Shown here: positions 1-64,000 of the stretch, in pieces | How positions within the stretch are numbered: the first letter of the stretch is position 1 | Layout: each line of letters starts with the position of its first letter | Sequence record: OQ689735.1 | Source of the DNA: Escherichia phage 4E10 | Reading direction: 5' to 3' (one strand) | Length of the DNA: 64,000 nt | Position numbers and translations under genes: made by a program | Notes under the pieces: model-generated | What the model saw: the letters and a program-made list of their open reading frames with translations, nothing else | The model's database searches: none | What the model was told of the DNA's origin: nothing

Positions 1-516
1 ATGTCTCCAGCTGGTTATAATCGCGGCCAGATTTTGAACGTTATTAAACTTGCTATTGAAACTCGCCAGGCGCAGCGCGACCGTTTATATCAAGAAGCTA
101 TCAACCCAGTAACTGGTACAGGTGGTGATGGTTACGTATTGTATGGTGATAAAACAGCTACTTCTGTTCCTTCTCCATTTGATCGTATTAACGTTCGTCG
201 TCTGTTTAATATGTTGAAAACGAATATCGGACGTAGTTCAAAATATCGTTTGTTCGAATTAAACAACGCGTTTACTCGTTCATCGTTCCGCACAGAAACT
301 TCCCAGTACTTGCAGGGAATTAAAGCTCTCGGTGGAATTTATGAATATCGTGTAGTTTGCGATACAACAAATAACACTCCGTCAGTAATTGATAGAAATG
401 AGTTTGTTGCAACATTCTACATCCAACCGGCTAGAAGCATTAACTACATTACCTTAAACTTCGTAGCAACTGCTACTGGCGCAGATTTCGATGAGTTAAC
501 TGGTCTTGCAGGTTAA
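1..516 (+). CDS. 18: tail sheath protein gp18, C-terminal fragment (5-prime end lies outside window)
   Basis: In-frame ORF running from window edge to stop at 514-516; position immediately upstream of tail tube gene 19 as in T4; C-terminal sequence consistent with T4 gp18 from memory. Confidence 0.8.
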   Translation: MSPAGYNRGQILNVIKLAIETRQAQRDRLYQEAINPVTGTGGDGYVLYGDKTATSVPSPFDRINVRRLFNMLKTNIGRSSKYRLFELNNAFTRSSFRTETSQYLQGIKALGGIYEYRVVCDTTNNTPSVIDRNEFVATFYIQPARSINYITLNFVATATGADFDELTGLAG

Positions 517-532
517 TACGGTGCATTCTAAA

Positions 533-550
533 GGCCTGTTTCGGCAGGCC
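533..550 (+). terminator. GC-rich stem-loop downstream of gene 18 (GGCCUG-loop-CAGGCC)
   Basis: Inverted repeat ggcctg...caggcc seen directly 17 nt after gene 18 stop. Confidence 0.4.
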
Positions 551-551
551 A

Positions 552-559
552 TATAAATA
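552..559 (+). promoter_or_regulatory. T4 late promoter motif TATAAATA
   Basis: Exact TATAAATA octamer in 18-19 intergenic region. Confidence 0.4.
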
Positions 560-610
560 CACTATATCCTTAATTCTTTAATTCTATATGCCCTAGGTTA
601 AACATAGGGA

Positions 611-618
611 TATAAATA
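611..618 (+). promoter_or_regulatory. T4 late promoter motif TATAAATA upstream of gene 19
   Basis: Exact TATAAATA 15 nt upstream of gene 19 ATG (633). Confidence 0.5.
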
Positions 619-632
619 CTACAGAGGCTAAT

Positions 633-1124
633 ATGTTTGTAGATGATGTAACACGAGCGTTTGAATCTGGTGATTTTGCTCGACCTAACTTATTCCAAGT
701 AGAAATTTCTTATCTTGGACAAAATTTTACGTTTCAATGCAAAGCCACTGCTTTACCAGCTGGTATTGTAGAAAAAATTCCAGTCGGATTTATGAACCGT
801 AAAATTAACGTAGCAGGCGATCGTACATTCGATGACTGGACTGTTACAGTAATGAACGATGAGGCACATGATGCTCGCCAGAAGTTTGTTGATTGGCAAA
901 GCATTGCTGCTGGGCAAGGGAACGAAATTACTGGTGGAAAACCAGCAGAGTATAAAAAGAGCGCTGTTGTTCGCCAATACGCTCGTGATGCTAAAACTGT
1001 AACAAAAGAAGTCGAAATTAAAGGCCTGTGGCCTACTAACGTGGGTGAACTTCAATTAGATTGGGATTCAAACAATGAAATCCAAACCTTTGAAGTAACT
1101 CTTGCTCTCGATTATTGGGAATAA
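633..1124 (+). CDS. 19: tail tube protein gp19
   Basis: 163-aa ORF, same length and position as T4 gp19; ATG start with upstream late promoter motif. Confidence 0.9.
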   Translation: MFVDDVTRAFESGDFARPNLFQVEISYLGQNFTFQCKATALPAGIVEKIPVGFMNRKINVAGDRTFDDWTVTVMNDEAHDARQKFVDWQSIAAGQGNEITGGKPAEYKKSAVVRQYARDAKTVTKEVEIKGLWPTNVGELQLDWDSNNEIQTFEVTLALDYWE

Positions 1125-1156
1125 AATGAATGGGGAGAAATCCCCATCCTGCTTAA

Positions 1157-2781
<1,625 letters not shown>

Positions 2782-2782
<1 letters not shown>

Positions 2783-3030
2783 TGGAAGGTTTAATTGAAG
2801 CTATTAAATCAAACGACCTCGTAGCCGCTCGTAAATTATTTGCTGAAGCCATGGCTGCAAGAACGATTGATTTAATTAAAGAAGAAAAAATCGCTATCGC
2901 TCGTAATTTCTTAATCGAAGGTGAAGAACCTGATGACGAGGATGATGACGAAGACGAAGATAGTGATGATAAAGACGACAAAAAAGACAAAGACTCTGAT
3001 GAAGATGACGAAGACGAGGATGATGAATAA
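2782..3030 (+). CDS. 67: prohead core protein gp67 with poly-acidic C-terminal tail
   Basis: 82-aa ORF, ATGA overlap with gene 20 stop; acidic D/E-rich C-terminus; position between 20 and 68 as in T4. Confidence 0.8.
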
Positions 3031-3455
3031 TGCTTCTGATCCCTGAAACTCATGAATTAGTTCTCGAGAATGTCGAAGCACTTATTCCTGAAGCACAGGG
3101 TCGCTTTGACGAATTGTCTTCTGCTTTAAATAAAGACGATATAAATACAATTGTCGAGAATATGCTTGATGATGAAACTGATTTAGCGGTTGCATTAGCT
3201 TCTATTAATGAAAATATGCCGCTAAATGAATTTATCGTTAAACATGTTTCCGCCCGTGGTGAAATTACACGTACTAAAGACCGCAAGACGCGTGAACGTA
3301 ATGCATTTCAAACCACCGGGCTGTCTAAAGCAAAACGTAGACAAATTGCTCGTAAAGCTACCAAAACGAAGATTGCCAATCCAGCAGGTCAATCTCGTGC
3401 TCAGCGTAAGCGTAAAAAAGCTCTTAAACGCCGTAAAGCATTAGGATTAAGCTAA
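3030..3455 (+). CDS. 68: prohead core protein gp68
   Basis: 141-aa ORF, start overlaps gene 67 stop; basic C-terminus; T4 synteny. Confidence 0.8.
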
Positions 3456-4093
3456 TGAATGAACCCCAATTACTAATTGAAACTTGGGGTCAACCTGGCG
3501 AAATTATTGATGGCGTACCAATGCTTGAATCTCATGATGGAAAAGACCTCGGTTTAAAACCTGGTTTATACATCGAAGGAATATTCATGCAAGCGGAAGT
3601 CGTCAATAGAAATAAACGTCTTTATCCAAAACGCATATTAGAAAAAGCGGTAAAAGACTATATCAATGAGCAAGTTTTAACAAAACAAGCTCTCGGAGAA
3701 TTAAATCATCCTCCACGCGCTAATGTTGACCCGATGCAAGCCGCTATCATTATAGAAGATATGTGGTGGAAAGGAAATGACGTATACGGACGAGCTCGTG
3801 TTATTGAAGGTGACCATGGTCCTGGAGATAAATTAGCAGCTAATATTCGTGCCGGATGGATTCCAGGAGTTTCTTCTCGTGGATTAGGTTCATTGACTGA
3901 CACAAATAAAGGTTATCGTATCGTAAACGAAGGATTCAAATTAACTGTAGGTGTTGATGCAGTATGGGGTCCAAGTGCTCCAGATGCATGGGTAACTCCT
4001 AAGGAAATTACCGAATCACAGACGGCGGAAGCCGATACAAGTGCCGATGACGCCTATATGGCTCTCGCAGAGGCCATGAAAAAAGCGTTATAA
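3455..4093 (+). CDS. 21: prohead core scaffold protein and protease gp21
   Basis: 212-aa ORF, same size as T4 gp21 prohead protease; start overlaps gene 68 stop. Confidence 0.9.
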   Translation: MNEPQLLIETWGQPGEIIDGVPMLESHDGKDLGLKPGLYIEGIFMQAEVVNRNKRLYPKRILEKAVKDYINEQVLTKQALGELNHPPRANVDPMQAAIIIEDMWWKGNDVYGRARVIEGDHGPGDKLAANIRAGWIPGVSSRGLGSLTDTNKGYRIVNEGFKLTVGVDAVWGPSAPDAWVTPKEITESQTAEADTSADDAYMALAEAMKKAL

Positions 4094-4096
4094 ATA
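4089..4096 (+). promoter_or_regulatory. T4 late promoter motif TATAAATA upstream of gene 22
   Basis: Exact TATAAATA overlapping gene 21 stop, 28 nt upstream of gene 22 ATG. Confidence 0.5.
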
Positions 4097-4123
4097 TTAT
4101 TATCTAAACAACAGGACTACAAA

Positions 4124-4933
4124 ATGCTTAAAGAACAACTGATTGCTGAAGCGCAAAAAATTGATGCTTCCGTTGCTCTTGATAGTATTTTCGAATCAGT
4201 TAATATTTCTCCGGAAGCAAAAGAAACTTTCGGCACTGTATTCGAAGCTACCGTCAAGCAGCACGCCGTTAAATTAGCTGAATCTCATATCGCTAAAATT
4301 GCTGAAAAAGCAGAAGAAGAAGTAGAAAAAAATAAAGAAGAAGCCGAAGAAAAAGCTGAGAAGAAAATCGCTGAGCAAGCTTCTAAATTCATCGACCATC
4401 TTGCGAAAGAATGGCTCGCTGAAAATAAATTAGCAGTTGATAAAGGCATCAAAGCCGAACTGTTTGAATCCATGCTTGGTGGATTAAAAGAGCTCTTTGT
4501 TGAACACAACGTCGTTGTTCCAGAAGAATCAGTTGATGTTGTAGCTGAAATGGAAGAAGAGCTGCAAGAACATAAAGAAGAATCAGCTCGTCTGTTCGAA
4601 GAACTCAATATGCGCGACGCATATATCAATTATGTGCAGCGTGAAGTGGCATTGAGCGAAAGTACTAAAGATCTGACTGAGTCTCAAAAAGAAAAAGTCT
4701 CTGCTCTGGTCGAAGGTATGGATTATTCAGATGCATTCTCAAGTAAATTGAGTGCCATCGTAGAAATGGTGAAGAAGTCTAATAAAGATGAAAGCACTAT
4801 TACTGAGGGTATAAATACTCCTGATACTGAAGCAGCCGGACTGAATTTCGTCACTGAAGCTGTAGAAGATAAAGCTGCACCTGGTGCAGAAGATATTGTA
4901 AGTGTATATGCGAAAGTCGCATCTCGTTTCTAA
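4124..4933 (+). CDS. 22: prohead core scaffold protein gp22
   Basis: 269-aa ORF, highly charged coiled-coil-like composition, T4 gp22 size and position. Confidence 0.9.
   Translation: MLKEQLIAEAQKIDASVALDSIFESVNISPEAKETFGTVFEATVKQHAVKLAESHIAKIAEKAEEEVEKNKEEAEEKAEKKIAEQASKFIDHLAKEWLAENKLAVDKGIKAELFESMLGGLKELFVEHNVVVPEESVDVVAEMEEELQEHKEESARLFEELNMRDAYINYVQREVALSESTKDLTESQKEKVSALVEGMDYSDAFSSKLSAIVEMVKKSNKDESTITEGINTPDTEAAGLNFVTEAVEDKAAPGAEDIVSVYAKVASRF
4810..4817 (+). promoter_or_regulatory. candidate late promoter (TATAAATA) embedded in 3-prime part of gene 22, upstream of gene 23
   Basis: Exact TATAAATA inside gene 22 coding sequence about 135 nt before gene 23 ATG; assignment as P23 is from memory and uncertain. 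Confidence 0.4.
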
Positions 4934-4951
4934 TTTTAAAGGTTAACACAA

Positions 4952-6517
4952 ATGACTATCAAAACTAAAGCTGAACTTTTGAACAAATGGAAGCCATTAC
5001 TGGAAGGTGAAGGTTTACCGGAAATTGCTAATAGCAAACAAGCGATTATCGCTAAAATCTTTGAAAACCAGGAAAAAGATTTCCAGACAGCTCCAGAATA
5101 CAAAGACGAAAAAATCGCTCAGGCGTTCGGTTCTTTCTTAACAGAAGCTGAAATCGGTGGTGACCACGGTTACAACGCTACTAACATCGCTGCTGGTCAA
5201 ACTTCTGGCGCAGTAACTCAGATTGGCCCAGCTGTTATGGGTATGGTACGTCGTGCTATTCCTAACCTGATTGCTTTCGATATTTGCGGTGTTCAGCCGA
5301 TGAACAGCCCGACTGGTCAGGTATTCGCACTGCGCGCAGTATATGGTAAAGACCCAATCGCTGCCGGCGCTAAAGAAGCATTCCACCCAATGTATGGTCC
5401 AGATGCAATGTTCTCTGGTCATGGTGCTGCTAAGAAATTCCCAGCTTTGGCTGCTAATACCACTACAGTCGTAGGTGACATTTATTCTCACTTCTTCCAG
5501 GAAACTGGTACCGTATATCTGCAAGCTTCTGCTGTCGTAACACTTGATTCTAGTGCGACTGATGCTGCTAAATTAGATGCCGAAGTTAAGAAACAAATGG
5601 AAGCTGGTGCACTGGTAGAAATCGCTGAAGGTATGGCTACTTCTATCGCTGAACTTCAGGAAGGTTTCAATGGTTCTACTGATAACCCATGGAATGAAAT
5701 GGGCTTCCGTATCGATAAACAAGTTATCGAAGCTAAATCTCGTCAGCTGAAAGCTGCTTACTCTATCGAATTAGCACAAGACCTCCGCGCTGTTCACGGC
5801 ATGGATGCTGATGCTGAACTGTCTGGTATTCTGGCTACCGAAATCATGCTGGAAATCAACCGTGAAGTTGTTGATTGGATTAACTACTCAGCTCAGGTTG
5901 GTAAATCTGGTATGACCCTGACTCCGGGTTCTAAAGCTGGTGTATTTGACTTCCAGGATCCGATTGATATTCGTGGTGCTCGCTGGGCGGGTGAATCCTT
6001 TAAAGCTCTGTTGTTCCAGATTGACAAAGAAGCAGTTGAAATTGCTCGTCAGACCGGTCGTGGTGAAGGTAACTTCATTATCGCTTCCCGTAACGTAGTT
6101 AACGTTCTGGCTTCAGTTGATACTGGCATTTCTTATGCTGCACAGGGTCTGGCTACCGGCTTTAACACTGATACTACCAAGTCAGTATTTGCTGGTGTTC
6201 TGGGTGGTAAATACCGTGTATATATCGACCAGTATGCTAAACAGGATTATTTCACTGTAGGTTATAAAGGTCCGAACGAAATGGATGCTGGTATTTACTA
6301 TGCTCCATATGTAGCTCTGACTCCGCTGCGTGGTTCCGATCCGAAGAACTTCCAACCAGTAATGGGATTCAAAACTCGTTACGGTATCGGTATCAACCCA
6401 TTTGCAGAATCCGCTGCTCAGGCTCCGGCTTCTCGCATCCAGAGCGGTATGCCTTCTATTCTGAATAGCCTTGGTAAAAACGCTTACTTCCGCCGTGTAT
6501 ATGTTAAAGGTATCTAA
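4952..6517 (+). CDS. 23: major capsid protein gp23
   Basis: 521-aa ORF; N-terminus MTIKTKAELLNKWKPLLEGEG... matches T4 gp23 from memory. Confidence 0.97.
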   Translation: MTIKTKAELLNKWKPLLEGEGLPEIANSKQAIIAKIFENQEKDFQTAPEYKDEKIAQAFGSFLTEAEIGGDHGYNATNIAAGQTSGAVTQIGPAVMGMVRRAIPNLIAFDICGVQPMNSPTGQVFALRAVYGKDPIAAGAKEAFHPMYGPDAMFSGHGAAKKFPALAANTTTVVGDIYSHFFQETGTVYLQASAVVTLDSSATDAAKLDAEVKKQMEAGALVEIAEGMATSIAELQEGFNGSTDNPWNEMGFRIDKQVIEAKSRQLKAAYSIELAQDLRAVHGMDADAELSGILATEIMLEINREVVDWINYSAQVGKSGMTLTPGSKAGVFDFQDPIDIRGARWAGESFKALLFQIDKEAVEIARQTGRGEGNFIIASRNVVNVLASVDTGISYAAQGLATGFNTDTTKSVFAGVLGGKYRVYIDQYAKQDYFTVGYKGPNEMDAGIYYAPYVALTPLRGSDPKNFQPVMGFKTRYGIGINPFAESAAQAPASRIQSGMPSILNSLGKNAYFRRVYVKGI

Positions 6518-6532
6518 TCTTTGACGATTTAA

Positions 6533-6548
6533 GGGACCTTCGGGTCCC
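6533..6548 (+). terminator. UUCG-tetraloop hairpin downstream of gene 23 (GGGACC-UUCG-GGUCCC), followed by U-rich tract
   Basis: Perfect 6-bp GC-rich inverted repeat with ttcg loop seen directly, 16 nt after gene 23 stop. Confidence 0.6.
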
Positions 6549-6565
6549 TTTAGTTGTTTTTATGG

Positions 6566-6573
6566 TATAAATA
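6566..6573 (+). promoter_or_regulatory. T4 late promoter motif TATAAATA upstream of gene 24
   Basis: Exact TATAAATA 28 nt upstream of gene 24 ATG. Confidence 0.5.
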
Positions 6574-6600
6574 AATCATATAAACCAAAAGGAAAGCGCA

Positions 6601-7884
6601 ATGGCTAAAATCAACGAACTTCTGCGCGAATCAACCACAACGAATAGCAACTCAATCGGTCGCCCAAATCTCGTTGCTTTGACTCGCGCTACCACTAAAT
6701 TAATATATTCTGACATTGTAGCAACGCAAAGAACTAATCAACCTGTTGCTGCTTTTTATGGTATCAAATACCTTAACCCAGATAACGAATTTACATTTAA
6801 AACTGGTGCTACTTACGCCGGCGAAGCTGGGTATGTAGACCGAGAACAAATCACAGAATTAACAGAAGAGTCTAAATTAACTCTCAATAAAGGCGATTTA
6901 TTCAAATATAATAATATCGTTTATAAAGTATTAGAAGATACACCATTTGCTGATATTGAAGAAAGCGATTTAGAATTAGCTCTTCAGATTGCAATCGTTC
7001 TTTTAAAGGTTCGTCTATTTTCTGATGCTGCAGTAACAAGCAAATTTGAAAGCTCTGATAGTGAAATTGCGGATGCTAGATTCCAGATTAATAAATGGCA
7101 AACCGCAGTTAAATCTCGTAAACTTAAAACTGGCATCACAGTTGAATTAGCACAAGATTTAGAAGCAAATGGATTCGATGCTCCTAATTTCTTGGAAGAT
7201 TTGCTTGCAACCGAAATGGCGGATGAAATCAATAAAGATATTCTGCAGTCTTTGATTACAGTATCAAAACGCTATAAAGTTACAGGAATTACTGATACTG
7301 GATTCATTGATTTGAGTTATGCATCTGCACCTGAAGCTGGTCGTTCATTATACCGAATGGTGTGTGAAATGGTTTCACATATCCAGAAAGAATCAACTTA
7401 TACAGCAACGTTCTGTGTTGCTTCAGCTCGCGCCGCTGCGATTCTTGCTGCATCAGGTTGGTTAAAACATAAACCAGAAGATGACAAATATCTTTCACAA
7501 AATGCCTACGGGTTCTTAGCTAATGGTTTACCGCTTTATTGCGATACCAACAGCCCATTGGATTATGTAATCGTGGGTGTAGTAGAAAATATTGGTGAAA
7601 AAGAAATTGTTGGATCAATTTTCTATGCTCCGTATACAGAAGGCCTTGACTTAGATGACCCTGAACATGTAGGTGCATTTAAAGTTGTAGTTGATCCAGA
7701 AAGTTTGCAGCCATCTATCGGTTTATTAGTTAGATATGCTTTATCTGCAAATCCTTACACTGTAGCAAAAGATGAAAAAGAAGCAAGAGTAATTGACGGT
7801 GGAGACATGGATAAAATGGCGGGTCGTTCAGATTTGTCTGTTTTATTAGGTGTTAAGCTACCAAAAATTATCATTGATGAATAA
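6601..7884 (+). CDS. 24: capsid vertex protein gp24
   Basis: 427-aa ORF, size and position of T4 gp24; gp23-like fold motifs. Confidence 0.93.
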   Translation: MAKINELLRESTTTNSNSIGRPNLVALTRATTKLIYSDIVATQRTNQPVAAFYGIKYLNPDNEFTFKTGATYAGEAGYVDREQITELTEESKLTLNKGDLFKYNNIVYKVLEDTPFADIEESDLELALQIAIVLLKVRLFSDAAVTSKFESSDSEIADARFQINKWQTAVKSRKLKTGITVELAQDLEANGFDAPNFLEDLLATEMADEINKDILQSLITVSKRYKVTGITDTGFIDLSYASAPEAGRSLYRMVCEMVSHIQKESTYTATFCVASARAAAILAASGWLKHKPEDDKYLSQNAYGFLANGLPLYCDTNSPLDYVIVGVVENIGEKEIVGSIFYAPYTEGLDLDDPEHVGAFKVVVDPESLQPSIGLLVRYALSANPYTVAKDEKEARVIDGGDMDKMAGRSDLSVLLGVKLPKIIIDE

Positions 7885-7890
7885 AACAAA

Positions 7891-7906
7891 GGGACCTTTC
7901 GGTCCC
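7891..7906. terminator. hairpin between convergent genes 24 (+) and rnlB (-): GGGACC-UUUC-GGUCCC, likely bidirectional terminator
   Basis: Inverted repeat gggacc tttc ggtccc flanked by A-run on one side and T-run on the other. Confidence 0.6.
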
Positions 7907-7913
7907 TTTTTAT

Positions 7914-8918
7914 TTAACTTACCAATTCAATCCAAGCCGGACGAAGTACATCTTGTACCATTTTAACTAATTCCTTTTTAACCAAAGAAGGACTATCCGC
8001 TTGAGTTAGAGTAATACCTTCACGAGAAGTTTCTTCCAAAATATCTTGAACAGTTAGTCCCATCACCTTTCCAAAATCTTTTGGACCAATTTCGCCAATT
8101 TTAGAAATAACGTTATTTACTCGGTTCAGTGTAACGTAACAAGCTAAAATTCCCACCAATTTGTTATCAGCTTCTGACAGTTCAACTTTAGCTTTAATAG
8201 GCTTATCAGACTTTTTCTTTTCACTAAATTTAGAGTTCTTGCATTTGATGGCTACACGATTGCGATTAGGCAGCCAAGAAGGATAACAAGGTTTCAATAC
8301 ATATCCTTCAGCGGTAAATACTTCGCCTTTTGCTTCGGCATTCCAAACGCATTTATTTGCATCAACTAATCCAGCGTGGTCTGCTGCAAAATTATAATCT
8401 TGGACGACAGAATCTAAATCATTTGGCAATTTAATAAGTTCTTCAAATTTACCGCGACCTAAAAGTGGAGCCATTTTAAATTTAAATGTATTACAGAATG
8501 ATTCCATCATATAATCATCGACATAAGTCACATCACCACTTTCTGTAGTAACAATAATGTCAAATACATAAAAATCTTTATCGCCATAATCGACATTCTT
8601 CTGAATGCCAGGTCCGGCGAATTCACCGAAGACTTGATAAGATACAACCGCTGAAGTTTCCATAATATCTTGTACTGCTTTAATGGAATCAGCGTAATTC
8701 TTCAAAATAATTTCATACCCAAAGAAATCTTCAGCAGGAAGAATAGGACCAGTACGTTTAGCGCAAGTTACTTTATCACGCTCAATAATCAATGAGAAAT
8801 TTGTGCCGTGAATTTTTTCACGAGCTACCCACTCCCCACCAGTCAATCCCAAGCTATAAAGTTTTTCAATAAATTTAGAGTTGTAATGATTTTCAAGACT
8901 GCTATACTTTTTAAACAT
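7914..8918 (-). CDS. rnlB: RNA ligase 2 (Rnl2)
   Basis: 334-aa ORF; T4 Rnl2 size; nucleotidyltransferase KxHGxN motif ([10 protein letters not shown]) near N-terminus. Confidence 0.9.
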
Positions 8919-8927
8919 AATTAATCC

Positions 8928-9206
8928 TCAAAATGTAATTTCTAACCAATCACCATCACGCTGATCACTATTGACTTTAAAGCTAAATCCTTCTTTTCTC
9001 AGCCAATCACCAATTTCTTCAGTAATCAATTTATCACGAGCAATACAATAATAACTAAAATGCGTTTTACCTCGTTCAGCTGCTTTATTAGCAAGTTCCG
9101 AAAAATCTTTAATAAAACATTCTAGCTTAAACTGTTTACTTTTGAATGCTTTTTCGCGTAATTGATTAGCAAAAGATTCATTTTCATAAAGATCATACTG
9201 TTCCAT
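8928..9206 (-). CDS. hypothetical protein (position of T4 24.2)
   Basis: 92-aa ORF with ATG start, tightly packed between rnlB and next gene. Confidence 0.6.
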   Translation of the reverse strand: MEQYDLYENESFANQLREKAFKSKQFKLECFIKDFSELANKAAERGKTHFSYYCIARDKLITEEIGDWLRKEGFSFKVNSDQRDGDWLEITF

Positions 9207-9408
9207 TTTTCACCTTTTTATTGATATGTCTTTTTCTATAGACAACTTTTTCTCGAGTTTCAAATTTATTCTTAGCAGTCATAGCTCGAGCCCATAATAC
9301 AGCCACTTCTTTTGCCTGTAAGTTTAATTCACGAGCAATTTCAATGAATGACTTTCCAGACTCATGAAGAGTAAACACCACAACCTCAGTTCTCATAATC
9401 AATCTCAT
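9193..9408 (-). CDS. small basic protein with helix-turn-helix-like segment (position of T4 24.3)
   Basis: 71-aa ORF; segment KSFIEIARELNLQAKEVAVLWARA resembles an HTH; basic C-terminus. Confidence 0.55.
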   Translation of the reverse strand: MRLIMRTEVVVFTLHESGKSFIEIARELNLQAKEVAVLWARAMTAKNKFETREKVVYRKRHINKKVKNGTV

Positions 9409-9477
9409 GTTATCGAGTTGGTACCATTATATACATCATTTTCTGATTGTGTTTTGTGTGCTTTCAAAATGAAGAAA

Positions 9478-9491
9478 GGGGCCGAAGCCCC
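9478..9491 (-). terminator. hairpin downstream of hoc (GGGGC-UUCG-GCCCC on - strand) followed by U-rich tract
   Basis: ggggccgaagcccc on + strand, 7 nt after hoc stop. Confidence 0.55.
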
Positions 9492-9497
9492 TTATGA

Positions 9498-10916
9498 TTA
9501 TGGATAGGTATAGATGATACCAGTTTCTAAAGCAGTTTTATGAATGATATATCCATTACGCGATTCTTGGACATCAACTTCTGGATAGTCTTTCATCATC
9601 TTCTGAAGAGTGTAACGATGCAGGTAGTATTTACTATCTGAATCTTCAGTTTTCCAATCTTTACCTTCTTCAGTCATTTTTTGAATTTCATCCATAACCC
9701 ACCAACCGCACCAGATATAAGCTGAGCTACGATGTGGAAGAGGATGAACATAAGGTAATTCACCTTCTGGTTCCGGAGCAACTTTATCAGTCACTTGAAC
9801 TTGACCTGTGGCTTTAACTGTTTTACTATCATAGTCAGTTGCTGTAACGACAGCAGTAACTTCAATAGTTTGACTTCCAATAGATGAGGTATCAACAGTA
9901 TATACGTTAGTTGACCCTTCCACAGGAGAAGAATCTTTCTTCCATGAGTAAGTAATTTGTGCTGCTTCAGGTGCGCCAGTAACATTAGCAGTAAATGTAG
10001 CCGAAGCATCTTGCTGAACATTAATAGAAGGAGGAGTCAATGTAACCTGTGGATTCATTGTCTTCTTATTAACTGTCAATGATACTTCATTGGAAGTAAC
10101 TGTTTTTGCGTCATAATCCGTTGCTGTTACTTGGGCTACGCATTTAATTCTTTTTACTCCACTTGTAGTTGGAGTATAGTTAAATGTAGAGTTAGTTTCT
10201 CCACCAACTTGTGAATCATCTACATACCACTGATACGTGGCAGACGCTCCATCAGGTTGAGAAACTAAAGCAGCAGTAAATTGAACCGGGGTTCCAATTA
10301 CTCCAACAGCAGGACTAGCAGGAGTTACTGCTAAGGTAGTTGTCTGTGTCTTTTTATTAACCGTCAATGATACTTCATTAGAAGTAACTTCCTTTGCATC
10401 ATAATCTGTCGCGGTTACTTGAGCTACACACTTAATTTTTTTAACTCCGCTTGTGGAAGGAGTGTAATTGAATGTAGCAGAAGTTGCTTCGCCCACAGGA
10501 GAACCGTCAACGTACCATTGATACGTAGCAGATGCACCTGATGGCTGTGAAGCTAAGGCAGCGGTAAATTCAACAGCTGTTCCGATTACTCCTTCTGGAG
10601 GACTATTAGGAGTTACTGCTAAGGTAGTTGTCTGTGTCTTATTTTGAACTGTGATAGTTGTAGTAACTGTAGCTGTTTCAGCTTCAGCTTCTGGAACTGG
10701 GTTTGTTGCAACTACTTTAATAGTCTTTTGACCGGCAGGTCCTTTTAGTACATAGCTAAAAGTTGCTGACGTTTCTTCCTGCGGAGCGTCGTCTACAGTC
10801 CAAGCATATGTAATAGGTCCATCTCCAGTTTGACCACTGGGTGTAGCAGTAAACTGCTGAGTCTGATCTATAACTCCAGTAGGTGTTTTAGGAGTTATAT
10901 CAACGGTAAAAGCCAT
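9498..10916 (-). CDS. hoc: highly immunogenic outer capsid protein Hoc, with four tandem Ig-like domains plus capsid-binding C-terminal domain
   Basis: 472-aa ORF; N-terminus and C-terminal region (PEPEGELPYVHPLPHRSSAYIWCGWWVMDEIQKM...) match T4 Hoc from memory; about 96 aa longer than T4 Hoc (376 aa). Confidence 0.9.
   Translation of the reverse strand: MAFTVDITPKTPTGVIDQTQQFTATPSGQTGDGPITYAWTVDDAPQEETSATFSYVLKGPAGQKTIKVVATNPVPEAEAETATVTTTITVQNKTQTTTLAVTPNSPPEGVIGTAVEFTAALASQPSGASATYQWYVDGSPVGEATSATFNYTPSTSGVKKIKCVAQVTATDYDAKEVTSNEVSLTVNKKTQTTTLAVTPASPAVGVIGTPVQFTAALVSQPDGASATYQWYVDDSQVGGETNSTFNYTPTTSGVKRIKCVAQVTATDYDAKTVTSNEVSLTVNKKTMNPQVTLTPPSINVQQDASATFTANVTGAPEAAQITYSWKKDSSPVEGSTNVYTVDTSSIGSQTIEVTAVVTATDYDSKTVKATGQVQVTDKVAPEPEGELPYVHPLPHRSSAYIWCGWWVMDEIQKMTEEGKDWKTEDSDSKYYLHRYTLQKMMKDYPEVDVQESRNGYIIHKTALETGIIYTYP
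10068..10640 (-). repeat. tandem duplication (2 x 288 bp) inside hoc encoding two near-identical Ig-like domains
   Basis: Protein residues 93-187 and 189-283 are about 85 percent identical (KTQTTTLAVTP...YDAK.VTSNEVSLTVN); nucleotide blocks around 10073 and 10361 near-identical. Confidence 0.8.
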
Positions 10917-10925
10917 AAGTTATCC

Positions 10926-11606
10926 TTATTTTAATGTTACGAAAGAAGAATTGCGTGTTTCACGAATTAGAACTGATCCGTCACGATTAATGTAGTAAAT
11001 TAAGCTAAATAAAGTTTGGTGTGCCGACGCGTGTTCAAAACTAGTTGGGTGAGATTTCCAATCCGGAGTTTCAGCAATCCACTGGTAAATCCACCAAGGA
11101 ACAGTGCAAAATCCTGGATTTTTTCCAATCAGCTGAAGATTCGGGCTAAAGTTTTCCGGAAGAGTAAATACAGACGGCTTTTCAGATTCAATAATCTCAG
11201 CTACAGCCTGTTCGAATTTTTCTTCAACGAAAGGAGTATCTTCAATCAAAATATTGGTATTTTCAGGAATTTTATCCGTTTCTACGACTTCAATTTTAAT
11301 GTCAGATTTAACCGGAGAATCAATCAGAAGTGCTGCTTCTGGATTGACTTCTTCATCGTCATTTTTTAACCCCTCTGCAGCATCAGCAGCATCGATTAAG
11401 TCTTTAATAGATAACCCATCAGTCTCTGGCATAGGTTCACTAGCGAGCTTCTGGAGGGCTTCTTCAATATCAACAACGATATTATCAAAAGATTTATTCT
11501 TTTTGACTTTTATACCAAACTGTTCAGCATATTCAGCTAATTTAGCTTTAGCTTCTTTATTATCATCAAGAGCCTTCAGCTCTGCAATATAATCTTTATC
11601 TATCAT
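10926..11606 (-). CDS. inh: inhibitor of prohead protease Inh
   Basis: 226-aa ORF, same size and position as T4 inh, downstream of hoc. Confidence 0.8.
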   Translation of the reverse strand: MIDKDYIAELKALDDNKEAKAKLAEYAEQFGIKVKKNKSFDNIVVDIEEALQKLASEPMPETDGLSIKDLIDAADAAEGLKNDDEEVNPEAALLIDSPVKSDIKIEVVETDKIPENTNILIEDTPFVEEKFEQAVAEIIESEKPSVFTLPENFSPNLQLIGKNPGFCTVPWWIYQWIAETPDWKSHPTSFEHASAHQTLFSLIYYINRDGSVLIRETRNSSFVTLK

Positions 11607-11619
11607 AATATTTCCTCAG

Positions 11620-11627
11620 TATAAATA
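11620..11627 (+). promoter_or_regulatory. T4 late promoter motif TATAAATA upstream of uvsW
   Basis: Exact TATAAATA 30 nt upstream of uvsW ATG. Confidence 0.5.
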
Positions 11628-11656
11628 TAGATATATTTATTACATGGTATTTAGAC

Positions 11657-13168
11657 ATGACTGACATTAAAGTACATTTTTATGATTTTAGTCACGTGAG
11701 AATTGATTGTGAAGAAAGTACATTTCATGAACTCCGTGATTTCTTTAGCTTTGAAGCTGATGGGTATCGTTTTAATCCGAAATACAAATATGGTCACTGG
11801 GATGGACGAATCCGTCTTTTAGATTATAATCGTCTTCTTCCATTCGGCTTAGTCGGGCAAATTAAAAAGTTCTGTGATAACTTTGGCTATAAAGCCTGGA
11901 TTGACCCACAAATTAACGAAAAAGAAGAATTATCAAGAAAAGATTTTGATGAATGGATTTCTAAATTAGAAATCTATTCAGGAAATAAAAGAATTGAACC
12001 ACACTGGTATCAAAAAGATGCAGTGTTCGAAGGATTAGTTAATCGTCGTAGAATTCTTAATCTTCCAACATCCGCAGGTAAATCTTTAATTCAAGCTTTG
12101 CTTGCTCGATATTATTTGGAAAATTATGAAGGTAAAATTCTTATCATTGTTCCAACAACTGCTCTGACAACTCAGATGGCTGATGACTTTGTTGACTATC
12201 GTTTATTCAGTCATGCAATGATAAAGAAAATCGGCGGTGGAGCATCAAAAGATGATAAATATAAAAATGATGCACCAGTCGTTGTTGGTACATGGCAAAC
12301 TGTAGTAAAACAACCGAAAGAATGGTTCTCACAGTTTGGAATGATGATGAATGATGAATGTCATCTTGCTACAGGAAAAAGTATTTCATCTATCATATCA
12401 GGTTTAAATAACTGTATGTTTAAATTTGGTTTGTCTGGTTCATTACGTGATGGCAAAGCTAATATCATGCAGTATGTTGGAATGTTTGGTGAAATATTTA
12501 AGCCAGTAACGACTTCTAAATTAATGGAAGATGGACAAGTAACTGAGTTAAAAATTAATAGTATTTTTCTTCGCTATCCCGATGAGTTCACTACTAAATT
12601 AAAGGGAAAAACTTACCAAGAAGAAATAAAAATTATTACTGGACTCAGTAAAAGAAATAAATGGATCGCTAAATTAGCTATTAAGCTTGCGCAAAAAGAT
12701 GAAAACGCTTTTGTCATGTTTAAGCATGTATCACATGGTAAAGCTATTTTCGATTTAATTAAAAATGAATACGATAAAGTTTATTACGTATCAGGGGAAG
12801 TTGATACCGAAACCCGCAATGTAATGAAAACCTTAGCTGAAAACGGTAAAGGAATAATTATAGTAGCTAGTTATGGTGTATTTTCTACTGGTATTTCAGT
12901 TAAAAATCTGCATCACGTTGTTTTAGCACACGGTGTTAAATCTAAAATTATTGTATTGCAAACAATAGGTCGCGTATTACGTAAGCATGGTTCTAAAACA
13001 ATCGCAACAGTCTGGGATCTTATAGATGATTGCGGTGTTAAGCCAAAATCTGCTAATACGAAAAAGAAATACGTTCATTTGAACTATCTTTTAAAACACG
13101 GCATTGATCGTATTCAGCGCTACGCAGATGAAAAATTTAATTACGTAATGAAAACAGTTAATTTATAA
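11657..13168 (+). CDS. uvsW: UvsW DNA/RNA helicase (SF2, recombination and replication restart)
   Basis: 503-aa ORF; Walker A LPTSAGKS, DECH box (MMMNDECHLA); size matches T4 UvsW. Confidence 0.95.
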   Translation: MTDIKVHFYDFSHVRIDCEESTFHELRDFFSFEADGYRFNPKYKYGHWDGRIRLLDYNRLLPFGLVGQIKKFCDNFGYKAWIDPQINEKEELSRKDFDEWISKLEIYSGNKRIEPHWYQKDAVFEGLVNRRRILNLPTSAGKSLIQALLARYYLENYEGKILIIVPTTALTTQMADDFVDYRLFSHAMIKKIGGGASKDDKYKNDAPVVVGTWQTVVKQPKEWFSQFGMMMNDECHLATGKSISSIISGLNNCMFKFGLSGSLRDGKANIMQYVGMFGEIFKPVTTSKLMEDGQVTELKINSIFLRYPDEFTTKLKGKTYQEEIKIITGLSKRNKWIAKLAIKLAQKDENAFVMFKHVSHGKAIFDLIKNEYDKVYYVSGEVDTETRNVMKTLAENGKGIIIVASYGVFSTGISVKNLHHVVLAHGVKSKIIVLQTIGRVLRKHGSKTIATVWDLIDDCGVKPKSANTKKKYVHLNYLLKHGIDRIQRYADEKFNYVMKTVNL

Positions 13169-13180
13169 GGGCTTCGGCCC
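13169..13180 (+). other. intercistronic hairpin GGGC-UUCG-GCCC between uvsW and uvsW.1
   Basis: gggcttcggccc immediately after uvsW stop, followed by UUU and SD of next gene. Confidence 0.45.
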
Positions 13181-13193
13181 TTTGGAGAAAAAG

Positions 13194-13424
13194 ATGTTAC
13201 TAGAATTTAAACAATTTCTTTATGAAGCTTCTATTGATGAATTTATGGGTAAAATTGCCTCTTGTCAAACGATAGAAGGTCTAGAAGAACTTGAAGCTTA
13301 TTATAAGAAAAGAGTTAAAGAAACTGAATTAAAAGATACTGATGACATCTCAGTCAGAGATGCTTTGGCAGGAAAAAGAGCTGAATTAGAAGATTCAGAC
13401 GATGAAGTAGAAGAAAGCTTTTAA
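13194..13424 (+). CDS. uvsW.1: UvsW.1 small acidic protein
   Basis: 76-aa product from ATG at 13194 with GGAG SD (track starts at TTG 13182); position of T4 uvsW.1. Confidence 0.7.
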   Translation: MLLEFKQFLYEASIDEFMGKIASCQTIEGLEELEAYYKKRVKETELKDTDDISVRDALAGKRAELEDSDDEVEESF

Positions 13425-13479
13425 ATTAAAAAAGGCCCAACCAAAAAGGAAGGGCCAAAACTATAGACTAAAGGTCACA

Positions 13480-13647
13480 CTATAGCAAAAGTTGTGTTTC
13501 ATTTAATTGTTCTTCCGAACTTTCTGAAACTGGTAGTTCTTTAATGTAATTATAGCAAGGCCCAGGATGTACAGGACCTTTGTCTGTTTCAACAACCAAT
13601 GCAGAATCGATTGGAGTTTTACAGACAACGCAAATCTTATCTGACAT
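13480..13647 (-). CDS. small Cys-containing protein (position of T4 uvsY.-2), 55 aa, not in ORF track
   Basis: Manual translation of - strand: MSDKICVVCKTPIDSALVVETDKGPVHPGPCYNYIKELPVSESSEEQLNETQLLL; GAGGAG SD 7 nt upstream; late promoter motif upstream. Confidence 0.55.
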   Translation of the reverse strand: MSDKICVVCKTPIDSALVVETDKGPVHPGPCYNYIKELPVSESSEEQLNETQLLL

Positions 13648-13672
13648 GATTGTCTCCTCTAAATTATATATC

Positions 13673-13680
13673 TATTTATA
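13673..13680 (-). promoter_or_regulatory. late promoter motif TATAAATA (- strand) upstream of the 55-aa ORF
   Basis: tatttata on + strand = TATAAATA on - strand, 26 nt upstream of ATG at 13647. Confidence 0.45.
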
Positions 13681-13900
13681 TAACTCTCATATGCATATCA
13701 ATGCCCATATCTTTAGAATAAAAATATTCATCAAGATATCCAGCAAATTTTCCTTTAACATAAAGTACATCTTCACCGCATGGGTGGTCGGTCAGGATAC
13801 GAATATCCTGACGCTTGAGATTGTACTTTTTCATTAAGAATTGAATTTCCGTTTCAAATTCTTCTTCATAATTAAAAGCATCATCAATGCTATATTTCAT
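13676..13900 (-). CDS. hypothetical protein (position of T4 uvsY.-1)
   Basis: 74-aa ORF with ATG start overlapping uvsY stop. Confidence 0.65.
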   Translation of the reverse strand: MKYSIDDAFNYEEEFETEIQFLMKKYNLKRQDIRILTDHPCGEDVLYVKGKFAGYLDEYFYSKDMGIDMHMRVI

Positions 13901-14313
13901 TATTTTCCAGCCTCAAATGCTCGCATGTCTTGAATATGCTTAATAGCAAATCCGCGTGATTTAATAGCATCAAGAGCTCCGCTACAGAAATCCAATAAAA
14001 TTCCCCAATATTGTAATGAAGTATCAACTTTTAAAACATCCTTATCAGCTGATAGAACTGTCTTCATTTCTGATTTCTCATAACGGTCCATACTAAATTC
14101 ATCACCATCTCCTCGTCCCGAGTAGTAGTCTAATTTAGCTTTAAGAGCAACTTTTTTCTGCGCATCAATTCTAAGCATTTCCTTTTTAATACTTGAATGC
14201 TTATTGAGCCATTTACTATATAACATCACATTATTAGCTGCTTCATACTGTAATTTAGTCGAATCTATAAACACATCTTTCTTCAATTCTTCTTGAAGAT
14301 CTTCTAATCTCAT
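13900..14313 (-). CDS. uvsY: UvsY recombination mediator protein
   Basis: 137-aa ORF; sequence MRLEDLQEELKKDVFIDSTKLQYEAANNVMLYSKWLNKH... matches T4 UvsY from memory. Confidence 0.92.
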   Translation of the reverse strand: MRLEDLQEELKKDVFIDSTKLQYEAANNVMLYSKWLNKHSSIKKEMLRIDAQKKVALKAKLDYYSGRGDGDEFSMDRYEKSEMKTVLSADKDVLKVDTSLQYWGILLDFCSGALDAIKSRGFAIKHIQDMRAFEAGK

Positions 14314-14379
14314 ATTGTTCTCTATTCAATTGTTATTGGATGGACTTAGATTCATTATACCACGTTTATACGTGAAGCA

Positions 14380-14778
14380 TTATACTCTGTTACTGGAAGC
14401 CAGTTGTAGTTTTATCTGCTCAATATCATCAGGGTTATCGATGACTGAAAAGCGTATTTCTACTATCAGAGTATAATCATCATAAACCGGTATTACATTA
14501 ACTGCTAATTTATCAATACGTGGCTCGTAGTTTCTTACTGCGCTTTCAATGTTACGCTCAACGGTATCAGCAGTAAGAGGAGTCATATTCTCAAAAAGCT
14601 GATCAGATAAATCGCATCCAAATTCTGGGTCAAATGGCCTTGACCCTTTCCTGGTTGTAATAATTCCTAAAAGGCTATTTTTAATTGACCTTAATCCAAG
14701 AGATCTTGAAACATCTTTGTCCCAATCCATTTTCATTTCTGGGTCAATGTCAGAATAAAGCTTATTAATATTTGCCAT
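14380..14778 (-). CDS. 25: baseplate wedge subunit gp25
   Basis: 132-aa ORF, size and position of T4 gp25; GPW/gp25 family features. Confidence 0.88.
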   Translation of the reverse strand: MANINKLYSDIDPEMKMDWDKDVSRSLGLRSIKNSLLGIITTRKGSRPFDPEFGCDLSDQLFENMTPLTADTVERNIESAVRNYEPRIDKLAVNVIPVYDDYTLIVEIRFSVIDNPDDIEQIKLQLASSNRV

Positions 14779-15404
14779 TACAATAGCTCAAAGAATTCTT
14801 TGAGCCCTCTTATTACATGAGCGTGAGTTTTTCCACACTCTGGACACTTAATTGGAACAGCCAAATAAACAGTAGGCTTTAAAAGCATATCTTTTATAGC
14901 TACAATATCTGACTCTGTGATGATAGAGTATAAATCTTCCAGTTCTTTTTCATTTAAGTCTTCAACTGGAATGCTTTCACCATTAGCATGAATCGTTTCT
15001 ATGCATGATACTATCATGTGGGCTATATTTTTATCATCAAAAATTTTAGGGTAATGGAACTTAATTTTAATGTCACCCAGTGTATACCAGAGGTCTTCTG
15101 GTGCATCTATTTGTGTATGTAATAGATTTATATGGGTTGGTATTTCAGTTCCACAGGTGCACTTCCAGGAGTTTTCGTGATTAACTTCTCCAAGAGAATG
15201 CGCCCATAAATGAATCAACAGTAGTTCTGATTCTTGACGGTTTAAATCTTTTGCATTTGTACAGTCTTTAATTAGCTTTTTAACGATCTCTTCTACTGAA
15301 CCGTTCTTTTTAGCAGTAATAAGTTCTAGATATTCTTTAAGAGTAAATGCGCGGCAGTTGATTATTTTAGAACCAACTCTCACGTCAAATTTGTATTCAT
15401 ACAT
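14778..15404 (-). CDS. 26: baseplate hub subunit gp26
   Basis: 208-aa ORF; start overlaps... stop overlaps gene 25 start; T4 synteny. Confidence 0.82.
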
Positions 15405-15425
15405 ATTTAGCTCCTTTATTTATCA

Positions 15426-15433
15426 TATTTATA
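15426..15433 (-). promoter_or_regulatory. late promoter motif TATAAATA on - strand for genes 26-25
   Basis: tatttata on + strand 22 nt upstream of gene 26 ATG. Confidence 0.45.
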
Positions 15434-15437
15434 AATA
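15430..15437 (+). promoter_or_regulatory. late promoter motif TATAAATA on + strand for gene 51
   Basis: Exact TATAAATA 18 nt upstream of gene 51 ATG; overlaps the - strand motif (palindromic core tttataaata). Confidence 0.5.
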
Positions 15438-15454
15438 GAATAAAAGGAGCATCT

Positions 15455-16204
15455 ATGGCAAACATTATTCGTTGTAAATTACCAGATGGTGTTCATCGTT
15501 TTAAACCATTTACGGTAGAAGATTATCGAGATTTTTTGTTAGTTCGAAACGATATAGAACATCGGTCACCACAAGAACAAAAAGAAATAATTGCTGATTT
15601 AATTGCTGATTATTTTGGAGACTATCCGAAGACTTGGCAACCATTTATATTTTTGCAGGTATTTGTAGGGTCAATAGGTAAAACTAAAGTACCGGTCACA
15701 TTTGTGTGTCCAAAATGTAAAAAAGAAAAGACAGTTCCATTTGAAATATATCAAAAAGAATTAAAGGAACCTGTTTTTGATGTAGCTAATGTTAAAATTA
15801 AATTAAAGTTTCCTTCTGAGTTTTATGAAAATAAAGCAAAGATGATTACTGAAAATATTCATTCTGTTCAAGTAGATGAAATATGGTATGATTGGAAGGA
15901 AATTAGCGAATCGAGTCAAATAGAACTTGTTGATGCCATCGAGATAGAAACATTAGAAAAAATTCTCGATGCAATGAATCCTATTAATTTAACATTGCAT
16001 ATGTCATGTTGTAATAAGTATGTAAAAAAATACACTGATATAGTAGATGTGTTTAAGCTATTAGTTAACCCAGATGAAATATTTACTTTTTATCAAATCA
16101 ATCACACGCTCGTAAAAAGTAATTATAGCTTAAATTCAATAATGAAAATGATTCCTGCTGAGCGCGGATTCGTATTAAAACTGATTGAGAAGGATAAACA
16201 ATAA
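15455..16204 (+). CDS. 51: baseplate hub assembly catalyst gp51
   Basis: 249-aa ORF, same size and position as T4 gp51. Confidence 0.85.
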
Positions 16205-17379
16205 TGAGTATGTTGCAACGCCCAGGATATCCAAATCTCAGCGTTAAATTATTTGATAGCTACGACGCTTGGAGTAATAATAGATTTGTTGAATTAGCTG
16301 CTACTATTACCACATTAACTATGCGGGATTCTCTTTATGGCCGAAATGAAGGAATGCTGCAGTTTTATGATTCTAAAAATATCCATACAAAAATGGATGG
16401 AAATGAAATAATTCAGATTTCTGTAGCTAATGCAAACGATATTAATAATGTTAAAACACGAATTTATGGATGTAAGCATTTTTCCGTGTCAGTAGATTCA
16501 AAGGGTGATAACATCATTGCTATTGAATTGGGAACTATTCATTCTATAGAAAATCTTAAATTTGGCAGACCGTTTTTCTCTGATGCAGGTGAATCTATAA
16601 AGGAAATGCTTGGTGTCATTTATCAGGATCGCACGTTATTAACTCCAGCAATAAATGCTATAAATGCTTATGTTCCTGATATTCCATGGACTAGCACATT
16701 TGAAAACTATTTGTCGTATGTCAGAGAAGTTGCTCTAGCTGTAGGAAGTGACAAATTTGTATTTGTGTGGCAAGACATCATGGGAGTTAACATGATGGAC
16801 TATGATATGATGATAAATCAAGAACCATATCCAATGATTGTCGGTGAGCCATCTTTAATAGGTCAATTCATCCAAGAATTAAAATATCCATTAGCATATG
16901 ATTTCGTTTGGTTGACTAAATCGAATCCTCACAAACGCGACCCAATGAAAAATGCTACTATTTATGCTCATTCATTTTTAGATTCTTCATTGCCAATGAT
17001 TACTACAGGAAAGGGAGAAAACTCTATTGTAGTATCAAGGTCAGGTGCTTATTCTGAAATGACTTATAGGAATGGCTATGAAGAAGCTATTCGTCTTCAA
17101 ACTATGGCGCAATATGACGGCTATGCTAAATGTTCTACTGTCGGTAATTTTAACTTGACTCCTGGCGTTAAAATTATTTTTAATGATAGTAAAAACCAAT
17201 TTAAAACAGAATTTTACGTTGATGAAGTTATCCATGAATTATCCAATAATAATTCAGTAACTCATCTATATATGTTCACTAATGCAACGAAACTGGAAAC
17301 AATAGACCCAGTTAAGGTTAAAAATGAATTTAAATCTGATACTACCACTGAAGAAAGTAGTTCTTCCAATAAGCAATAA
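16204..17379 (+). CDS. 27: baseplate hub subunit gp27
   Basis: 391-aa ORF, same size as T4 gp27; ATGA overlap with gene 51. Confidence 0.9.
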
Positions 17380-17857
17380 AGAAGTTTCTATTCCTAAAAT
17401 GGGTCTTAAACATTATAACATTTTAAAAGATGTTAAAGGTCCTGATGAAAATTTAAAACTTCTTATTGATTCTATTTGTCCGAATTTATCACCAGCAGAA
17501 GTTGATTTTGTTTCTATTCATTTATTGGAATTTAATGGAAAGATTAAATCTCGTAAAGAAATAGATGGTTATACTTATGACATTAATGATGTTTATGTGT
17601 GCCAAAGATTAGAATTTCAATACCAAGGAAATACATTTTATTTTAGACCTCCTGGAAAATTTGAACAATTTTTAACAGTGAGCGATATGTTATCCAAATG
17701 CTTGCTTAAGGTCAATGATGAAGTTAAAGAAATTAATTTTCTTGAGATGCCAGCATTCGTTTTAAAATGGGCAAATGATATTTTTACAACTTTAGCAATT
17801 CCTGGCCCTAATGGTCCAATAACTGGAATTGGTAATATTATTGGATTATTTGAATGA
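17324..17857 (+). CDS. 28: baseplate hub distal subunit gp28
   Basis: 177-aa ORF, size of T4 gp28; ATG at 17324 overlaps 3-prime end of gene 27 by 56 nt in another frame. Confidence 0.8.
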
Positions 17858-19626
17858 AAAAGCCACAAGAAATGCAAACGATGCGTAGAAAAGTTATTTC
17901 AGATAATAAACCAACACAGGAAGCGGCTAAATCCGCTTCCAATACTCTATCTGGACTTAACGATATATCTACGAAATTGGATGATGCTCAAGCTGCTTCT
18001 GAATTAATTGCTCAAACTGTCGAAGAAAAATCGAATGAAATAATTGGAGCAATTGACAATGTAGAAAGCGCAGTGAGTGATACTACTGCTGGTTCTGAGT
18101 TAATTGCTGAAACTGTCGAAATTGGCAATAATATTAATAAAGAAATCGGTGAATCGCTCGGAAGTAAATTAGATAAATTAACGAGTTTACTCGAGCAAAA
18201 AATCCAGACAGCCGGAATTCAACAAACAGGAACTAGTTTAGCTACGGTTGAAAGCGCTATTCCTGTTAAAGTTGTTGAGGACGATACAGCTGAATCTGTG
18301 GGTCCTTTATTACCAGCTCCTGAAGCAGTTAATAATGATCCTGATGCTGATTTTTTCCCTACCCCTCAACCAGTTGAACCCAAACAAGAATCGCCAGAAG
18401 AAAAACAGAAAAAAGAAGCATTTAACTTAAAATTATCTCAAGCTTTAGATAAATTAACAAAGACTGTTGATTTCGGATTTAAGAAATCCATTTCAATTAC
18501 TGATAAAATATCAAGCATGCTATTTAAGTATACCGTCAGTGCTGCTATTGAAGCTGCTAAAATGACTGCAATGATATTGGCTGTTGTTGTTGGAATAGAC
18601 CTGTTGATGGTTCATTTCAAATATTGGTCAGATAAATTTTCACAGGCATGGGATTTATTTAGTACAGACTTTACTAAATTCTCTAGTGAAACGGGAACAT
18701 GGGGTCCTTTATTACAGAGCATCTTTAGTTCTATCGATGAAATTAAAAAATTCTGGGAAGCGGGAGATTGGGGTGGTTTGACGGTAGCTATTGTAGAAGG
18801 GCTTGGAAAGGTTCTTTATAATTTAGGAGAACTTATTCAGCTTGGAATGGCTAAATTATCAGCAGCAATTCTTCGAGTTATTCCTGGTATGAAGGATACC
18901 GCTGATGAAGTAGAAGGAAGAGCGCTGGAAAATTTCCAAAATTCTACTGGAGCATCTCTCAATAAAGAAGACCAAGAAAAAGTAGCAAATTATCAAGATA
19001 AACGAATGAATGACGATCTTGGTCCAATAGCAAAAGGATTAGATAAAATTGCTAATTGGAAAACCCGTGCATCTAACTGGATTCGTGGCGTTGATAATAA
19101 AGAAGCATTGACAACCGATGAAGAACGCGCAGCAGAAGAAGAAAAATTAAAGCAACTTTCACCTGAAGAAAGAAAAAATGCTTTAATGAAAGCTAATGAA
19201 GCTCGTGCCGCGATGATTCGTTTTGAAAAATACGCTGATTCGGCTGATATGAGTAAAGACTCAACGGTTAAATCAGTTGAAGCTGCCTATGAAGACCTTA
19301 AAAAACGAATGGATGACCCGGATTTAAATAATTCACCGGCAGTTAAAAAAGAACTTGCTGCTAGATTTTCTAAAATTGATGCTACTTATCAAGAGCTCAA
19401 GAAAAATCAGCCTAATGCCAAGCCTGAAACTTCTGCTAAATCACCAGAAGCAAAACAAGTCCAGGTAATAGAAAAGAACAAAGCACAGCAAGCTCCTGTT
19501 CAACAAGCATCTCCTTCGATCAATAATACTAATAATGTTGTTAAGAAAAATACTGTCGTTCATAATATGACACCCGTAACGAGCACGACTGCTCCTGGTG
19601 TATTTGATGCGACTGGAGTTAATTAA
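17854..19626 (+). CDS. 29: baseplate hub subunit / tail length determinator gp29
   Basis: 590-aa ORF, size and position of T4 gp29; ATGA overlap with gene 28. Confidence 0.9.
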   Translation: MKKPQEMQTMRRKVISDNKPTQEAAKSASNTLSGLNDISTKLDDAQAASELIAQTVEEKSNEIIGAIDNVESAVSDTTAGSELIAETVEIGNNINKEIGESLGSKLDKLTSLLEQKIQTAGIQQTGTSLATVESAIPVKVVEDDTAESVGPLLPAPEAVNNDPDADFFPTPQPVEPKQESPEEKQKKEAFNLKLSQALDKLTKTVDFGFKKSISITDKISSMLFKYTVSAAIEAAKMTAMILAVVVGIDLLMVHFKYWSDKFSQAWDLFSTDFTKFSSETGTWGPLLQSIFSSIDEIKKFWEAGDWGGLTVAIVEGLGKVLYNLGELIQLGMAKLSAAILRVIPGMKDTADEVEGRALENFQNSTGASLNKEDQEKVANYQDKRMNDDLGPIAKGLDKIANWKTRASNWIRGVDNKEALTTDEERAAEEEKLKQLSPEERKNALMKANEARAAMIRFEKYADSADMSKDSTVKSVEAAYEDLKKRMDDPDLNNSPAVKKELAARFSKIDATYQELKKNQPNAKPETSAKSPEAKQVQVIEKNKAQQAPVQQASPSINNTNNVVKKNTVVHNMTPVTSTTAPGVFDATGVN

Positions 19627-19634
19627 GGAATAAT

Positions 19635-20729
19635 ATGGCAATTGTTAAAGAAATAACTGCTGATTTAATTAAAAAGTCCGGCGAGAAAATTTCAGCCGGA
19701 CAGAGTACTAAATCAGAAGTAGCAACTAAAACATACACCGCCCAGTTTCCAACTGGGCGTGCTAGTGGTAATGACACTACAGGGGACTTCCAGGTAACAG
19801 ATCTATATAAGAATGGATTATTATTTACTGCATACAATATGTCATCTAGGGATTCTGGAAGTCTTAGATCGATGAGATCTAACTACTCTTCTTCATCTTC
19901 GAGTATTTTAAGTACAGCTAGAAACACTATTAGTAGTACAGTATCAAAACTATCAAATGGATTAATATCAAACAATAATTCAGGAACAATAAGTAAAGCT
20001 CCTGTCGCAAACATTCTTTTACCGAGATCTAAATCTGACGTTGATACATCATCACATAGATTTAATGATGTTCAAGAAAGTCTTATCAGCAGAGGCGGAG
20101 GTACTGCTACTGGTGTGTTAAGTAATATTGCTTCAACTGCAGTATTTGGGGCACTGGAAAGTATAACACAAGGTATAATGGCTGATAATAATGAACAGAT
20201 TTATACGACAGCCAGAAGTATGTATGGTGGTGCTGAGAATAGAACTAAAGTGTTTACATGGGATTTGACTCCACGTTCAACAGAAGATTTGATGGCTATT
20301 ATCAATATCTATCAATATTTTAACTATTTTTCTTATGGTGAAACGGGCAAATCTCAATATGCTGCTGAAATAAAGGGGTATTTAGATGATTGGTATCGTT
20401 CTACGTTAATTGAACCTTTATCTCCGGAAGACGCAGCTAAAAATAAAACACTATTTGAGAAAATGACATCGAGTTTAACTAACGTTCTAGTAGTTTCAAA
20501 CCCGACAATTTGGATGGTGAAAAACTTTGGTGCAACGTCTAAGTTTGATGGAAAAACGGAAATATTTGGCCCATGCCAAATACAGAGCATCAGATTTGAT
20601 AAAACACCTAATGGTAACTTTAACGGATTAGCTATTGCTCCAAACCTCCCTAGTACATTTACTCTTGAGATTACTATGAGAGAAATTATCACGTTAAACC
20701 GTGCTTCTTTATATGCGGGGACTTTTTAA
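19635..20729 (+). CDS. 48: baseplate tail tube cap gp48
   Basis: 364-aa ORF, size and position of T4 gp48. Confidence 0.9.
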   Translation: MAIVKEITADLIKKSGEKISAGQSTKSEVATKTYTAQFPTGRASGNDTTGDFQVTDLYKNGLLFTAYNMSSRDSGSLRSMRSNYSSSSSSILSTARNTISSTVSKLSNGLISNNNSGTISKAPVANILLPRSKSDVDTSSHRFNDVQESLISRGGGTATGVLSNIASTAVFGALESITQGIMADNNEQIYTTARSMYGGAENRTKVFTWDLTPRSTEDLMAIINIYQYFNYFSYGETGKSQYAAEIKGYLDDWYRSTLIEPLSPEDAAKNKTLFEKMTSSLTNVLVVSNPTIWMVKNFGATSKFDGKTEIFGPCQIQSIRFDKTPNGNFNGLAIAPNLPSTFTLEITMREIITLNRASLYAGTF

Positions 20730-21694
20730 TGTATTCTTTAGAGGAATTTAATAATCAAGCAATAAACGCAGATTTTCAACGTAATAATATGTTTAGCTGC
20801 GTTTTTGCGACAACTCCATCAACTAAAAGCTCTTCGTTGATAAGTTCAATTAGCAACTTTTCTTATAATAACTTGGGTCTAAATTCAGACTGGTTAGGAT
20901 TGTCTCAAGGCGATATTAATCAGGGAATTACCACGCTAATTACTGCTGGCACACAAAAACTGATAAGAAAATCAGGTGTTAGTAAATATCTTATTGGTGC
21001 CATGAGTCAACGCACAGTTCAAAGTTTATTGGGCTCATTTACAGTTGGTACATATTTAATTGACTTCTTTAATATGGCATATAACTCATCTGGGTTGATG
21101 ATATATTCTGTAAAAATGCCAGAGAATAGATTATCCTATGAAACTGACTGGAACTATAACTCTCCTAATATTCGTATAACTGGGAGAGAATTAGACCCTT
21201 TGGTTATTTCATTTAGAATGGATTCAGAAGCTTGTAACTATCGTGCAATGCAAGACTGGGTTAACGCTGTTCAAGACCCAGTAACTGGACTGCGTGCTTT
21301 GCCACAAGATGTCGAGGCAGATATTCAGGTTAATCTTCATGCTCGTAATGGATTACCTCATACTGCAGTGATGTTCACCGGATGCATTCCAGTGTCAGTG
21401 AGCGCTCCTGAGTTATCATATGATGGAGATAACCAAATAACTACATTTGATGTTACTTTTGCGTATAGAGTCATGCAGGCTGGGTCGGTTGATAGACAAG
21501 CTGCGCTTGAGTGGCTTGAATCTGCTGCTATAAATGGCATTCAAAGCGTTCTCGGAAATAGCGGAGGTGTTACTGGATTATCTAATTCGCTTTCACGACT
21601 TAGTAGATTAGGGGGAACTGCTGGAAGCATTTCAAACATTAATACTATGACAGGAATTGTCAACTCGCAAAGTAAAATATTAGGAGCAATATAA
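20729..21694 (+). CDS. 54: baseplate tail tube initiator gp54
   Basis: 321-aa ORF, size and position of T4 gp54; ATGA overlap with gene 48. Confidence 0.9.
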   Translation: MYSLEEFNNQAINADFQRNNMFSCVFATTPSTKSSSLISSISNFSYNNLGLNSDWLGLSQGDINQGITTLITAGTQKLIRKSGVSKYLIGAMSQRTVQSLLGSFTVGTYLIDFFNMAYNSSGLMIYSVKMPENRLSYETDWNYNSPNIRITGRELDPLVISFRMDSEACNYRAMQDWVNAVQDPVTGLRALPQDVEADIQVNLHARNGLPHTAVMFTGCIPVSVSAPELSYDGDNQITTFDVTFAYRVMQAGSVDRQAALEWLESAAINGIQSVLGNSGGVTGLSNSLSRLSRLGGTAGSISNINTMTGIVNSQSKILGAI

Positions 21695-21698
21695 CAAT

Positions 21699-21716
21699 GG
21701 GGACCGAAAGGTCCCC
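21699..21716. terminator. GAAA-tetraloop hairpin (GGGGACC-GAAA-GGUCCCC) between convergent gene 54 and alt-region genes
   Basis: 7-bp perfect GC-rich inverted repeat seen directly. Confidence 0.6.
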
Positions 21717-21722
21717 ATATTT

Positions 21723-22013
21723 TTATTTACGGAATGAAATAAAAGCAGCAACTGAAGCAACTAAACTGTCTTCAATATAAACTTCAATTTTTACCGGAGC
21801 TTCTGACTCAAATTTACCTGTTACTACACCTTGGAAAATGCTTTCAGTCTGTTCTGGCTTTGAAAAATTTTCAGAAGGAAAAATTCCAAACTTTTTATCT
21901 GTTCCAAAAATTTTGATAAATTCATCATAAACTGCTTCATTAAAAGCGTTATCAGCAGGAATAACGCCTTCAACTACAAGTTCTTGACCTAAAAAGCGTA
22001 AAGAAGATTTCAT
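21723..22013 (-). CDS. hypothetical protein downstream of alt paralogs (position of T4 alt.-3)
   Basis: 96-aa ORF with ATG and GAGGAA SD; preceded by early promoter. Confidence 0.6.
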   Translation of the reverse strand: MKSSLRFLGQELVVEGVIPADNAFNEAVYDEFIKIFGTDKKFGIFPSENFSKPEQTESIFQGVVTGKFESEAPVKIEVYIEDSLVASVAAFISFRK

Positions 22014-22044
22014 TTTGTGTTCCTCATGTTATGTCAGTAAGATT

Positions 22045-22074
22045 ATTATAACACAACACGAGGGACTTGTAAAC
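22045..22074 (-). promoter_or_regulatory. T4-type early promoter (-35 GTTTAC, 18-nt spacer, -10 TATAAT) on - strand
   Basis: minus-strand read GTTTACAAGTCCCTCGTGTTGTGTTATAAT; near-identical copy at 37840-37870. Confidence 0.55.
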
Positions 22075-24131
22075 TACATCTTGAACTTTTTAGACATTCC
22101 GTTGATGTTAACCAAAGAAGCCAAGATTTGAGAAACTTCGTTTTCCTCTTCTTTTGATTCTTCTACAAGGAATTGATTAAACCCAGCCATTGGACGAACT
22201 TCGCCAGTTTCCATTAGATGATCGCCATCATATACCGATTCTTCTAATTGTTCAGAAGGAGGAACGATTGTGCCTTCGATTAGATACTTGTTATAAGCAG
22301 TTTCTTTCATCATGTACGTGCTTACTTTATTAATCTTCAACAAAATTCCACGCGGTAGAATAACTTCAGCTTCTGATGGAAATCCCGATAAATGACCTGG
22401 AACGATAACTTTGATTCGCTCAGCCCCTTTAATTACCATACCTACGCTAGTTTCAGCATCTTCATTCGCATAAGCAGAATGACTACCCATATGCATCAAA
22501 TCTTCTGCATCAACAGAACCTTCTCCTTCGCCAGAAAATACTGCACCGGAATCATCTAGAGCCATATAGTTTTTACCATGCTCACCGAAGATATTTGGTT
22601 TAAGCGATGTGGATACGAAGTTCTTGAAATAGAACATTTTGTTTTCAATGTTATGACGCAAAGTTTTAAAGGTAACTTCTTGTCCACGATAAAGCGTAGT
22701 TCCTGGAGGAAGAACTGATCCTTTGGCGAATGCAGAATCCAGAGTCTCGATGTGCTTAATAGCTCTTTCCATGTATTCTTCACGGGTAGAATCTGGTTTA
22801 CCCAAAAGGAACGAGTTCATTTCAACATATGAATCTGCACAATAATCTTCAATTACATCAGATTCAGCCTGAGTCAGTCCTTTTGGAGTTACTTCGGTGC
22901 TTGCGTATTCATATGCCTGAGCAGCAGATTCATTAATCAATTTATAAATGCCATTCATGACAAATTGAATAATAGCTACCTTTTCGTCTGGTGTGGCTTT
23001 AGAACCTTTAACTAAATCATTGATAATTTTCTTAATAACATCAAAGCTATTAGAAATATTAATGTCAGCTAGATCGCTCAAAATTTTATCGGTTTTATAA
23101 TCAAAAAATTCTTTATTCTTTAAATATTCTTGAGAACCTTGATGTGTTATATCGCTCTGCAGTCTGATAGACGGATCACGTAAACGTGCATGGGCCAATG
23201 CAATATGATTTCGGAAGCTTTCTAGTTCATAATCGTTAGATTTAAAACGAGAAGCACTTCTCATACCACCGATAGCTCCTTTGCCGAAGTTTGAACCAAT
23301 CTGAATAACGCCAGAGTTCATTGGTCCTTCTGCTTTATATACCGGAACTTTAGATTCAAACTCTTGATATTTCTTAGCGGCGAAGCTATCACCCTGTAGC
23401 GAAGCATCGACAGTAGAATATTGAGCTTGTGCTGCTAATCGACGACTAATTTTAGTTTTCTGAATAACAGCTTGATCCGTGCGCTTATCATTTTCTAAAG
23501 CAATAGAAGCAGCAACAGCAACAGCTTTAGGAACAGCATTACCTGTTTTAACGTCTACATAAACATCACCAACCTTTGATTCAACTTTTGTGAATAACTC
23601 AGTTGAAATAGGAGGTACACCTGGAATGTCTTCTAAATTGGCATTTTTACGGTAAACCATAATATATGCATACTTTTTATCATAGTCCCAGATTTCCTTT
23701 AAAAGAACATATCGACCTGCTCCTTTAGTACGTACTAAACGGTCAGCAATAACTTGCATTTGACGAGCTGCGCCATTTGTTTTACTTTTTAGTACGCGGA
23801 ATAAGCATGCGTCGATTTTATACTGCTTCATTGTTTGAAGAGCAGTATCAAAAACCGCATTAATGACGCCAATTGGATTTCCACCCAAGTTTCTAAGTTT
23901 AACCAGCGATAATTTCTCGTTGACACCTATCATTACGATATGCATCATTTTATCGCCTGGCTTAACGTTTTTATTTGTATCACCACCAGAGGTGTATGTA
24001 CAAAATCTAAATCCAGGAAGCACACTTTCTTCGCCGGCTTGAATAGCAAAAATTTGTGGTATTTTATGCTTAGGATTTAAGTTAACAACCGGCGCCGAAG
24101 CGCCGTCAAATAATTCTGTAATAAGTTCCAT
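22074..24131 (-). CDS. Alt-like ADP-ribosyltransferase paralog (685 aa)
   Basis: N-terminal 200 aa near-identical to adjacent Alt; C-terminal ART domain with R (YRGQ), STS and ExE (EAEVILPRG) motifs. Confidence 0.85.
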   Translation of the reverse strand: MELITELFDGASAPVVNLNPKHKIPQIFAIQAGEESVLPGFRFCTYTSGGDTNKNVKPGDKMMHIVMIGVNEKLSLVKLRNLGGNPIGVINAVFDTALQTMKQYKIDACLFRVLKSKTNGAARQMQVIADRLVRTKGAGRYVLLKEIWDYDKKYAYIMVYRKNANLEDIPGVPPISTELFTKVESKVGDVYVDVKTGNAVPKAVAVAASIALENDKRTDQAVIQKTKISRRLAAQAQYSTVDASLQGDSFAAKKYQEFESKVPVYKAEGPMNSGVIQIGSNFGKGAIGGMRSASRFKSNDYELESFRNHIALAHARLRDPSIRLQSDITHQGSQEYLKNKEFFDYKTDKILSDLADINISNSFDVIKKIINDLVKGSKATPDEKVAIIQFVMNGIYKLINESAAQAYEYASTEVTPKGLTQAESDVIEDYCADSYVEMNSFLLGKPDSTREEYMERAIKHIETLDSAFAKGSVLPPGTTLYRGQEVTFKTLRHNIENKMFYFKNFVSTSLKPNIFGEHGKNYMALDDSGAVFSGEGEGSVDAEDLMHMGSHSAYANEDAETSVGMVIKGAERIKVIVPGHLSGFPSEAEVILPRGILLKINKVSTYMMKETAYNKYLIEGTIVPPSEQLEESVYDGDHLMETGEVRPMAGFNQFLVEESKEEENEVSQILASLVNINGMSKKFKM

Positions 24132-24134
24132 GAT

Positions 24135-26225
24135 TTATCCTTGAACGAACTTGTAAGGCATGTTTGTAATATCTATGCAAGACGCAATAATTCCAAGAGA
24201 TGATTCGACTTTCTGTTTAACATTTGATGAAACAAATGACGCAAAATCAACTCTGTCTTCTATATCACCTGTCATTGTAACCAATTCACCAGTTTCCATT
24301 AAATGGTCTCCGTCATAGATTACCGATTCGGTGAGTTCTTCTGTGGTCATAACTTCAGCTTGAATGAGTTTTGTATTATTAGATGTTGTTCCGTCATTAT
24401 TAGAAGCATCAGTTATTTTATTAACTTTGACCATCAATCCACGCGGTAGAATAACTTCAGCTTCTGTTGCTATTCCGAGACTTCCTGGATATACAACATT
24501 AACTTTATGAGCTCCATCAATTGCCCATCCTATTTGAACTTTAACGTATTCAGGATTTTCTTTATACGCTCTTATTTCGTTTGGATTAATAGTTATTCCT
24601 TCTTCATTTTTATCAACTGTTAATTCATTACGAGCTTCTGGTTCTAAAAGACCAATACCAGCATGTGTGATTCCAAAACGTCCAAAAATGATAGGAGTTA
24701 AAGAAGTAGATACAAAATTTCTGAAGTAGAACACTTTATTTTTAACTAACGCTTCATATATAGGAGCAGTCATACTTTGAGCACGATAAACTGTAATGCC
24801 TTCTGGTATACGGTCACCATTTTCAAAAGCTGAATCTAAGTTATTTATAGCAGATTCAATTTCTTTTTCACTCATTACATCATATCGTTCTGGATTGTAG
24901 CGGCCTAAAAGAAGATTATTGATGTCAGTATATCCTGAACCGCAATATTCTCTAATGCCACGCTTTTGCGATGGAGTATATTTAGAACCATCACGGGCAA
25001 TAGTAATATCAATCATTGGACCTGCACCAATTCCGGAAAAGCTATAAATCATTCGTTTGAGGAATTTAGTTTTTGCTGCGTTCCAAGAATTTTTAGTTAT
25101 TTCTTCCCAGACTTCATCTGGCTGCCCTTTACGAGTTTTATTATGTTTATCAAGCCAATTATCTTTATATTCTTCAAAGAATTGATTAACAGCTGCTGCG
25201 TATTTCTCTAAACATTTTATTGAAGTAGTTGGTTCATTTTTAATCGCATTAAGAATTACATCTTTAATTTTTTCAGAAACTTCATTAACCTCACTTTTTG
25301 AAAAGAATTTATAGTCATAGTGAAGTTCATCTGCGGTTCCTTCGGCAATGATTTTTGCTGCCTTAGTTTTAGAAGCTAATGAATTAATTCCAAGCTTCAT
25401 TTCTTCTGCTTCGGGAATTAAAGGAGCGGTAGCAGGTTTATTGAAATTAGCTGCGGTAGATTCATACTTCTGGAATAATTCACTTTCAAATCTAGAAGAT
25501 TCCAACGACTGACTTTGCGCAATTGCTCTACGTGAAATTTTAACTTTAACGATTACCGCTTGGTCAGAACGTTTATCATTTTCTTGCGCAATAGATGCTG
25601 CAATTGCCTCATTTTTAGTTACTTGGGCTCCAGTATCTTTATTGATATAAACATCACCGACCTTCGATTCAACTTTAGTAAAGAGCTCGGTACTAATTTC
25701 CGGAACTCCTGGAATGTCTTCTAGTGATACATTTTTGCGATGTATAAGAATATATGCATACTTTTTATCATAATCCCAGAGTTCCTTGAGAAGGACGTAT
25801 CTGCCACCTGAACGACTACGGATAAGTCTATCAGCAATAACTTGAATTTGTCGAGCTTGTCCAGCAGTTTTAGACTTAAGAATACGAAGCATACAAGCAT
25901 CAATTTTATATTGACGCATTGTTTGCATTGCAACAGTAAAAACTGAATTGATATAATTAATTGGGCTTGGACCAAGACCTTTTAATTTAGCAATTGAACC
26001 TTTAGCAGTTAATGTAAAAGGAACAATGTGCATCATTTTGTCGCCCATTTTTAAATCGCGATTAGTATCACCTCCAGATGTATATGTACATAAACGAAAG
26101 CCTGGTTGTTCAATTGCATCATCAACATGAACTGAAAAAATTTGTGGTATTTTCTTCTTTGGATTTAAGTTTGTAATCGGAAGAGTAGTATCTTCGTCAA
26201 ATAATTCTGTAATAAGTTCCATCAT
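24135..26225 (-). CDS. alt: Alt ADP-ribosyltransferase (packaged, modifies host RNA polymerase)
   Basis: 696-aa ORF; R (YRAQ), STS, ExE (EAEVILPRG) ART motifs; position next to ligase gene as in T4. Confidence 0.85.
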   Translation of the reverse strand: MMELITELFDEDTTLPITNLNPKKKIPQIFSVHVDDAIEQPGFRLCTYTSGGDTNRDLKMGDKMMHIVPFTLTAKGSIAKLKGLGPSPINYINSVFTVAMQTMRQYKIDACMLRILKSKTAGQARQIQVIADRLIRSRSGGRYVLLKELWDYDKKYAYILIHRKNVSLEDIPGVPEISTELFTKVESKVGDVYINKDTGAQVTKNEAIAASIAQENDKRSDQAVIVKVKISRRAIAQSQSLESSRFESELFQKYESTAANFNKPATAPLIPEAEEMKLGINSLASKTKAAKIIAEGTADELHYDYKFFSKSEVNEVSEKIKDVILNAIKNEPTTSIKCLEKYAAAVNQFFEEYKDNWLDKHNKTRKGQPDEVWEEITKNSWNAAKTKFLKRMIYSFSGIGAGPMIDITIARDGSKYTPSQKRGIREYCGSGYTDINNLLLGRYNPERYDVMSEKEIESAINNLDSAFENGDRIPEGITVYRAQSMTAPIYEALVKNKVFYFRNFVSTSLTPIIFGRFGITHAGIGLLEPEARNELTVDKNEEGITINPNEIRAYKENPEYVKVQIGWAIDGAHKVNVVYPGSLGIATEAEVILPRGLMVKVNKITDASNNDGTTSNNTKLIQAEVMTTEELTESVIYDGDHLMETGELVTMTGDIEDRVDFASFVSSNVKQKVESSLGIIASCIDITNMPYKFVQG

Positions 26226-26245
26226 AGCCTCTCTAGTGTTTATTC

Positions 26246-26253
26246 TATTTATA
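26246..26253 (-). promoter_or_regulatory. late promoter motif TATAAATA (- strand) upstream of alt
   Basis: tatttata on + strand, 20 nt upstream of alt ATG. Confidence 0.45.
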
Positions 26254-26258
26254 AAATT

Positions 26259-26276
26259 AAAGGCCCGAAGGCCTTT
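26259..26276 (-). terminator. hairpin AAAGGCC-CGAA-GGCCUUU between upstream small ORF and alt
   Basis: Inverted repeat aaaggcc...ggccttt seen directly. Confidence 0.5.
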
Positions 26277-26463
26277 AGTAATCTAGTGGTAAGAGAGTAC
26301 GATATATTTCAAACTTTGGTCCTTTTTCATAGGCATCAAATGTTTCTGTAAATTTATTGTAAGCATATGCATCTACAAATTCGAGAATGACTTGTGATAC
26401 AGAAGTAGAAACATCTCCACCTTCTTTTTGAGCAATGACAATTGTTTCTAAGTAAGCTTTCAT
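26275..26463 (-). CDS. hypothetical small acidic protein
   Basis: 62-aa ORF, ATG start overlapping ligase stop (ATGA-type coupling). Confidence 0.55.
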   Translation of the reverse strand: MKAYLETIVIAQKEGGDVSTSVSQVILEFVDAYAYNKFTETFDAYEKGPKFEIYRTLLPLDY

Positions 26464-27923
26464 AAACCAGTTACCTCATGAAAATCGCCAAATACATCCT
26501 CGAATGTATTAGCTTTAGTTTTATCTTCACGTAAACGAATCGCAATCGGAAGAAATAATTTAACGTAATCAGTGCGGCCATCAGATTTTAACCAACCGTT
26601 GCATTCGCACTCTAGAATTTTTCCAATATAATAATTTTGGTTTTCCATAATGCGAGTACGGTCAAGTTCATGCGATTTTACACCAGCTTTATCTTTTAAG
26701 CCTGAACCAGCATTTACTTTAATTTTTCCACACTCTGACTCAAGAATAAATCCACCCGCTTTAGTAGGGTCTTTACGGTGAGGATAAATTCCTACAATTT
26801 TTAAATCAACATCAATTATTTCTTTAAATTTATAAAGATTTTTTGAACGAGCATTTTCCCATAATCCATCGATATTTTTGAGAATAATACCTTCAAGACC
26901 TTGGTCAATATACTTTTTATAAATTACCTTAGCTTCATCTAGGTTATTTACTACCTGGTTTTCAATTAAAATTACTTTATCATAACCTGATGTCATTTGT
27001 TCTAGTTTAGAAAAACGTACATCATATTTCAAACGAAATGCAGGAAGACCGTATATTTCTACCAACGGGACATAATCCCAGACCTGAAACTTCATGCATT
27101 GAGCTTCTTTTTCAGAAATGGTTCCCTTTAAAGATTTATTAGCGATTCCATTAGAAGTAGTACGTGATTCAGCTACTTCGGCGAATTCTTTAGCTTTACT
27201 AATTTCAGGATAAGCATCAAAAAGAAAATCTAGGCCTTCTGGTTCCTTTTCAACTTGCTCATGGTATACCAATTCGCCATCAATTAACACACCTTCTGGA
27301 TGAATCTGGCGAGCTTCTGCAGTCATTTTGATTAACTCTTCCTTGAGAAGATCTAATCCTAGATATTCATTACCAGCTCGTGATAAAAGACGAACATCAT
27401 CTAATTCATCACCTCTGACTTCAGCAAAGCACCGAGCTCCATCAGCTTTTAATTGGGCAAAGGCTGGAAATTTGATATTCTTATTAATGCCTTTTTCATC
27501 ATAAGAACTTGCCAGCATTTGAGGTTGTTCAGGAATTAAACCTGGCCAAACTTTGTTTGCAATAGATACTGATGCACCACATTCAAGGTCTCGCATCATC
27601 ACCCGACGCAAAACTTCAACATCATCTTTTTTACCGTCAGCAATATATCCAGTTAATTCCTCAATTGCCGCATTTCCGGTCAATTTCCGAGTAGCTAACG
27701 TGAATTCAATGAAGTCAAGCATATCGGTAAGAGTCAACATTCCAAAACTCTGGGTAGCAATACCAGGTTTAGGCCATTTCTTGATATAATACTGTAACCC
27801 ACGAGAATAAGTCAGACGATATACTCGTTTAAGTAATTCATTATCTTTATTCTTTTCAAGAATTGCTTGCTTCTGCTTAGTTGAACCAATAGATGCTATT
27901 TCGTTCAGAATTTTAAGAATCAT
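26460..27923 (-). CDS. 30: ATP-dependent DNA ligase gp30
   Basis: 487-aa ORF; sequence MILKILNEIASIGSTKQKQAILEKNKDNELLKRVYRLTYSRGLQYYIKK... matches T4 DNA ligase from memory; KADG adenylation motif. Confidence 0.97.
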   Translation of the reverse strand: MILKILNEIASIGSTKQKQAILEKNKDNELLKRVYRLTYSRGLQYYIKKWPKPGIATQSFGMLTLTDMLDFIEFTLATRKLTGNAAIEELTGYIADGKKDDVEVLRRVMMRDLECGASVSIANKVWPGLIPEQPQMLASSYDEKGINKNIKFPAFAQLKADGARCFAEVRGDELDDVRLLSRAGNEYLGLDLLKEELIKMTAEARQIHPEGVLIDGELVYHEQVEKEPEGLDFLFDAYPEISKAKEFAEVAESRTTSNGIANKSLKGTISEKEAQCMKFQVWDYVPLVEIYGLPAFRLKYDVRFSKLEQMTSGYDKVILIENQVVNNLDEAKVIYKKYIDQGLEGIILKNIDGLWENARSKNLYKFKEIIDVDLKIVGIYPHRKDPTKAGGFILESECGKIKVNAGSGLKDKAGVKSHELDRTRIMENQNYYIGKILECECNGWLKSDGRTDYVKLFLPIAIRLREDKTKANTFEDVFGDFHEVTGL

Positions 27924-28189
27924 TGTTCATCCTTTAGAGTTTGGTTTACAGCTCTATTATAAATCAATTCATCATTAAGCTCAGTCAAAGACCTGTGGTA
28001 CGTGGTTCTAACTTTATTTCCTTGCATCCAGTGCTTGACGTAAATGAAACCTTGCTCTACACATTTTTTAAAAATTCGTTCGTCTTTTTGAGCTCGAAAT
28101 TCTGGATTGCATCTAAAAAATTGATTTACGTGACCGTAATCACGTGTAGTATTACCTTCATTTTCATAAATAGTGTGAACGACAAACAT
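27920..28189 (-). CDS. hypothetical protein (position of T4 30.1)
   Basis: 89-aa ORF, ATG start, stop overlaps ligase start. Confidence 0.6.
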   Translation of the reverse strand: MFVVHTIYENEGNTTRDYGHVNQFFRCNPEFRAQKDERIFKKCVEQGFIYVKHWMQGNKVRTTYHRSLTELNDELIYNRAVNQTLKDEQ

Positions 28190-29025
28190 TAGAATGCTCC
28201 TTGGAAAATATTATCACCACCAGTAGGTCTATTATACAAATACTCTATGCCACCAGGTTTAATATAGTTCCATGTCTGAAACGGATGTGTCTGATATGGA
28301 TGATATAGATTATAAGGATTAAATCCAGGAGTTCTCCAGGTAGTGTTCCAAGGAAAAGAATCATTTTTAATCATCTTTTCAATTACATCTTTTATAGCTT
28401 TTTCACTATCAAAACTTTCTTTATTTTCCTTCGATGGAAAAAGCTTATTCTCTACATCATTCCATGTATAAACTCGCTGCGCAGTTTTTGGAATACTGTC
28501 ACGCTCCCCTCGAGCCATCCAATAAACAGGAACATTTAATATTTCACTCGCGTGATCGCAGTGGTGAGCGAGATCGTCAATATAACAAATTACGTTATAT
28601 TTCTCTTTTGCCTTTTTGAACAACTCTTCTTTTGAAGAATCATGACCACACATCAATACTTCTGAGAAGGCACCAGGAAAAAGAGCATTCAAATTAAATT
28701 GACGATTTAGCAGAGCGTCAATAGAATCACCCAATGCTGTAACAGCTACAAAATTATAATCTTCTTTTAATTTGTTAATTACACACAGGGCATCTTTATA
28801 CGGAGACAAGTAACGAATAAAATCTGAACGATTGTATTTTTCAATTAACTTGACACCAAGTTCTTCATCGCAATTAAAGAGCTTACCAGGAGAAATAAAT
28901 TTTTCGTCCTGAATCATTTTTAAAATATGTTCCAACGGAAGATTATATTTTTGGGCAAAATAAGGAAGACCTGATTGCCAGCTTAAACATACACCATCAA
29001 TATCAGTTAAAATAGTAGGCTTCAT
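28189..29025 (-). CDS. HAD-superfamily hydrolase-like protein with C-terminal extension (position of T4 30.2)
   Basis: 278-aa ORF; N-terminal DIDGV (HAD motif I) and downstream ICYIDD acidic motif; about 100-aa unique C-terminus. Confidence 0.65.
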   Translation of the reverse strand: MKPTILTDIDGVCLSWQSGLPYFAQKYNLPLEHILKMIQDEKFISPGKLFNCDEELGVKLIEKYNRSDFIRYLSPYKDALCVINKLKEDYNFVAVTALGDSIDALLNRQFNLNALFPGAFSEVLMCGHDSSKEELFKKAKEKYNVICYIDDLAHHCDHASEILNVPVYWMARGERDSIPKTAQRVYTWNDVENKLFPSKENKESFDSEKAIKDVIEKMIKNDSFPWNTTWRTPGFNPYNLYHPYQTHPFQTWNYIKPGGIEYLYNRPTGGDNIFQGAF

Positions 29026-29480
29026 AGAGAGTCTCTTAATAGGTTTAACACATCAATAAATTCAGCTTCAGTTAGTATTGTATCATCTTTTGTTAGACCA
29101 CTAGCCATGCTGTGCTTCAAAACTTTTCCTTTCGAGGCTTGTAATGCATCACGAAAGCCCTTGTTTTGGATCGCTGCCTCAAAATACGCATTTGTGTATA
29201 ATTCTTTCCAGGCTGGGGAGTATCTTGAAAACGGAACTCCAAGCCAGAAGAGGGTCCCACGGTCCTGAGCTCTAGCATAAGACCTTCCAGCTTGTTGGGC
29301 GGCAAGCCCGGATAACCCAAATATACGTCTTTGCTGTTCAACATTTTTCACCTTACATCCTTGGAGGAATCCTTCGAGACCTCCAAATTGAATGCCATCC
29401 ATAACGAAAGGCCAATAGGCGAAATTACTTAATGCACATGATGGCCACCTAAAATTACTTCTAATCTCTAACTCAGACAT
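29022..29480 (-). CDS. NADAR (YbiA-like) domain protein (position of T4 30.3)
   Basis: 152-aa product from ATG at 29480 (track begins at TTG 29486); segment SNFAYWPFVMDGIQFGGLEGFLQGCK resembles E. coli YbiA SNFAAWPIKVDGKTWPTSEHYFQAQK from memory. Confidence 0.65.
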   Translation of the reverse strand: MSELEIRSNFRWPSCALSNFAYWPFVMDGIQFGGLEGFLQGCKVKNVEQQRRIFGLSGLAAQQAGRSYARAQDRGTLFWLGVPFSRYSPAWKELYTNAYFEAAIQNKGFRDALQASKGKVLKHSMASGLTKDDTILTEAEFIDVLNLLRDSL

Positions 29481-29679
29481 TTTCAATGCTTATAATTTCA
29501 ACATCAGCCCAATGACCATAGTTTGGTAGACGAAATTCAACTGGCCAGTCACTGCCTTTTTCTAATATAATAGACTCAACTTGCGGTTCTTCATGTTCAT
29601 CAGTATATGGATTTTTATCTGTTACTTTATATGTGACCTTAATGTACTGAATTCCAAAAATCTTATTAATTATATTCAT
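29473..29679 (-). CDS. hypothetical protein
   Basis: 68-aa ORF with ATG start, operon-packed. Confidence 0.5.
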   Translation of the reverse strand: MNIINKIFGIQYIKVTYKVTDKNPYTDEHEEPQVESIILEKGSDWPVEFRLPNYGHWADVEIISIENV

Positions 29680-29873
29680 ACTAATTCCTTTAATCCGTAA
29701 ATAGGAGATAATTCATCACCCATACGAAGGTCTTCATTTCCATCTACCCAGGAAACAATATAAGCCTCTTTTATTTGAACACCACTCCATTTAAATGGAG
29801 GTAGAACCTTAGAAATTAATCCAGGTATACCAACTTCCTTTAATTCAACAGTTTGACCTAAAAAGAATTTCAT
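29676..29873 (-). CDS. hypothetical protein
   Basis: 65-aa ORF with ATG start overlapping neighbours by 4 nt. Confidence 0.5.
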   Translation of the reverse strand: MKFFLGQTVELKEVGIPGLISKVLPPFKWSGVQIKEAYIVSWVDGNEDLRMGDELSPIYGLKELV

Positions 29874-30160
29874 CAGAACCTCATCTGAAAGCCGTGTGAT
29901 TTAACATTACCGCCGCCAATATCAGAAATATTAATTTCACACGCAATTGAAGGGTCAATGTCAATTTCACGATTAAGTTTAGCGATAGCTAAAGTATCAC
30001 GCCCATTTACTGTACGGAATTCTAAAGGACAAACCACATCAACATAATTTTTAATCGATTCACTGGTAGGTTGCAAATGAGCAGGAAGGTCTTTAGGCGC
30101 CTTAGAGAAAACAACTTCACAGAAATTTTTGCGGGTATCAAAATAAGTAGTCATAAACAT
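29873..30160 (-). CDS. hypothetical protein
   Basis: 95-aa product from ATG at 30160 with GAGGAAAA SD (track begins further upstream at non-ATG). Confidence 0.55.
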   Translation of the reverse strand: MFMTTYFDTRKNFCEVVFSKAPKDLPAHLQPTSESIKNYVDVVCPLEFRTVNGRDTLAIAKLNREIDIDPSIACEINISDIGGGNVKSHGFQMRF

Positions 30161-30177
30161 AGTATTTTCCTCAGTAA

Positions 30178-30191
30178 GGGGCCGAAGCCCC
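30178..30191 (-). other. intercistronic hairpin GGGGC-UUCG-GCCCC
   Basis: ggggccgaagcccc between stop of upstream ORF and SD of next ORF; no U-run. Confidence 0.45.
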
Positions 30192-30200
30192 TGTTTTATT

Positions 30201-30566
30201 TTAAATATCAAATTCGTTAAGAACTACATCAAAGATTGCTTCAAGATGCTCAGGTTTAGCTCTGTTACTCAAAATATGACGAATCCAAGTTTTAACCAGA
30301 AGCTTACGATTAGCGCCATTCCAGCAAGGATGGGTCCCTAAATCGCGTTGACGAAAATCATCATCCAGAGCGATTTTAAAGTTGGAACCTTCCATTGTGA
30401 TTGAAACCGTGATGCCATTTTCAAATCGCATATAAACGTAATTAGGAGTCATATACTGTTCAATTTCGCATACTGATCCATTTTGATGTTTCCAAAGGCA
30501 AATAGTATCAATAGAACCTGCAATACCATTAGAAACATATTTACGTTCAAAGTTGATGTAGTTCAT
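30201..30566 (-). CDS. hypothetical protein
   Basis: 121-aa ORF with ATG start; early promoter upstream. Confidence 0.55.
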   Translation of the reverse strand: MNYINFERKYVSNGIAGSIDTICLWKHQNGSVCEIEQYMTPNYVYMRFENGITVSITMEGSNFKIALDDDFRQRDLGTHPCWNGANRKLLVKTWIRHILSNRAKPEHLEAIFDVVLNEFDI

Positions 30567-30603
30567 TTTTATTCTCCGAGATGTTTAATTGCGGTACAGG
30601 TAT

Positions 30604-30632
30604 ATAATATCATATCCTGTACCAAAGTAAAC
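30604..30632 (-). promoter_or_regulatory. T4-type early promoter (GTTTAC-N17-TATTAT) on - strand
   Basis: minus-strand read GTTTACTTTGGTACAGGATATGATATTAT; overlaps inverted repeat ggtacagg/cctgtacc. Confidence 0.5.
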
Positions 30633-30634
30633 AA

Positions 30635-30967
30635 TTATTTTACTACTTTCCAGTGCTTCATGTCAAGTTTACCAACTTTTTTCATCTTCTCAATCAAACG
30701 TTCGGCACGTTGGCGAGCTGTAACATAATACCATTCGCCTAATTCATTTTGTTCAATTTTTCCAACGATTACTGTATTCAATTCATAAATCCAACCAGTA
30801 AAGAAATTATGAACTTGAATTGTAAAGGTGAAATCTGTTCCCATACCTTCTGTTGTTTCTACTTCAATAATATCACCTTCAACTGCCATTAAGAACCACA
30901 TAGTTTCATCATATTTACCATTGAAGCATTTAGTTTTAACTGCAGCGTTCAGATTAATCGTTTTCAT
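30635..30967 (-). CDS. hypothetical protein
   Basis: 110-aa ORF with ATG start. Confidence 0.55.
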   Translation of the reverse strand: MKTINLNAAVKTKCFNGKYDETMWFLMAVEGDIIEVETTEGMGTDFTFTIQVHNFFTGWIYELNTVIVGKIEQNELGEWYYVTARQRAERLIEKMKKVGKLDMKHWKVVK

Positions 30968-30994
30968 TTTATTCTCCTTTGTTTGTGTAAGATA

Positions 30995-31024
30995 ATACTA
31001 TCACAAAGGAACCATACTGTAAAC
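30995..31024 (-). promoter_or_regulatory. T4-type early promoter (GTTTAC-N18-TAGTAT) on - strand
   Basis: minus-strand read GTTTACAGTATGGTTCCTTTGTGATAGTAT. Confidence 0.45.
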
Positions 31025-31053
31025 AACTTTGTGCAATCTTTGGAAAATAAAAA

Positions 31054-31073
31054 AGGACTCCCGAAGGAGTCCT
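31054..31073 (-). terminator. hairpin AGGACUCC-loop-GGAGUCCU followed by U-run on - strand
   Basis: aggactcccgaaggagtcct seen directly, 5 nt after stop of the 58-aa ORF; followed by UUUUUAUUUU. Confidence 0.6.
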
Positions 31074-31077
31074 TAAC

Positions 31078-31254
31078 TTATGCTTTCTGCTTACCAAAAC
31101 GAGAAGCATCATCTCTAAGAACCGCACGTGCTCGGCGCATGATCTTCTCAACAGTTTGATTGATACGAGAGTTCGACCCACGCTTGTAGCCAGCGCGTTT
31201 AGAATCACCAACTTTCTTTTCAACTGCTTTCTTTGCTTTAGCTTGTTTTGCCAT
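31078..31254 (-). CDS. small basic protein (58 aa; position of T4 30.9)
   Basis: ATG at 31254 with upstream GAG; lysine/arginine-rich MAKQAKAKKAVEKKVGDSKRAGYKRG... Confidence 0.5.
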   Translation of the reverse strand: MAKQAKAKKAVEKKVGDSKRAGYKRGSNSRINQTVEKIMRRARAVLRDDASRFGKQKA

Positions 31255-31498
31255 TATAAATTCTCTTTTAAATGAAAATGCAGGACTTATTGGCATTGCC
31301 TGCGCAAGCCCTCAAGGGGAACGTAGGTTTTTGGATATTTAACGACAGGATAACCATAAACCCGTCATCATTCACATTCAAGAGGTACACCATAAAACTG
31401 CCGGGGTCTTAAAACTATAATGATTCGCAAATCATTAATCAGACAGTTCGATGGCTCCTCGATTTTAGCTCACACTAAGGCAGTGAATCTCCAATAAA

Positions 31499-31747
31499 TT
31501 ACTTCAGTGTTACCACAAAGTGACGAACTGCTTTTCGTGCAGCAGAAGCCAGAGGCTTAGCATACTTAAGTTCATCTTTTTCCTGAAGCTCAGCAGCTAA
31601 TGCAGTTTGAGCAGGATTCAGATGTTTGAAATAACGCAGGATTTCAAGAGCTTCGGCTTCAACATCAATAGATGCGCCATAGTTTTCGTGACCATTATTC
31701 CATGCGTTTCGTTGCAGTTCAAGAGCGTGTTGTAATTGTTTAATCAT
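31499..31747 (-). CDS. rIII: RIII lysis inhibition accessory protein
   Basis: 82-aa ORF; sequence MIKQLQHALELQRNAWNNGHENYGASIDVEAEALEILRYFKHLNPAQTALAAELQEKDELK... matches T4 rIII from memory. Confidence 0.85.
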   Translation of the reverse strand: MIKQLQHALELQRNAWNNGHENYGASIDVEAEALEILRYFKHLNPAQTALAAELQEKDELKYAKPLASAARKAVRHFVVTLK

Positions 31748-31886
31748 TTAAAAATTCTCGTTAGAGATTAAAACTCGGTAGTCACGTTCTTCTGAATTTC
31801 ATCTTCTTTCGACAGATCTCTCAGTTGTAGACTACCACATAGAATTGTTCGGTTAACTTATTATTCCGACACCCAATTCATATTAT

Positions 31887-31894
31887 TATTTATA
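31887..31894 (-). promoter_or_regulatory. late promoter motif TATAAATA on - strand just downstream of gene 31
   Basis: tatttata on + strand abutting gene 31 stop; 140 nt upstream of rIII. Confidence 0.35.
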
Positions 31895-32230
31895 TCACTT
31901 ATAAAGACACGGAATAGCTTTATAGTGACAAGTAACGAATTTTTGTTTAATTTCTTTTGGCTGCTTAAGACCCAGAGCTACAAAAGGATGCGGAACATTT
32001 CGAATTTGACCAACTGGAAGAGAAGTCAAATCACCAACTTCACAAAAACCTTCAGGAACATCAGGACCGACAGAGTGAATTACACACAGTTCAGGAACTT
32101 CACCTTGAACACGTTTACCGATAATAAGTCCTGATTCTGTAACTTCTTCATCACCAGCTTGTGCAGGTTCAGAAACTAAAATAACATATTCACCGACAGC
32201 ACGAATTGGTAGCTGTTGTACTTCAGACAT
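31895..32230 (-). CDS. 31: head assembly co-chaperonin gp31 (GroES analogue)
   Basis: 111-aa ORF; sequence [55 protein letters not shown]... matches T4 gp31 from memory. Confidence 0.92.
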
Positions 32231-32249
32231 CGTTTTTCCTTTTTGTTAA

Positions 32250-32287
32250 CAGATGAATTAATAATAACAAATAATTCTTAAAGCATT
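32250..32287 (-). promoter_or_regulatory. candidate MotA-dependent middle promoter for gene 31 (MotA box AATGCTTTA plus -10 TTATTA)
   Basis: minus-strand read AAATGCTTTAAGAATTATTTGTTATTATTAAT; TGCTT core at about -30. Confidence 0.3.
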
Positions 32288-32595
32288 TATTTACCAATAA
32301 ATTGGAGCAAATGCTCAACTTTCATACCATTAACAGAAATCAATTTGTCAATAGAAAAACCTCGCCATGCACAAAGCTCAACATCAAATACTGGAATCAT
32401 GTCAGTAGATTCTTTCCGAGTAGATTCAGTCAATTTGCCAGTTTGCATGGTTGGCATAAAGTCTGCATCACGAGTACCTTTCATGGTACGAATAGTACCA
32501 TCAGACTTTTCAAAAACCACGTTTGAAATACCCATGGACAATTTAGTTTTCAAAATTTCACGAATTGCTACTTTTTGTTCAGTCGTCAGTTTCAT
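32287..32595 (-). CDS. hypothetical protein (position of T4 31.1)
   Basis: 102-aa ORF, ATG start. Confidence 0.6.
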   Translation of the reverse strand: MKLTTEQKVAIREILKTKLSMGISNVVFEKSDGTIRTMKGTRDADFMPTMQTGKLTESTRKESTDMIPVFDVELCAWRGFSIDKLISVNGMKVEHLLQFIGK

Positions 32596-32832
32596 TTATT
32601 TACCTATTACAGTTTTAATATGAGTTGTTCCACGTTCTTTAAGGGTGGAAAGTAATTTTTGGCATTTTTCTAAATCAGATTTCCAACTATATGGTCTATC
32701 AATACAAACCCATTCTGACTTATAATACTGCTTCCATTTAGAGAAAAAATATTTCTTAAACTCTACAGCAAATGAGATGTTCTCGTTAGAATAAGAACTA
32801 ATTGCTGTGAGCTTTACCAAACGAAATTTCAT
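32596..32832 (-). CDS. hypothetical protein (position of T4 31.2)
   Basis: 78-aa ORF, ATG start. Confidence 0.55.
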   Translation of the reverse strand: MKFRLVKLTAISSYSNENISFAVEFKKYFFSKWKQYYKSEWVCIDRPYSWKSDLEKCQKLLSTLKERGTTHIKTVIGK

Positions 32833-33413
32833 TATTCACCACAGAATTCGTTGATATTTTCCCAGTTTAACTTATTCAAGTTTTTCTTAGGAACATTAAA
32901 CACTTCAATACCTGCATTTCGCAGAATATCATCCCAACCAGGTTTATTTTTGTCGTATGTTTCACAATAAACCAGCTTTTTAATACCAGATTGAGCTATC
33001 GCTTTTGCGCAATCTGGACAAGGAGAAAGTGTTACATACATAGTAGCACCTTCAATAGAAGAACCATTTCGTGCAGCAAACAAAATTGCGTTTAGTTCAG
33101 CATGAATTTCATTTTTAGATGACCATTCCGAGTGAGCACTACGATGTTCTTTCGCCAAGACAAAACGATCAGTTGAACCAAATGATACGCATTCAGGCTT
33201 ATGACCTTGAATGATAGTATGTTTAGGCTTATTCAACAACCAACCTTGCTCAGCAGCATAATCACAACAGTTCACACCCCCTGCGGGTGAACCATTATAC
33301 CCAGTAGAAATAATACGTCCATTCTTTTCAATTACTGCTCCTACCTTCCAGGAGCAACATTTTGATTCCTGCGATACTAAATATGCAATTTGAAGTACTG
33401 TACTCGCTTTCAT
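32832..33413 (-). CDS. cd: dCMP deaminase
   Basis: 193-aa ORF; cytidine/deoxycytidylate deaminase zinc motifs HAELNAI and PCPDC; size of T4 Cd. Confidence 0.93.
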   Translation of the reverse strand: MKASTVLQIAYLVSQESKCCSWKVGAVIEKNGRIISTGYNGSPAGGVNCCDYAAEQGWLLNKPKHTIIQGHKPECVSFGSTDRFVLAKEHRSAHSEWSSKNEIHAELNAILFAARNGSSIEGATMYVTLSPCPDCAKAIAQSGIKKLVYCETYDKNKPGWDDILRNAGIEVFNVPKKNLNKLNWENINEFCGE

Positions 33414-33748
33414 TTCATAATCACCAGATAAGCAGATTTAGCAGTTTCAACACGATAAATTTCGTGACGAAGTTTAGTTATACTTTTAATAACAGAACTA
33501 ATTATATTCTGCCCATCTTTAAAGCGGTTTTTCTTATCAATAAAAACTGCGCCAGTCATCTTTTTGTGAAGCTCAACTGGATACTTCGTCACAATAATAG
33601 CATCATACACAGAAGGATGAATACTATTCACCAGAGTATCATTCATTAAAGTTATTCTAATGAACTGTGCTGTTTCAGAATCAAGCGCTCTATGATCGCC
33701 AGTATCATTTTCAAGACAATTATCAATTATATCAGTTAAATTCATCAT
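33410..33748 (-). CDS. hypothetical protein (cd.1 position)
   Basis: 112-aa ORF, ATGA-type overlap. Confidence 0.55.
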   Translation of the reverse strand: MMNLTDIIDNCLENDTGDHRALDSETAQFIRITLMNDTLVNSIHPSVYDAIIVTKYPVELHKKMTGAVFIDKKNRFKDGQNIISSVIKSITKLRHEIYRVETAKSAYLVIMK

Positions 33749-33984
33749 AGTACGCCATACACCCTTTGTGCTTCAACTAATCCATCAAAATCCAGTTTAA
33801 GATGCGATATTTGATCGCCATCACCTGGATTCACAATTACTAATACTGAACGAGGAGTTTCGGTAATAACACGAACCGATGTTTCAGGAAATCGTTCAGA
33901 AACCTTATTTACTAATTCCTGTGCAAATAGTTTAACTTTTTCTTGGAATTCTTTAACAGTAATTGGTTTTTCACTTAGTAGCAT
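33745..33984 (-). CDS. hypothetical protein (cd.2 position)
   Basis: 79-aa ORF. Confidence 0.55.
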   Translation of the reverse strand: MLLSEKPITVKEFQEKVKLFAQELVNKVSERFPETSVRVITETPRSVLVIVNPGDGDQISHLKLDFDGLVEAQRVYGVL

Positions 33985-34505
33985 GTTGATCCCAGCTCCT
34001 TACTTTCAACATTTTTAACTAATTTGACAGAAACTAATTCAGCATCTTGAGTAATCATTACCGGACCTTCTTCATACTCTTCAAGATATTCTAGTGCTTT
34101 CTTTTTAGCCTCTTCCTTCGTATCGGTTTGAGCATAGATATAAAACATACAACCAGTAATACCTACTACTTTCCACTTAATTTCTTTATCAGTTTTAATT
34201 TCAAATTTACTGACAGAATCATCTTTTTGAACTTCTTCGAAAAAAGAATATTCTAACATATAAGCAATTGAAAATAACGGGCTAACTTTATAGGATTCAC
34301 CCATTACATCAACAGCTTTATACCAACAATCATCAATTTCGCGTTTAATGCTAATAACATTCTTCGCAGGATCAATTTTTACTTTAAATGAATTTTCCCC
34401 AATAAAATGGGCAATTCGTTTATTAGCCCCGCAAGTTTCATTAAAAATATCTTTATACCCAGTTTTAAAGCGATAAACCTTATCTTCTTCAAACCATTCG
34501 CTCAT
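33975..34505 (-). CDS. hypothetical protein (cd.3 position)
   Basis: 176-aa ORF, ATG start, early promoter upstream. Confidence 0.6.
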   Translation of the reverse strand: MSEWFEEDKVYRFKTGYKDIFNETCGANKRIAHFIGENSFKVKIDPAKNVISIKREIDDCWYKAVDVMGESYKVSPLFSIAYMLEYSFFEEVQKDDSVSKFEIKTDKEIKWKVVGITGCMFYIYAQTDTKEEAKKKALEYLEEYEEGPVMITQDAELVSVKLVKNVESKELGSTCY

Positions 34506-34535
34506 TTCAATTTCCTCGTTTGTTTTGGTAGAGCT

Positions 34536-34565
34536 ATAATATCACAACTCTACCGTAAAGTAAAC
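34536..34565 (-). promoter_or_regulatory. T4-type early promoter (GTTTAC-N18-TATTAT) on - strand
   Basis: minus-strand read GTTTACTTTACGGTAGAGTTGTGATATTAT. Confidence 0.5.
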
Positions 34566-34567
34566 TA

Positions 34568-34843
34568 TTAAATTGCTTTGAATTCTGATGTCTGTGATTC
34601 AAAACGAATGTCGCCTTTGATAACTAGCTCAGCATCAAGACCGAATACAACAATGATATGCGCGGAACCTGGATACAACGTGATGGCAACAGAATCCACC
34701 TGGTCTGGAAGCAAAGTGTTCAATACATGAGTCACTTGAGCATGAATTCGAAGCTCGGCTGCGTTATCAAGCTTTTCAAACATATTATTAGCGATAATTT
34801 GACTAAACACTACTTCTACAATTTTAGAATAAGTCGGAAACAT
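34568..34843 (-). CDS. hypothetical protein (cd.4 position)
   Basis: 91-aa product from first ATG (track begins at TTG 34873). Confidence 0.5.
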   Translation of the reverse strand: MFPTYSKIVEVVFSQIIANNMFEKLDNAAELRIHAQVTHVLNTLLPDQVDSVAITLYPGSAHIIVVFGLDAELVIKGDIRFESQTSEFKAI

Positions 34844-34845
34844 AT

Positions 34846-35046
34846 TTACCTCACATAATTTTCTTCGAGCCAATCAATAACATCCAAAGCGTTATCAAAA
34901 GTTTCGCCATCTACTTTGTCTTCTGTTTCATAATCAAGAACATCTAGGCCTACTCTTCCGTCAACAATAGGCCATAGACAAAATAGATATTTCTTTTCTT
35001 TTTCAATTTTATCACAAAGATGATAAATCTTTTCTAGGTTATTCAT
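34846..35046 (-). CDS. hypothetical small acidic protein (cd.5 position)
   Basis: 66-aa ORF, ATG start. Confidence 0.5.
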   Translation of the reverse strand: MNNLEKIYHLCDKIEKEKKYLFCLWPIVDGRVGLDVLDYETEDKVDGETFDNALDVIDWLEENYVR

Positions 35047-35235
35047 AAGTTTTCCATGGTAAAGGCAGTTTAGTTTTCTTTACTACTAGTTCAACATCAG
35101 GATTCTTTTCTCTTAATTTAAGACATTCCTCCCATGCTCTATTTTCACTAGTAAATACACAAAATTGCCCATTACTAGTACCAACTAAACCGCTATTTAC
35201 AATAACAATAGCCCAAGTTTCATGGTGCAAAGCCA

Positions 35236-35236
<1 letters not shown>
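35039..35236 (-). CDS. hypothetical protein
   Basis: 65-aa product from ATG at 35236 forming TAATG overlap with pseT stop. Confidence 0.45.
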
Positions 35237-36440
<1,204 letters not shown>

Positions 36441-36668
36441 TTATTTTTTCTCAACTAATGATTGAATATAATCATGTAGGTCTTTAGATGCTTTACCCCA
36501 CTTATTTTGATATTCATTTTTGAGATTAGCACGTGATTGAGCTAATAAAACATCATTAGTTGGAGGTAAAGATTCTAACCGCTGAATCTGGCGTCCATAA
36601 ATCATTGCAGCCATCTCGGATTCATAAATCAATCCTTTGAGATGTTCAAATTGATGCCATGAAATCAT
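36441..36668 (-). CDS. hypothetical protein
   Basis: 75-aa ORF, ATG start. Confidence 0.5.
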   Translation of the reverse strand: MISWHQFEHLKGLIYESEMAAMIYGRQIQRLESLPPTNDVLLAQSRANLKNEYQNKWGKASKDLHDYIQSLVEKK

Positions 36669-36964
36669 TTACATTTATCCTCTTTTAACTCTTGACGATA
36701 ATAACATATCATAGTTTTCTGGTCATGTATATATCGTTTTACATCATTAAGCCAAATACGAAATTCCTGGGAATCTTCGAATGGCATACCGACCCAAGCT
36801 TTACCATCAATAACTTTAACTTGCCAGGATAGTTTAGCTTCATCATATGACTTTATTTGTACTGGCCAATTAGGATGAACTGTTTCTTTCTTTACTTCTA
36901 GAGGCTTTGTCGAACAACCAACTAGAAGACCAATAGATAATATTACTGCTGATAGTTTAATCAT
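36665..36964 (-). CDS. outer-membrane spanin component (o-spanin lipoprotein; T4 pseT.2-type)
   Basis: 99-aa ORF with lipoprotein signal MIKLSAVILSIGLLVGC (lipobox LVGC). Confidence 0.7.
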   Translation of the reverse strand: MIKLSAVILSIGLLVGCSTKPLEVKKETVHPNWPVQIKSYDEAKLSWQVKVIDGKAWVGMPFEDSQEFRIWLNDVKRYIHDQKTMICYYRQELKEDKCK

Positions 36965-37314
36965 TTAGAAAGGTCCTGGATGTCTTCTGCGAACTTGTTG
37001 AAGGAGTTGTTGATTTGTTTTTCAACCAATCCTGGCTTATGAGCCACCACATCCGCCTTCTTTGCGTCTTTGCGCAGTTTTTCATTTTCACGCTCAATAG
37101 CAGCAATTGCCTCACGATTTTTATTATTCATCGCATCAATATAATTATACTGAATTCGCAAATTATTTAATGCTAAAGCGTTTTCATTGGCCGTTTTTGT
37201 AATTTCTACAACAGACGTTTCTAATCTTTCAATTTTATTTTTTAAAATTAAAGAAGTTCCGCCCAATGCAATTACAATTAATAGCAAGCCTGCTGTCGTA
37301 TTACTTAATTGCAT
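36961..37314 (-). CDS. inner-membrane spanin component (i-spanin; T4 pseT.3-type)
   Basis: 117-aa ORF with N-terminal TM helix (TAGLLLIVIALGGTSLIL) then coiled-coil-like region; ATGA overlap with o-spanin gene. Confidence 0.7.
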   Translation of the reverse strand: MQLSNTTAGLLLIVIALGGTSLILKNKIERLETSVVEITKTANENALALNNLRIQYNYIDAMNNKNREAIAAIERENEKLRKDAKKADVVAHKPGLVEKQINNSFNKFAEDIQDLSK

Positions 37315-37811
37315 AAAGTTTTAATAACCTCTATAATATCGTCTTGAGAAAGACCGTTAATTAAAATATGATGTTCAGCTGGAGATTTAGAAATTTTAAA
37401 GCATGCCTCAACATCTTCTGCCATATCCGACGCGCTACGATTTGGATTACTAATTCCAAGACGATGTTTTCCCGTTAAAGGATTAACGATGATATAGCAT
37501 TTACAGTTGTTAATATGAACATTAGGTTGAGTCTGATTAATGAATACATCACAATCATATTTCGCAAGCTGATTTTCTAAAAAGACTTTCATCTCCTCAA
37601 CCGCATCAGGAAGCATATCACGGGCTTGCTCAAGACGACGATTTCGATATTCTTTAATGGTCGTTTTCCGCTTGACTTGCTTAGCTAAATCTTTCTTAAG
37701 ATCGGTGATATATCCAACTCGACGATTTCCTTTAAATACAGAAATCCCATCTGTAGTATCACCGTATGCTTCAACGACCATCTCAGTAGTAATAAGCTGC
37801 AAATCCATCAT
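37305..37811 (-). CDS. alc: Alc (inhibitor of host transcription on cytosine-containing DNA)
   Basis: 168-aa ORF; size and position of T4 Alc between spanins and rnlA; early promoter upstream. Confidence 0.8.
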   Translation of the reverse strand: MMDLQLITTEMVVEAYGDTTDGISVFKGNRRVGYITDLKKDLAKQVKRKTTIKEYRNRRLEQARDMLPDAVEEMKVFLENQLAKYDCDVFINQTQPNVHINNCKCYIIVNPLTGKHRLGISNPNRSASDMAEDVEACFKISKSPAEHHILINGLSQDDIIEVIKTLCN

Positions 37812-37839
37812 AAAGTCCTCATGTTATGTCAGTAAGACT

Positions 37840-37870
37840 ACTATAACACAACACGAGGGAACTTGTAAAC
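37840..37870 (-). promoter_or_regulatory. T4-type early promoter (GTTTAC-N18-TATAGT) on - strand upstream of alc
   Basis: minus-strand read GTTTACAAGTTCCCTCGTGTTGTGTTATAGT; near-identical to promoter at 22045-22074. Confidence 0.55.
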
Positions 37871-37873
37871 AGC

Positions 37874-39461
<1,588 letters not shown>

Positions 39462-39468
39462 AATAAAA

Positions 39469-39484
39469 TGGGCCTTACGGCCCA
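39469..39484 (-). terminator. hairpin UGGGCC-loop-GGCCCA between nrdB and denA, followed by U-rich tract
   Basis: tgggccttacggccca seen directly between nrdB stop and denA start. Confidence 0.5.
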
Positions 39485-39488
39485 CTCC

Positions 39489-40667
39489 TTAAAAATATTT
39501 TTTAAAACTCATCATAACTTTATCATCAACATCATTATCAATCTGTGCAACAAGGTAAGATGATAGTTCTACTTCTTGTGGCGCGGATTGAACATTATCA
39601 GAATTAAGATATTCACGAATCCAAGGATACGGATGTTTAACCGGAGCATCGGTAATTGGGCATGGAAGACCGCACTGTTTCATACGAGATACAGTTAAGT
39701 AATCAATAAAGCTCCACATGCTATTTGTATTTAATCCAGGAACATCGCCATCTTTAAATAAATGAACCGCCCAATCTTTTTCTTGACGGTTAACTTCCAT
39801 GAAAATATCAACTGCTTCTTGTTCACACTCTTGGGCGATTTTAACCCATTCATCACCATCAGTGCCAAGTTGAAGTTGACGAATAATGTACTGAGTACCT
39901 TTAAGGTGAAGCTGCTCGTCACGAGCAATGAACTTCATAATCTTGGCATTACCTTCCATGATTTCCATGTTCTTATGGAAGTTAAAGGTACATGCAAAAG
40001 ATACATAAAAACGAATAGCTTCCAATGCGTTGATTACATGCAAACAGAGGTAAAGAGATTTCATTAGCTCACGCTTCCAATATGTCTCATGCTCAATAGC
40101 ATCTTCAATAACGTCTTCGTCTGCATTAATTTCTTTTTGGTATTCGATATCAGCTTTAGCGTTTTCCCAATAACGAGTTTTAATCAGAACATCATCATAA
40201 TAACGTCCAATGGATTCAGCACGTTTCATAATAGCTTCATCTAATACAATTTCATCAAATACCTTCGATGGATCAGTATAAAGATTTCGCATGATATGTG
40301 TATATGAACGGCTGTGAATAGTTTCACTAAAAGTCCACGTAGCAACCCATGTATCAAGGCTTGGGTCTGAAATTAATGACATAAGTACAGCAGACGGCGC
40401 ACGACCCTGAATGCTATCCAAAAGTGATTGATACTTCAGATTATTAGTAAAAATATTTTGCTGATACTGAGGAAGCTTATTAAACTGTGCAGCATCCATC
40501 ATCAAGTTTACTTCTTCAGGACGCCAGAAAAATGATAATTGCTTTTCGGTTAAATCTTCAAAAACTTTATGACGTTGAATATCATAACGCGCAATACCAA
40601 GACCTGAACCAAAAAACATAGGTTCTTTTAAAACATCAACTGGATTTGTATTAAAAACTGTGCTCAT
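39489..40667 (-). CDS. nrdB: ribonucleotide reductase small (beta) subunit NrdB, uninterrupted
   Basis: 392-aa continuous ORF with ferritin-like diiron/tyrosyl radical protein features; no intron insertion. Confidence 0.93.
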   Translation of the reverse strand: MSTVFNTNPVDVLKEPMFFGSGLGIARYDIQRHKVFEDLTEKQLSFFWRPEEVNLMMDAAQFNKLPQYQQNIFTNNLKYQSLLDSIQGRAPSAVLMSLISDPSLDTWVATWTFSETIHSRSYTHIMRNLYTDPSKVFDEIVLDEAIMKRAESIGRYYDDVLIKTRYWENAKADIEYQKEINADEDVIEDAIEHETYWKRELMKSLYLCLHVINALEAIRFYVSFACTFNFHKNMEIMEGNAKIMKFIARDEQLHLKGTQYIIRQLQLGTDGDEWVKIAQECEQEAVDIFMEVNRQEKDWAVHLFKDGDVPGLNTNSMWSFIDYLTVSRMKQCGLPCPITDAPVKHPYPWIREYLNSDNVQSAPQEVELSSYLVAQIDNDVDDKVMMSFKKYF

Positions 40668-40718
40668 AAATTTTCCGCTTAGTTAATAGATAGTGACTCG
40701 TCCATGAGTCAAATTATA

Positions 40719-42983
40719 TCATAATTTACAGGATGAACAATCTTCAGCTTTTGGAGTTTCTATTTCATAATCATCAGTACCAGAACCATCACGGGTATTA
40801 TGATAATAGAAATTTTTTCCGCCAAAATACCAAAAATACAAAAGGTCATCAATCATTATTGACATTGGAACCTTGCCTTTAGGGTAGATTTGGGGGTCAT
40901 AATATGTATTCGCTGAAGCTGATTGACACACCCATTTCAGCATAATAGCTACCTGCGTAAGATAAGGTTTATTACCTTTCTTAGCTAATTTCCATGTATA
41001 ATCATAGAGGTCTATGTTATGCTCAATATTGGGCACGACTTGATTAAAGGAGCCCTCTTTTGATTCTTTAACAGAGACTGGTCCACGTGGAGGCTCGATA
41101 CCGTTTGTACTGTTAGAAACTTGGGAAGATGACTCACATGGCATAAGTGCTGATAATGTGCTATTACGGATGCCAAAGAGCTTAAGGTCTTCCCGCAGCG
41201 ACGACCAGTCACAAACGTATTTTGGAGCTGCGATTTGGTCAATCTTTTTATTGTACCAGTCGATAGGTAATTCGCCTCGAGACCAACGAGTGTCTGAATA
41301 ATATTCGCAAGGTCCTTTTTCTTTGGCGAGCTTAATGGATGCTTTAATGAGTCCATACTGTAATCTCTCAAATAGTTCATGTGTTAAATCGTTAGCATCT
41401 TCATAAGAAGCAAAGTTACTTGCCAGCCAAGCTGCATAGTTAGTAACACCTACACCGAGGTTACGACGCTTTTTAGCTTTTTCTGCTTCAGGAACTGGAT
41501 ATCCTTGGTAATCCAAAAGATTATCAAGAGCACGAACTTGAACTTCTGCCAATTCATTAATTTTATCTTGGTCTTGCCAATCGAAGTTATCCAACACAAA
41601 TGCAGATAACGTGCACAAGCCAATTTCAGCATCAGGACTATTCACATCATTTGTTGGAATAGCAATTTCACAGCACAAGTTACTCTGACGAATAGGTGCC
41701 TTTTCACGAATAAACGGAGTATAGTTATTCGTATTATCAATGAACTGTACATAAATCCTTGCTGTTCCTGAACGTTCAGTCATGAGCAATTCAAATAGTT
41801 CACGGGCTTTAATACGCTTTTTACGAATATTAGGGTCTTTTTCTGCTGCTTCGTATAATTCACGGAAACGGTCTTGGTCTTTAAAATAAGAATAATAAAG
41901 CTCGCCACCCATTTCATGCGGACTGAACAAAGTAATGTAATCGTTCTTTCCGAATCGTTCCATCATCAAATCATTCAGCTGAACACCATAATCCATATGA
42001 CGAATGCGGTTTTCTTCTACACCTTTGTTATTTTTCAAAACGAGAAGATTTTCAACTTCCAAATGCCAAATAGGATAATAAGCAGTAGCAGCGCCGCCAC
42101 GAATTCCACCCTGTGAGCATGATTTAACAGCAGTCTGAAAATGTTTCCAAAAAGGAATAACACCAGTATGGCGTACTTCACCCATGCCAATCTTAGAACC
42201 TTCAGCACGAATCATACCAACGTTAATACCAATTCCAGCGCGTTTAGAGATATATTCAACAATCGAAGCGGAAGCCTTATTGATAGACTTCAGCGAATCA
42301 CCTGCCTCAATAACAACACATGAACTAAACTGTCGAGTCGGAGTACGACAACCAGCCATAATAGGAGTTGGCAATGAAATCTGTCGAGTAGATACTGCTT
42401 CATAAAAACGAATAACATGTTTTAATCTATCAACAGGTTCATCTTGATGCAATGCCATTCCAATAGTCATAAATGCAAACTGTGGAGTTTCATAAATTTG
42501 ACCAGTGGTTTTATCTTTAACTAGATATTTTTCTTTTAATTGCATCGCCCCGGAATAAGTAAATTCCATATCCCGCTCGTGCTTAATTTTTGATTCTAAA
42601 AATGTAATTTCTTCTGCTGAATATTTTGACAATAATTCAGGGTCATATTTACCTTCATTTACACAGTAAGAAATATGGTCAATAAATGAACGTGGTTCAT
42701 ACTGCCCATAAACATGCTTACGAAGAGCAAACATTAAACAGCGTGCAGCTACATATTGATAATCAGGTTCTTCAACCGAAATAGAATTCGCAGCGGCCTT
42801 AATGACAATAGTCTGAATATCATCAGTTGTCATTCCATCACGGAGATAAGATTTAATATTTTCATATAATTCATAAGGATCTACTGATGTTCCTTCAGCT
42901 GCCCAAGATAAAACTTTAATAATTTTTTGTGGGTCAAAGCTCTGAGAAACACCACTACTTTTGATAACATTAATTAATTGCAT
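40719..42983 (-). CDS. nrdA: ribonucleotide reductase large (alpha) subunit NrdA
   Basis: 754-aa ORF, size of T4 NrdA; class Ia RNR motifs incl. C-terminal redox cysteines (CSSCKL). Confidence 0.95.
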   Translation of the reverse strand: MQLINVIKSSGVSQSFDPQKIIKVLSWAAEGTSVDPYELYENIKSYLRDGMTTDDIQTIVIKAAANSISVEEPDYQYVAARCLMFALRKHVYGQYEPRSFIDHISYCVNEGKYDPELLSKYSAEEITFLESKIKHERDMEFTYSGAMQLKEKYLVKDKTTGQIYETPQFAFMTIGMALHQDEPVDRLKHVIRFYEAVSTRQISLPTPIMAGCRTPTRQFSSCVVIEAGDSLKSINKASASIVEYISKRAGIGINVGMIRAEGSKIGMGEVRHTGVIPFWKHFQTAVKSCSQGGIRGGAATAYYPIWHLEVENLLVLKNNKGVEENRIRHMDYGVQLNDLMMERFGKNDYITLFSPHEMGGELYYSYFKDQDRFRELYEAAEKDPNIRKKRIKARELFELLMTERSGTARIYVQFIDNTNNYTPFIREKAPIRQSNLCCEIAIPTNDVNSPDAEIGLCTLSAFVLDNFDWQDQDKINELAEVQVRALDNLLDYQGYPVPEAEKAKKRRNLGVGVTNYAAWLASNFASYEDANDLTHELFERLQYGLIKASIKLAKEKGPCEYYSDTRWSRGELPIDWYNKKIDQIAAPKYVCDWSSLREDLKLFGIRNSTLSALMPCESSSQVSNSTNGIEPPRGPVSVKESKEGSFNQVVPNIEHNIDLYDYTWKLAKKGNKPYLTQVAIMLKWVCQSASANTYYDPQIYPKGKVPMSIMIDDLLYFWYFGGKNFYYHNTRDGSGTDDYEIETPKAEDCSSCKL

Positions 42984-43300
42984 AAGTCCTCAACTTGAAA
43001 ATCGTCTTTAAACAATCGGTTAACTATATGAGCTATTATATCACCATGACACGGCTTTGGTTTACATGTGCATCCTAGCCTCATTCCACGTAAAGGCTCT
43101 AAATGTGCTTTAGTTATTTCTCCGGATTTAATTCGACGTATAAAATCTTTTTTGAATAATTCAATGGCAGCCTCCCGGCTGCCAGCATCTTTACCGACGT
43201 AATTTCCCCAAAATGTACCACGGTGAATATTAACATCAAAGTCGGATTTATATTTATTCACTACTCGGCATATACGGCCTGCGCGGTTGTAAGTGTTCAT
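42974..43300 (-). CDS. small Cys/His-motif protein (nrdA.1 position)
   Basis: 108-aa ORF; motif [15 protein letters not shown] suggests metal-binding site. Confidence 0.55.
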
Positions 43301-43517
43301 ATTGTTCTTCCGTTAAAACAGTAATATCGTAGTAACAGTCAGAAGAAGTTTTAACTGTGGAAATTTTATTATCAAAATACTCACGAGTCATTTTATGAGT
43401 ATAATATTTTTTGCCATAAATGATAATAGGCTGATTTGGTCCTGGAACTTCTAACTCGCTTGGGTTAGGAAGTGTAAAAAGAACAACGTCAGAAGTATCT
43501 TTAAATCGTAAAATCAT
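43254..43517 (-). CDS. hypothetical protein (nrdA.2 position)
   Basis: 87-aa product from first ATG at 43517. Confidence 0.5.
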
Positions 43518-43537
43518 AAATCCTCGCAATAATAAAA

Positions 43538-44398
43538 TTATACCGCCATCTTTCCTTTAATTGGCGGGTGAGATACATAGTCGTTAAGAACAAAATTATG
43601 CGGCTTTGCGAATTGACTCAACCAAAATACCTGTGATTCTGTGTCCCATTCATCAAATTCATCTGGGAATTTTAATTGTAATTCGCATAAATCCATAGGT
43701 TCACGACATAAAATTTCTTTACATTGTTCTACGTGATTCATATAGATATGAGTATTACCACCAGAAAATATCAAATCTCCCGGAATAAGATTACACATCT
43801 TAGCTACAATATGAACTAACGTAGCATATGATGCAATATTAAATGGAAGACCGAGGAAAACATCTACCGAACGTTGATACCACTGAAGGTCAAGGTATCC
43901 ATTACGCACATTAAACTGATAGAACATATGACAAGGCGGTAATGCCATATATTTAAGTTCAGCTGGATTCCACGCAGAAACAATTTGACGCCTATCATTT
44001 GGCAGTTTTTTAATACGATCAATAACTTCTATAATTTGATCTACACCGCCAAAATCACGCCACTGTTTTCCATAAATTGGACCAAGTTCACCGCTATGGT
44101 ATCCTAAATCTTTTGCTTGATTTTCGTAATTTTCATCCCAGACTGTTTTGCCTTGAATTAATGAATCATGTTGAATTAATCGCAAATCATTGACATTTGT
44201 GCTTCCTGATAAAAACCATATTAGCTCAGCAATGCATGCATTCCAGGCGAGCTTTTTAGTTGTTACTGCAGGAAAACCTTTGGTTAAATCCCAACGCAAT
44301 TTAGTACCGAACAAAGCAATTGTTCCTGTGCCCGTTCGGTCATCGGTTTCATAGCCATTTTCAAAAATGTCTTTAATTAAATCTTGGTATTGTTTCAT
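43538..44398 (-). CDS. td: thymidylate synthase, uninterrupted
   Basis: 286-aa continuous ORF; ThyA active-site region [11 protein letters not shown]; same length as spliced T4 TS. Confidence 0.95.
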
Positions 44399-44443
44399 TT
44401 AGTACCTTATATAAATTATAATACATTTTATGAAGCTAAATAA

Positions 44444-44791
44444 TCAATACGGTTTAGCATCAAATTTTCTCTCAATTTCAGGCGTGAAATATAATTCTTT
44501 ACCGCGTTTGGAAAAGCGACCAATAATATGATAATTATTCTCATCAAACGTGATATTACCAATATCCATAGCTTTCAACCAAATATCGATATTTCTATCC
44601 AGCTTTATGTCAAAATTCCAATACGGAGAACTATTACCGAAAATACTACAAGCGGATTCAGTGAAACAACTGCTATAAATCTTGTCTTTAGGAACTACTA
44701 ATTGATAGACACCTTTAATAAACTGAGGACCCTGCCACTTTGGCTGTTTCTCATCTTTTTCTAATAGAATAGGGTAATAATTAAAATTCAT
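44444..44791 (-). CDS. hypothetical protein inserted between td and frd
   Basis: 115-aa ORF with ATG start; no motif recognised; not expected at this position from T4 gene order. Confidence 0.55.
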   Translation of the reverse strand: MNFNYYPILLEKDEKQPKWQGPQFIKGVYQLVVPKDKIYSSCFTESACSIFGNSSPYWNFDIKLDRNIDIWLKAMDIGNITFDENNYHIIGRFSKRGKELYFTPEIERKFDAKPY

Positions 44792-44810
44792 ATTTCCGCC
44801 GCGCGTTATT

Positions 44811-45730
<920 letters not shown>

Positions 45731-45822
45731 TATATTTTCCTCAAATTCATTTAAATCAAGATTATGCAATTTTTAAAGCATTGCATAATCGAATTCGTCA
45801 TTCATAAATTCAAAAACAAAAA

Positions 45823-46182
45823 TCATATTATCTCCCATTGAAAAGGGTCATGAGCATATCCGCTAGCGTCAATCATTTTAACTAAAGTTACCATTCCTTT
45901 GTTAACTGCTTGTGCGATTTCATCAAAAACTTCGTCACTATCGTCGTAAAGGTCATTAAAAAGTTCTAATACGTTCTTCTGAACTTTTAATTTACGGCCG
46001 ACAATTTCGCCTACAGTAAATTCGTTTCCGCCAAATCCAGCGTAAAATGTAATTACACCCATTAACTGGCTTTCACGGGAATCTATGTCGTGTGATAAAT
46101 TAATAAAAGCCGTCCCAGGCGCGGTTTTAAGTTGGCAACGAATTTTTACTTGGGTAATTCCAGTTATATGAATGTTAGACAT
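45823..46182 (-). CDS. hypothetical protein
   Basis: 119-aa ORF, ATG start with GAGAAA SD-like sequence. Confidence 0.55.
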   Translation of the reverse strand: MSNIHITGITQVKIRCQLKTAPGTAFINLSHDIDSRESQLMGVITFYAGFGGNEFTVGEIVGRKLKVQKNVLELFNDLYDDSDEVFDEIAQAVNKGMVTLVKMIDASGYAHDPFQWEII

Positions 46183-46192
46183 AATATTTTTC

Positions 46193-46435
46193 TCAAACAG
46201 ACTTTTTCACAATTTTCCAATCAGCTTTAAACTGTTCAACGTCAGAATGGTAAATCCAGAATCCTGCGCTTTCTCCATCCTCATAAAGAGGGCATCCATC
46301 ACATTCATCTTCCCATCCCATATCACGCAAAAGATGTTCAGCTTTTTCAACAAGTTCAGAATCTTTACCGATGATATTAAAATACCATTTACCTCTAACT
46401 TCTGAATCTTTGATGCTCTGGCGTTGTAATCTCAT
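46193..46435 (-). CDS. hypothetical protein
   Basis: 80-aa product from first ATG (track begins at TTG 46525 overlapping upstream gene). Confidence 0.45.
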   Translation of the reverse strand: MRLQRQSIKDSEVRGKWYFNIIGKDSELVEKAEHLLRDMGWEDECDGCPLYEDGESAGFWIYHSDVEQFKADWKIVKKSV

Positions 46436-46493
46436 TTTATTCTCCTCAAGTTGATAGGGTAATAGTATCACACTACTACCCTGTTGTAAACAA

Positions 46494-46754
46494 TTATTTT
46501 TGAATTTTATCGAGCCACTTACCAAGCTTAATCATTTCTTTAGTAGCCTTTTCCATACTTCTGAACTTAACCAATAGAGGATAGGTATCGACACCCATAA
46601 CTAAACTGGTTACAAGACTGTGTTCACCCACAAGCCATAACGAATACGTTTGAATATCGAGTCCGTAATTTCTGTCTTTATGGACCCGTACACCCATCAC
46701 TTCAAATTTCTCACTAGCTTTTTCTACCGCATCCAGGAAATCATCTTTAGTCAT
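46494..46754 (-). CDS. hypothetical protein
   Basis: 86-aa product from ATG at 46754 with AAGG SD (alternative ATG at 46796 lacks SD). Confidence 0.45.
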   Translation of the reverse strand: MTKDDFLDAVEKASEKFEVMGVRVHKDRNYGLDIQTYSLWLVGEHSLVTSLVMGVDTYPLLVKFRSMEKATKEMIKLGKWLDKIQK

Positions 46755-46755
46755 A

Positions 46756-47142
46756 TTAGGCCTTAAAAGTTTTTCGCAAAAGTTCAATGATTTCATCTAC
46801 ATTGTTTTCGTCAACAATGCAGTGAATTTTTGTTACGCCAGAAACTATACCTTCATTAGCGGATTGAGGCTTTTCTAAAGTTACCTCAGTAAAGTATTTG
46901 AATTCTTCAGAGTAAATCTCAAAATACGTCTCAAGTGGGCCACCCGCCATGTATTCAGTGCCGTCTTCCATAGTTACACGTACCACACAGTCACCAGCAC
47001 AATCATCACTTTCCATTTCATCTACAACAAAACTAGGTCCGTGCTTCTCTATTAAATTTAGCATCATTACATTGCAACGGCACTCGTTAGCAAAGTCATT
47101 TTTAAATAAAGGGTTAATGATATAAGTTTTTCCAACTTCCAC
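46756..47142 (-). CDS. hypothetical Cys-rich acidic protein
   Basis: 128-aa ORF initiating at GTG with strong GAGGAAA SD. Confidence 0.5.
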   Translation of the reverse strand: MEVGKTYIINPLFKNDFANECRCNVMMLNLIEKHGPSFVVDEMESDDCAGDCVVRVTMEDGTEYMAGGPLETYFEIYSEEFKYFTEVTLEKPQSANEGIVSGVTKIHCIVDENNVDEIIELLRKTFKA

Positions 47143-47162
47143 TTTGATTTCCTCATTTTAAC

Positions 47163-47181
47163 GGGGCTATCAAATAGCCCC
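47163..47181 (-). other. intercistronic 8-bp hairpin (GGGGCUAU-loop-AUAGCCCC)
   Basis: Perfect inverted repeat seen directly between two small ORFs, followed by SD of next gene rather than U-run. Confidence 0.45.
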
Positions 47182-47188
47182 TTGATAA

Positions 47189-47419
47189 TTATTGTTCAAT
47201 CAGTCCCATGTAAAATTCTGCGTCTTCAGAATCCATGCCATCGCAATATTCATTAGCCATAAAGCGGGTAAGGTCTTCAAGAGGACCTTCAATGACAATA
47301 GAAAAATTGCAATAATTGGGATCATCATGAATACTTGTGATACTAAGTTCAGGATAACGATTACGAATAATCTCTTCAATATATTCAAAATCAACGATGT
47401 CAATATCAACTTTAGCCAT
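47189..47419 (-). CDS. hypothetical acidic protein
   Basis: 76-aa product from ATG at 47419 with AAGAGGAAA SD. Confidence 0.5.
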
Positions 47420-47522
47420 ATTATTTTCCTCTTTAATCATCAGCAGTATTGCCGATAGTTGTATAGTACCATAAAGCCTTATGTTTGTAAACCGTTTTGT
47501 GAAAAATTTTTGAAATAAAAAA

Positions 47523-47541
47523 GGGGACCTCTAGGGTCCCC
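47523..47541 (-). terminator. gene 32 terminator hairpin (GGGGACC-loop-GGUCCCC) followed by U-run on - strand
   Basis: ggggacctctagggtcccc preceded on + strand by aaaaaa; lies 22 nt after gene 32 stop. Confidence 0.65.
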
Positions 47542-47563
47542 AATTAATTAGTAATATAATCTA

Positions 47564-48472
47564 TTAAAGGTCATTCAAAAGGTCATCCAGGTCCGTGTCA
47601 TCAGCACTAGATGAACTGCCAGAGCTTGAGCTCATAAAATCATCTTCAGTTTTTGTATTGAAGTCATCAACATTGAATGCATCCAAATCATCAGCAACTT
47701 TATCAGCTTTCTTAGCAGCAGTTGCAGCGGCACCGCCCATCACAGCAGTTCCCATAACTTGACTGAACTTAGTGCTCAGTTCTTCAAACGATTTGAATTT
47801 ATCTTTAGAAGTCATTTCAGAAAGGTCAACCATTTGTTCGAACAGTTCTTTCTGGAAAGATTCATCGTCAATGTTTGGAATCGCAGATTGATTCAGGAAT
47901 TTAGATTCGTCGTAGTTACTAAAACCAGAAACTTGTTTAACTTTCAGTACAAAGTTAGCACCTTCCCACGGACAAGTTACATCAACCGGAGTTTCACCCA
48001 TTTCAACATCAACTGCAATCATTGCATTGATTTTATCCCAGATTTTCTTACCGAAACGGTATTTAAATACTTTACCTTCATTTTCTGGAGCAGCTGGGTC
48101 TTTTACAACAAGAATGTTAGCCCAGTAAGAAGTTTTACGTTTAACAAGACTGTACTCTTTATTGTCAGTGTTGTACAGATCATTTTTACTGATGTATTGA
48201 CATACTGGGCAAGAATCGTAATCACCGTGAGTAGATGAACAGTTTTCAATATACCATTTACCATTTTTCTTGAAACCGTGATTTACAAGAATTGCAAATG
48301 GTGCTTGTTCATCATTTTTAGACGGAAGAAAACGAATTACTGCTTGACCGTTACCCGCATTATCGAGTTTCAGTTTCCACTCGCCTTTATCTTCAGAAGA
48401 AAAACCACCTTTATTTCCAGCCAGTTTAGCCATTTGTGCAGCGAGTTCAGCAGTAGATTTACGTTTAAACAT
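47564..48472 (-). CDS. 32: single-stranded DNA-binding protein gp32
   Basis: 302-aa ORF; [17 protein letters not shown]...; zinc-binding Cys/His cluster; acidic C-terminus; matches T4 gp32 from memory. Confidence 0.96.
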
Positions 48473-48540
48473 TTTTATTTCCTTTTTAATTTAATTAACA
48501 GTTGGTGCTATGACGATGTATGACCTCATAGCTGGTCAGT
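48473..48540 (-). promoter_or_regulatory. gene 32 translational operator (A/U-rich unstructured tract plus upstream structured element)
   Basis: minus-strand leader UUAAUUAAAUUAAAAAGGAAAUAAAA immediately 5-prime of gene 32 AUG, as known for T4 gene 32 autoregulation. Confidence 0.6.
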
Positions 48541-48555
48541 GAGATAATTATAATC

Positions 48556-48563
48556 TATTTATA
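48556..48563 (-). promoter_or_regulatory. late promoter motif TATAAATA on - strand upstream of gene 32
   Basis: tatttata on + strand 84 nt upstream of gene 32 ATG. Confidence 0.4.
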
Positions 48564-48571
48564 ATAAGCAA

Positions 48572-49225
48572 TTAATACTTACAAGATTTCACAGTTTCAA
48601 TGAAAACACTTTTAGCTTTCTGTGAATCAATATTTAAAATTTTTCTATAAGCCTTTAACTTTATAGAATAATTATTCCAGACTAAATTATCAGTCTGTTC
48701 ATCGTGTTTATCAATTATATTTAAAAACGAATCAAGCAAGATAAACGTTTCAAACGAAATTATGTTCGATTGAAGTAGTTTAAAAATATAGCTTGATTGA
48801 ACCTTTGGATTATACTCAAAGATTTCTTTAAAAGCAGAAACTTCAACTTTTTTACTAAAATAATAAATGTTGCGAATATCTTCTTCAAACTTAAATTTAA
48901 TTTGCTTTAAGCGCCCGATATATTCACGATAAAACACAAGTGCATCAGCGTCAGAGATGTCACCAATCCAAGCATCTTGGTTAGCAACCAAATTACTTAT
49001 AAAAATTAAAGCAAGTTCCTTTAATTTATATTTTTCTGATAACTTCTGGAAAAAATACTTATCCCTTCGCTTTTGATAAGCGGCATCAGACACCCGCATG
49101 CACCAATTATACTTAATTACATCATACTTTCCATTCATATGTTGTTTTATCATTAAGTATAATTTATAAACTGATTTACCATCAATATATCTTTCACCAC
49201 CAGCAGGCATGCGGAGTTTAATCAT
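48572..49225 (-). CDS. 59: helicase loader gp59
   Basis: 217-aa ORF; MIKLRMPAGGERYIDGKSVYKLYLMIKQHMNGKYDVIKYNWCMRV... matches T4 gp59 from memory. Confidence 0.93.
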   Translation of the reverse strand: MIKLRMPAGGERYIDGKSVYKLYLMIKQHMNGKYDVIKYNWCMRVSDAAYQKRRDKYFFQKLSEKYKLKELALIFISNLVANQDAWIGDISDADALVFYREYIGRLKQIKFKFEEDIRNIYYFSKKVEVSAFKEIFEYNPKVQSSYIFKLLQSNIISFETFILLDSFLNIIDKHDEQTDNLVWNNYSIKLKAYRKILNIDSQKAKSVFIETVKSCKY

Positions 49226-49560
49226 AGTAGAAAATCTAATGTATTAGTTTTTTCACAACGAACAACAGAAGGACGTAAAAGATTTTCGTCAATGGCTTCT
49301 GACTGAATTTTTTCAATTATACCCGAAGGAATAAATTTAGCAAATTGAGTTTCAGGAATAGAATTTTCTTCTAAGAATGCTGTTGTAGCTTCAAGATAAC
49401 TCATTCCAAACTCTTCTACCATTTTTTCAATAATAAATCCATTTTCTTGGCGGTCAAGAAGCTTTGCTATTTCATCCTTTTCTTTCTTAATTGAAAGTTC
49501 TTTTTCTGAAAGACCGGTCTCATCGACCGGACGAATATCATTTAGAGAAAACTGTGTCAT
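49222..49560 (-). CDS. 33: late transcription accessory protein gp33
   Basis: 112-aa product from ATG at 49560; MTQFSLNDIRPVDETGLSEKELSIKKEKDEIAKLL... matches T4 gp33 from memory. Confidence 0.9.
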   Translation of the reverse strand: MTQFSLNDIRPVDETGLSEKELSIKKEKDEIAKLLDRQENGFIIEKMVEEFGMSYLEATTAFLEENSIPETQFAKFIPSGIIEKIQSEAIDENLLRPSVVRCEKTNTLDFLL

Positions 49561-49807
49561 AAAGTTCAACTACCTCTTCAGTTTCAGCTTCAAACACATC
49601 ACGGTTATCTTTATGATACAAAGCTAATAGACGATTAAACATCTTACCATCAACGCCAAGTTCATCTTTGGCACGAATTCGAATATCTTTAATCAGTTCA
49701 TTATAACCGGAAATTTTCAGTTTATGATCAGATGCTTCTTTAATAAATTTAGCTAAGTCTTCGCCGTGGATAGCTTCATCAAATTCAACCATTTCTTTTT
49801 TAGTCAT
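49538..49807 (-). CDS. dsbA: dsDNA-binding protein DsbA (late transcription enhancer)
   Basis: 89-aa ORF, size and position of T4 DsbA; overlaps gene 33 start by 23 nt. Confidence 0.82.
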   Translation of the reverse strand: MTKKEMVEFDEAIHGEDLAKFIKEASDHKLKISGYNELIKDIRIRAKDELGVDGKMFNRLLALYHKDNRDVFEAETEEVVELYDTVFSK

Positions 49808-49815
49808 TATTCACC

Positions 49816-50733
49816 TCAAAATTCATTAATGCTATTAGTTAATTTAGAAAGACCCGCTTTTACAAAATATGAATAAATTTTGCCACGCGGTGGTAATTTA
49901 TATGAATTATAGTAATTCACAATGTTTGAAGCAATATTATCAGGAATATAATCAAAATCAATTAGAACTAAATTTTCTTTATAACGATTATATTCAGATT
50001 CTGTGAGAAGCACCTTAGCTTGCTCACGGTCATTAGCAATAGCTTCAACGATTGAAGTTTTCATTGAAGGAGTTCGTTCACCTTCAACTCTGGTAAACCA
50101 AAAGTCAGATCGTACTTTAACTGAAGCAACGTTATCCTTTTTGTCGCCTTTAAGGATTTTAGTCATACAGTCAATTTCAGCAGAACCGCTTTTAATTTTA
50201 ACCCATTTCTTATGCATCGGTGACCATTGCTTAACATTTGGGTATTTGTGAAGTTGAGTAAAGTCACCATCCGATGAAATGATTAAAATCTTATGTCCTT
50301 CTAAAGAGAACTTTTTAACAAGAACAGCAATGTGGTCATCTGCTTCATACTTATCAATATCCATAACAATGTATGGCATATAAGCTTTCAATTCATCTAT
50401 AACTTTATGGCTGGATTCAAAATAACCTTCCCAGTCCCAAGTCGATTCTTCTCGTGCTTTTCCACGGTTTTTCTTATAATAATACGCGAAATCACGACGC
50501 CAATATCCAGATTTCGCGTTATCAATACACAGTACAATTTTAGTGTATCCAAGCGTTTTTGCTTTTTTGACATTAAACTTAATTGAGTTCAATATCAAAT
50601 GACGAACCATTGATAAATTAATTTTTTCTTTATCTGGGAAGTTTACAAGAGCAGTTGAAAGCGCAATTTGACTAAAGTCAATAAAGCAAATTCCTTCTTT
50701 ATAATCTTCATCCAGCATCATTTCTAAATCCAT
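49816..50733 (-). CDS. rnh: RNase H (5-prime to 3-prime exonuclease / flap endonuclease)
   Basis: 305-aa product from ATG at 50733; MDLEMMLDEDYKEGICFIDFSQIALSTALVNFPDKEK... matches T4 RNase H from memory. Confidence 0.93.
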   Translation of the reverse strand: MDLEMMLDEDYKEGICFIDFSQIALSTALVNFPDKEKINLSMVRHLILNSIKFNVKKAKTLGYTKIVLCIDNAKSGYWRRDFAYYYKKNRGKAREESTWDWEGYFESSHKVIDELKAYMPYIVMDIDKYEADDHIAVLVKKFSLEGHKILIISSDGDFTQLHKYPNVKQWSPMHKKWVKIKSGSAEIDCMTKILKGDKKDNVASVKVRSDFWFTRVEGERTPSMKTSIVEAIANDREQAKVLLTESEYNRYKENLVLIDFDYIPDNIASNIVNYYNSYKLPPRGKIYSYFVKAGLSKLTNSINEF

Positions 50734-50762
50734 ATGAACCTCGTTCAATTAGTGAGATTTCT

Positions 50763-50792
50763 ATTATATACCATCCAAATCTTAAAGTAAAC
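50763..50792 (-). promoter_or_regulatory. T4-type early promoter (GTTTAC-N18-TATAAT) on - strand upstream of rnh
   Basis: minus-strand read GTTTACTTTAAGATTTGGATGGTATATAAT. Confidence 0.5.
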
Positions 50793-50795
50793 AAG

Positions 50796-50803
50796 TATAA
50801 ATA
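50796..50803 (+). promoter_or_regulatory. T4 late promoter motif TATAAATA upstream of gene 34
   Basis: Exact TATAAATA 35 nt upstream of gene 34 ATG; adjacent to divergent early promoter. Confidence 0.5.
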
Positions 50804-50837
50804 CTTATTATTGAAAACACAATAGGAGCCCGGGAGA

Positions 50838-53800
50838 ATGGCCGAGATTAAAAGAAAGTTCAGAGCAGAAGATGGTCTGGACGCAGGTGGTGATAAAATA
50901 ATCAACGTAGCTTTAGCTGATCGTGCCGTAGGAACTGACGGTGTTAACGTTGATTACTTAATTCAAGAAAACACAGTTCAACAATATGATCCAACTCGTG
51001 GATATTTAAAAGATTTTGTAATCATTTATGATAACCGCTTTTGGGCTGCTATAAATGATATTCCAAAGCCAGCAGGAGCTTTTAATAGCGTACGATGGAG
51101 AGCGTTACGTACTGATGCAAACTGGACAACCGTTTCATCAGGACCTTATCAATTAAAATCAGGTGAATCAATTTCAGTTGATACTGCAGCTGGTAATGAC
51201 ATTACATTTACTTTACCATCTACTCCAATTGACGGTGATACTATCGTTCTCCAAGATATTGGAGGAAAACCTGGAGTTAATCAAGTTTTAATTACAGCTC
51301 CGGTACAAAGCATTGTAAACTTTAGAGGTCAACAAGTACGCTCAGTACTAATGACTCATCCAAAATCACAGATAGTTTTAATTTTTAGTAATCGTCTGTG
51401 GCAAATGTATGTTGCTGATTATAGCAGAGAAGCGGCAGTTGTAACACCAGCAAGTCTTTATCAAGCGCAATCAAACGATTTTATCGTGCGTAGATTTACT
51501 TCTGCTTCAGCAATTAATATTAAACTTCCTAGATTTGCTAATCATGGGGATATTATTAATTTTGTTGATTTAGATAAATTAAATCCGTTATATCATACTA
51601 TCGTTACTACATACGATGAAACGACTTCAGTACAAGAAGTTGGAACTCATTCTATTGAAGGCCGTACATCTATTGATGGTTTCTTAATGTTTGATGATAA
51701 TGAGAAATTGTGGAGATTGTTTGACGGGGATAGTAAAGCACGTTTACGCATTATAACGACTAATTCTAATATTCGTCCAAATGAAGAAGTCATGGTATTT
51801 GGCGCGAATAATGGAACAACCCAAACAATTGAACTTCAGCTTCCAACTGATATTTCTATCGGTGATACTGTTAAGATTTCCATGAATTATATGAGAAAAG
51901 GACAAACAGTTAAAATCAAAGCTGCCGGTGAAGATAAAATTGCTTCTTCAGTTCAATTGCTGCAATTTCCAAAACGTTCAGAATACCCACCTGAAACTAA
52001 ATGGGTGACTGTTCAAGAATTAGTTTTTAATGGCGAAACCAATTATGTTCCAGTTTTACAGCTTGCTTATATCGAAGATTCCGATGGAAAATATTGGGTT
52101 GTACAGCAAAACGTTCCAACTGTAGAAAGAGTAGACTCTTTAAATAATTCTACTAGAGCAAGATTAGGCGTAATTGCTTTAGCTACACAGGCTCAAGCTA
52201 ATGCTGATCTAGAAAATTCTCCACAAAAAGAACTGGCAATTACTCCAGAAACGTTAGCTAATCGTACTGCTACAGAAACTCGTAGAGGTATTGCAAGAAT
52301 AGCAACAACTGCGCAAGTAAACCAGGATACCACATTCTCTTTTGCAGATGACCTTATCATCACTCCTAAAAAGTTGAATGAAAGAACTGCTACAGAAACT
52401 CGTAGGGGTGTCGCTGAAATTGCTACGCAGCAAGAAACAAACACAGGAACAGATGATACAACCATCATTACTCCTAAAAAGCTTCAAGCTCGTCAAGGTT
52501 CTGAATCATTATCTGGTATTGTAACTTTTGTATCTACTGCAGGTGCTACTCCGGCTTCTAGCCGTGAATTAAATGGTACAAATGTTTATAATAAAAACAC
52601 TAATAACTTAGTTGTTTCACCTAAAGCCTTGGATCAGTATAAAGCTACTCCAACGCAACAAGGTGCAGTAATTTTAGCAGTTGAAAGTGAAGTAATTGCT
52701 GGACAAAGTCAGGAAGGATGGGCAAATGCTGTTGTAACGCCAGAAACGTTACATAAAAAGACATCAACTGATGGAAGAATTGGTTTAATTGAAATTGCTA
52801 CGCAAAGTGAAGTTAATACAGGAACTGATTATACTCGTGCAGTCACTCCTAAAACTTTAAATGACCGTAGAGCAACTGAAAGTTTAAGTGGTATAGCTGA
52901 AATTGCTACACAAGTTGAATTCGACGCAGGCGTCGACGATACTCGTATCTCTACACCATTAAAAATTAAAACTAGATTTAATAGTACTGATCGTACTTCT
53001 GTTGTTGCTCTATCTGGATTAGTTGAATCAGGAACTCTCTGGGACCATTATACCCTTAATATTCTTGAAGCAAATGAGACACAACGTGGTACACTTCGTG
53101 TGGCTACACAAGTTGAAGCTGCTGCTGGAAAATTAGATAATGTTTTAATAACTCCTAAAAAGCTTTTAGGTACTAAATCTACTGAAGCACAAGAAGGTGT
53201 TATTAAAGTTGCAACACAAACCGAAACTGTTGCTGGAACATCGGCAAATACTGCTGTATCTCCAAAAAATTTAAAATGGATTGTGCAGAGTGAACCTACT
53301 TGGGCAGCTACTACTGCAGTAAGAGGCTTTGTTAAAACTTCATCTGGTTCAATTACATTCGTTGGTAATGATACAGCCGGTTCTACTCAGGACTTAGAGC
53401 TATACGAGAAAAATAGCTATGCAGTATCACCATACGAATTAAACCGTGTATTAGCAAATTATTTGCCATTAAAAGCAAAAGCTGCAGATAGTAATTTATT
53501 GGATGGTCTAGATTCATCTCAGTTCATTCGTAGGGATATTGCGCAGACGGTTAATGGTTCACTAACCTTAACTCAACAAACGAATCTGAGTGCCCCTCTT
53601 GTATCATCTAGTACTGCTACGTTCGGTGGATCAGTTTCAGCAAATAGTACATTAACTATTTCTAATACTGGAACAGCAACTCGATTGATTTTTGAGAAAG
53701 GACCTCAAACTGGAACAAACCCAGCCCAAACGATGACTGTTAGAGTGTGGGGAAATCAATTTAGTGGGGAATTAGATACAACACGTTCTACCGTATTTGA

Positions 53801-54707
53801 AGTTAGTGATGAAACATCTAGTCATTTTTATTCTCAGCGCAATAAAGCCGGAAATATAACATTTAATATCAACGGTACAGTAACACCGATAAATGTTAAT
53901 GCTTCAGGAACATTGAATGCAAATGGCGTAGCAACATTTGGTAATTCAGTCACTGCAACTGGTGAAATTATTTCTCGAAGCGCAAATGCTTTCCGTGCTA
54001 TTAGCGGAAATTACGGTTTCATTGTTCGCAATGATGGATCAGTAACGAATTTTATGCTTACTGCATCGGGTGATCAGACTGGTGGATTTAATGGATTACG
54101 CCCATTAGCTATTAATAATGCATCTGGCCAAGTAACGATTGGTGAAAGCTTAATCATTGCCAAAGGTGCTACTATAAATTCAGGTGGTTTGACTGTTAAC
54201 TCGAGAATTCGTTCTCAAGGTACTAAAACATCTGATTTATATACCCGCGCACCAACATCTGATACTGTAGGATTCTGGTCAATTGATATTAACGATTCAG
54301 CTACTTATAACCAGTTCCCAGGTTATTTTAAAATGGTTGAAAAAACTAATGAAGTGACTGGTCTTCCATATTTAGAACGTGGCGAAAAAGTTAAATCTCC
54401 TGGTACACTGACTCAGTTTGGTAACACACTTGATTCGCTTTACCAAGATTGGATTACTTATCCAACAACGCCAGAAGCGCGTACCACTCGCTGGACACGT
54501 ACATGGCAGAAAACCAAAAATTCTTGGTCAAGTTTTGTTCAGGTATTTGATGGAGGTAACCCTCCTCAACCGTCTGATATCGGTGCTTTACCATCTGATA
54601 ATGCTACAATGGGTAATCTTACTATTCGTGATTTCTTACGAATTGGTAATGTTCGCATTATTCCTGACCCAGTGAATAAAACTGTTAAATTTGAATGGGT
54701 TGAATAA
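50838..54707 (+). CDS. 34: long tail fibre proximal subunit gp34
   Basis: 1289-aa ORF, exactly the size of T4 gp34; internal repeated motifs. Confidence 0.95.
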   Translation: MAEIKRKFRAEDGLDAGGDKIINVALADRAVGTDGVNVDYLIQENTVQQYDPTRGYLKDFVIIYDNRFWAAINDIPKPAGAFNSVRWRALRTDANWTTVSSGPYQLKSGESISVDTAAGNDITFTLPSTPIDGDTIVLQDIGGKPGVNQVLITAPVQSIVNFRGQQVRSVLMTHPKSQIVLIFSNRLWQMYVADYSREAAVVTPASLYQAQSNDFIVRRFTSASAINIKLPRFANHGDIINFVDLDKLNPLYHTIVTTYDETTSVQEVGTHSIEGRTSIDGFLMFDDNEKLWRLFDGDSKARLRIITTNSNIRPNEEVMVFGANNGTTQTIELQLPTDISIGDTVKISMNYMRKGQTVKIKAAGEDKIASSVQLLQFPKRSEYPPETKWVTVQELVFNGETNYVPVLQLAYIEDSDGKYWVVQQNVPTVERVDSLNNSTRARLGVIALATQAQANADLENSPQKELAITPETLANRTATETRRGIARIATTAQVNQDTTFSFADDLIITPKKLNERTATETRRGVAEIATQQETNTGTDDTTIITPKKLQARQGSESLSGIVTFVSTAGATPASSRELNGTNVYNKNTNNLVVSPKALDQYKATPTQQGAVILAVESEVIAGQSQEGWANAVVTPETLHKKTSTDGRIGLIEIATQSEVNTGTDYTRAVTPKTLNDRRATESLSGIAEIATQVEFDAGVDDTRISTPLKIKTRFNSTDRTSVVALSGLVESGTLWDHYTLNILEANETQRGTLRVATQVEAAAGKLDNVLITPKKLLGTKSTEAQEGVIKVATQTETVAGTSANTAVSPKNLKWIVQSEPTWAATTAVRGFVKTSSGSITFVGNDTAGSTQDLELYEKNSYAVSPYELNRVLANYLPLKAKAADSNLLDGLDSSQFIRRDIAQTVNGSLTLTQQTNLSAPLVSSSTATFGGSVSANSTLTISNTGTATRLIFEKGPQTGTNPAQTMTVRVWGNQFSGELDTTRSTVFEVSDETSSHFYSQRNKAGNITFNINGTVTPINVNASGTLNANGVATFGNSVTATGEIISRSANAFRAISGNYGFIVRNDGSVTNFMLTASGDQTGGFNGLRPLAINNASGQVTIGESLIIAKGATINSGGLTVNSRIRSQGTKTSDLYTRAPTSDTVGFWSIDINDSATYNQFPGYFKMVEKTNEVTGLPYLERGEKVKSPGTLTQFGNTLDSLYQDWITYPTTPEARTTRWTRTWQKTKNSWSSFVQVFDGGNPPQPSDIGALPSDNATMGNLTIRDFLRIGNVRIIPDPVNKTVKFEWVE
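52160..53280 (+). repeat. imperfect tandem peptide repeats within gene 34 (about 7 copies of a roughly 24-aa unit)
   Basis: Repeated motif xTPKxLxxRxATExxxGxxxIATQ seen in translation (e.g. ITPKKLNERTATETRRGVAEIATQ, VTPKTLNDRRATESLSGIAEIATQ). Confidence 0.55.
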
Positions 54708-54715
54708 GAGGTATT

Positions 54716-55831
54716 ATGGAAAAATTTATGGCAGAGTTTGGACAAGGATATGTCCAAACGCCATTTTTATCGGAAAGCAATTCAGTAAGATATAAAATAA
54801 GTATAGCGGGTTCTTGCCCGCTTTCTACCGCAGGACCATACGTTAAATTTCAAGATAATCCTGTAGGAAGTCAAACATTTAGTGCAGGTCTTCATTTAAG
54901 AGTTTTTGATCCTTCTACAGGAGCATTAGTTGATAGTAAGTCATATGCTTTTTCTACTTCAAATGATACTACATCAGCTGCTTTTGTTAGTTTCATGAAT
55001 TCTTTGACAAATAATAGAATTGTTGCTATATTAACTAGCGGAAAGGTTAATTTTCCTCCTGAAGTAGTATCTTGGTTAAGAACCGCCGGAACGTCTGCTT
55101 TTCCATCTGACTCTATATTGTCAAGATTTGATGTATCATATGCTGCTTTTTATACTTCTTCTAAAAGAGCTATTGCATTAGAGCATGTTAAATTAAGTAA
55201 TAGAAAAAGCACAGATGATTATCAAACTATTTTAGATGTTGTATTTGACAGTTTAGAAGACGTTGGAGCTACCGGGTTTCCAAGAAGAACATATGAAAGC
55301 GTTGAGCAGTTTATGTCAGCGGTTGGTGGAACTAATAACGAAATTGCACGTCTACCAACTTCATCCGCGATAAGTAAACTTTCTGACTACAATTTAATTC
55401 CTGGCGATGTTCTTTATCTTAAAGCCCAGTTATATGCTGATGCCGATTTACTTGCTCTTGGAACTACGAATATATCCATTCGATTTTATAATGAATCGGA
55501 TGGATATATTTCTTCAACACAGGCTGAATTTACCGGGCAAGCTGGATCTTGGGAATTAAAGGAAGATTATGTAGTTGTTCCAGAAAACGCTGTAGGATTT
55601 ACGATATATGCACAAAGAACTGCACAAGCTGGTCAAGGCGGCATGAGAAATTTAAGCTTTTCTGAAGTATCAAGAAACGGCGGCATTTCAAAACCTGCTG
55701 AATTTGGCGTCAACGGTATTCGCGTTAATTATGTCTGTGAATCCGCTTCGCCTCCAGATATAATGGTACTTCCTACACAAGCATCGTCTAAAACTGGTAA
55801 AGTGTTTGGACAAGAATTTAGAGAAGTTTAA
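54716..55831 (+). CDS. 35: long tail fibre hinge connector gp35
   Basis: 371-aa ORF, size and position of T4 gp35. Confidence 0.9.
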   Translation: MEKFMAEFGQGYVQTPFLSESNSVRYKISIAGSCPLSTAGPYVKFQDNPVGSQTFSAGLHLRVFDPSTGALVDSKSYAFSTSNDTTSAAFVSFMNSLTNNRIVAILTSGKVNFPPEVVSWLRTAGTSAFPSDSILSRFDVSYAAFYTSSKRAIALEHVKLSNRKSTDDYQTILDVVFDSLEDVGATGFPRRTYESVEQFMSAVGGTNNEIARLPTSSAISKLSDYNLIPGDVLYLKAQLYADADLLALGTTNISIRFYNESDGYISSTQAEFTGQAGSWELKEDYVVVPENAVGFTIYAQRTAQAGQGGMRNLSFSEVSRNGGISKPAEFGVNGIRVNYVCESASPPDIMVLPTQASSKTGKVFGQEFREV

Positions 55832-55836
55832 ATTGA

Positions 55837-55854
55837 GGGAGCCTTCGGGTTCCC
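55837..55854 (+). terminator. UUCG-tetraloop hairpin (GGGAGCC-UUCG-GGUUCCC) plus U-run downstream of gene 35
   Basis: gggagccttcgggttccc followed by ttttt, 6 nt after gene 35 stop. Confidence 0.6.
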
Positions 55855-55862
55855 TTTTTCTT

Positions 55863-55870
55863 TATAAATA
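55863..55870 (+). promoter_or_regulatory. T4 late promoter motif TATAAATA upstream of gene 36
   Basis: Exact TATAAATA 24 nt upstream of gene 36 ATG. Confidence 0.5.
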
Positions 55871-55893
55871 CTATTAAAATAAAGGGGCATACA

Positions 55894-56550
55894 ATGGCTG
55901 ATTTAAAAGTAGGTTCAACAACCGGAGGCTCTGTCATTTGGCATCAAGGAAATTTTCCATTGAATCCAGCCGGTGACGATGTACTCTATAAATCATTTAA
56001 AATATATTCAGAATACAATAAACCACAAGCTGCAGATAACGATTTCGTTTCTAAAGCTAATGGTGGTACTTATTTAAATAAAGTAATTTTTAATAAAGGA
56101 ATGACTGTTCCTGGCGCAGGGTCAGGTGATAATGGTATTTTTGCTGGTCCTGGTGATAGTGCCACGTATGATACTACAAATATGGATATTGTTTCGTGGT
56201 ATGGTATTGGTTTTAAATCATCACAAGGAACAGCAGGTAGAACTGTAGTAATTAACACGCGAAATGGAGATATTAGCTCAAAGGGTGTAATTGAAGCATC
56301 ACAAATCCGTGTAACTTCGTTATCACCAGTAAATAATTATGACCTTACGCGGAAAGATTATGTTGATGGAGCAATAAATATTGTTACAGCAAACGCAAAC
56401 TCTAGGGTATTACGCTCTGGAGACACTATGACAGGAAATTTAACTGCGCCAAACCTTTTTTCACAGAATCCTGCATCTCAACCCTCACATGTTCCACGAT
56501 TTGATCAAATTGTTATTAAGGATTCTGTTCAAGATTTCGGCTATTATTAA
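55894..56550 (+). CDS. 36: long tail fibre distal subunit connector gp36
   Basis: 218-aa ORF, size and position of T4 gp36. Confidence 0.9.
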   Translation: MADLKVGSTTGGSVIWHQGNFPLNPAGDDVLYKSFKIYSEYNKPQAADNDFVSKANGGTYLNKVIFNKGMTVPGAGSGDNGIFAGPGDSATYDTTNMDIVSWYGIGFKSSQGTAGRTVVINTRNGDISSKGVIEASQIRVTSLSPVNNYDLTRKDYVDGAINIVTANANSRVLRSGDTMTGNLTAPNLFSQNPASQPSHVPRFDQIVIKDSVQDFGYY

Positions 56551-56558
56551 GAGGACTT

Positions 56559-59500
56559 ATGGCTACTTTAAAACAAATACAATTTAAAAGAAGCAAAACT
56601 GCAGGAGCACGTCCTGCCGCTTCAGTATTAGCCGAAGGTGAATTGGCTATAAACTTAAAAGACCGTGTACTTTTTACTAAAGATGACCAAGGAAATATTA
56701 TTGATCTGGGTTTTGCTAAAGGCGGTAGTATTGACGGGAATGTTATTCATACAGGCAATTATAACCAAACTGGCGATTATACTTTAAATGGTGTCTTCAC
56801 TCAGACTGGTAATTTTAATTTAACTGGTATTGCTCGAGTAACTCGCGATATTATTGCCGCTGGGCAGATTATGACTGAAGGCGGAGAACTTATTACAAAA
56901 AGTTCAGGTACAGCGCATGTTCGTTTTTTCGATAACAATAGTCGCGAACGCGGAATCATTTATGCCCCGGCTAATGATGGTTTAACTACACAAGTACTTA
57001 ATATCAGGGTTCAAGACTACGCTGCTGGTAGCGAAAGCACTTATGCATTTTCAGGCAGTGGACTATTTACTTCACCTGAAGTATCAGCATGGAAATCTAT
57101 TTCGTCTCCACAAATTCTAACCAACAAAGTCATTACTAATAATAAATCTACGGGTGATTATGACATCTATTCGATGGCAGACAATGTTCCATGGTCTGAA
57201 AGCACTACTGCTATTAATCATCTTCGTGTCATGCGTAATGCCGTTGGTTCTTATATTTTCCATGAAGTTAAAGATAATGATGGAATAACTTGGTATGCAG
57301 GTGATGGACTTGACACCTATCTTTGGTCATTTACTTGGAGCGGCGGAATTAAATCGAGTCACTCAATTTCTATTGGTTTAACACCTGGTAATAAAGATTA
57401 TTCAATATTAGGACCATCTAGTATTGCTTTAGGAGATAATGATACTGGATTTAAATGGCATCAAGATGGATATTATTTTAGCGTTAATAATGGAACAAAA
57501 ACGTTTTTATTTAGTCCTAGCGAAACAACTAGCCTAAGAAAATTTGTAGCTGGATATTCTACTAACGGAACCGATTTAACTACTCCTCCAACTGAAAACT
57601 ATGCATTAGCCACTGTTGTTACTTACCATGATAATAACGCATACGGCGACGGTCAAACTCTTTTAGGATATTATCAAGGCGGTAACTATCATCATTATTT
57701 CCGCGGTAAAGGTACTACAAACATTAATACTCACGGCGGTTTGTTAGTTACTCCTGGTAATATTGACGTTATTGGTGGTTCTGTTAATATCGATGGTAGA
57801 AATAATAATTCAACTTTAATGTTTAAAGGCTATACCATGGGTCAAAGCTCCGTTGATAACATGTATATAGCTGTTTGGGGAAATACTTTTACTAATCCAA
57901 GTGAAGGCACCCGTAAAAATGTCATGGAAATTTCTGATGATATTGGATGGATGCATTATATTCAACGAACAACTGCAGGTAAAGTCGAATCGGTTCTAAA
58001 CGGCACCCAGATTGTTAATGAAAACTTGACCGTAGTAAAAAATGCTACATTTGATGGTACAATCAGCGCAGCAGGTGAAATTTCATCTGGGGCTGTGAAT
58101 GCGCTTCGTATTTGGAACGCAGATTATGGAGCTATTTTTAGACGTTCAGAAGGCAGTCTTCATATTATTCCAACTGCTTACGGTGAAGGTAAATATGGCG
58201 ATATCGGTCCACTTCGCCCGTTTAGTATGGCTTTAGATACCGGTAAAGTTACTATTCCAGATTTACAATCAAGTTACAATACGTTTGCTGCTAACGGTTA
58301 TATTAAATTTGTTGGTCATGGAGCGGGTGCCGGCGGTTATGACATTCAATATGCTCAAGCGGCTCCTATTTTCCAGGAAATTGATGATGATGCTGTAAGC
58401 AAATATTATCCTATTGTTAAACAGAAGTTTTTAAATGGTAAAGCTGTTTGGTCTTTAGGTACTGAAATTAGTTCAGGTACATTCGTTATTCATCATCTGA
58501 AAGAAGATGGTTCACAAGGCCATACGTCTCGTTTTAATCAAGACGGTACTGTTAACTTCCCAGATAACGTTTCTGTCGGCGGCGGCGAAGCTACTATTGC
58601 TCGCAATGGTAATATCTGGTCTGATATCTGGAAAACGTTTACTTCAGCAGGCGACGTAACTAATATTCGCGATGCAATAGCTACTCGTGTTGCTAAAGAA
58701 GGTGATACGATGACCGGTAGGTTGACTTTATCTGCTGGAAATGATGCCCTTGTTTTAACTGCAGGCACGGGCGCTTCATCGCACATCCGTAGTGATGTAG
58801 GTGGTACAAATAATTGGTATATAGGCAAAGGCGGCGGCGACAATGGTCTAGGTTTTTACAGTTACATTACACAAGGCGGTGTATACATAACAAATAACGG
58901 CGAAATAGCGCTTTCTCCTCAAGGACAAGGAACGTTTAATTTTAATAGAGACCGCCTTCATATAAACGGTACACAATGGACCGCACACCAGGCTGGCGAT
59001 TGGGGAAATCAATGGCGCCAGGAAGCTCCTGTATTTGTGGATTTTGGTAATGTCGGTAATGATAGTTATTATCCTATTATTAAAGGAAAATCTGGTATTA
59101 CTAATGAAGGGTATATATCTGGTGTAGATTTTGGTATGCGACGCATTCCTAATAACTGGGCACAAGGTATTATTCGTGTAGGTAATCAGGAAAACGGTTC
59201 CGACCCACAAGCTATCTTCGAATTCCACCATAATGGAAACATGTACGTTCCTGACATGGTTAAAGCTGGAGTAAGAATATCAGCTGGTGGAGGTGACCCT
59301 GCATGGACAGGCGCATGTGTTGTTATTGGTGATAATGACACCGGATTAGTTCATGGTGGTGACGGCCGAATCAATATGGTTGCCAATGGTATACATATTG
59401 CAAACTGGGGAGCAGGCTATCAATCTCATCCTGGGCTTTGGGATTCAACCGGTGCTTTTTGGACAGAAGTTGGAAGAGCTATCGTTTCTCATGGGCATCT

Positions 59501-59888
59501 CGTTCAGGCAAATGATAGTTATTCAACGTTTGTCCGTGATGTTTATGTCCGTTCTGATATTCGTGTTAAAAAAGACCTCGTTAAATTTGAAAATGCTTCT
59601 CAGAAGCTTTCTAAAATTAACGGTTACACTTATATGCAGAAACGTGGAACGGACGAAGAAGGCAATCAGAAATGGGAACCTAACGCCGGTTTAATTGCTC
59701 AAGAAGTTCAAGCTATTTTACCAGAATTAGTTGAAGGCGACCCGGATGGTGAAGCTTTACTTCGTTTGAACTATAACGGTGTAATTGGTTTAAATACAGC
59801 TGCAATCAATGAGCATACTGCAGAAATTGCGGAACTTAAATCAGAAATTGAAGAACTTAAAGCATTAGTTAAATCATTGTTAAAATAA
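56559..59888 (+). CDS. 37: long tail fibre distal subunit gp37 with C-terminal intramolecular chaperone-like domain
   Basis: 1109-aa ORF after gene 36; last about 111 aa ([30 protein letters not shown]...[14 protein letters not shown]) resemble the autoproteolytic chaperone domain found at C-termini of phage tail fibres/spikes. Confidence 0.9.
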
Positions 59889-59893
59889 TAAGA

Positions 59894-59907
59894 GGGGCTT
59901 CGGCCCC
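59894..59907 (+). terminator. UUCG-tetraloop hairpin GGGGC-UUCG-GCCCC downstream of gene 37
   Basis: ggggcttcggcccc 6 nt after gene 37 stop. Confidence 0.5.
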
Positions 59908-59919
59908 TTGGAGGTTTAT

Positions 59920-60696
59920 ATGGCAGTAACAGGACCGTGGGTAGGATCGTCTGCAGTAGTTAATACAGGACAAAATTGGATGGGTGGTGCCGCGCAGAGA
60001 TTGAGAATGGGAATTCCGTTTTGGATGAGTAATATGATAGGTAGATCTGTTGAAATAATTCACACGCTTGGAGCAGACCATAACTTCAATGGTCAATGGT
60101 TCCGAGATAGATGTTTTGAGGCAGGTAGTGCACCTATAGTGTTTAATATCACTGGAGATTTAGTATCATATTCTAAAGATGTTCCTTTATTCTTCATGTA
60201 TGGAGATACACCGAATGAATATGTTCAGTTGAATATACACGGCGTAACGATGTATGGACGTGGCGGTAATGGCGGTAGCAATAGTCCTGGTTCAGCTGGA
60301 GGTCATTGTATTCAAAACGATATTGGTGGGAGACTAAGAATTAATAATGGTGGAGCTATTGCTGGAGGTGGCGGCGGTGGCGGCGGCGGATATTATTCTC
60401 CTTTTTCACAAATGAGATTGACTTTTGGAGGTGGCGGCGGGCGTCCGTTTGGCGCACCGGGCGGATCTATTGATATGCAATCAGGAGCAACTGCTGGTAC
60501 TATTTCTGCGCCTGGCGCAGGGTCTGTGAACGGTATCTATAGCGGCGGTGGCGGTGGCGAAGTTGGCTCCGCAGGAGGTAGATGTAATATTCGTGGTCAA
60601 GGATATGAATACGATGGCGGAGCTGCTGGTTATGCCGTCATAGGGTCTACACCGACATGGCAAAACGTTGGAGCAATATATGGTCCAAGAGTATAA
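59920..60696 (+). CDS. 38: T2-type receptor-recognising adhesin gp38 with glycine-rich motifs
   Basis: 258-aa product from ATG at 59920 with GGAGG SD; multiple poly-Gly blocks ([27 protein letters not shown]) separated by short variable segments, typical of T2/T6-type gp38. Confidence 0.82.
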
Positions 60697-60726
60697 TTTG
60701 AATAAATATCCTTAAAAGGAGGGTCT

Positions 60727-61383
60727 ATGGCAGCACCTAGAATATCATTTTCGCCCTCTGATATTCTGTTGGGTGTTCTAGATCGCTTGTTCAAAGATAA
60801 CGCTACCGGGAAAGTTCTTGCTTCCCGGGTAGCTGTCGTAATTCTTTTATTTATGATGGCGATTGTTTGGTATAGGGGAGATAGTTTCTTTGAGTACTAT
60901 AAGCAATCAAAGTATGAAACATACAGTGAAATTATTGAAAAGGAAAGAAATGCACGCTTTGAATCTGTCGCCCTGGAACAACTCCAGATAGTTCATATAT
61001 CATCTGAGGCAGACTTTAGTGCGGTGTATTCTTTCCGCCCTAAAAACTTAAACTATTTTGTTGATATTATAGCATACGAAGGAAAATTACCTTCAACAAT
61101 AAGTGAAAAATCACTTGGAGGATATCCTGTTGATAAAACTATGGATGAATATACAGTTCATTTAAATGGACGTCATTATTATTCCAATTCAAAATTTGCT
61201 TTTTTACCAACTAAAAAGCCTACTCCCGAAATAAACTACATGTACAGTTGTCCATATTTCAATTTGGATAATATCTATGCTGGAACAATAACCATGTACT
61301 GGTATAGAAATGATCATATAAGTAATGACCGCCTTGAATCAATATGTGCTCAGGCGGCCAGAATATTAGGAAGGGCTAAATAA
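60727..61383 (+). CDS. t: holin T (lysis inhibition-sensitive holin)
   Basis: 218-aa ORF; MAAPRISFSPSDILLGVLDRLFKDNATGKVLASRVAVVILLFMMAIVWYRGDSFFEYYK... matches T4 holin from memory; single N-terminal TM helix. Confidence 0.94.
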   Translation: MAAPRISFSPSDILLGVLDRLFKDNATGKVLASRVAVVILLFMMAIVWYRGDSFFEYYKQSKYETYSEIIEKERNARFESVALEQLQIVHISSEADFSAVYSFRPKNLNYFVDIIAYEGKLPSTISEKSLGGYPVDKTMDEYTVHLNGRHYYSNSKFAFLPTKKPTPEINYMYSCPYFNLDNIYAGTITMYWYRNDHISNDRLESICAQAARILGRAK

Positions 61384-61656
61384 TTATTTGTTCGTATACA
61401 TCTCTAGATATCGATATACACCCTCAAAACCCTCGTTGAATTCGTCGATGAGGGTTTTCTTATCTTCTTGAGTTAATTCAGAAACAATTTTACGGAATGA
61501 ATTCTGATTTAATTTTCTACCTTCATGCGTTACTCCAATCTCATTTAGAAATGCAATAAAATTAGCACGATTTTCAACAATATCTTCTCTGGAAAATTTA
61601 ATCAAAATAGACGCAACAGTAATAATTTCACGAACTGTATCAATGTTTTTATTCAT
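61384..61656 (-). CDS. asiA: anti-sigma70 factor AsiA
   Basis: 90-aa ORF; MNKNIDTVREIITVASILIKFSREDIVENRANFIAFLNEIGVTHEGRKLNQNSFRKIV... matches T4 AsiA from memory. Confidence 0.94.
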   Translation of the reverse strand: MNKNIDTVREIITVASILIKFSREDIVENRANFIAFLNEIGVTHEGRKLNQNSFRKIVSELTQEDKKTLIDEFNEGFEGVYRYLEMYTNK

Positions 61657-61668
61657 TAACTATACCAC

Positions 61669-61821
61669 TCAATTAGTTGACTTTACTATAATATCATCAG
61701 ACGTTTGATTTGTAAACTGGTCTGTGGTATTTTCTTCAAAAATTTTTTCTACGAATTCCTTGAACGACTTACGTTCCTGAGCTACATTATGCTCGATTAC
61801 TTTTTCAAGATTATGACTCAT
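61669..61821 (-). CDS. small hypothetical protein (50 aa), not in ORF track
   Basis: Manual translation MSHNLEKVIEHNVAQERKSFKEFVEKIFEENTTDQFTNQTSDDIIVKSTN; ATG overlaps arn stop region; fills gap between asiA and arn. Confidence 0.4.
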   Translation of the reverse strand: MSHNLEKVIEHNVAQERKSFKEFVEKIFEENTTDQFTNQTSDDIIVKSTN

Positions 61822-62096
61822 TCGAAATAATCTTCAATTTCATAATCATGGACATAAATCATTATAGTTTTTAATACATCATCAATACTTTTTCCCGGAG
61901 CTGGAATTACGTAAAAATATCCTGCTTTTGAGAGGTCTTTATAAGTTCCAACCAAGAAATCATTATTCTCGAGATGTAGTTCTTCAACTAATTCATTAAC
62001 AATTGAGTGGTATAAATTTGGTAGAAACTTATATAGCTTTTCTAGAATATCAATTTTGATTGTGTATTGAACCACAGACTGAGAATCAATAATCAT
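61818..62096 (-). CDS. arn: Arn anti-restriction protein (DNA-mimic inhibitor of McrBC)
   Basis: 92-aa ORF; MIIDSQSVVQYTIKIDILEKLYKFLPNLYHSIVNELVEELHLENNDFLVGTYKDL... matches T4 Arn from memory. Confidence 0.9.
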   Translation of the reverse strand: MIIDSQSVVQYTIKIDILEKLYKFLPNLYHSIVNELVEELHLENNDFLVGTYKDLSKAGYFYVIPAPGKSIDDVLKTIMIYVHDYEIEDYFE

Positions 62097-62179
62097 AGAC
62101 CTTCCCCTTATGTTTCTGTTTGCGATTAGATTCTTTAAACGCTTTCTTCTTATCTTTATGAACAGAAGCTTTATTAAAA

Positions 62180-62398
62180 TTATGCTTTGCGACTAAATTG
62201 TTCATAGTGCTGAATTACCTCTCTCAAACATTTGCATGTGAATGAAAACTTTTTAGCTACACCACATTCAAATATATGTTCTCTTAAATCACGTGTATCA
62301 GTATATCCCATCTCAACAATAAAATGCCGTATTAGATTTTTATCTTTATCATTGAGAGAATTAAAATAATCAGATTTTGAATTAATTTCCCTGGCCAA
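62180..62398 (-). CDS. hypothetical protein (TTG start)
   Basis: 72-aa ORF; no in-frame ATG near 5-prime end, so start is TTG or the ORF is not real. Confidence 0.35.
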   Translation of the reverse strand: MAREINSKSDYFNSLNDKDKNLIRHFIVEMGYTDTRDLREHIFECGVAKKFSFTCKCLREVIQHYEQFSRKA

Positions 62399-62678
62399 AT
62401 TGAATCACCTTCAGTTGACGTTTTAATTCTTTTATCATTTCTTCGTTCATCGCAATATAAAGATCGCGTAAAGCAGGTTTTAGCATGTCATTTATTATAG
62501 AACTAAATGGACATACATAATCTTTTCCTACAAGCTTTTTGGTGAATTCCATATCACAGAACTTAAATCCCGGCTCATTGGTATAAATTCCCCAATTAGT
62601 TGACATCATTTTATTAGCATATTCCAGTGCCTTGATTTGATTCATAATTCCATCAATTTGAAACTTTTTAATATTCAT
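62382..62678 (-). CDS. hypothetical protein
   Basis: 98-aa ORF with ATG start; ATGA-type overlap with upstream gene. Confidence 0.5.
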   Translation of the reverse strand: MNIKKFQIDGIMNQIKALEYANKMMSTNWGIYTNEPGFKFCDMEFTKKLVGKDYVCPFSSIINDMLKPALRDLYIAMNEEMIKELKRQLKVIQFGQGN

Positions 62679-63139
62679 TAGTAAAGGTCCTCAGAGTAAA
62701 GTTCTTTTTCACTACCACCACGTTCAATACGTACTTGTCCAGCGTAAGTTGCAATAATCATTGCTTCTTCACGTGTCCAATAATTACTATATTGGTCAAT
62801 AAACCCTTGGTCATCATCACAAACTTGTTGAGTAACTAATTGAGGTTTAACTACATCTAAAACTTCTGCCATATCTTTAGAATAATGACGAGCACCTGGA
62901 ATAATAAGAGTTCGTCCATCTTTTAATTTAAAACGATTAGCTGCGCAGACAATTCGTCGTTGATACTTTTGGTTTTCATCCCAATATGCAGTCTGCCAAC
63001 AGATTTCAGGAACTTCTTTCAGAATATCTTCTTCTGTGCATTTATAACCATGCGCTTTAAATTTTTCAACAAGACTTTCTGGAGTTTCACGAGATAAAGG
63101 AACATTCAACATTTTTAAACGATTGATAAATGGGTTCAT
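62678..63139 (-). CDS. hypothetical protein
   Basis: 153-aa ORF with ATG start. Confidence 0.55.
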
Positions 63140-63465
63140 TTAAACCATCCTTTAATACGTTGCCACAAAGTTTTCTGTTGAGCTTTGTTAACACCAATTG
63201 AACGAATAACTGGTTGAGATTCCTGGAATTCTTTATAATCGGCAAGGTAAATTTCGTAAGCTGCATCAGTAAATGAACTTATCGCTGCCATAAAATTATT
63301 GCGAATACCTACTGGAGCATCTTTACTTTCACGAATAATCATGTATTTACCAGTCTTAATCTTTACGATAGTTCCAAGATAAGCTCCATGGTACCAAATA
63401 TCCCAACCCTCTTGAGTAGGTTCTGCGCAACGACGAAGTTCATTAACAATTTCTAACTTGTTCAT
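63136..63465 (-). CDS. hypothetical protein (motA.1 position)
   Basis: 109-aa ORF with ATG start. Confidence 0.5.
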
Positions 63466-63475
63466 TATTTATTCC

Positions 63476-64000
63476 TCACAGTTCAGATGCTACAGTGATT
63501 ACTGCTTCAATGTTTTCTACTGAGCGTTTAATGTCAAGATACACATTACCGTTTTTAGCGATTTTACATGACATTCCGATGTCAGTAAATTTCTGAATAT
63601 GATGTTCCATCATTTTGTATCCAAAAATTCGCATATTTCCATTGTTGTTAATTTCAAAATTACGAATTCCGTGAGTGCGTTTTTCTAAAATAGCAAGATA
63701 GTTACTGCGATAAGTTTCAACCTTTTTAAGAACAAATCCATTTTCATCTAAAAGTTTTAACATGAGGTCTTTATCTTCTTCCATATCGGAAGTAATCTCG
63801 CGAGCTTTACGAGTTGCTCGTTTTTTCAGCAGTTCCGGAGCATTTTCCTGTGCGTATAAAGTTGCTGCGTTTGAAATAATATCCTGAGCTTCACCTGTAA
63901 TGATTAATCCATCACCAGATTTCTCCACCAGGCCTTTTTTAATCAATACCCCAATATTACTATTAACTACTGCGTTACCTAAATCTGGATGCACCTCACG
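63476..64000 (-). CDS. motA: MotA middle-transcription activator, 3-prime part (N-terminus beyond window end)
   Basis: Reading frame open to window edge; HPDLGNAVVNSNIGVLIKKGLVEKSGDGLIITGEAQDIISNAATLYAQENAPELLKKRATRKA... matches T4 MotA from memory. Confidence 0.9.
   Translation of the reverse strand, partial: REVHPDLGNAVVNSNIGVLIKKGLVEKSGDGLIITGEAQDIISNAATLYAQENAPELLKKRATRKAREITSDMEEDKDLMLKLLDENGFVLKKVETYRSNYLAILEKRTHGIRNFEINNNGNMRIFGYKMMEHHIQKFTDIGMSCKIAKNGNVYLDIKRSVENIEAVITVASEL

Follow-up and report, generated by a model that had tools for sequence, protein, structure and literature searches.

The analyzed window was a 64,000-nt stretch of the genome of Escherichia phage 4E10 (OQ689735.1). 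The gene hoc, which in T4-like phages encodes a non-essential decoration protein of the outer capsid, was found in it on the minus strand (Table 1). The gene order rnlB–24.2–24.3–hoc–inh–uvsW was the same as in T4, according to the comparison of the open reading frames with the T4 annotation (NC_000866), and hoc occupied its conserved genomic position between 24.3 and inh, which it shares with the gene for T4 Hoc (NP_049793, 376 aa; PDB 5vf3 and 8t1x). A terminator has been annotated at the position equivalent to that of the hairpin downstream of hoc in phages G2133, fPS-90, and PhAPEC2.

Several features of the neighboring genes were also recorded. The 24.3 homolog (9193–9408) encoded 71 aa and overlapped 24.2 by 14 nt; its counterparts have 61–71 aa (186–216 bp) in most relatives and 56 aa in T4. 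The gap between inh and uvsW (11607–11656) was only 50 nt long; phage 4E10 is devoid of segE, the homing-endonuclease gene that is located there in T4 (T4 positions 112057–112674). The uvsW gene was represented by a 503-aa ORF (11657–13168), followed by a separate 80-aa uvsW.1-like ORF (13182–13424). A single uvsW of 587 aa, with sequence discrepancies noted, is present in the RefSeq record of T4, and the records of related phages list two helicase CDS.

Table 1. Coordinates of the hoc gene of phage 4E10, its domains, its direct-repeat arms, and the downstream hairpin (positions in the window).
Feature	Position	Strand	Remarks
hoc CDS	9498..10916	minus	472 aa + stop; capsid-binding domain at the C-terminus, preceded by four Ig-like domains
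Ig-like domain 1 (D1), aa 1–92	10641..10916	minus	Counterpart of T4 Hoc domain 1; aligns with T4 residues 1–103
Repeat unit A, aa 93–188	10353..10640	minus	Ig-like domain extra relative to T4; PKD and BiPBP_C Pfam matches
Repeat unit B, aa 189–284	10065..10352	minus	Counterpart of the T4 Hoc middle domain 2; PKD Pfam match at 197–254
D-last (last Ig-like domain), aa 285–380	9777..10064	minus	Corresponds to domain 3 of T4 Hoc; Pfam matches to Ig_3 and I-set at 289–374
C-terminal capsid-binding domain, aa 381–472	9501..9776	minus	Near-identical to T4 Hoc 285–376
First 33 nt of unit A	10608..10640	minus	Same sequence as the start of unit B; arm 1 of the best direct repeat for in-register loss of a unit
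First 33 nt of unit B	10320..10352	minus	Same sequence as the start of unit A; arm 2 of that direct repeat
Terminator-like hairpin (AAGGGGC-TTCG-GCCCCTT) with a T run after it	9476..9493	minus	Begins 5 nt past the hoc stop codon

The gene is hoc. Among solved structures, T4 Hoc (5vf3_Z) was the sole sequence match to its product (phmmer against PDB, E = 1e-214), and a 100% identical protein has been deposited under the name 'capsid and scaffold protein [Escherichia phage 4E10]'. The C-terminal domain homologous to residues ~281–376 of T4 Hoc was present, the last 92 residues being almost identical; among relatives, this capsid-binding domain had a dN/dS of 0.03–0.04 and a DNA identity of 97%. 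The linear string of Ig-like domains in the N-terminal part was also present (Pfam matches to PKD, Ig_3, Ig_2, and I-set).

The sequence-only reading had given 472 aa for this protein and 376 aa for T4 Hoc. Both lengths were confirmed: the former by the ORF, the latter by the T4 annotation (NC_000866, hoc at 110187–111317) and by PDB entry 5vf3_Z. Residues 1–103 of 4E10 Hoc aligned with residues 1–103 of T4 Hoc, and residues 185–472 with residues 89–376 (581 bits); the alignment in two blocks thus placed 96 extra residues in the middle of the protein. Domains 1, 2, and 3 of T4 Hoc correspond to D1, unit B, and D-last of 4E10 Hoc, respectively. T4 has one middle unit, of the B type, whereas 4E10 has an additional A-type unit (96 aa, 288 bp) upstream of it. 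One Ig-like domain more than in T4, which had been proposed from the sequence, was evident from the alignment, from the Pfam matches, and from the structural model.

The repeat was detected by Tandem Repeats Finder as a single array at 10059–10640, with a period of 288, 2.0 copies, 80% matches, and a score of 747. The span proposed earlier, 10068–10640, was thus essentially right; the units in codon register occupied 10065–10640. The comparison of 10059–10346 with 10347–10634 was free of gaps, and together with the codon register it confirmed the presence of two tandem in-frame 288-bp units within hoc. The identity of the two domains had been put at about 85%, which was close to the value for the protein (80 of 96 residues, 83%); the DNA identity of the units was 79%. 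In the self-comparison of the protein, the repeat was clearly above the background: a sharp peak of 116 matches was found at offset 96, other offsets mostly gave ~25–45 matches, and the next value, 56, was at offset 95. The longest perfect match between A and B in the 4E10 gene was 33 nt, at the unit starts; the last 36 nt of the two units differed at 3 positions. D-last was only distantly related to the A/B unit and did not belong to the 288-bp repeat family. The repeat search also revealed a 34-nt motif (family D2) that occurs once in each domain.

In the AlphaFold2 model, built with 28 homologs, residues 1–380 formed four beta-sandwich domains with mean pLDDT values of 80–96 over 10-residue blocks (80–94 for D1 and about 88–96 for unit A). 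The C-terminal domain, modeled without the capsid, had low pLDDT. The pTM value of the model was 0.52, and the geometry between the domains was uncertain. The best fold matches to the model in PDB (Foldseek) were strings of four Ig domains—Sidekick and Dscam Ig1–4. According to the model and the Pfam matches, the repeat unit is one Ig-like domain. Since four domains were modeled with confidence and the best fold matches were four-Ig strings, the Hoc fiber of 4E10 can reasonably be expected to be one Ig domain longer than that of T4. The T4 Hoc fiber is 180 Å long; one copy of the protein sits in the middle of every gp23 hexamer, and it binds mucin glycans (PMC10385173). Amino acid variation among 163 units was higher in the predicted loops than in the strands (entropy of 0.55 vs. 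0.25 bits, p = 0.03), a pattern that fits variable patches at the surface of a conserved Ig framework.

Unit counts of 1, 2, 3, and 4 were found among the relatives of 4E10, corresponding to Hoc lengths of 376, 472, 568, and 664 aa. In the DNA clustering of 25 phages, A-type units were always the first; B-type units were the second, the middle, or the sole ones; and C-type units were always the last. The A-then-B positional pattern was also found by protein painting in 119 protein-cluster representatives. The sole unit of T4 was of the B type and had 92.4% DNA identity to unit B of 4E10. Single-unit Hoc occurred in an A-only form (CM8, HX01, L005) and in a B-only form (T4, ZN18, RB10). The C type was carried by pSs-1 (A–C), YUEEL01 and ESh26 (A–B–C, 568 aa), and Sfk20 (A–B–B′–C, 664 aa). 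The Hoc proteins of YUEEL01, ESh26, UGKSEcP1/2, and Sfk20 have the same unit family, D1, D-last, anchor, and 288-bp period as that of 4E10 and differ from it in having three (A–B–C) or four (A–B–B′–C) units instead of two. Among phages assigned to a single species, Tequatrovirus pss1, Hoc of Sfk20 has four units (L042, 46–2040) and that of pSs-1 has two (L032, 301–1719). The first two units of Sfk20 were teqskov-like, and the last one was like that of YUEEL01/ESh26, which suggests the joining of two alleles.

The A–B arrangement of 4E10 was shared by the 472-aa Hoc proteins of PP01, AR1, RB27, slur04, teqskov, fPS-90, BF15, and ECO07P4 (88–100% protein identity). Other 472-aa Hoc proteins of Tequatrovirus differed from that of 4E10 only by point changes and by patches of mosaic sequence in the variable loops; the array of pSs-1 is A–C and not A–B. 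The first six of these carriers, as well as pSs-1, represent different Tequatrovirus species, and annotations of the 472-aa allele are present in many genomes in GenBank. The best 120 protein clusters comprised 81 of 376 aa, 30 of 468–472 aa, and 9 of 567–570 aa; of 50 full-length matches spread evenly over 678 phage records, 18 were ~1419 bp and 32 were ~1131 bp in length. The two-unit 472-aa Hoc is thus present in an estimated one third of the sampled Tequatrovirus genomes; these frequencies are estimates, the protein set being the best 120 clusters at 90% clustering and the DNA set being 25 hoc genes.

Assembly errors classically arise at tandem repeats, and a mis-assembled repeat could have inflated hoc by one unit. 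However, reads are placed unambiguously, given the 21% of positions that differ between the two units; the reading frame is intact; and the architecture is shared by 29 further protein clusters of 468–472 aa and by many complete genomes. An artifact of this kind is hardly credible.

The hoc gene was a local hot spot of divergence: the surrounding 11 kb (5000–16000) was 97% identical to pSs-1 and to other phages, and hoc was 89.8% identical to that of pSs-1. The identity of 4E10 hoc to any record was at most 96% and typically about 90%; it was the Ig part that had diverged, with 97% identity kept in the C-terminal anchor.

The divergence of the units was analyzed in 25 hoc genes at the DNA level, with pS, dS, and dN calculated by the Nei–Gojobori method. 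Fixed 96-codon frames anchored at the C-terminus served as the unit register, the boundary motifs being too variant for motif-based splitting; hoc of phage ECML-134, which contains an internal stop, was left out of the codon analyses. Units A and B of 4E10 had a pS of 0.55, a dS of 0.99, and a dN of 0.106, and dS between A and B over all phage pairs was about 0.95. Among 11 two-unit phages, dS between units of the same position was 0.31 for unit 1 and 0.30 for unit 2, and that of the flanking domains was 0.26 for D1 and 0.29 for D-last. The dS between A and B in 4E10 was about three times that of same-position units. The synonymous sites of A and B are near saturation, and the protein is conserved. 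In the DNA clustering, unit A of 4E10 grouped with the first units of BF15, ECO07P4, G2133, and PP01 at 94–97% identity, and unit B grouped with the second units of the same phages; the identity of the 4E10 units to the other unit type was only 72–82%. Concerted evolution of A and B was considered and rejected: the within-phage A–B identity (0.75–0.80) was the same as the between-phage mean (0.779).

From the presumed high nucleotide identity of the units, the sequence-only reading had suggested a recent duplication, a claim that our data do not sustain. The duplication of one Ig unit in the 4E10 lineage, with copies that are still actively unstable, would agree with units that are adjacent, in frame, exactly equal in length, and so similar in protein. 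It is contradicted by the low DNA identity and by the divergence between A and B, which was not below but far above that of same-position units (0.99 vs. ~0.30). Both units were closer to their same-position counterparts in BF15 and ECO07P4 than to the other type, and the perfect match between them was short. Furthermore, the array was not confined to one genome or a shallow clade: ~36% of the sampled full-length hoc genes, in several species, contained two units, and A–B was found in PP01, AR1, RB27, slur04, teqskov, fPS-90, and others. The near-saturated dS, the much closer same-position units, and the shared A-then-B arrangement therefore indicate that the duplication is not recent, and its recent origin in the lineage of 4E10 is very improbable. 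A very recent lateral spread of the whole A–B allele is disfavored by the dS of ~0.3 within each unit type.

Judging from that within-type value, the A–B tandem is no younger than the diversification of the two-unit phages in the sample. The dS between the units dates the unit types and not necessarily the time when they were joined in tandem. Because the alleles are heavily mosaic, dating by dS is limited to the unit types, which are themselves not clean lineages.

Regarding changes in unit number, relatives differed by whole units with collinear and similar flanks, as in a copy-number-variable array. Phages pSs-1 and ESh26, with 99.3% identity in D1 and 99.7% identity in unit 1, differed by exactly one 288-nt unit; the best-fitting breakpoint was at nt 555–563, at the unit boundary (nt 564). 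In the boundary codons (the first 11 and the last 12 of the unit), pS between A and B was 0.38 overall and 0.16 in 4E10, and the same-position values were 0.26–0.33; in the unit interior, pS between A and B was 0.57 vs. 0.24 for the same position. Such a pattern would be expected if paralogous units had exchanged sequence at their boundaries. Constraints on codons or RNA, rather than exchange, could account for part of this signal, and the phages in the comparison are non-independent. We failed to find in the sampled Hoc set any multi-unit protein with units more than 85% identical; thus, the arrays appear to have been built from pre-existing, diverged unit types.

These findings bear on the way in which the tandem was formed. 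A and B may have diverged as alternative alleles of the sole middle domain in different one-unit phages and been brought into tandem later, by one unequal crossover between co-infecting genomes at the conserved boundary of the unit. The tandem would then be younger than the A/B divergence and still older than the sampled two-unit phages. Such a merger of alleles is favored by the existence of A-only and B-only Hoc, by the absence of near-identical units from the sampled arrays, by the concentration of exchange at the unit boundaries, and by the array of Sfk20, which resembles a teqskov-like A–B joined to a YUEEL01-like B′–C. However, the A-only and B-only forms are equally explained as deletions from an A–B ancestor via the repeats at unit starts or unit ends. 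The signal of direction is erased by mosaicism, and the distant Hoc proteins available as outgroups had no clear counterparts of A or B (30–40% identity). We regard the merger as possible, if rather unlikely.

The locus had also been described as prone to copy-number change by unequal recombination. This was true on the evolutionary scale, where one to four units were found and pSs-1 and ESh26 differed by a single one; within one phage stock, the instability of 4E10 hoc is probably low. T4 recombination is reported to drop steeply below about 50 bp of homology (Singer et al. 1982). The low instability expected in a stock would follow from this requirement and from the 33-nt longest perfect repeat in units of 79% identity, which would make a poor substrate.

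It is highly probable that 4E10 carries a common and old A–B allele of hoc, in which four Ig domains are placed on a conserved anchor, the repeat units are diverged paralogous types, and the unit number would have been changed by recombination at the boundaries. Along with this, the fiber would be longer, and effects on interactions with glycans and mucus may follow. In this explanation, A and B would be old paralogous unit types with interiors at synonymous saturation and an Ig framework under purifying selection. The number of units would change, most likely, by in-register homologous recombination in the conserved ~70 nt spanning the unit boundaries, and the exchange would often take place between different alleles during mixed infections. 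Recombination would then shuffle the existing A, B, and C types without the creation of identical duplicates. A crossover between unit starts would yield D1–B, the architecture of T4, and a crossover between unit ends would yield D1–A, the architecture of CM8 and HX01; both predicted single-unit classes, A-only and B-only, occur among the relatives.

In a more elaborate scheme, the middle region of Tequatrovirus hoc would work like a set of cassettes. At least three old types of unit (A, B, C) would be kept in a fixed order, and their ~70-nt boundaries, remaining similar between paralogous units, would serve as recombination joints; mixed infections would reassort the number and type of units, tuning the length of the fiber and its glycan specificity, and arrays of identical units would be unstable and therefore lost or counter-selected. 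We consider this scheme doubtful.

Other alleles of hoc were observed outside the group of close relatives or in an altered form. In the genus Mosigvirus, HX01 and PhAPEC2 had a Tequatrovirus-type hoc with 86–88% identity over the full length; in RB69, of the same genus, the match was confined to the last 273 nt, i.e., the capsid-binding domain. This pattern points to a probable lateral exchange of the Ig-domain part of hoc between the genera. In ECML-134 (L033, 301–1431) and also in vB_EcoM_SCS4, hoc was annotated as two CDS, because of an internal stop after codon 305, which marks either a phage naturally defective in hoc or an error of sequencing. Two Hoc proteins (P0034 and P0066) were labeled 'endonuclease' in assemblies of Shigella sonnei and Bacillus cereus, most likely as a result of contamination of the bacterial assemblies with T4-like phages and of a wrong product name. 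A chimeric Hoc of 567 aa with five Ig-like domains (P0053) had a Tequatrovirus-like D1, first unit, and C-terminal domain, and its next three Ig-like domains were much more divergent.

The IMG/VR scan yielded only four close relatives, the remainder being distant Hoc proteins with a variable number of domains. Among them, the contigs of one distant Hoc lineage (L006–L012, hoc start at position 1501, ~50% identity) encoded four, three, or two Ig-like domains (~471, 375, and 280 aa, respectively). Their extra domains resembled D-last-like domains and not the A/B unit. The differences in domain number within this lineage indicate that the gain and loss of Ig-like domains recur independently in Hoc.

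Hoc mediates the adherence of phages to mucus and serves as a display scaffold in T4 vaccine and vector platforms. Most of its homologs consist of Ig-like domains in a row, phage Muldoon having as many as ten (PMC10385173), and the number of Ig-like domains in Hoc varies widely among T4-like phages (PMC13435897, PMC10385173, PMC11853027). Hoc-like proteins with four Ig-like domains in Klebsiella phage PMBT63, with ten in Serratia phage Muldoon (which has a second protein with two), and with two in phiPNJ-9 are, like that of 4E10, Ig-like strings on a Hoc capsid-binding domain, but their sequences are distant. Our literature search revealed general statements on the variable number of domains in Hoc and no paper on the A/B/C units of Tequatrovirus or on exchange at their boundaries. 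Thus, the variation in the number of Ig-like domains is ordinary and already known, and the A/B/C types and the boundary exchange refine this picture without introducing a system of a new kind.

As an allele, the 472-aa Hoc is common and stable, and its presence is no sign of recent change in 4E10. Since units are added, removed, and reshuffled, most likely by recombination, the length of Hoc is unreliable as a lineage marker. The naturally occurring alleles, which encode 3, 4, 5, or 6 Ig-like domains, would provide ready-made fibers differing in length and surface.

Follow-up and report, generated by a model that had tools for sequence, protein, structure and literature searches.

We analysed a 64,000-nt stretch of the genome of Escherichia phage 4E10 (OQ689735.1; referred to here as the window), in which two genes of the Alt family lie in tandem on the minus strand. 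The first gene, altA (26225/26222–24135), encodes a protein of 696/695 aa and is an Alt-family ADP-ribosyltransferase (ART) of the T2 type ('A2' allele), while the second, altB (24131–22074), encodes a second Alt-family ART of 685 aa; the gap between the two is 3 nt. Both proteins scored above the curated threshold (23.4 bits) of the PF03496 profile, ADPrib_exo_Tox (altA, 129 bits and 1.8e-37; altB, 72.7 bits and 3.2e-20), and phrog_802 covered residues 1–695 of altA and 1–685 of altB, indicating the full Alt architecture of N-domain, middle, ART domain and C-tail in both. The adjacent Alt-type paralogs of 685 and 696 aa, proposed in a first-pass annotation of the window, were thus borne out by the open reading frames, PF03496 and phrog_802. 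Precomputed Pfam matches of close relatives include both PF26846 (Tevenvirinae_ADPRT) and PF03496.

The altA–altB pair is flanked by DNA ligase and alt.1 on one side and by alt.-3 and gene 54 on the other. This position (gene 30/alt.1 to alt.-3/gene 54), on the strand opposite to the baseplate genes, matches the Alt locus of T-even phages. The segment belongs to a Tequatrovirus (T4/T2-like) genome, and its nucleotide identity is 97–98% to many Tequatrovirus genomes with two annotated 'Alt-like RNA polymerase ADP-ribosyltransferase' genes at this locus. The tandem Alt pair is a known duplication, and hundreds of relatives, T2 among them, carry it in their annotation; it was reportedly noted in Nolan et al. 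2006.

Transcription and translation signals of the alt genes

The T4-type late promoter core TATAAATA was found at 26246–26253 (minus strand), 23 nt before the likely start codon of altA, and an identical element lies upstream of T4 alt, a documented late, head-packaged gene. A terminator-like hairpin at 26258–26277 (minus strand), with an 8-bp stem, UAAAGGCC-UUCG-GGCCUUUA, followed by AUUUUAU (dG −12.2 kcal/mol; z −2.55), overlaps the alt.1 stop codon (26275–26277), and this hairpin sequence is also present in T4. Promoter motif and hairpin had together been taken as consistent with late expression. The promoter agrees with this view and matches that of T4 alt, but the hairpin is itself no late-expression signal and would instead shield alt from early or middle transcription arriving from upstream.

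The Shine–Dalgarno sequence of altA, GAGAGG (26228–26233, minus strand), is located 5 nt from the second ATG (26222). This spacing fits the second ATG, and therefore the altA product is probably a protein of 695 aa starting with MELITE, as in the T4 annotation. The Shine–Dalgarno sequence of altB, AAGGA, lies 6 nt upstream of its start, inside the 3′ end of altA. Since no separate altB promoter was identified, the only late promoter found being TATAAATA upstream of altA, co-transcription of altA and altB was assumed. Directly past the altB stop codon, an early-type promoter, TTTACA-17-TATAAT (22045–22073, minus strand), belongs to alt.-3 and delimits the alt late unit on its downstream side.

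Domain organization and divergence of altA and altB

The catalytic motifs of altA are YR481AQ (R481, 24783–24785), S506-T-S508 (24702–24710) and E588-A-E590 (24456–24464), the last within EAEVILPRG, and those of altB are YR482GQ (R482, 22686–22688), S507-T-S509 (22605–22613) and E587-A-E589 (22365–22373), all on the minus strand. The R, STS and ExE motifs are invariant across a diverse 16-member family alignment, and the R and ExE of both proteins are in register with the catalytic positions of solved C3-like and BECa ARTs (YRG..., (Q/E)YE... of 4xsg and 5h03). As the first-pass annotation had stated, both copies retain all of these residues, none being lost on alignment. Judged by these motifs, altA and altB would be arginine-type (R/S-T-S/E-x-E) mono-ADP-ribosyltransferases. 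An AF2 model of altB (pLDDT 75.7) matched Vis, C3, CDTa, iota Ia, VIP2 and Certhrax with a Foldseek probability of 1.0; the TM scores, normalized by target length, were 0.53–0.63 for the single-domain Vis, C3 and Plx2a, and 0.29–0.34 for the two-domain toxins. The ART fold of altB, as modelled, is C3/VIP2/iota-like.

All parts of the two genes are given on the minus strand. altB begins with the N-propeptide MELITE (24114–24131), followed by an N-terminal alpha/beta domain of aa 7–238 (23418–24113; model pLDDT 70–90), a middle segment of aa 239–418 that is predicted to be all-helical (22878–23417) and the ART domain (22248–22877). Its last part (22077–22247) comprises the cleavage motif LEE629–631 (22239–22247) and a predicted C-terminal propeptide of aa 632–685. 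Residues 629–685 were modelled as disordered (AF2, pLDDT <50), and E631, Y634, D635, G636, D637, E641, G643 and E644 of this C-terminal region are invariant in the 16-member alignment. In altA, the N-terminal domain of about aa 8–240 (25506–26204), which is kept in the mature protein, shares 99% of its residues with T4 Alt and 65% with altB. It is followed by a variable effector cassette (24368–25502) consisting of the middle and the ART domain, including the catalytic codons, which is the segment replaced between T4-type and T2-type alleles. The predicted C-terminal propeptide of altA, aa 634–696 (24138–24326), lies downstream of an LTE631–633 motif identical to T4 LTE-619.

altA and altB aligned over the full length with 41% identity (BLASTP; E 2e-158). 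By region, aa 1–240 showed 65% identity, aa 241–430 11–15%, the ART domain 31% and the C-tail 38%; a conserved block, ESV(I)YDGDHLMETGE, is part of the C-tail. This pairwise protein alignment confirmed the strong divergence of the central region described before, and homology between the altA and altB middles was undetectable by hhalign (probability 0.35%). The earlier description of the N-terminal 200 aa as near-identical was overstated, as even the best 25-aa windows in the N-terminal region showed only 72–80% identity.

Exact nucleotide blocks are shared by the two genes: 29 nt comprising the codons for EAEVILPRG (22347–22375 in altB, 24438–24466 in altA; minus strand), 27 nt (24105–24131 and 26196–26222) and 24 nt encoding YDKKYAYI (23661–23684 and 25749–25772; minus strand), the last being where the ECML-134 hybrid, described below, has its crossover interval. 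In a simulation given the amino acid alignment and codon usage, a longest identical run of at least 29 nt had a P value of 0.027, and runs of 20 nt or more were expected 0.57 times. The identical blocks are therefore only marginally beyond chance. Synonymous sites are otherwise saturated (same-codon fraction of 0.52 versus 0.48 expected; dS 1.4–1.7), and for this reason altB is regarded as an old paralog of altA.

Cassette replacement, hybrid genes and selection

The altA protein is 70.7% identical to T4 Alt overall, and 98% identical to the T2 protein across the central 350 aa. Compared with T4, the nucleotide identity of altA is 27–80% inside the cassette, 95–100% before it and 95–98% past it, with dS above 1.1 inside and 0.09–0.25 outside. 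The boundaries between the T4-type (A1) and T2-type (A2) cassettes are located at approximately nt 720 and 1855 of altA. On these sequence comparisons, what distinguishes T4-type from T2-type Alt is one and the same central segment, replaced between conserved arms. In Dhakavirus Bp7, both cassette types are present as tandem paralogs.

altB was detected at 80% identity or higher in 402 phage records, including T2. The dN/dS of altB is 0.03–0.05 in every region, at a dS of 0.17–0.20 (versus T2 and W143), as expected of a gene under strong purifying selection, and the middle segments of altA and altB show dN/dS values of 0.07–0.08 within each lineage. T4 alt.-1 and alt.-2 are 95–96% identical to altB aa 1–116, after which a deletion follows; altB is the intact form of these T4 remnants. 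Of 502 records, 94 had a T4-like alt.-1/alt.-2 stump. Since T4 and its close relatives manage without altB, the gene can be dispensed with, on laboratory hosts at least.

Hybrid single genes between A and B were found in at least five independent cases, including ECML-134 and PST. The hybrids occupy single-gene loci, and in each the sequence switches once and cleanly from A to B, at five different positions in total, which shows unequal crossing-over between the paralogs. The B-type is the sole Alt-family effector in ECML-134, SCS4 and PST. The first-pass annotation had proposed the identical blocks as substrates for recombination. The hybrids show that the paralogs do recombine, but the observed crossovers fall at five different points within the homeologous N-terminal 240 codons and none at the EAEVILPRG block that had been cited.

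Proposed packaging ends, effector cassettes and role of altB

Approximately 40 copies of T4 Alt enter the prohead core, where they are processed by gp21 at ITE-6 and at LTE-619, the latter cut removing a C-propeptide of 63 aa (PMC5694885, PMC9026906). T4 Alt, which is non-essential, is injected along with the phage DNA and modifies the RNA polymerase alpha subunit (Arg265), as well as other host proteins, by ADP-ribosylation. Virions of Klebsiella T4-like phages contain a divergent single Alt homolog in abundance. Predicted gp21 motifs are found at aligned positions, ITE and LTE in altA and ITE and LEE in altB, with the Glu invariant, and the C-propeptide block is conserved in both proteins. 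Because the shared ends coincide with the known processing sites of T4 Alt, we infer that they constitute a head-packaging and processing module, with the middle and the ART domain as an effector cassette. Literature searches yielded no report of the altB protein in virions or of its gp21 cleavage, injection or enzymatic activity, and nothing on the function of the second Alt paralog.

Taken together, the locus is probably a two-gene late unit encoding two modular Alt ARTs with conserved packaging ends and an exchangeable effector, altB being a second injected ART. Both genes would be read from the one TATAAATA late promoter, and the hairpin would insulate them from the upstream ligase and alt.1. 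Each protein would start with the 6-residue MELITE propeptide, ending in the gp21 motif I-T-E, followed by a conserved N-domain of alpha/beta type (about 230 aa), a helical middle (about 180 aa) and a C3/VIP2-like ART domain, and would end, past an L-x-E motif, with a conserved and probably disordered C-propeptide of 54–63 aa (YDGDxxxETGE...KF). The conserved ends would serve to load and process the protein in the head, leaving the middle and the ART domain as the exchangeable cassette. If the conserved ends are such a packaging module, altB would be a second head-packaged, injected ART. At locus A, T4-type and T2-type effector cassettes substitute for one another between the same conserved arms. 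The tandem pair is recombinogenic, viable phages having repeatedly gained single hybrids with an A N-terminus and a B effector from unequal crossovers within the N-domain coding region. On the sequence divergence of the two proteins (middles not alignable, ART domains 31% identical), the target range of altB is most likely different from that of altA, and the middle segment may plausibly set this difference.

An unlikely alternative to different target ranges is that A and B share their targets, with the duplication providing dose or robustness and the divergent middle serving as a neutral linker. Such sharing could be expected from the Arg-type ExE in both proteins, with an identical EAEVILPRG strand, and from the promiscuity of T4 Alt, which modifies RNA polymerase alpha and other host proteins. 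However, the A and B middles lack detectable homology to each other and are under purifying selection, and their dN/dS of 0.07–0.08 within lineages argues against neutral linkers; identity between the ART domains is only 31%, and the maintenance and shuffling of three cassette types (T4-type, T2-type and B) would be explained more easily by distinct functions. We consider it improbable that altB is an active but unpackaged ART, acting as a Mod-like intracellular modifier late in the producing cell. Its MELITE N-propeptide is identical to that of A in both amino acids and nucleotides, and it retains the L-x-E motif together with the invariant C-propeptide, the part that T4 Alt loses to gp21 cleavage in the prohead. 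In addition, B has the full phrog_802 architecture and not the short Mod architecture, and hybrids with the B effector behind the A N-domain are viable. Against these points stand the non-packaged ART paralogs of T4, ModA and ModB, and the fact that no proteomic evidence was found for B in virions.

The survival of nothing more than the alt.-1/alt.-2 stump in T4 and 94 of 502 related records, together with the non-essential nature of Alt itself in T4, could also suggest that altB is a redundant or decaying duplicate without a function of its own, heading to the pseudogene state of T4. This is very improbable, given that altB is intact in about 400 records with a dN/dS of 0.03–0.05 at a dS of about 0.2, that its catalytic and cleavage residues are all invariant, that both paralogs persist even though they are old (dS saturated), and that ECML-134, SCS4 and PST keep the B effector cassette.

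Returning to altB as a second injected ART, we tentatively propose that it has targets of its own, possibly countering a defence or toxin system absent from the laboratory hosts of T4. The alt locus might then be a cassette-exchange system, in which the N-domain and C-propeptide arms double as head-loading parts and as homology arms for swapping, fusing or dropping T4-, T2- and B-type effectors. As an enzyme injected with phage DNA, Alt is the textbook case, and nearly all studies have been made on T4. T4 proves atypical in the loss of its second alt gene, while most T-even relatives, including T2, would inject two different ARTs, and some T-even phages carry a B-type effector only. If the targets of altB are distinct, host takeover by most T-even phages would be richer at its very first step than in the T4 model. 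The conserved Alt ends would also represent a natural scaffold to load foreign cargo into T-even heads.

Among the closest known systems are the T2 pair (XUQ82852/XUQ82853) and those of Shfl2, HY01, RB3 and others, with 97–100% protein identity, the same order and spacing, and no substantive difference. T4 Alt (gpAlt, NP_049811.1), the head-packaged and injected NAD:arginine mono-ADP-ribosyltransferase, shares with altA the locus order ligase–alt.1–alt–...–alt.-3–gene 54, the hairpin, the TATAAATA element, the ATGATG start, the R/STS/ExE, ITE and LTE motifs, and an N-domain and C-propeptide that are 99% identical. It differs from altA in the middle (36% identity) and the ART domain (59%), in having EME instead of EAE and in length (682 versus 695/696 aa), and it is 41% identical to altB. 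T4 alt.-1 and alt.-2 (NP_049810.1 and NP_049809.1), attributed in the T4 genome record to an old duplication affecting the first part of alt, are 95–96% identical to altB residues 1–56 and 62–116; they are broken by a stop or restart and have lost codons from about 117 to the end, whereas altB is intact with a full ART domain. ModA and ModB of T4 are paralogous R-S-E ARTs of the Alt/VIP2 clade from the same phage group as Alt. They are short, expressed early and not packaged, and they are devoid of the N-domain, middle segment and propeptides of Alt. C3 exoenzyme, VIP2, iota toxin Ia, CDTa and Vis share the ART fold and the aligned catalytic Arg and (E/Q)-x-E, but at only 13–19% identity and without the Alt N-domain, and they are secreted or delivered by a binary-toxin B component, whereas Alt is packaged in the phage head. 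Finally, the T4 internal proteins IPI–III, like Alt, enter the prohead core, are cut by gp21 after L/I-x-E and are ejected with the DNA; they carry only an N-terminal CTS of 10–20 residues, in contrast to the 6-residue N-propeptide and long conserved C-propeptide of Alt.

Gene order and expression signals at the alt locus

The window comes from a Tequatrovirus (T4/T2-like) genome, and its 4.8 kb stretch at 21700-26500 was matched by 541 phage records, 299 of which covered at least 80% of it, with 97-98% nucleotide identity among the matches listed. The genes of this region lie on the minus strand in the order DNA ligase gene 30 (27923-26460), alt.1 (26463-26275), altA (696 aa, 26225-24135), altB (685 aa, 24131-22074) and alt.-3 (DUF5498, 22013-21723), with the convergent baseplate genes 54 and 48 beyond alt.-3. 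Two consecutive genes are annotated here as 'Alt-like RNA polymerase ADP-ribosyltransferase' in the RefSeq versions of matching records, phage T2 carries the same altA-altB pair, and altB was found at 80% protein identity or more in 402 records of the phage collection. The pair is a known duplication in a familiar gene family and is annotated as a matter of routine; Nolan et al. (2006) had already listed several T4-like phages with a duplicated alt, and the copy in the window is a further example, with 97-100% identity to database entries. An altB 98.5% identical to that of the window is encoded in the record PV654520.1, which is named 'Pseudomonas phage vB_PSGBLB0006' and gives P. aeruginosa as the host; this host label is not expected of a Tequatrovirus and may be due to mislabelling or contamination.

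The first-pass annotation had placed a late-promoter motif and a hairpin upstream of the first gene, and both were recovered: the late-promoter core TATAAATA at 26246-26253 and an 8-bp UUCG hairpin at 26258-26277, which overlaps the alt.1 stop codon, lie on the minus strand and are the same in T4. The altA gene begins with a double start, ATGATG (26220-26225, minus strand). Because the spacing of its Shine-Dalgarno ribosome-binding site fits the second ATG (26222), the product is probably 695 aa long with MELITE at its N-terminus, as in T4, and the listed 696-aa frame probably carries one Met too many. The altA stop and the altB start are 3 nt apart, the latter with AAGGA 6 nt ahead of it, and no late promoter of its own was evident for altB. 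A second TATAAATA occurs on the minus strand inside altA, near codon 459 (24842-24849) and 711 nt before altB begins. Neither T4 alt (the T4-type allele) nor altB has it, and it could be either a chance occurrence or an internal late promoter for altB.

Directly after the altB stop codon TAG, an early-type promoter, TTTACA-17-TATAAT with a TG extension (11/12 matches; 22045-22073, minus strand), would drive alt.-3. Given this strong promoter right behind altB, alt.-3 is probably an early gene directly downstream of the late unit. A 9-bp GC-rich hairpin flanked on each side by T-runs (21697-21718, both strands) lies between alt.-3 and gene 54, which converge on each other, and looks like a bidirectional terminator.

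Catalytic domain, divergent middle and conserved ends

Both proteins matched PF03496 well above threshold and phrog_802 end to end, while NCBIfam and PADLOC scans gave no match for either. The R, S-T-S and E-x-E motifs claimed for both paralogs were confirmed, with all catalytic residues present in altA (YR481AQ, S506-T-S508, E588-A-E590) and altB (YR482GQ, S507-T-S509, E587-A-E589) and without variation among 16 aligned, diverse members of the family. The Arg and ExE of both are in register with the catalytic positions of solved ADP-ribosyltransferases (ARTs), and the ART domain was the only part matched when the PDB was searched by sequence. In the AlphaFold2 model of altB (mean pLDDT 75.7), the ART domain matches the structures of Vis, C3, CDTa, iota Ia, VIP2 and Certhrax.

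Pairwise alignment, as proposed in the first-pass annotation, covered the full length of altA and altB with 41% identity (E 2e-158). The observation is real and the earlier interpretation largely sound. The ends are conserved and the middle is divergent, with identities of 65% for aa 1-240, 11-15% for aa 241-430, 31% for the ART domain and 38% for the C-terminal tail, which includes a strongly conserved block, ESV(I)YDGDHLMETGE. The 'near-identical' N-terminal 200 aa, at 65% over aa 1-240, were overstated. Comparison of the A-type and B-type middles by hhalign gave a probability of 0.35%, that is, no detectable homology, the profiles being shallow and a common origin possible. Since the middles are unrelated at this level and the ART domains are only 31% identical, different target ranges for the two enzymes are plausible.

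The conserved ends carry processing signals. By mass spectrometry of T4 heads, Alt was shown to be cut by the prohead protease gp21 at two sites, after ITE-6 and after LTE-619, the latter cut removing 63 C-terminal residues (Ali et al. 2017, PMC5694885), and T4 Alt is present at about 40 copies in the prohead core and the mature head. Motifs at the gp21-type sites are ITE and LTE631-633 in altA, and ITE4-6 and LEE629-631 in altB; across the family, the Glu and the next Ser are invariant or nearly so. The C-propeptide has invariant residues (Y-D-G-D, E, G-E, two Phe and the terminal K-F) and is thus more conserved than a large part of the enzyme itself, and altB residues 629-685 are disordered in the AlphaFold model (pLDDT <50). 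We infer that the shared ends serve as a module for head loading and processing, and that what lies between them acts as the effector. In a T4-like phage of Klebsiella, a single, distant Alt homolog is abundant in the virions, which fits family-wide packaging.

In the most likely mechanism, altA and altB would share one late promoter, TATAAATA, with each gene translated independently, and their common ends would take both products into the prohead core. Trimming by gp21 would yield proteins of approximately 70 kDa (altA) and 69 kDa (altB), which would be injected with the DNA and would ADP-ribosylate arginines of host proteins. Literature support for these steps concerns T4 Alt only; for T2-type altA and altB, they are predicted from conserved motifs, architecture and context. 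A literature search found no study on the function or virion presence of altB, the second paralog.

The Alt N-domain (first 140-220 aa) was also present in four other database proteins, P0180, P0182 (1142 aa), P0183 and P0188, with no detectable ART, Pfam or PHROG domain downstream of it; these may represent the same delivery domain joined to other cargo. A search of BFVD with the model of altB aa 1-470 returned weak structural matches (E 1e-6 to 1e-3, 12-16% identity), all to large uncharacterized proteins, from Erwinia phage phiEa2809, Dickeya phage RC-2014, Vibrio phage VP-1 and Agrobacterium phage Atu_ph07, one of them with a zeta-toxin domain. These matches hint that the N-domain fold may recur more widely, as a module of internal or ejected proteins in myoviruses.

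Age of the duplication and the altB remnant in T4

Identical nucleotide blocks had been noted between the paralogs, and these do exist: 29 nt (24438-24466 and 22347-22375), 27 nt in the two start regions and 24 nt over the YDKKYAYI codons. In simulations with the protein alignment and codon usage held fixed, the longest identical run reached at least 29 nt in 2.7% of trials. Conserved residues of A and B use the same codon at a fraction of 0.52 (0.48 expected), synonymous sites are otherwise random, and dS is 1.4-1.7. With synonymous sites thus saturated, the blocks go only marginally beyond amino-acid conservation and the duplication dates far back. On the same ground, recent gene conversion was rejected as the cause of the conserved N-termini in the window.

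In T4, a single full-length alt gene (682 aa) precedes the small ORFs alt.-1 and alt.-2, which the T4 genome record attributes to an old duplication that took in the first part of alt. These ORFs are 95-96% identical to altB residues 1-56 and 62-116, and the remaining 1.7 kb or so of altB is gone beyond the alt.-2 match, indicating that altB is the intact form of a gene lost by T4. A T4-like stump was found in 94 of 502 records of the phage collection. In T4 (L002 466-669, compared with window 22074-22100 and around 23780), a deletion fuses codon ~116 to the last few codons of the gene, and alt.-2 runs on into the alt.-3 promoter region, ending in LKSSKCSLQVPRVVL before its stop; together with the break between alt.-1 and alt.-2, this deletion makes two separate lesions. 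Decay of altB as a spare duplicate is argued against by its dN/dS of 0.03-0.05 (dS 0.17-0.20) relative to T2 and W143 and by its invariant catalytic residues, and all segments are constrained, the middle included (dN/dS 0.07-0.08). The absence from T4, the model phage, of a conserved second ART that is probably injected merits a specialist's attention.

Hybrid genes and proposed exchange of effector cassettes

Four database proteins are clean single-switch chimeras, altA-like first and altB-like after, with switch points at residues ~51 (P0003), ~109 (P0004), ~183 (P0005) and ~221 (P0007). Each hybrid gene directly follows alt.1, and in the two contigs reaching further downstream (L004 and L005) it is the sole alt gene between alt.1 and alt.-3. 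A single hybrid alt also occurs in the complete isolate genomes of ECML-134, vB_EcoM_SCS4 and Yersinia phage PST, the crossover interval in ECML-134 being the 24-nt YDKKYAYI block. Assembly chimerism as the source of these genes was rejected, given the three complete isolate genomes and a k99 MEGAHIT contig, and it is further countered by the longest A/B identity in the window being 29 nt and by five crossover points that differ. The hybrids arose when the tandem paralogs crossed over unequally, and they leave the B type as the only Alt-family effector in the phages that carry them.

A second kind of exchange is seen within altA. The altA of the window is 99% identical to T4 Alt in the N-domain and C-tail, 36% in the middle and 59% in the ART domain, and nucleotide identity collapses at about nt 720-1855 of the gene (window 24368-25502). 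The dS exceeds 1.1 inside this interval and is 0.09-0.25 in the arms, indicating that the cassette was replaced rather than evolving rapidly in place. The T2-type ART segment is approximately 90% identical in nucleotides to that of alt in Dhakavirus Bp7, whose tandem pair (L009 2766-6905) is T2-type plus T4-type rather than A plus B: Bp7 alt is 66% identical to the altA of the window, and Bp7 alt' is 59% identical to T4 Alt. The Tequatrovirus 'alleles' are thus tandem paralogs elsewhere.

At least three Alt effector lineages are in circulation. The alt locus also appears to behave as a system of cassettes exchanged between conserved, probable packaging arms, which is likewise worth a specialist's attention. 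Of the combinations seen, T4 carries the T4-type gene and a stump, W143 the T4-type with B, T2 and the window the T2-type with B, ECML-134 an A/B hybrid alone, and Bp7 the T2-type with the T4-type.

What the first reader, a model, noticed from the sequence alone, without database searches (positions are those of the whole stretch)
28189..29480. HAD-like hydrolase and NADAR protein directly upstream of ligase and two ADP-ribosyltransferases: possible ADP-ribose processing module
The 278-aa product carries a HAD motif I (DIDGV) and the 152-aa product matches the NADAR/YbiA signature (SNFAYWPFVMDG...). They are co-oriented and translationally coupled, a few genes from two Alt-type ADP-ribosyltransferases. 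An ADP-ribose-removing enzyme plus a phosphatase next to ADP-ribosyltransferases suggests a write/erase module for ADP-ribosylation. This is a hypothesis from gene content and neighbourhood, not a demonstrated function.
Basis: inference. Interest (0 to 1): 0.55.

Follow-up and report, generated by a model that had tools for sequence, protein, structure and literature searches.

The report
T4 genes 30.2 and 30.3 (AdfN)
These are the well-conserved phage T4 genes 30.3 (AdfN, a published enzyme that strips host-added ADP-ribose off phage DNA to defeat the DarTG1 defence) and 30.2 (an uncharacterised nucleotidase-like phosphatase), and the evidence is against them forming a write/erase unit with the nearby Alt enzymes.

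Summary
The window is a T4-like phage (Tequatrovirus). ORF 29022-29480(-) is gene 30.3 and ORF 28189-29025(-) is gene 30.2.

- **gp30.3** is 150/152 identical to T4 AdfN. AdfN is a NADAR DNA ADP-ribosylglycohydrolase, shown in 2023-2025 papers to remove guanine ADP-ribose and to be required for T4 growth on DarTG1 hosts. The window copy is full length and keeps E36, K43 and H123. Its model matches only the three solved NADAR structures.

The "write/erase module" reading is not supported:
- In published T4 transposon sequencing on a DarTG1 host, 30.3 insertions are lost (log2FC -7.25). Insertions in 30.2 (-0.12) and alt (-0.01) are neutral.
- Overlapping stop/start codons link the whole run 30.4-30.3-30.2-30.1-ligase, not just this pair.
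- A terminator and a late promoter separate this run from Alt.
- In related phages the HAD gene stays next to ligase. The NADAR gene is within 6 kb in only 12 of 27 loci and is often 53-69 kb away.

Verdict: already known, low interest. The one open point is gp30.2's substrate.

The parts
29022..29480 (-). Gene 30.3 = adfN: 152-aa NADAR-superfamily (gp30.3 clade) DNA ADP-ribosylglycohydrolase. Catalytic E36 (29373-29375), K43 (29352-29354) and the clade-specific H123 (29112-29114). The C-terminal helix (residues 138-151) is present.
   Evidence: PF08010 E=1.5e-69. 150/152 identical to T4 gp30.3. E36 and H123 invariant and K43 nearly invariant in 36 homologs. AF2 pLDDT 92.8, with top Foldseek hits 2b3w, 8bau and 8bat. 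Function of the T4 ortholog published.
28189..29025 (-). Gene 30.2: 278-aa HAD-superfamily phosphatase, NT5C-like. The catalytic core with a helical C1 cap spans about residues 1-196 (28438-29025). A poorly conserved, low-confidence aromatic/proline-rich tail spans about residues 200-278.
28990..29004 (-). HAD motif I, D8-I-D10-G-V: nucleophile Asp and general acid/base Asp.
   Evidence: D8, D10 and G11 invariant in 40 homologs. Both Asp also invariant in 91 distant relatives.
28222..28251 (-). Short conserved motif GIEYLYNRPT (residues 259-268) inside the disordered tail of gp30.2. Possibly a docking peptide.
   Evidence: The same motif is found in 16 of 57 long-tailed homologs and only once in the window. 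The tail has pLDDT <50.
29473..29679 (-). Gene 30.4 (68 aa, function unknown). Its stop overlaps the 30.3 start by 8 nt (ATGTCTGA).
   Evidence: T4 30.4 insertions are partly depleted on DarTG1 (log2FC -1.79, padj 0.014), which fits a polar or coupling effect on 30.3.
27920..28189 (-). Gene 30.1 (DUF3045, 89 aa), between 30.2 and ligase. Its start overlaps the 30.2 stop (TAATG).
   Evidence: PF11243 E=2.9e-64; junction sequence. A natural 30.2-core/30.1 fusion protein exists (P0015).
26460..27923 (-). Gene 30, ATP-dependent DNA ligase. It is the conserved downstream neighbour of 30.2.
   Evidence: PF01068. Ligase lies downstream of the HAD gene in all 27 assessable T4-like loci.
26246..26277 (-). 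Transcription boundary: a hairpin terminator (26258-26277) followed by the T4 late-promoter consensus TATAAATA (26246-26253), about 20 nt upstream of the Alt start.
24135..26225 (-). Alt ADP-ribosyltransferase, the T4 alt ortholog. Not part of the 30.x unit.
   Evidence: PF03496 E=1.8e-37; 71% identical to T4 Alt.
22074..24131 (-). Second, intact Alt paralogue. T4 has only the remnants alt.-1 and alt.-2 at this position.
   Evidence: PF03496 E=3.2e-20; 41% identical to T4 Alt; T4 annotation.

Best explanation
The two ORFs are the T4 genes 30.3 and 30.2, two independent genes within a run of small minus-strand genes (30.4, 30.3, 30.2, 30.1, ligase) whose stop and start codons overlap.

**gp30.3 is AdfN.** It is a stand-alone NADAR glycohydrolase. 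It cuts the N-glycosidic bond between ADP-ribose and guanine that the host toxin DarT1 places on phage DNA. This restores replication on DarTG1 hosts. The activity and phenotype are shown experimentally for the 99%-identical T4 protein; for this copy they are inferred from identity, the intact catalytic residues and the full length.

**gp30.2 is a Mg-dependent HAD phosphatase with a helical C1 cap.** It sits next to the 5'(3')-deoxyribonucleotidase (NT5C) family. It most likely dephosphorylates a nucleoside monophosphate or a similar small phospho-nucleotide in the infected cell (inferred; substrate unknown). It does not need AdfN, and AdfN does not need it.

**The Alt enzymes are a separate unit.** They are transcribed from a late promoter and packaged in the virion. 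They modify host proteins, so there is no phage-internal write/erase circuit.
For: **AdfN**
- 150/152 identity to T4 gp30.3, with E36, K43, H123 and the C-terminal helix all present.
- NADAR fold.
- T4 AdfN removes ADP-ribose from DarT1-modified DNA in vitro; E36A and K43A weaken rescue; deletion sensitises T4 to DarTG1 (PMC11825919).
- T4 gp30.3 hydrolyses guanosine-ADPr but not thymidine-ADPr (PMC11125620).
- In T4 transposon sequencing on DarTG1, 30.3 has log2FC -7.25.

**gp30.2**
- All four HAD motifs are conserved, with the DxD form typical of phosphatases.
- The family profile aligns W16, F43 and Y64 with aromatic residues of mouse cytosolic deoxyribonucleotidase (cdN), which I recall as its base-binding residues.
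- 35 of 91 distant relatives hit Pfam NT5C, and one passes the curated cut-off.

**Independence**
- 30.2 insertions are neutral on DarTG1 (-0.12), in rich medium (72 of 72 TA sites hit) and in minimal medium (-0.10).
- The HAD gene keeps its position next to ligase in 27 of 27 assessable loci, while NADAR is within 6 kb in 12 of 27.
- In six genomes NADAR lies 53-69 kb away from the HAD gene.
- 51 distant HAD loci have no NADAR nearby.
- Only 19 of 80 NADAR loci have the HAD gene within 3 kb.
- No HAD-NADAR fusion was seen.

**Alt as a separate unit**
- Terminator plus TATAAATA directly upstream of Alt.
- alt insertions are neutral on DarTG1.
Against: - No biochemical data exist for gp30.2. 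The window protein itself is below Pfam cut-offs for HAD and NT5C, so the nucleotidase assignment rests on remote homology and modelling.
- Both genes are near-universal in T4-like phages with the same host-genus profile. They are adjacent in several divergent lineages (Tequatrovirus, Acinetobacter, Aeromonas/Vibrio-type phages). An ancestral functional link is therefore not excluded.
- AdfN works fully only during T-even infection, and its authors suspect an unknown helper protein.
- Whether AdfN can act on arginine-linked ADP-ribose made by Alt, ModA or ModB was not found to have been tested in the papers read.
Confidence: 0.72

Rival explanations
1. One reading: NADAR (eraser), HAD phosphatase (processing the released ADP-ribose or its phosphates) and the two Alt enzymes (writers) form one write/erase module for ADP-ribosylation.
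For: - All four proteins are encoded within 7.5 kb on one strand.
- NADAR genes near ARTs in T4-like phages were noted before (PMC9503650).
- Guanine-N2 and arginine linkages are both N-glycosidic bonds to guanidine-like nitrogens (own chemical reasoning).
- No test of AdfN on Arg-ADPr was found.
Against: - alt and 30.2 insertions have no effect where adfN is indispensable.
- adfN is dispensable on hosts without DarTG1 even though Alt is active there (27 of 28 TA sites hit).
- Alt sits behind a terminator with its own late promoter.
- Linkage is not conserved.
- The demonstrated substrate is DarT1-modified DNA.
Confidence: 0.05
2. gp30.2 is the unknown T-even helper that AdfN needs to work in cells. 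It could recruit AdfN to phage DNA or clear an inhibitory product.
For: - AdfN does not rescue uninfected E. coli or non-T-even phages from DarT1, and its authors propose an additional T-even protein.
- 30.2 is the translationally coupled downstream gene.
- 30.2 is present in essentially all T4-like phages.
Against: - 71 TA sites in T4 30.2 carry insertions with log2FC -0.12 (p=0.61) on the DarTG1 host, against -7.25 for 30.3.
- In many T4-like phages the two genes are more than 50 kb apart.
Confidence: 0.05
3. gp30.2 is a DNA-end 3'-phosphatase that prepares nicks for the neighbouring DNA ligase. This would be an end-healing and sealing pair.
For: - HAD, (30.1), ligase order is kept in all 27 assessable T4-like loci.
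- HAD phosphatases include polynucleotide 3'-phosphatases such as the T4 PseT domain (established knowledge; pseT is also in this window at 35236-36141).
Against: - The model has a helical cap inserted between motifs I and II. From general knowledge of HAD enzymes, such caps go with small-molecule substrates.
- The nearest relatives are nucleotidases.
- 51 distant relatives are not next to a ligase.
- T4-like genomes are highly syntenic, so adjacency alone is weak evidence.
- T4 already has PseT for this job.
Confidence: 0.1

Closest known systems
T4 AdfN (gp30.3), anti-DarT factor NADAR (Johannesman et al. 2025, PMC11825919; Schuller et al. 2023, PMC11543638; Toxins 2024, PMC11125620)
   Same: Orthologous gene at the same genome position and 150/152 identical. 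Same length, with E36, K43, H123 and the C-terminal helix.
   Different: Only two substitutions (Q22Y, I125M). M125 is the family consensus. No functional difference is expected.
DarG1 and other bacterial NADARs (E. coli C7 and Geobacter lovleyi NADAR antitoxins; E. coli YbiA)
   Same: Same fold and catalytic Glu/Lys. Same reaction, hydrolysis of guanine-ADP-ribose.
   Different: - Orphan: there is no cognate DarT toxin.
- Histidine replaces the Asp or Glu of the last strand.
- It lacks the N-terminal extensions.
[quoted passage not shown]
5'(3')-deoxyribonucleotidases, the NT5C family (human/mouse cdN and mdN, PDB 2jao and 2i7d; S. epidermidis 3bwv)
   Same: - HAD core with a helical cap.
- DxDGV motif I followed by an aromatic-x-S-G-L segment.
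- Aligned aromatic residues W16, F43 and Y64.
- Best sequence-profile and near-best structural match.
- Distant relatives of gp30.2 hit PF06941.
   Different: - gp30.2 itself is below the Pfam cut-off.
- Only 17-20% identity.
- It has an extra ~80-residue tail, mostly predicted with low confidence, that carries its own conserved motif.
- Substrate untested.
T5 Dmp, deoxynucleoside-5'-monophosphatase
   Same: A phage-encoded enzyme with a DxDGT-type motif I that dephosphorylates dNMPs. It is a functional precedent for a phage nucleotidase.
   Different: No detectable relationship beyond motif I: hhalign probability 1.5%, and no Pfam hit. It is a pre-early gene with a known role in disposing of host DNA.
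Operon-encoded writer/eraser pairs (DarT-DarG, DarT1-NADAR, YarT-YbiA)
   Same: An ART gene and an ADP-ribose hydrolase gene lie in one genome region.
   Different: In those pairs the two genes are adjacent, co-transcribed, consistently linked, and act on the same substrate. Here they are four genes apart and separated by a terminator and a late promoter. They are not consistently linked, and their known targets differ.

Membership tests
NADAR superfamily, phage gp30.3 clade (PF08010) | Significant match to the curated family model | tested here: met
   PF08010: 232.6 bits against a cut-off of 36, covering model positions 1-138 of 138.
NADAR superfamily, phage gp30.3 clade (PF08010) | YbiA-type alpha+beta fold | tested here: met
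   AF2 pLDDT 92.8. The only Foldseek hits with probability >=0.99 are YbiA 2b3w (TM 0.67), 8bau and 8bat. The family profile hits only 2b3w in the PDB, E=0.0046.
NADAR superfamily, phage gp30.3 clade (PF08010) | Catalytic Glu and Lys, plus the clade-specific His in the last strand | tested here: met
   E36 and H123 are invariant and K43 nearly invariant in 36 homologs, and all three are present in the window copy. Their roles come from PMC11825919 and PMC11543638.
NADAR superfamily, phage gp30.3 clade (PF08010) | Hydrolysis of guanine-linked ADP-ribose on DNA | not testable with these tools
   Shown for T4 gp30.3, which is 99% identical, in two papers.
AdfN anti-DarTG1 counter-defence | Orthology and full length. 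The RB69 allele, truncated by 15 residues, is inactive. | tested here: met
   152 aa, identical in length to T4, at the same position between 30.4 and 30.2.
AdfN anti-DarTG1 counter-defence | Required for plating on DarTG1 hosts | not testable with these tools
   Published for T4: deletion phenotype and Tn-seq log2FC -7.25.
HAD superfamily phosphatase | Motifs I (DxDx[TV]), II (T/S), III (K) and IV (DD) | tested here: met
   D8, D10, G11 and K132 are invariant; T96, D150 and D151 are at least 90% conserved in 40 homologs. The two Asp and the Lys are also invariant in 91 distant relatives.
HAD superfamily phosphatase | Rossmann-like HAD fold with cap | tested here: met
HAD superfamily phosphatase | Match to curated Pfam HAD models above the cut-off | tested here: not met
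   No Pfam hit for the window protein. Only sub-threshold hits to PF00702 in 12 of 40 homologs. Membership therefore rests on motifs and fold.
NT5C 5'(3')-deoxyribonucleotidase family (PF06941) | Match to PF06941 above the cut-off | tested here: inconclusive
   - Not met by the window protein.
- 8 of 40 close homologs hit PF06941 at E<=1, best 1.2e-4.
- 35 of 91 distant relatives match at E<=1e-3.
- P0340 passes the cut-off, 37.3 against 24.8 bits.
NT5C 5'(3')-deoxyribonucleotidase family (PF06941) | Aromatic residues that stack on the base. I recall these as F18, F44 and Y65 in human cytosolic deoxyribonucleotidase (cdN), from memory of the structural papers. | tested here: inconclusive
   The profile alignment to 2jao places invariant W16, nearly invariant F43 and invariant Y64 opposite the corresponding aromatic residues. 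The roles of these residues are recalled, not checked here.
NT5C 5'(3')-deoxyribonucleotidase family (PF06941) | dNMP phosphatase activity | not testable with these tools
   No paper mentioning gp30.2 was found.
Writer/eraser ADP-ribosylation operon (DarT-DarG type) | ART and hydrolase genes adjacent and co-transcribed | tested here: not met
   Four genes (30.2, 30.1, 30, alt.1) lie between them. A terminator at 26258-26277 and a late promoter at 26246-26253 precede Alt.
Writer/eraser ADP-ribosylation operon (DarT-DarG type) | Linkage conserved among relatives | tested here: not met
   NADAR is within 6 kb of HAD/ligase/Alt in 12 of 27 T4-like loci, and 53-69 kb away in six genomes. An Alt-like gene is within 3 kb in 13 of 80 NADAR loci.
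Writer/eraser ADP-ribosylation operon (DarT-DarG type) | The eraser is needed because of the writer (genetic dependence) | tested here: not met
   From published T4 Tn-seq read here: adfN is dispensable on K-12, where Alt is active. alt is neutral on DarTG1, where adfN is indispensable.

The most novel reading that the evidence does not exclude
gp30.2 may be an unrecognised counter-defence or pool-sanitising nucleotidase. It is conserved across T4-like phages. In this reading it removes the phosphate from a host-made toxic or signalling nucleotide, or from a product of ADP-ribose breakdown. It would be docked to a partner through the conserved GIEYL..QPT peptide in its disordered tail. Its ancestral position next to adfN would then reflect a shared role against nucleotide-based immunity, one that shows only on hosts not yet tested.
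Probability: 0.12. Interest if true: 0.55.

Novelty: already known. Interest (0 to 1): 0.2.

Why it matters
AdfN is a clear example of a phage borrowing an antitoxin-type enzyme to undo a host DNA modification. Recognising it in a new genome predicts resistance to DarTG1, which is useful when choosing therapeutic phages. That biology is already published.

The remaining gap is modest but real. gp30.2 is a HAD phosphatase found in about 1,450 sequenced phages. It has no known substrate and no phenotype in the conditions checked here (LB, M9 and a DarTG1 host), and the HIDEN-SEQ text does not name it as a hit in any other screen. AdfN's unexplained dependence on T-even infection also remains open, and the data read here argue that gp30.2 is not the missing helper.

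Tried and rejected
- **Single-sequence searches.** phmmer of each protein against PDB sequences gave only chance-level hits. Family profiles were needed.
- **Curated libraries.** Pfam, NCBIfam and PADLOC gave nothing usable for gp30.2. The weak thiamine pyrophosphokinase hits (E 0.01-0.1) are far below cut-off, and I treated them as noise.
- **T5 Dmp as a relative of gp30.2.** Rejected: hhalign probability 1.5%.
- **gp30.2 as AdfN's helper.** Rejected on the T4 Tn-seq data.
- **Gene fusions linking HAD and NADAR.** None found among 204 homologs and the longer representatives. The only fusion seen is HAD with 30.1.
- **Neighbours of distant HAD homologs** (PhoH, clamp loader, tail-fibre-like proteins) gave no functional clue.
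- **Neighbours of relocated NADAR genes** (tRNA region, DUF7768, dNMP kinase, small unknown genes) showed no HAD or ART partner.
- **Literature searches** for gp30.2, or for 30.1/30.2/30.3 together with T4 and ligase, returned no papers.
- **AdfN on arginine-linked ADP-ribose.** I found no report of such a test in the NADAR papers, so this point stays untested rather than refuted.
Full report
**What is there.** The region lies in a T4-like phage genome. A 2-kb query around the finding matches 688 phage records. The best are Shigella phage SH7 (99.1%) and RB51 (98.3%), where the genes are annotated 30.1 to 30.5 and DNA ligase. On the minus strand the order is 30.4 (29473-29679), 30.3 (29022-29480), 30.2 (28189-29025), 30.1 (27920-28189), ligase gene 30 (26460-27923), alt.1 (26275-26463), Alt (24135-26225) and a second Alt paralogue (22074-24131). 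This is the T4 order. The 152-aa and 278-aa products are 150/152 and 271/278 identical to T4 gp30.3 and gp30.2.

**gp30.3 is AdfN, a NADAR enzyme.** It matches Pfam PF08010 (Phage_30_3) at E=1.5e-69. A profile of 36 homologs hits only E. coli YbiA in the PDB. An AlphaFold2 model with pLDDT 92.8 has just three confident structural matches: YbiA, the Phytophthora NADAR bound to ADP-ribose, and the Geobacter lovleyi NADAR antitoxin.

- Schuller et al. 2023 established that NADARs reverse guanine ADP-ribosylation and noted that phage NADARs carry a histidine in the last strand.
- A 2024 study showed that purified T4 gp30.3 hydrolyses guanosine-ADP-ribose but not thymidine-ADP-ribose.
- Johannesman et al. 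2025 renamed 30.3 adfN. They showed that it removes ADP-ribose from DarT1-modified DNA, that E36 and K43 matter, that the RB69 allele truncated by 15 residues is defective, and that T4 lacking adfN becomes sensitive to DarTG1.

The window copy has E36, K43 and H123 and is full length. I infer that it is functional.

**gp30.2 is a HAD phosphatase closest to deoxyribonucleotidases.** On its own it gives no Pfam hit. Forty homologs show the four HAD motifs: D8, D10, G11 and K132 are invariant, and T96, D150 and D151 are conserved in at least 90%. The model is confident over residues 1-190.

- Foldseek returns 118 matches at E<=1e-3, and every listed match is a HAD protein. The list is headed by a deoxyribonucleotidase-like protein (3bwv) and mouse and human cytosolic 5'(3')-deoxyribonucleotidase (cdN).
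- The family profile's best PDB sequence hit is 5'(3')-deoxyribonucleotidase 2jao (E=0.025). That alignment pairs W16, F43 and Y64 with aromatic residues of mouse cdN. Their base-binding role is recalled from memory, not checked here.
- An exhaustive profile search finds 1,480 cluster representatives at E<=1e-3, mostly stand-alone proteins of about 200 aa.
- Of 91 distant relatives, 35 hit Pfam NT5C, and one exceeds the curated cut-off.

The DxD form of motif I is typical of phosphatases, and the helical cap between motifs I and II goes with small-molecule substrates (general knowledge of HAD enzymes). Taken together with the NT5C relationship, this points to a nucleotide phosphatase. The substrate is not known. 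No paper on gp30.2 was found. The last ~80 residues are variable, and most are predicted with low confidence.

**Are they a module with each other or with Alt?** Several lines of evidence say no.

- *Coupling.* Start/stop overlap is a property of the whole cluster: 30.4/30.3 overlap by 8 nt, 30.3/30.2 by 4, 30.2/30.1 by 1, and 30.1/ligase by 4.
- *Transcription.* A hairpin terminator (26258-26277) followed by the T4 late-promoter consensus TATAAATA (26246-26253) lies immediately upstream of Alt. This fits Alt being a virion-packaged protein (T4 record note).
- *Genetics.* I read the supplementary tables of a T4 transposon-sequencing study (HIDEN-SEQ).
  - 30.2 is non-essential, with 72 of 72 TA sites hit.
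  - On a DarTG1 host, 30.3 insertions are lost (log2FC -7.25, adjusted p 0).
  - On the same host, 30.2 (-0.12, p=0.61) and alt (-0.01) are unaffected.
  - 30.4 is mildly depleted (-1.79), as expected from a polar or coupling effect on 30.3.
  - 30.2 also shows no effect in minimal against rich medium (-0.10).
- *Comparative genomics.*
  - Both genes are near-universal in T4-like phages (1455 and 1510 records, same host-genus profile), so co-occurrence alone carries no information.
  - In 27 assessable T4-like loci the HAD gene always precedes ligase, but NADAR is within 6 kb in only 12.
  - In six genomes where NADAR is missing from that position it lies 53-69 kb away, among tRNA genes and small unknown genes.
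  - Fifty-one distant HAD loci have no NADAR, ligase or Alt nearby.
  - Only 19 of 80 NADAR loci have the HAD gene within 3 kb.
  - No HAD-NADAR fusion was seen.

**What remains open.**

- AdfN works fully only during T-even infection, and its discoverers suspect a helper protein. The Tn-seq data argue that gp30.2 is not that helper.
- I found no report testing AdfN on arginine-linked ADP-ribose. An eraser role towards Alt products is therefore untested rather than disproved. The dispensability of adfN on hosts without DarTG1 makes a major role unlikely.
- The adjacency of NADAR and HAD in several divergent lineages may be ancestral, so a shared role under untested conditions cannot be excluded. 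I give this about 10%.

**Comparison with known systems.** gp30.3 is a member of the NADAR superfamily and the ortholog of AdfN. It works like the DarG1 antitoxin, but it is an orphan with no cognate toxin, and it carries a histidine where the other NADAR subfamilies have Asp or Glu. gp30.2 is a member of the HAD superfamily by motifs and fold. It is best described as NT5C-like, since the curated Pfam threshold is not met by this protein itself. T5 Dmp is a functional precedent for a phage nucleotidase but is not detectably related. The locus does not meet the defining features of writer/eraser operons such as DarT-DarG.

**Verdict.** But the genes are T4 30.2 and 30.3, the NADAR function is already published, and the evidence is against the proposed module with Alt and the HAD protein. 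Interest is low. The only unexplored item is the substrate and role of gp30.2.

Noticed in passing
window 29117-29344 (-): The internal out-of-frame ORF that T4 annotates as 30.3' (75 aa) is present. It is only 88% identical to T4's, while the overlapping 30.3 frame is 99% identical. The substitutions are therefore silent for 30.3 but not for 30.3', which suggests that 30.3' is not a real coding gene.
   Followed up: partly
window 22074-24131 (-): There is a second, intact 685-aa Alt-type ADP-ribosyltransferase, 41% identical to T4 Alt, with the R / S-T-S / E-x-E motifs visible. It sits where T4 has only the decayed duplicates alt.-1 and alt.-2. The first Alt copy is mosaic: near-identical to T4 at both ends and divergent in the middle and catalytic part.
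   Followed up: partly
window 28222-28251 (-), residues 259-268 of gp30.2: A short motif, G(T)G-I-E-Y-L-x-x-[QR]-P-T, is conserved near the C-terminus of 16 of 57 long-tailed gp30.2 homologs. The tail is otherwise variable and predicted with low confidence. It looks like a docking peptide for an unknown partner.
   Followed up: partly
protein P0015 (homolog of window 27920-29025): P0015 is a natural single protein that joins the gp30.2 HAD core to a gp30.1/DUF3045 domain, with the tail lost. It comes from a short metagenomic contig. It hints that 30.1, not 30.3, may be the functional partner of 30.2, but it could also be an assembly or frameshift artefact.
   Followed up: no
homologs of window 29022-29480 (P0104-P0107, P0113, P0115, P0117, P0121): Many close relatives of gp30.3 in public data are truncated (83-126 aa at 80-98% identity). 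This recalls the inactive, truncated RB69 allele described in PMC11825919. adfN may often be lost or miscalled in E. coli phages.
   Followed up: no
window 29473-29679 (-), gene 30.4: In published T4 Tn-seq, insertions in 30.4 are significantly depleted on the DarTG1 host (log2FC -1.79, adjusted p 0.014). Its stop overlaps the adfN start by 8 nt. This is probably a polar or coupling effect, but an accessory role for gp30.4 is not excluded.
   Followed up: no
L149:2998-3818 and loci L106, L115, L129, L138, L160: In T4-like lineages where the NADAR gene is not next to the HAD gene, it sits 53-69 kb away in a tRNA-rich region. In L149 its stop overlaps the start of a DUF7768 gene (PF24963, E=5.5e-27).
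   Followed up: partly
window 35236-36141 (-): The window also carries pseT (polynucleotide kinase/3'-phosphatase, 301 aa), whose C-terminal half has its own HAD motif I (VIFDVDGTL). gp30.2 is therefore not the only HAD phosphatase in this early-gene region.
   Followed up: no

Follow-up and report, generated by a model that had tools for sequence, protein, structure and literature searches.

Gene 30.3 of Escherichia phage 4E10 as a predicted adfN, encoding a stand-alone NADAR glycohydrolase directed against DarT1 modification

Gene 30.3 of Escherichia phage 4E10 is in all probability adfN, i.e. the gene for a minimal stand-alone NADAR glycohydrolase which would clear the guanine ADP-ribosylation set by DarT1 from phage DNA. 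We put the probability of this reading at about 93%. The analysis covered a stretch of 64,000 nucleotides of sequence record OQ689735.1, called the window below, in which the gene occupies positions 29022..29480 on the minus strand. The analysis established the gene itself, its orthology and its synteny with the T4 gene, the NADAR fold of its product, the residues glutamate 36, lysine 43 and histidine 123 and an intact C-terminal helix. The T4 protein, which is 99% identical, has guanine-ADP-ribose glycohydrolase activity in vitro, and the same activity is predicted for the 4E10 allele. By analogy with this orthologue the 4E10 allele, which carries the substitutions Q22Y and I125M at non-catalytic positions, very likely behaves like T4 AdfN. 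Mechanism, specificity and phenotype of AdfN are known from work published between 2023 and 2026, and no new biology is reported here. The label adfN (anti-DarT factor NADAR; DNA ADP-ribosylglycohydrolase) should replace 'hypothetical protein', which is the label in nearly all of the about 1,500 phage records carrying gp30.3. The intact gene predicts resistance of 4E10 to DarTG1, which is useful in choosing phages for hosts carrying this system.

Gene 30.3 of 4E10 and its T4 counterpart

The reading frame of adfN comprises 459 nucleotides, starting on the minus strand with the ATG at 29480-29478, ending with the TGA at 29024-29022 and encoding 152 amino acids. A mechanical list of open reading frames starts it two codons farther upstream, with a TTG at 29486. 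The start was set at the ATG because this agrees with the annotation of T4 and with the numbering of residues in the literature. Gene 30.4 extends by eight nucleotides into 30.3, across its ATG (29473..29480, minus strand; ...ATTGAAAATGTCTGA and the list of reading frames), an arrangement which suggests translational coupling of the two genes. At the other end the stop codon of 30.3 and the start codon of 30.2 share bases in an ATGA overlap (29022..29025, minus strand; ...TCTCTATGAAGCCT and the same list). Tight packing of genes with overlaps is typical of T4. The order of genes in the window is ligase gene 30, 30.1 (DUF3045), 30.2, 30.3, 30.4, 30.5, 30.6, 30.7, 30.8, 30.9, rIII and 31, in agreement with the T4 reference record. 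Scans of positions 27800-31600 for sigma-70 promoters (15 found, 12.8 expected) and for terminators (two found, 1.8 expected) yielded background numbers only, and for this reason no claim on transcription is made.

The protein is identical to T4 gp30.3 (NP_049816) in 150 of 152 residues, the two changes being Q22Y and I125M. Both appear to be tolerated in the family, tyrosine 22 being found in one homologue (P0022) and methionine 125 being the family consensus. At the DNA level the two genes differ by 17 nucleotides located in 13 synonymous and two non-synonymous codons, a pattern indicative of purifying selection on 30.3. A search with the Pfam model PF08010 (Phage_30_3, 'Bacteriophage protein GP30.3') gave a match with an E value of 1.4e-69 and 232.7 bits, at a cut-off of 36 bits, covering profile positions 1-138 of 138. 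PHROG 652 was matched with an E value of 3e-51, and a search of NCBIfam gave no match. Because of the PF08010 match, the identity to T4 and the mostly synonymous divergence the reading frame is clearly a real gene and not a chance one. The original prediction had placed a NADAR-domain protein at these positions without giving a strand, and it is borne out by a real gene on the minus strand, the product of which has the fold and the catalytic residues of a NADAR as described below. Near-identity together with the position between ligase gene 30 and gene 31 identifies it, on sequence grounds, as the orthologue of T4 gene 30.3 (adfN).

The T4 protein resembles that of 4E10 in its length, start and stop overlaps, neighbours, glutamate 36, lysine 43, histidine 123 and C-terminal helix, and differs from it in glutamine 22, isoleucine 125 and in being carried by another Tequatrovirus. 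Over 3 kb around adfN the window shares 98-99% identity with genomes of Tequatrovirus, the best match being Shigella phage SH7 (99.0%), followed by EC121, RB51, RB68 and wV7. As judged from these sequences the phage belongs to the genus Tequatrovirus, near Shigella phage SH7, RB51 and T6. The gp30.3 family is present in 1,510 of 50,697 phage records. For the comparisons given below 104 homologues were collected, of which 52-53 full-length ones were aligned.

Within 30.3 an internal alternative-frame reading frame annotated in T4 as 30.3' is open in 4E10 as well (29117-29344, minus strand, 75 amino acids). Nine of its 75 residues differ from T4, and the changes are almost all synonymous in the overlapping 30.3 frame. 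The 30.3' frame shows no constraint at the protein level and possibly does not represent a real gene.

NADAR fold, catalytic residues and the C-terminal helix

PF08719, the NADAR model of Pfam, was not matched by the 4E10 protein even at E values up to 10, and a search of the chains in the PDB with the single sequence yielded a chance match only (3rjz, E=0.61). The assignment to the NADAR superfamily is therefore based on profile, transitive and structural evidence. PF08719 is matched by 20 of 52 members of the gp30.3 family, with a best E value of 1.5e-7. A profile of the family finds Escherichia coli YbiA (PDB 2b3w) with an E value of 0.0044 among 177,635 PDB sequences, and alignment of the family with YbiA by hhalign gave a probability of 93.4% and an E value of 2.6e-7. 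An AlphaFold2 model of 4E10 gp30.3, calculated with a family alignment from which the T4 sequence had been left out, shows the NADAR fold with a mean pLDDT of 93.5 and a pTM of 0.88. This predicted structure is decisive, and we regard membership in the NADAR superfamily as solid. The similarity to YbiA, which the original prediction had named, is real and weak at the same time: a single BLASTP comparison with YbiA of E. coli K-12 (NC_000913) gave 33% identity over 57 amino acids with an E value of 1e-5, centred on the motif SNFA-WP...DG...E..(F/L)Q..K, and it is not accompanied by a match to PF08719.

Alignment with characterised NADARs, the check proposed along with the original prediction, confirmed catalytic residues in the 4E10 protein. 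The catalytic glutamate 36 (codon GAA, 29373..29375, minus strand), which contacts the distal ribose and was assigned from the alignment and the T4 mutant, is invariant in 53 family members and pairs with glutamate 48 of YbiA in the hhalign profile alignment. Mutation of the corresponding residue of T4 AdfN to alanine (E36A) yielded a protein inactive in a dot-blot (PMC11825919). Lysine 43 (AAG, 29352..29354, minus strand), the phosphate-coordinating residue by alignment and T4 mutant, is kept in 90% or more of the family members and pairs with lysine 55 of YbiA. The K43A mutation weakens rescue by T4 AdfN (PMC11825919), and the equivalent lysine 95 of the E. coli C7 NADAR is essential (PMC11543638). 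The spacing of glutamate 36 and lysine 43, with six residues in between, is the same as that of glutamate 43 and lysine 50 in PnNADAR and of glutamate 88 and lysine 95 in the C7 NADAR, for which the roles of the two residues in ribose and phosphate coordination are known from structure and mutagenesis (PMC11543638).

The third residue, histidine 123 (CAC, 29112..29114, minus strand), is located in the last strand and marks the phage (gp30.3) subfamily of NADARs, as judged from the alignment and the model. It is invariant in 53 sequences and sits in the strand formed by residues 120-123 of the AlphaFold2 model. Three published studies describe this position as glutamate in YbiA-type, aspartate in DarG1-type and histidine in phage gp30.3-type NADARs (PMC11125620, PMC11543638, PMC12945103). 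In a MAFFT alignment histidine 123 is placed opposite the histidine of the 'EH' dipeptide of YbiA and not opposite the glutamate, and the structural register of the third catalytic position is thus tentative.

The C-terminal alpha-helix of the AlphaFold2 model, residues 138-151 (29028..29069, minus strand), is intact in 4E10 and lost in RB69. RB69 is the one T-even phage sensitive to DarTG1, in which insertion of a single T cuts gp30.3 by 15 residues; a truncation like that of RB69 reduces the activity of AdfN, the C-terminal helix being needed for full activity (PMC11825919). In a DNA alignment RB69 reads ...CTA ACT TGA, with the stop after ILT, where the window and T4 read ...CTA AC(T/C) GAA GCT... 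and go on to the regular stop. As its frame reads past the site of the RB69 stop, 4E10 gp30.3 keeps the helix. At position 29070 of the window (nucleotide 411 of the gene) a T is found where T4 has a C, a synonymous change from ACC to ACT. The inactivating extra T of RB69 falls exactly at this position, and because the two sites coincide the RB69 allele can be described as the allele of the window type plus one T.

Truncated gp30.3 or fusions of it to fragments of neighbouring genes (86-126 amino acids, some with extra Pfam domains) occur in many T4-like genomes. Examples are the homologues P0007, P0013, P0015, P0017 and P0047 as well as the RB69 locus (L009:968-1381). These copies suggest either a recurrent natural loss of adfN or errors of assembly, and they would predict sensitivity of the respective phages to DarTG1.

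Function of AdfN and its relation to other NADARs

The reaction in question was described by Schuller et al. in 2023, who found that NADARs including DarG1 reverse the ADP-ribosylation of guanine N2 by DarT1 and who noted phage NADARs of the histidine type (PMC11543638). In a study from 2024 purified T4 gp30.3 hydrolysed guanosine-ADPr and not thymidine-ADPr, and without infection it gave E. coli no protection against DarT1 (PMC11125620). The resistance of T2 and T4 to DarTG1 was mapped to gene 30.3 by Johannesman et al. (Nat Commun 2025), who renamed the gene adfN for anti-DarT factor NADAR (PMC11825919). [quoted passage not shown] The T4 NADAR also acts on G-ADPr RNA (PMC11833690), and in the available text of a further report it is listed among the NADARs described as 'not able to' in a test with cytidine-ADPr (PMC12945103). 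T4 AdfN rescues phages other than T-even ones weakly, its full activity needs T-even infection, and a partner factor from T-even phages has been postulated (PMC11825919). The lack of rescue outside infection and the weak rescue of other phages make the picture of an enzyme which is enough on its own incomplete.

Transferred to 4E10 these data lead to the following scheme. In a host carrying DarTG1 the toxin DarT1 would ADP-ribosylate N2 of guanines in the phage DNA and block replication. AdfN would bind the ADP-ribosyl-guanine with glutamate 36 and histidine 123 around the distal ribose and lysine 43 on the diphosphate, and would hydrolyse the N-glycosidic bond between guanine and ribose. ADP-ribose would be released, leaving unmodified DNA on which replication could proceed. 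AdfN would behave like an orphaned DarG1, which is a type IV antitoxin, and would not bind the toxin. That a NADAR carried by a phage might shield its DNA from DarT had been suggested from the sequence beforehand, and exactly this has been shown for the 99% identical T4 protein (PMC11125620, PMC11825919). The reference to the DarT toxins of DarTG systems in general was too broad, as it holds for DarT1 acting on guanine and fails for DarT2 acting on thymidine.

Published trees place the gp30.3 proteins nearest to the DarG1-type NADARs and not to YbiA (PMC11825919). DarG1 proteins such as the NADARs of E. coli C7 and of Geobacter lovleyi (PDB 8bat) have an N-terminal extension which 4E10 gp30.3 does not have, and they carry a catalytic aspartate (D171 in C7) where 4E10 gp30.3 has a histidine. 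They are encoded beside DarT1, in contrast to 4E10 gp30.3, the neighbours of which are gp30.2 and gp30.4 in an orphan position as in T4. Of the features of the DarG1 class a DarT1 neighbour, the N-terminal extension and the aspartate of the last strand are all missing in 4E10, and the 152 amino acids represent the core domain. T4 AdfN, too, differs from DarG1 in being unable to replace it in uninfected cells. Other orphan phage NADARs countering DarTG1 like the T4-type protein are AdfN-Bas32 from a T5-like phage and AdfN-Bas60 from Vequintavirinae; they belong to other NADAR clades, were acquired independently, and can neutralise DarT1 in the absence of T-even infection, a context on which T4-type AdfN depends (PMC11825919).

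Distant NADARs of the gp30.3 type with 38-39% identity were found in a contig of 308 kb (L003:6001-6468) and one of 82 kb (L006:5001-5468). They lie among small unannotated reading frames in these large phage-like contigs, the one in L003 near NUDIX and Thg1-like genes. Neither homologue has a DarT or an ADP-ribosyltransferase neighbour, and the absence of DarT-like neighbours fits an orphan status of the whole gp30.3 family.

Alternative readings and neighbouring genes

An inactive or decaying copy which, as in RB69, gives no protection might be considered since truncated or fused gp30.3 is common in public T4-like genomes and since the frameshift of RB69 sits at the very position of the C-to-T change in the window. 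The 4E10 protein, however, has its full length of 152 amino acids with catalytic residues and C-terminal helix in place, and its gene diverges from that of T4 in an overwhelmingly synonymous manner. With an intact frame and this type of divergence a decayed copy is excluded, and we assign it practically no probability. Only slightly better is the standing of a housekeeping N-glycosidase of the YbiA type, which would act on reactive intermediates of the riboflavin pathway and have no role in evasion of defence. YbiA (PDB 2b3w) differs from 4E10 gp30.3 by a glutamate in the last strand and by extra beta-hairpins, and also by its riboflavin-related housekeeping role and its location, together with dinG and ybiB, in an operon under LexA control. 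The gp30.3 family has a histidine at the position of the glutamate which defines the YbiA family. This residue, the position of gp30.3 nearest to DarG1-type NADARs in the published trees and the anti-DarTG1 function documented by genetics and biochemistry of T4 AdfN (PMC11825919) make such a role highly improbable.

A further suggestion in the original prediction was that the enzyme edits marks placed by transferases of the phage itself. In its strong form this means that 4E10 gp30.3 mainly erases ADP-ribose set by Alt, by a second Alt paralogue, by ModA and by ModB. Two intact Alt-type ADP-ribosyltransferase genes (PF03496) are indeed arranged in tandem at 22074-24131 and 24135-26225, on the minus strand like adfN and some 3-7 kb from it, and NADARs act on G-ADPr RNA in vitro (PMC11833690). 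The reported substrates of NADARs are on the other hand base-linked ADP-ribosyl groups of nucleic acids, with guanine accepted by all enzymes tested and, according to the available text of one of the two reports, cytidine by some (PMC11125620, PMC12945103). The phenotype of T4 and T2 upon loss of function is specific to DarTG1 hosts (PMC11825919). The targets of Alt, ModA and ModB are arginine side chains of proteins, and the reports consulted here do not tie these enzymes to base-linked ADP-ribosylation of nucleic acids. The distant homologues in the two phage-like contigs lack a transferase neighbour, and nearness to alt reflects synteny shared with T4 and is no evidence of coupling. Editing of own marks has no support, and as the main task of the enzyme it is very unlikely. 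Clearance of DarT1 marks by AdfN is the preferred reading.

A variant of the preferred reading concerns the postulated partner of AdfN. It holds that the partner is encoded in the coupled string of genes, for instance as the HAD-like gp30.2, and that in phages with two intact Alt-type transferases AdfN may in addition remove guanine ADP-ribosylation which arises as a side effect on phage DNA or RNA. We consider this combination very unlikely. Gene 30.2 is located at 28189-29025 on the minus strand and encodes 278 amino acids with a DxDGV motif of the HAD type at the start (MKPTILTDIDGV). The protein shows weak PHROG similarity to polynucleotide kinase/phosphatase and is called 'phosphatase' in a few phage records. 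It occurs in 1,452 of the 50,697 phage records, with the same spread over hosts as gp30.3. As a candidate for the T-even factor boosting AdfN gp30.2 could qualify, and its co-occurrence with gp30.3 is compatible with this and equally well explained by shared ancestry. A conserved partnership of gp30.2 and gp30.3 was not retained, co-occurrence in about 1,450-1,500 T4-like genomes being inseparable from common descent. The gene following the homologue in L003 is unrelated to gp30.2 (BLASTP E=1.9), and in the second lineage no gene of the size of gp30.2 was called beside the homologue, judged by size alone. As the distant homologues are found without a gp30.2 neighbour, the pairing of the two genes looks like T4 synteny and not like a functional module.

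The two Alt-type genes of the window differ in their relation to T4 Alt. The one proximal to the ligase gene encodes 696 amino acids with 71% identity to T4 Alt, the other 685 amino acids with 41% identity. The N-terminus of the second paralogue is 95-96% identical to the small T4 reading frames alt.-1 and alt.-2, which because of this identity can be understood as remnants of the second Alt paralogue that is complete in 4E10.
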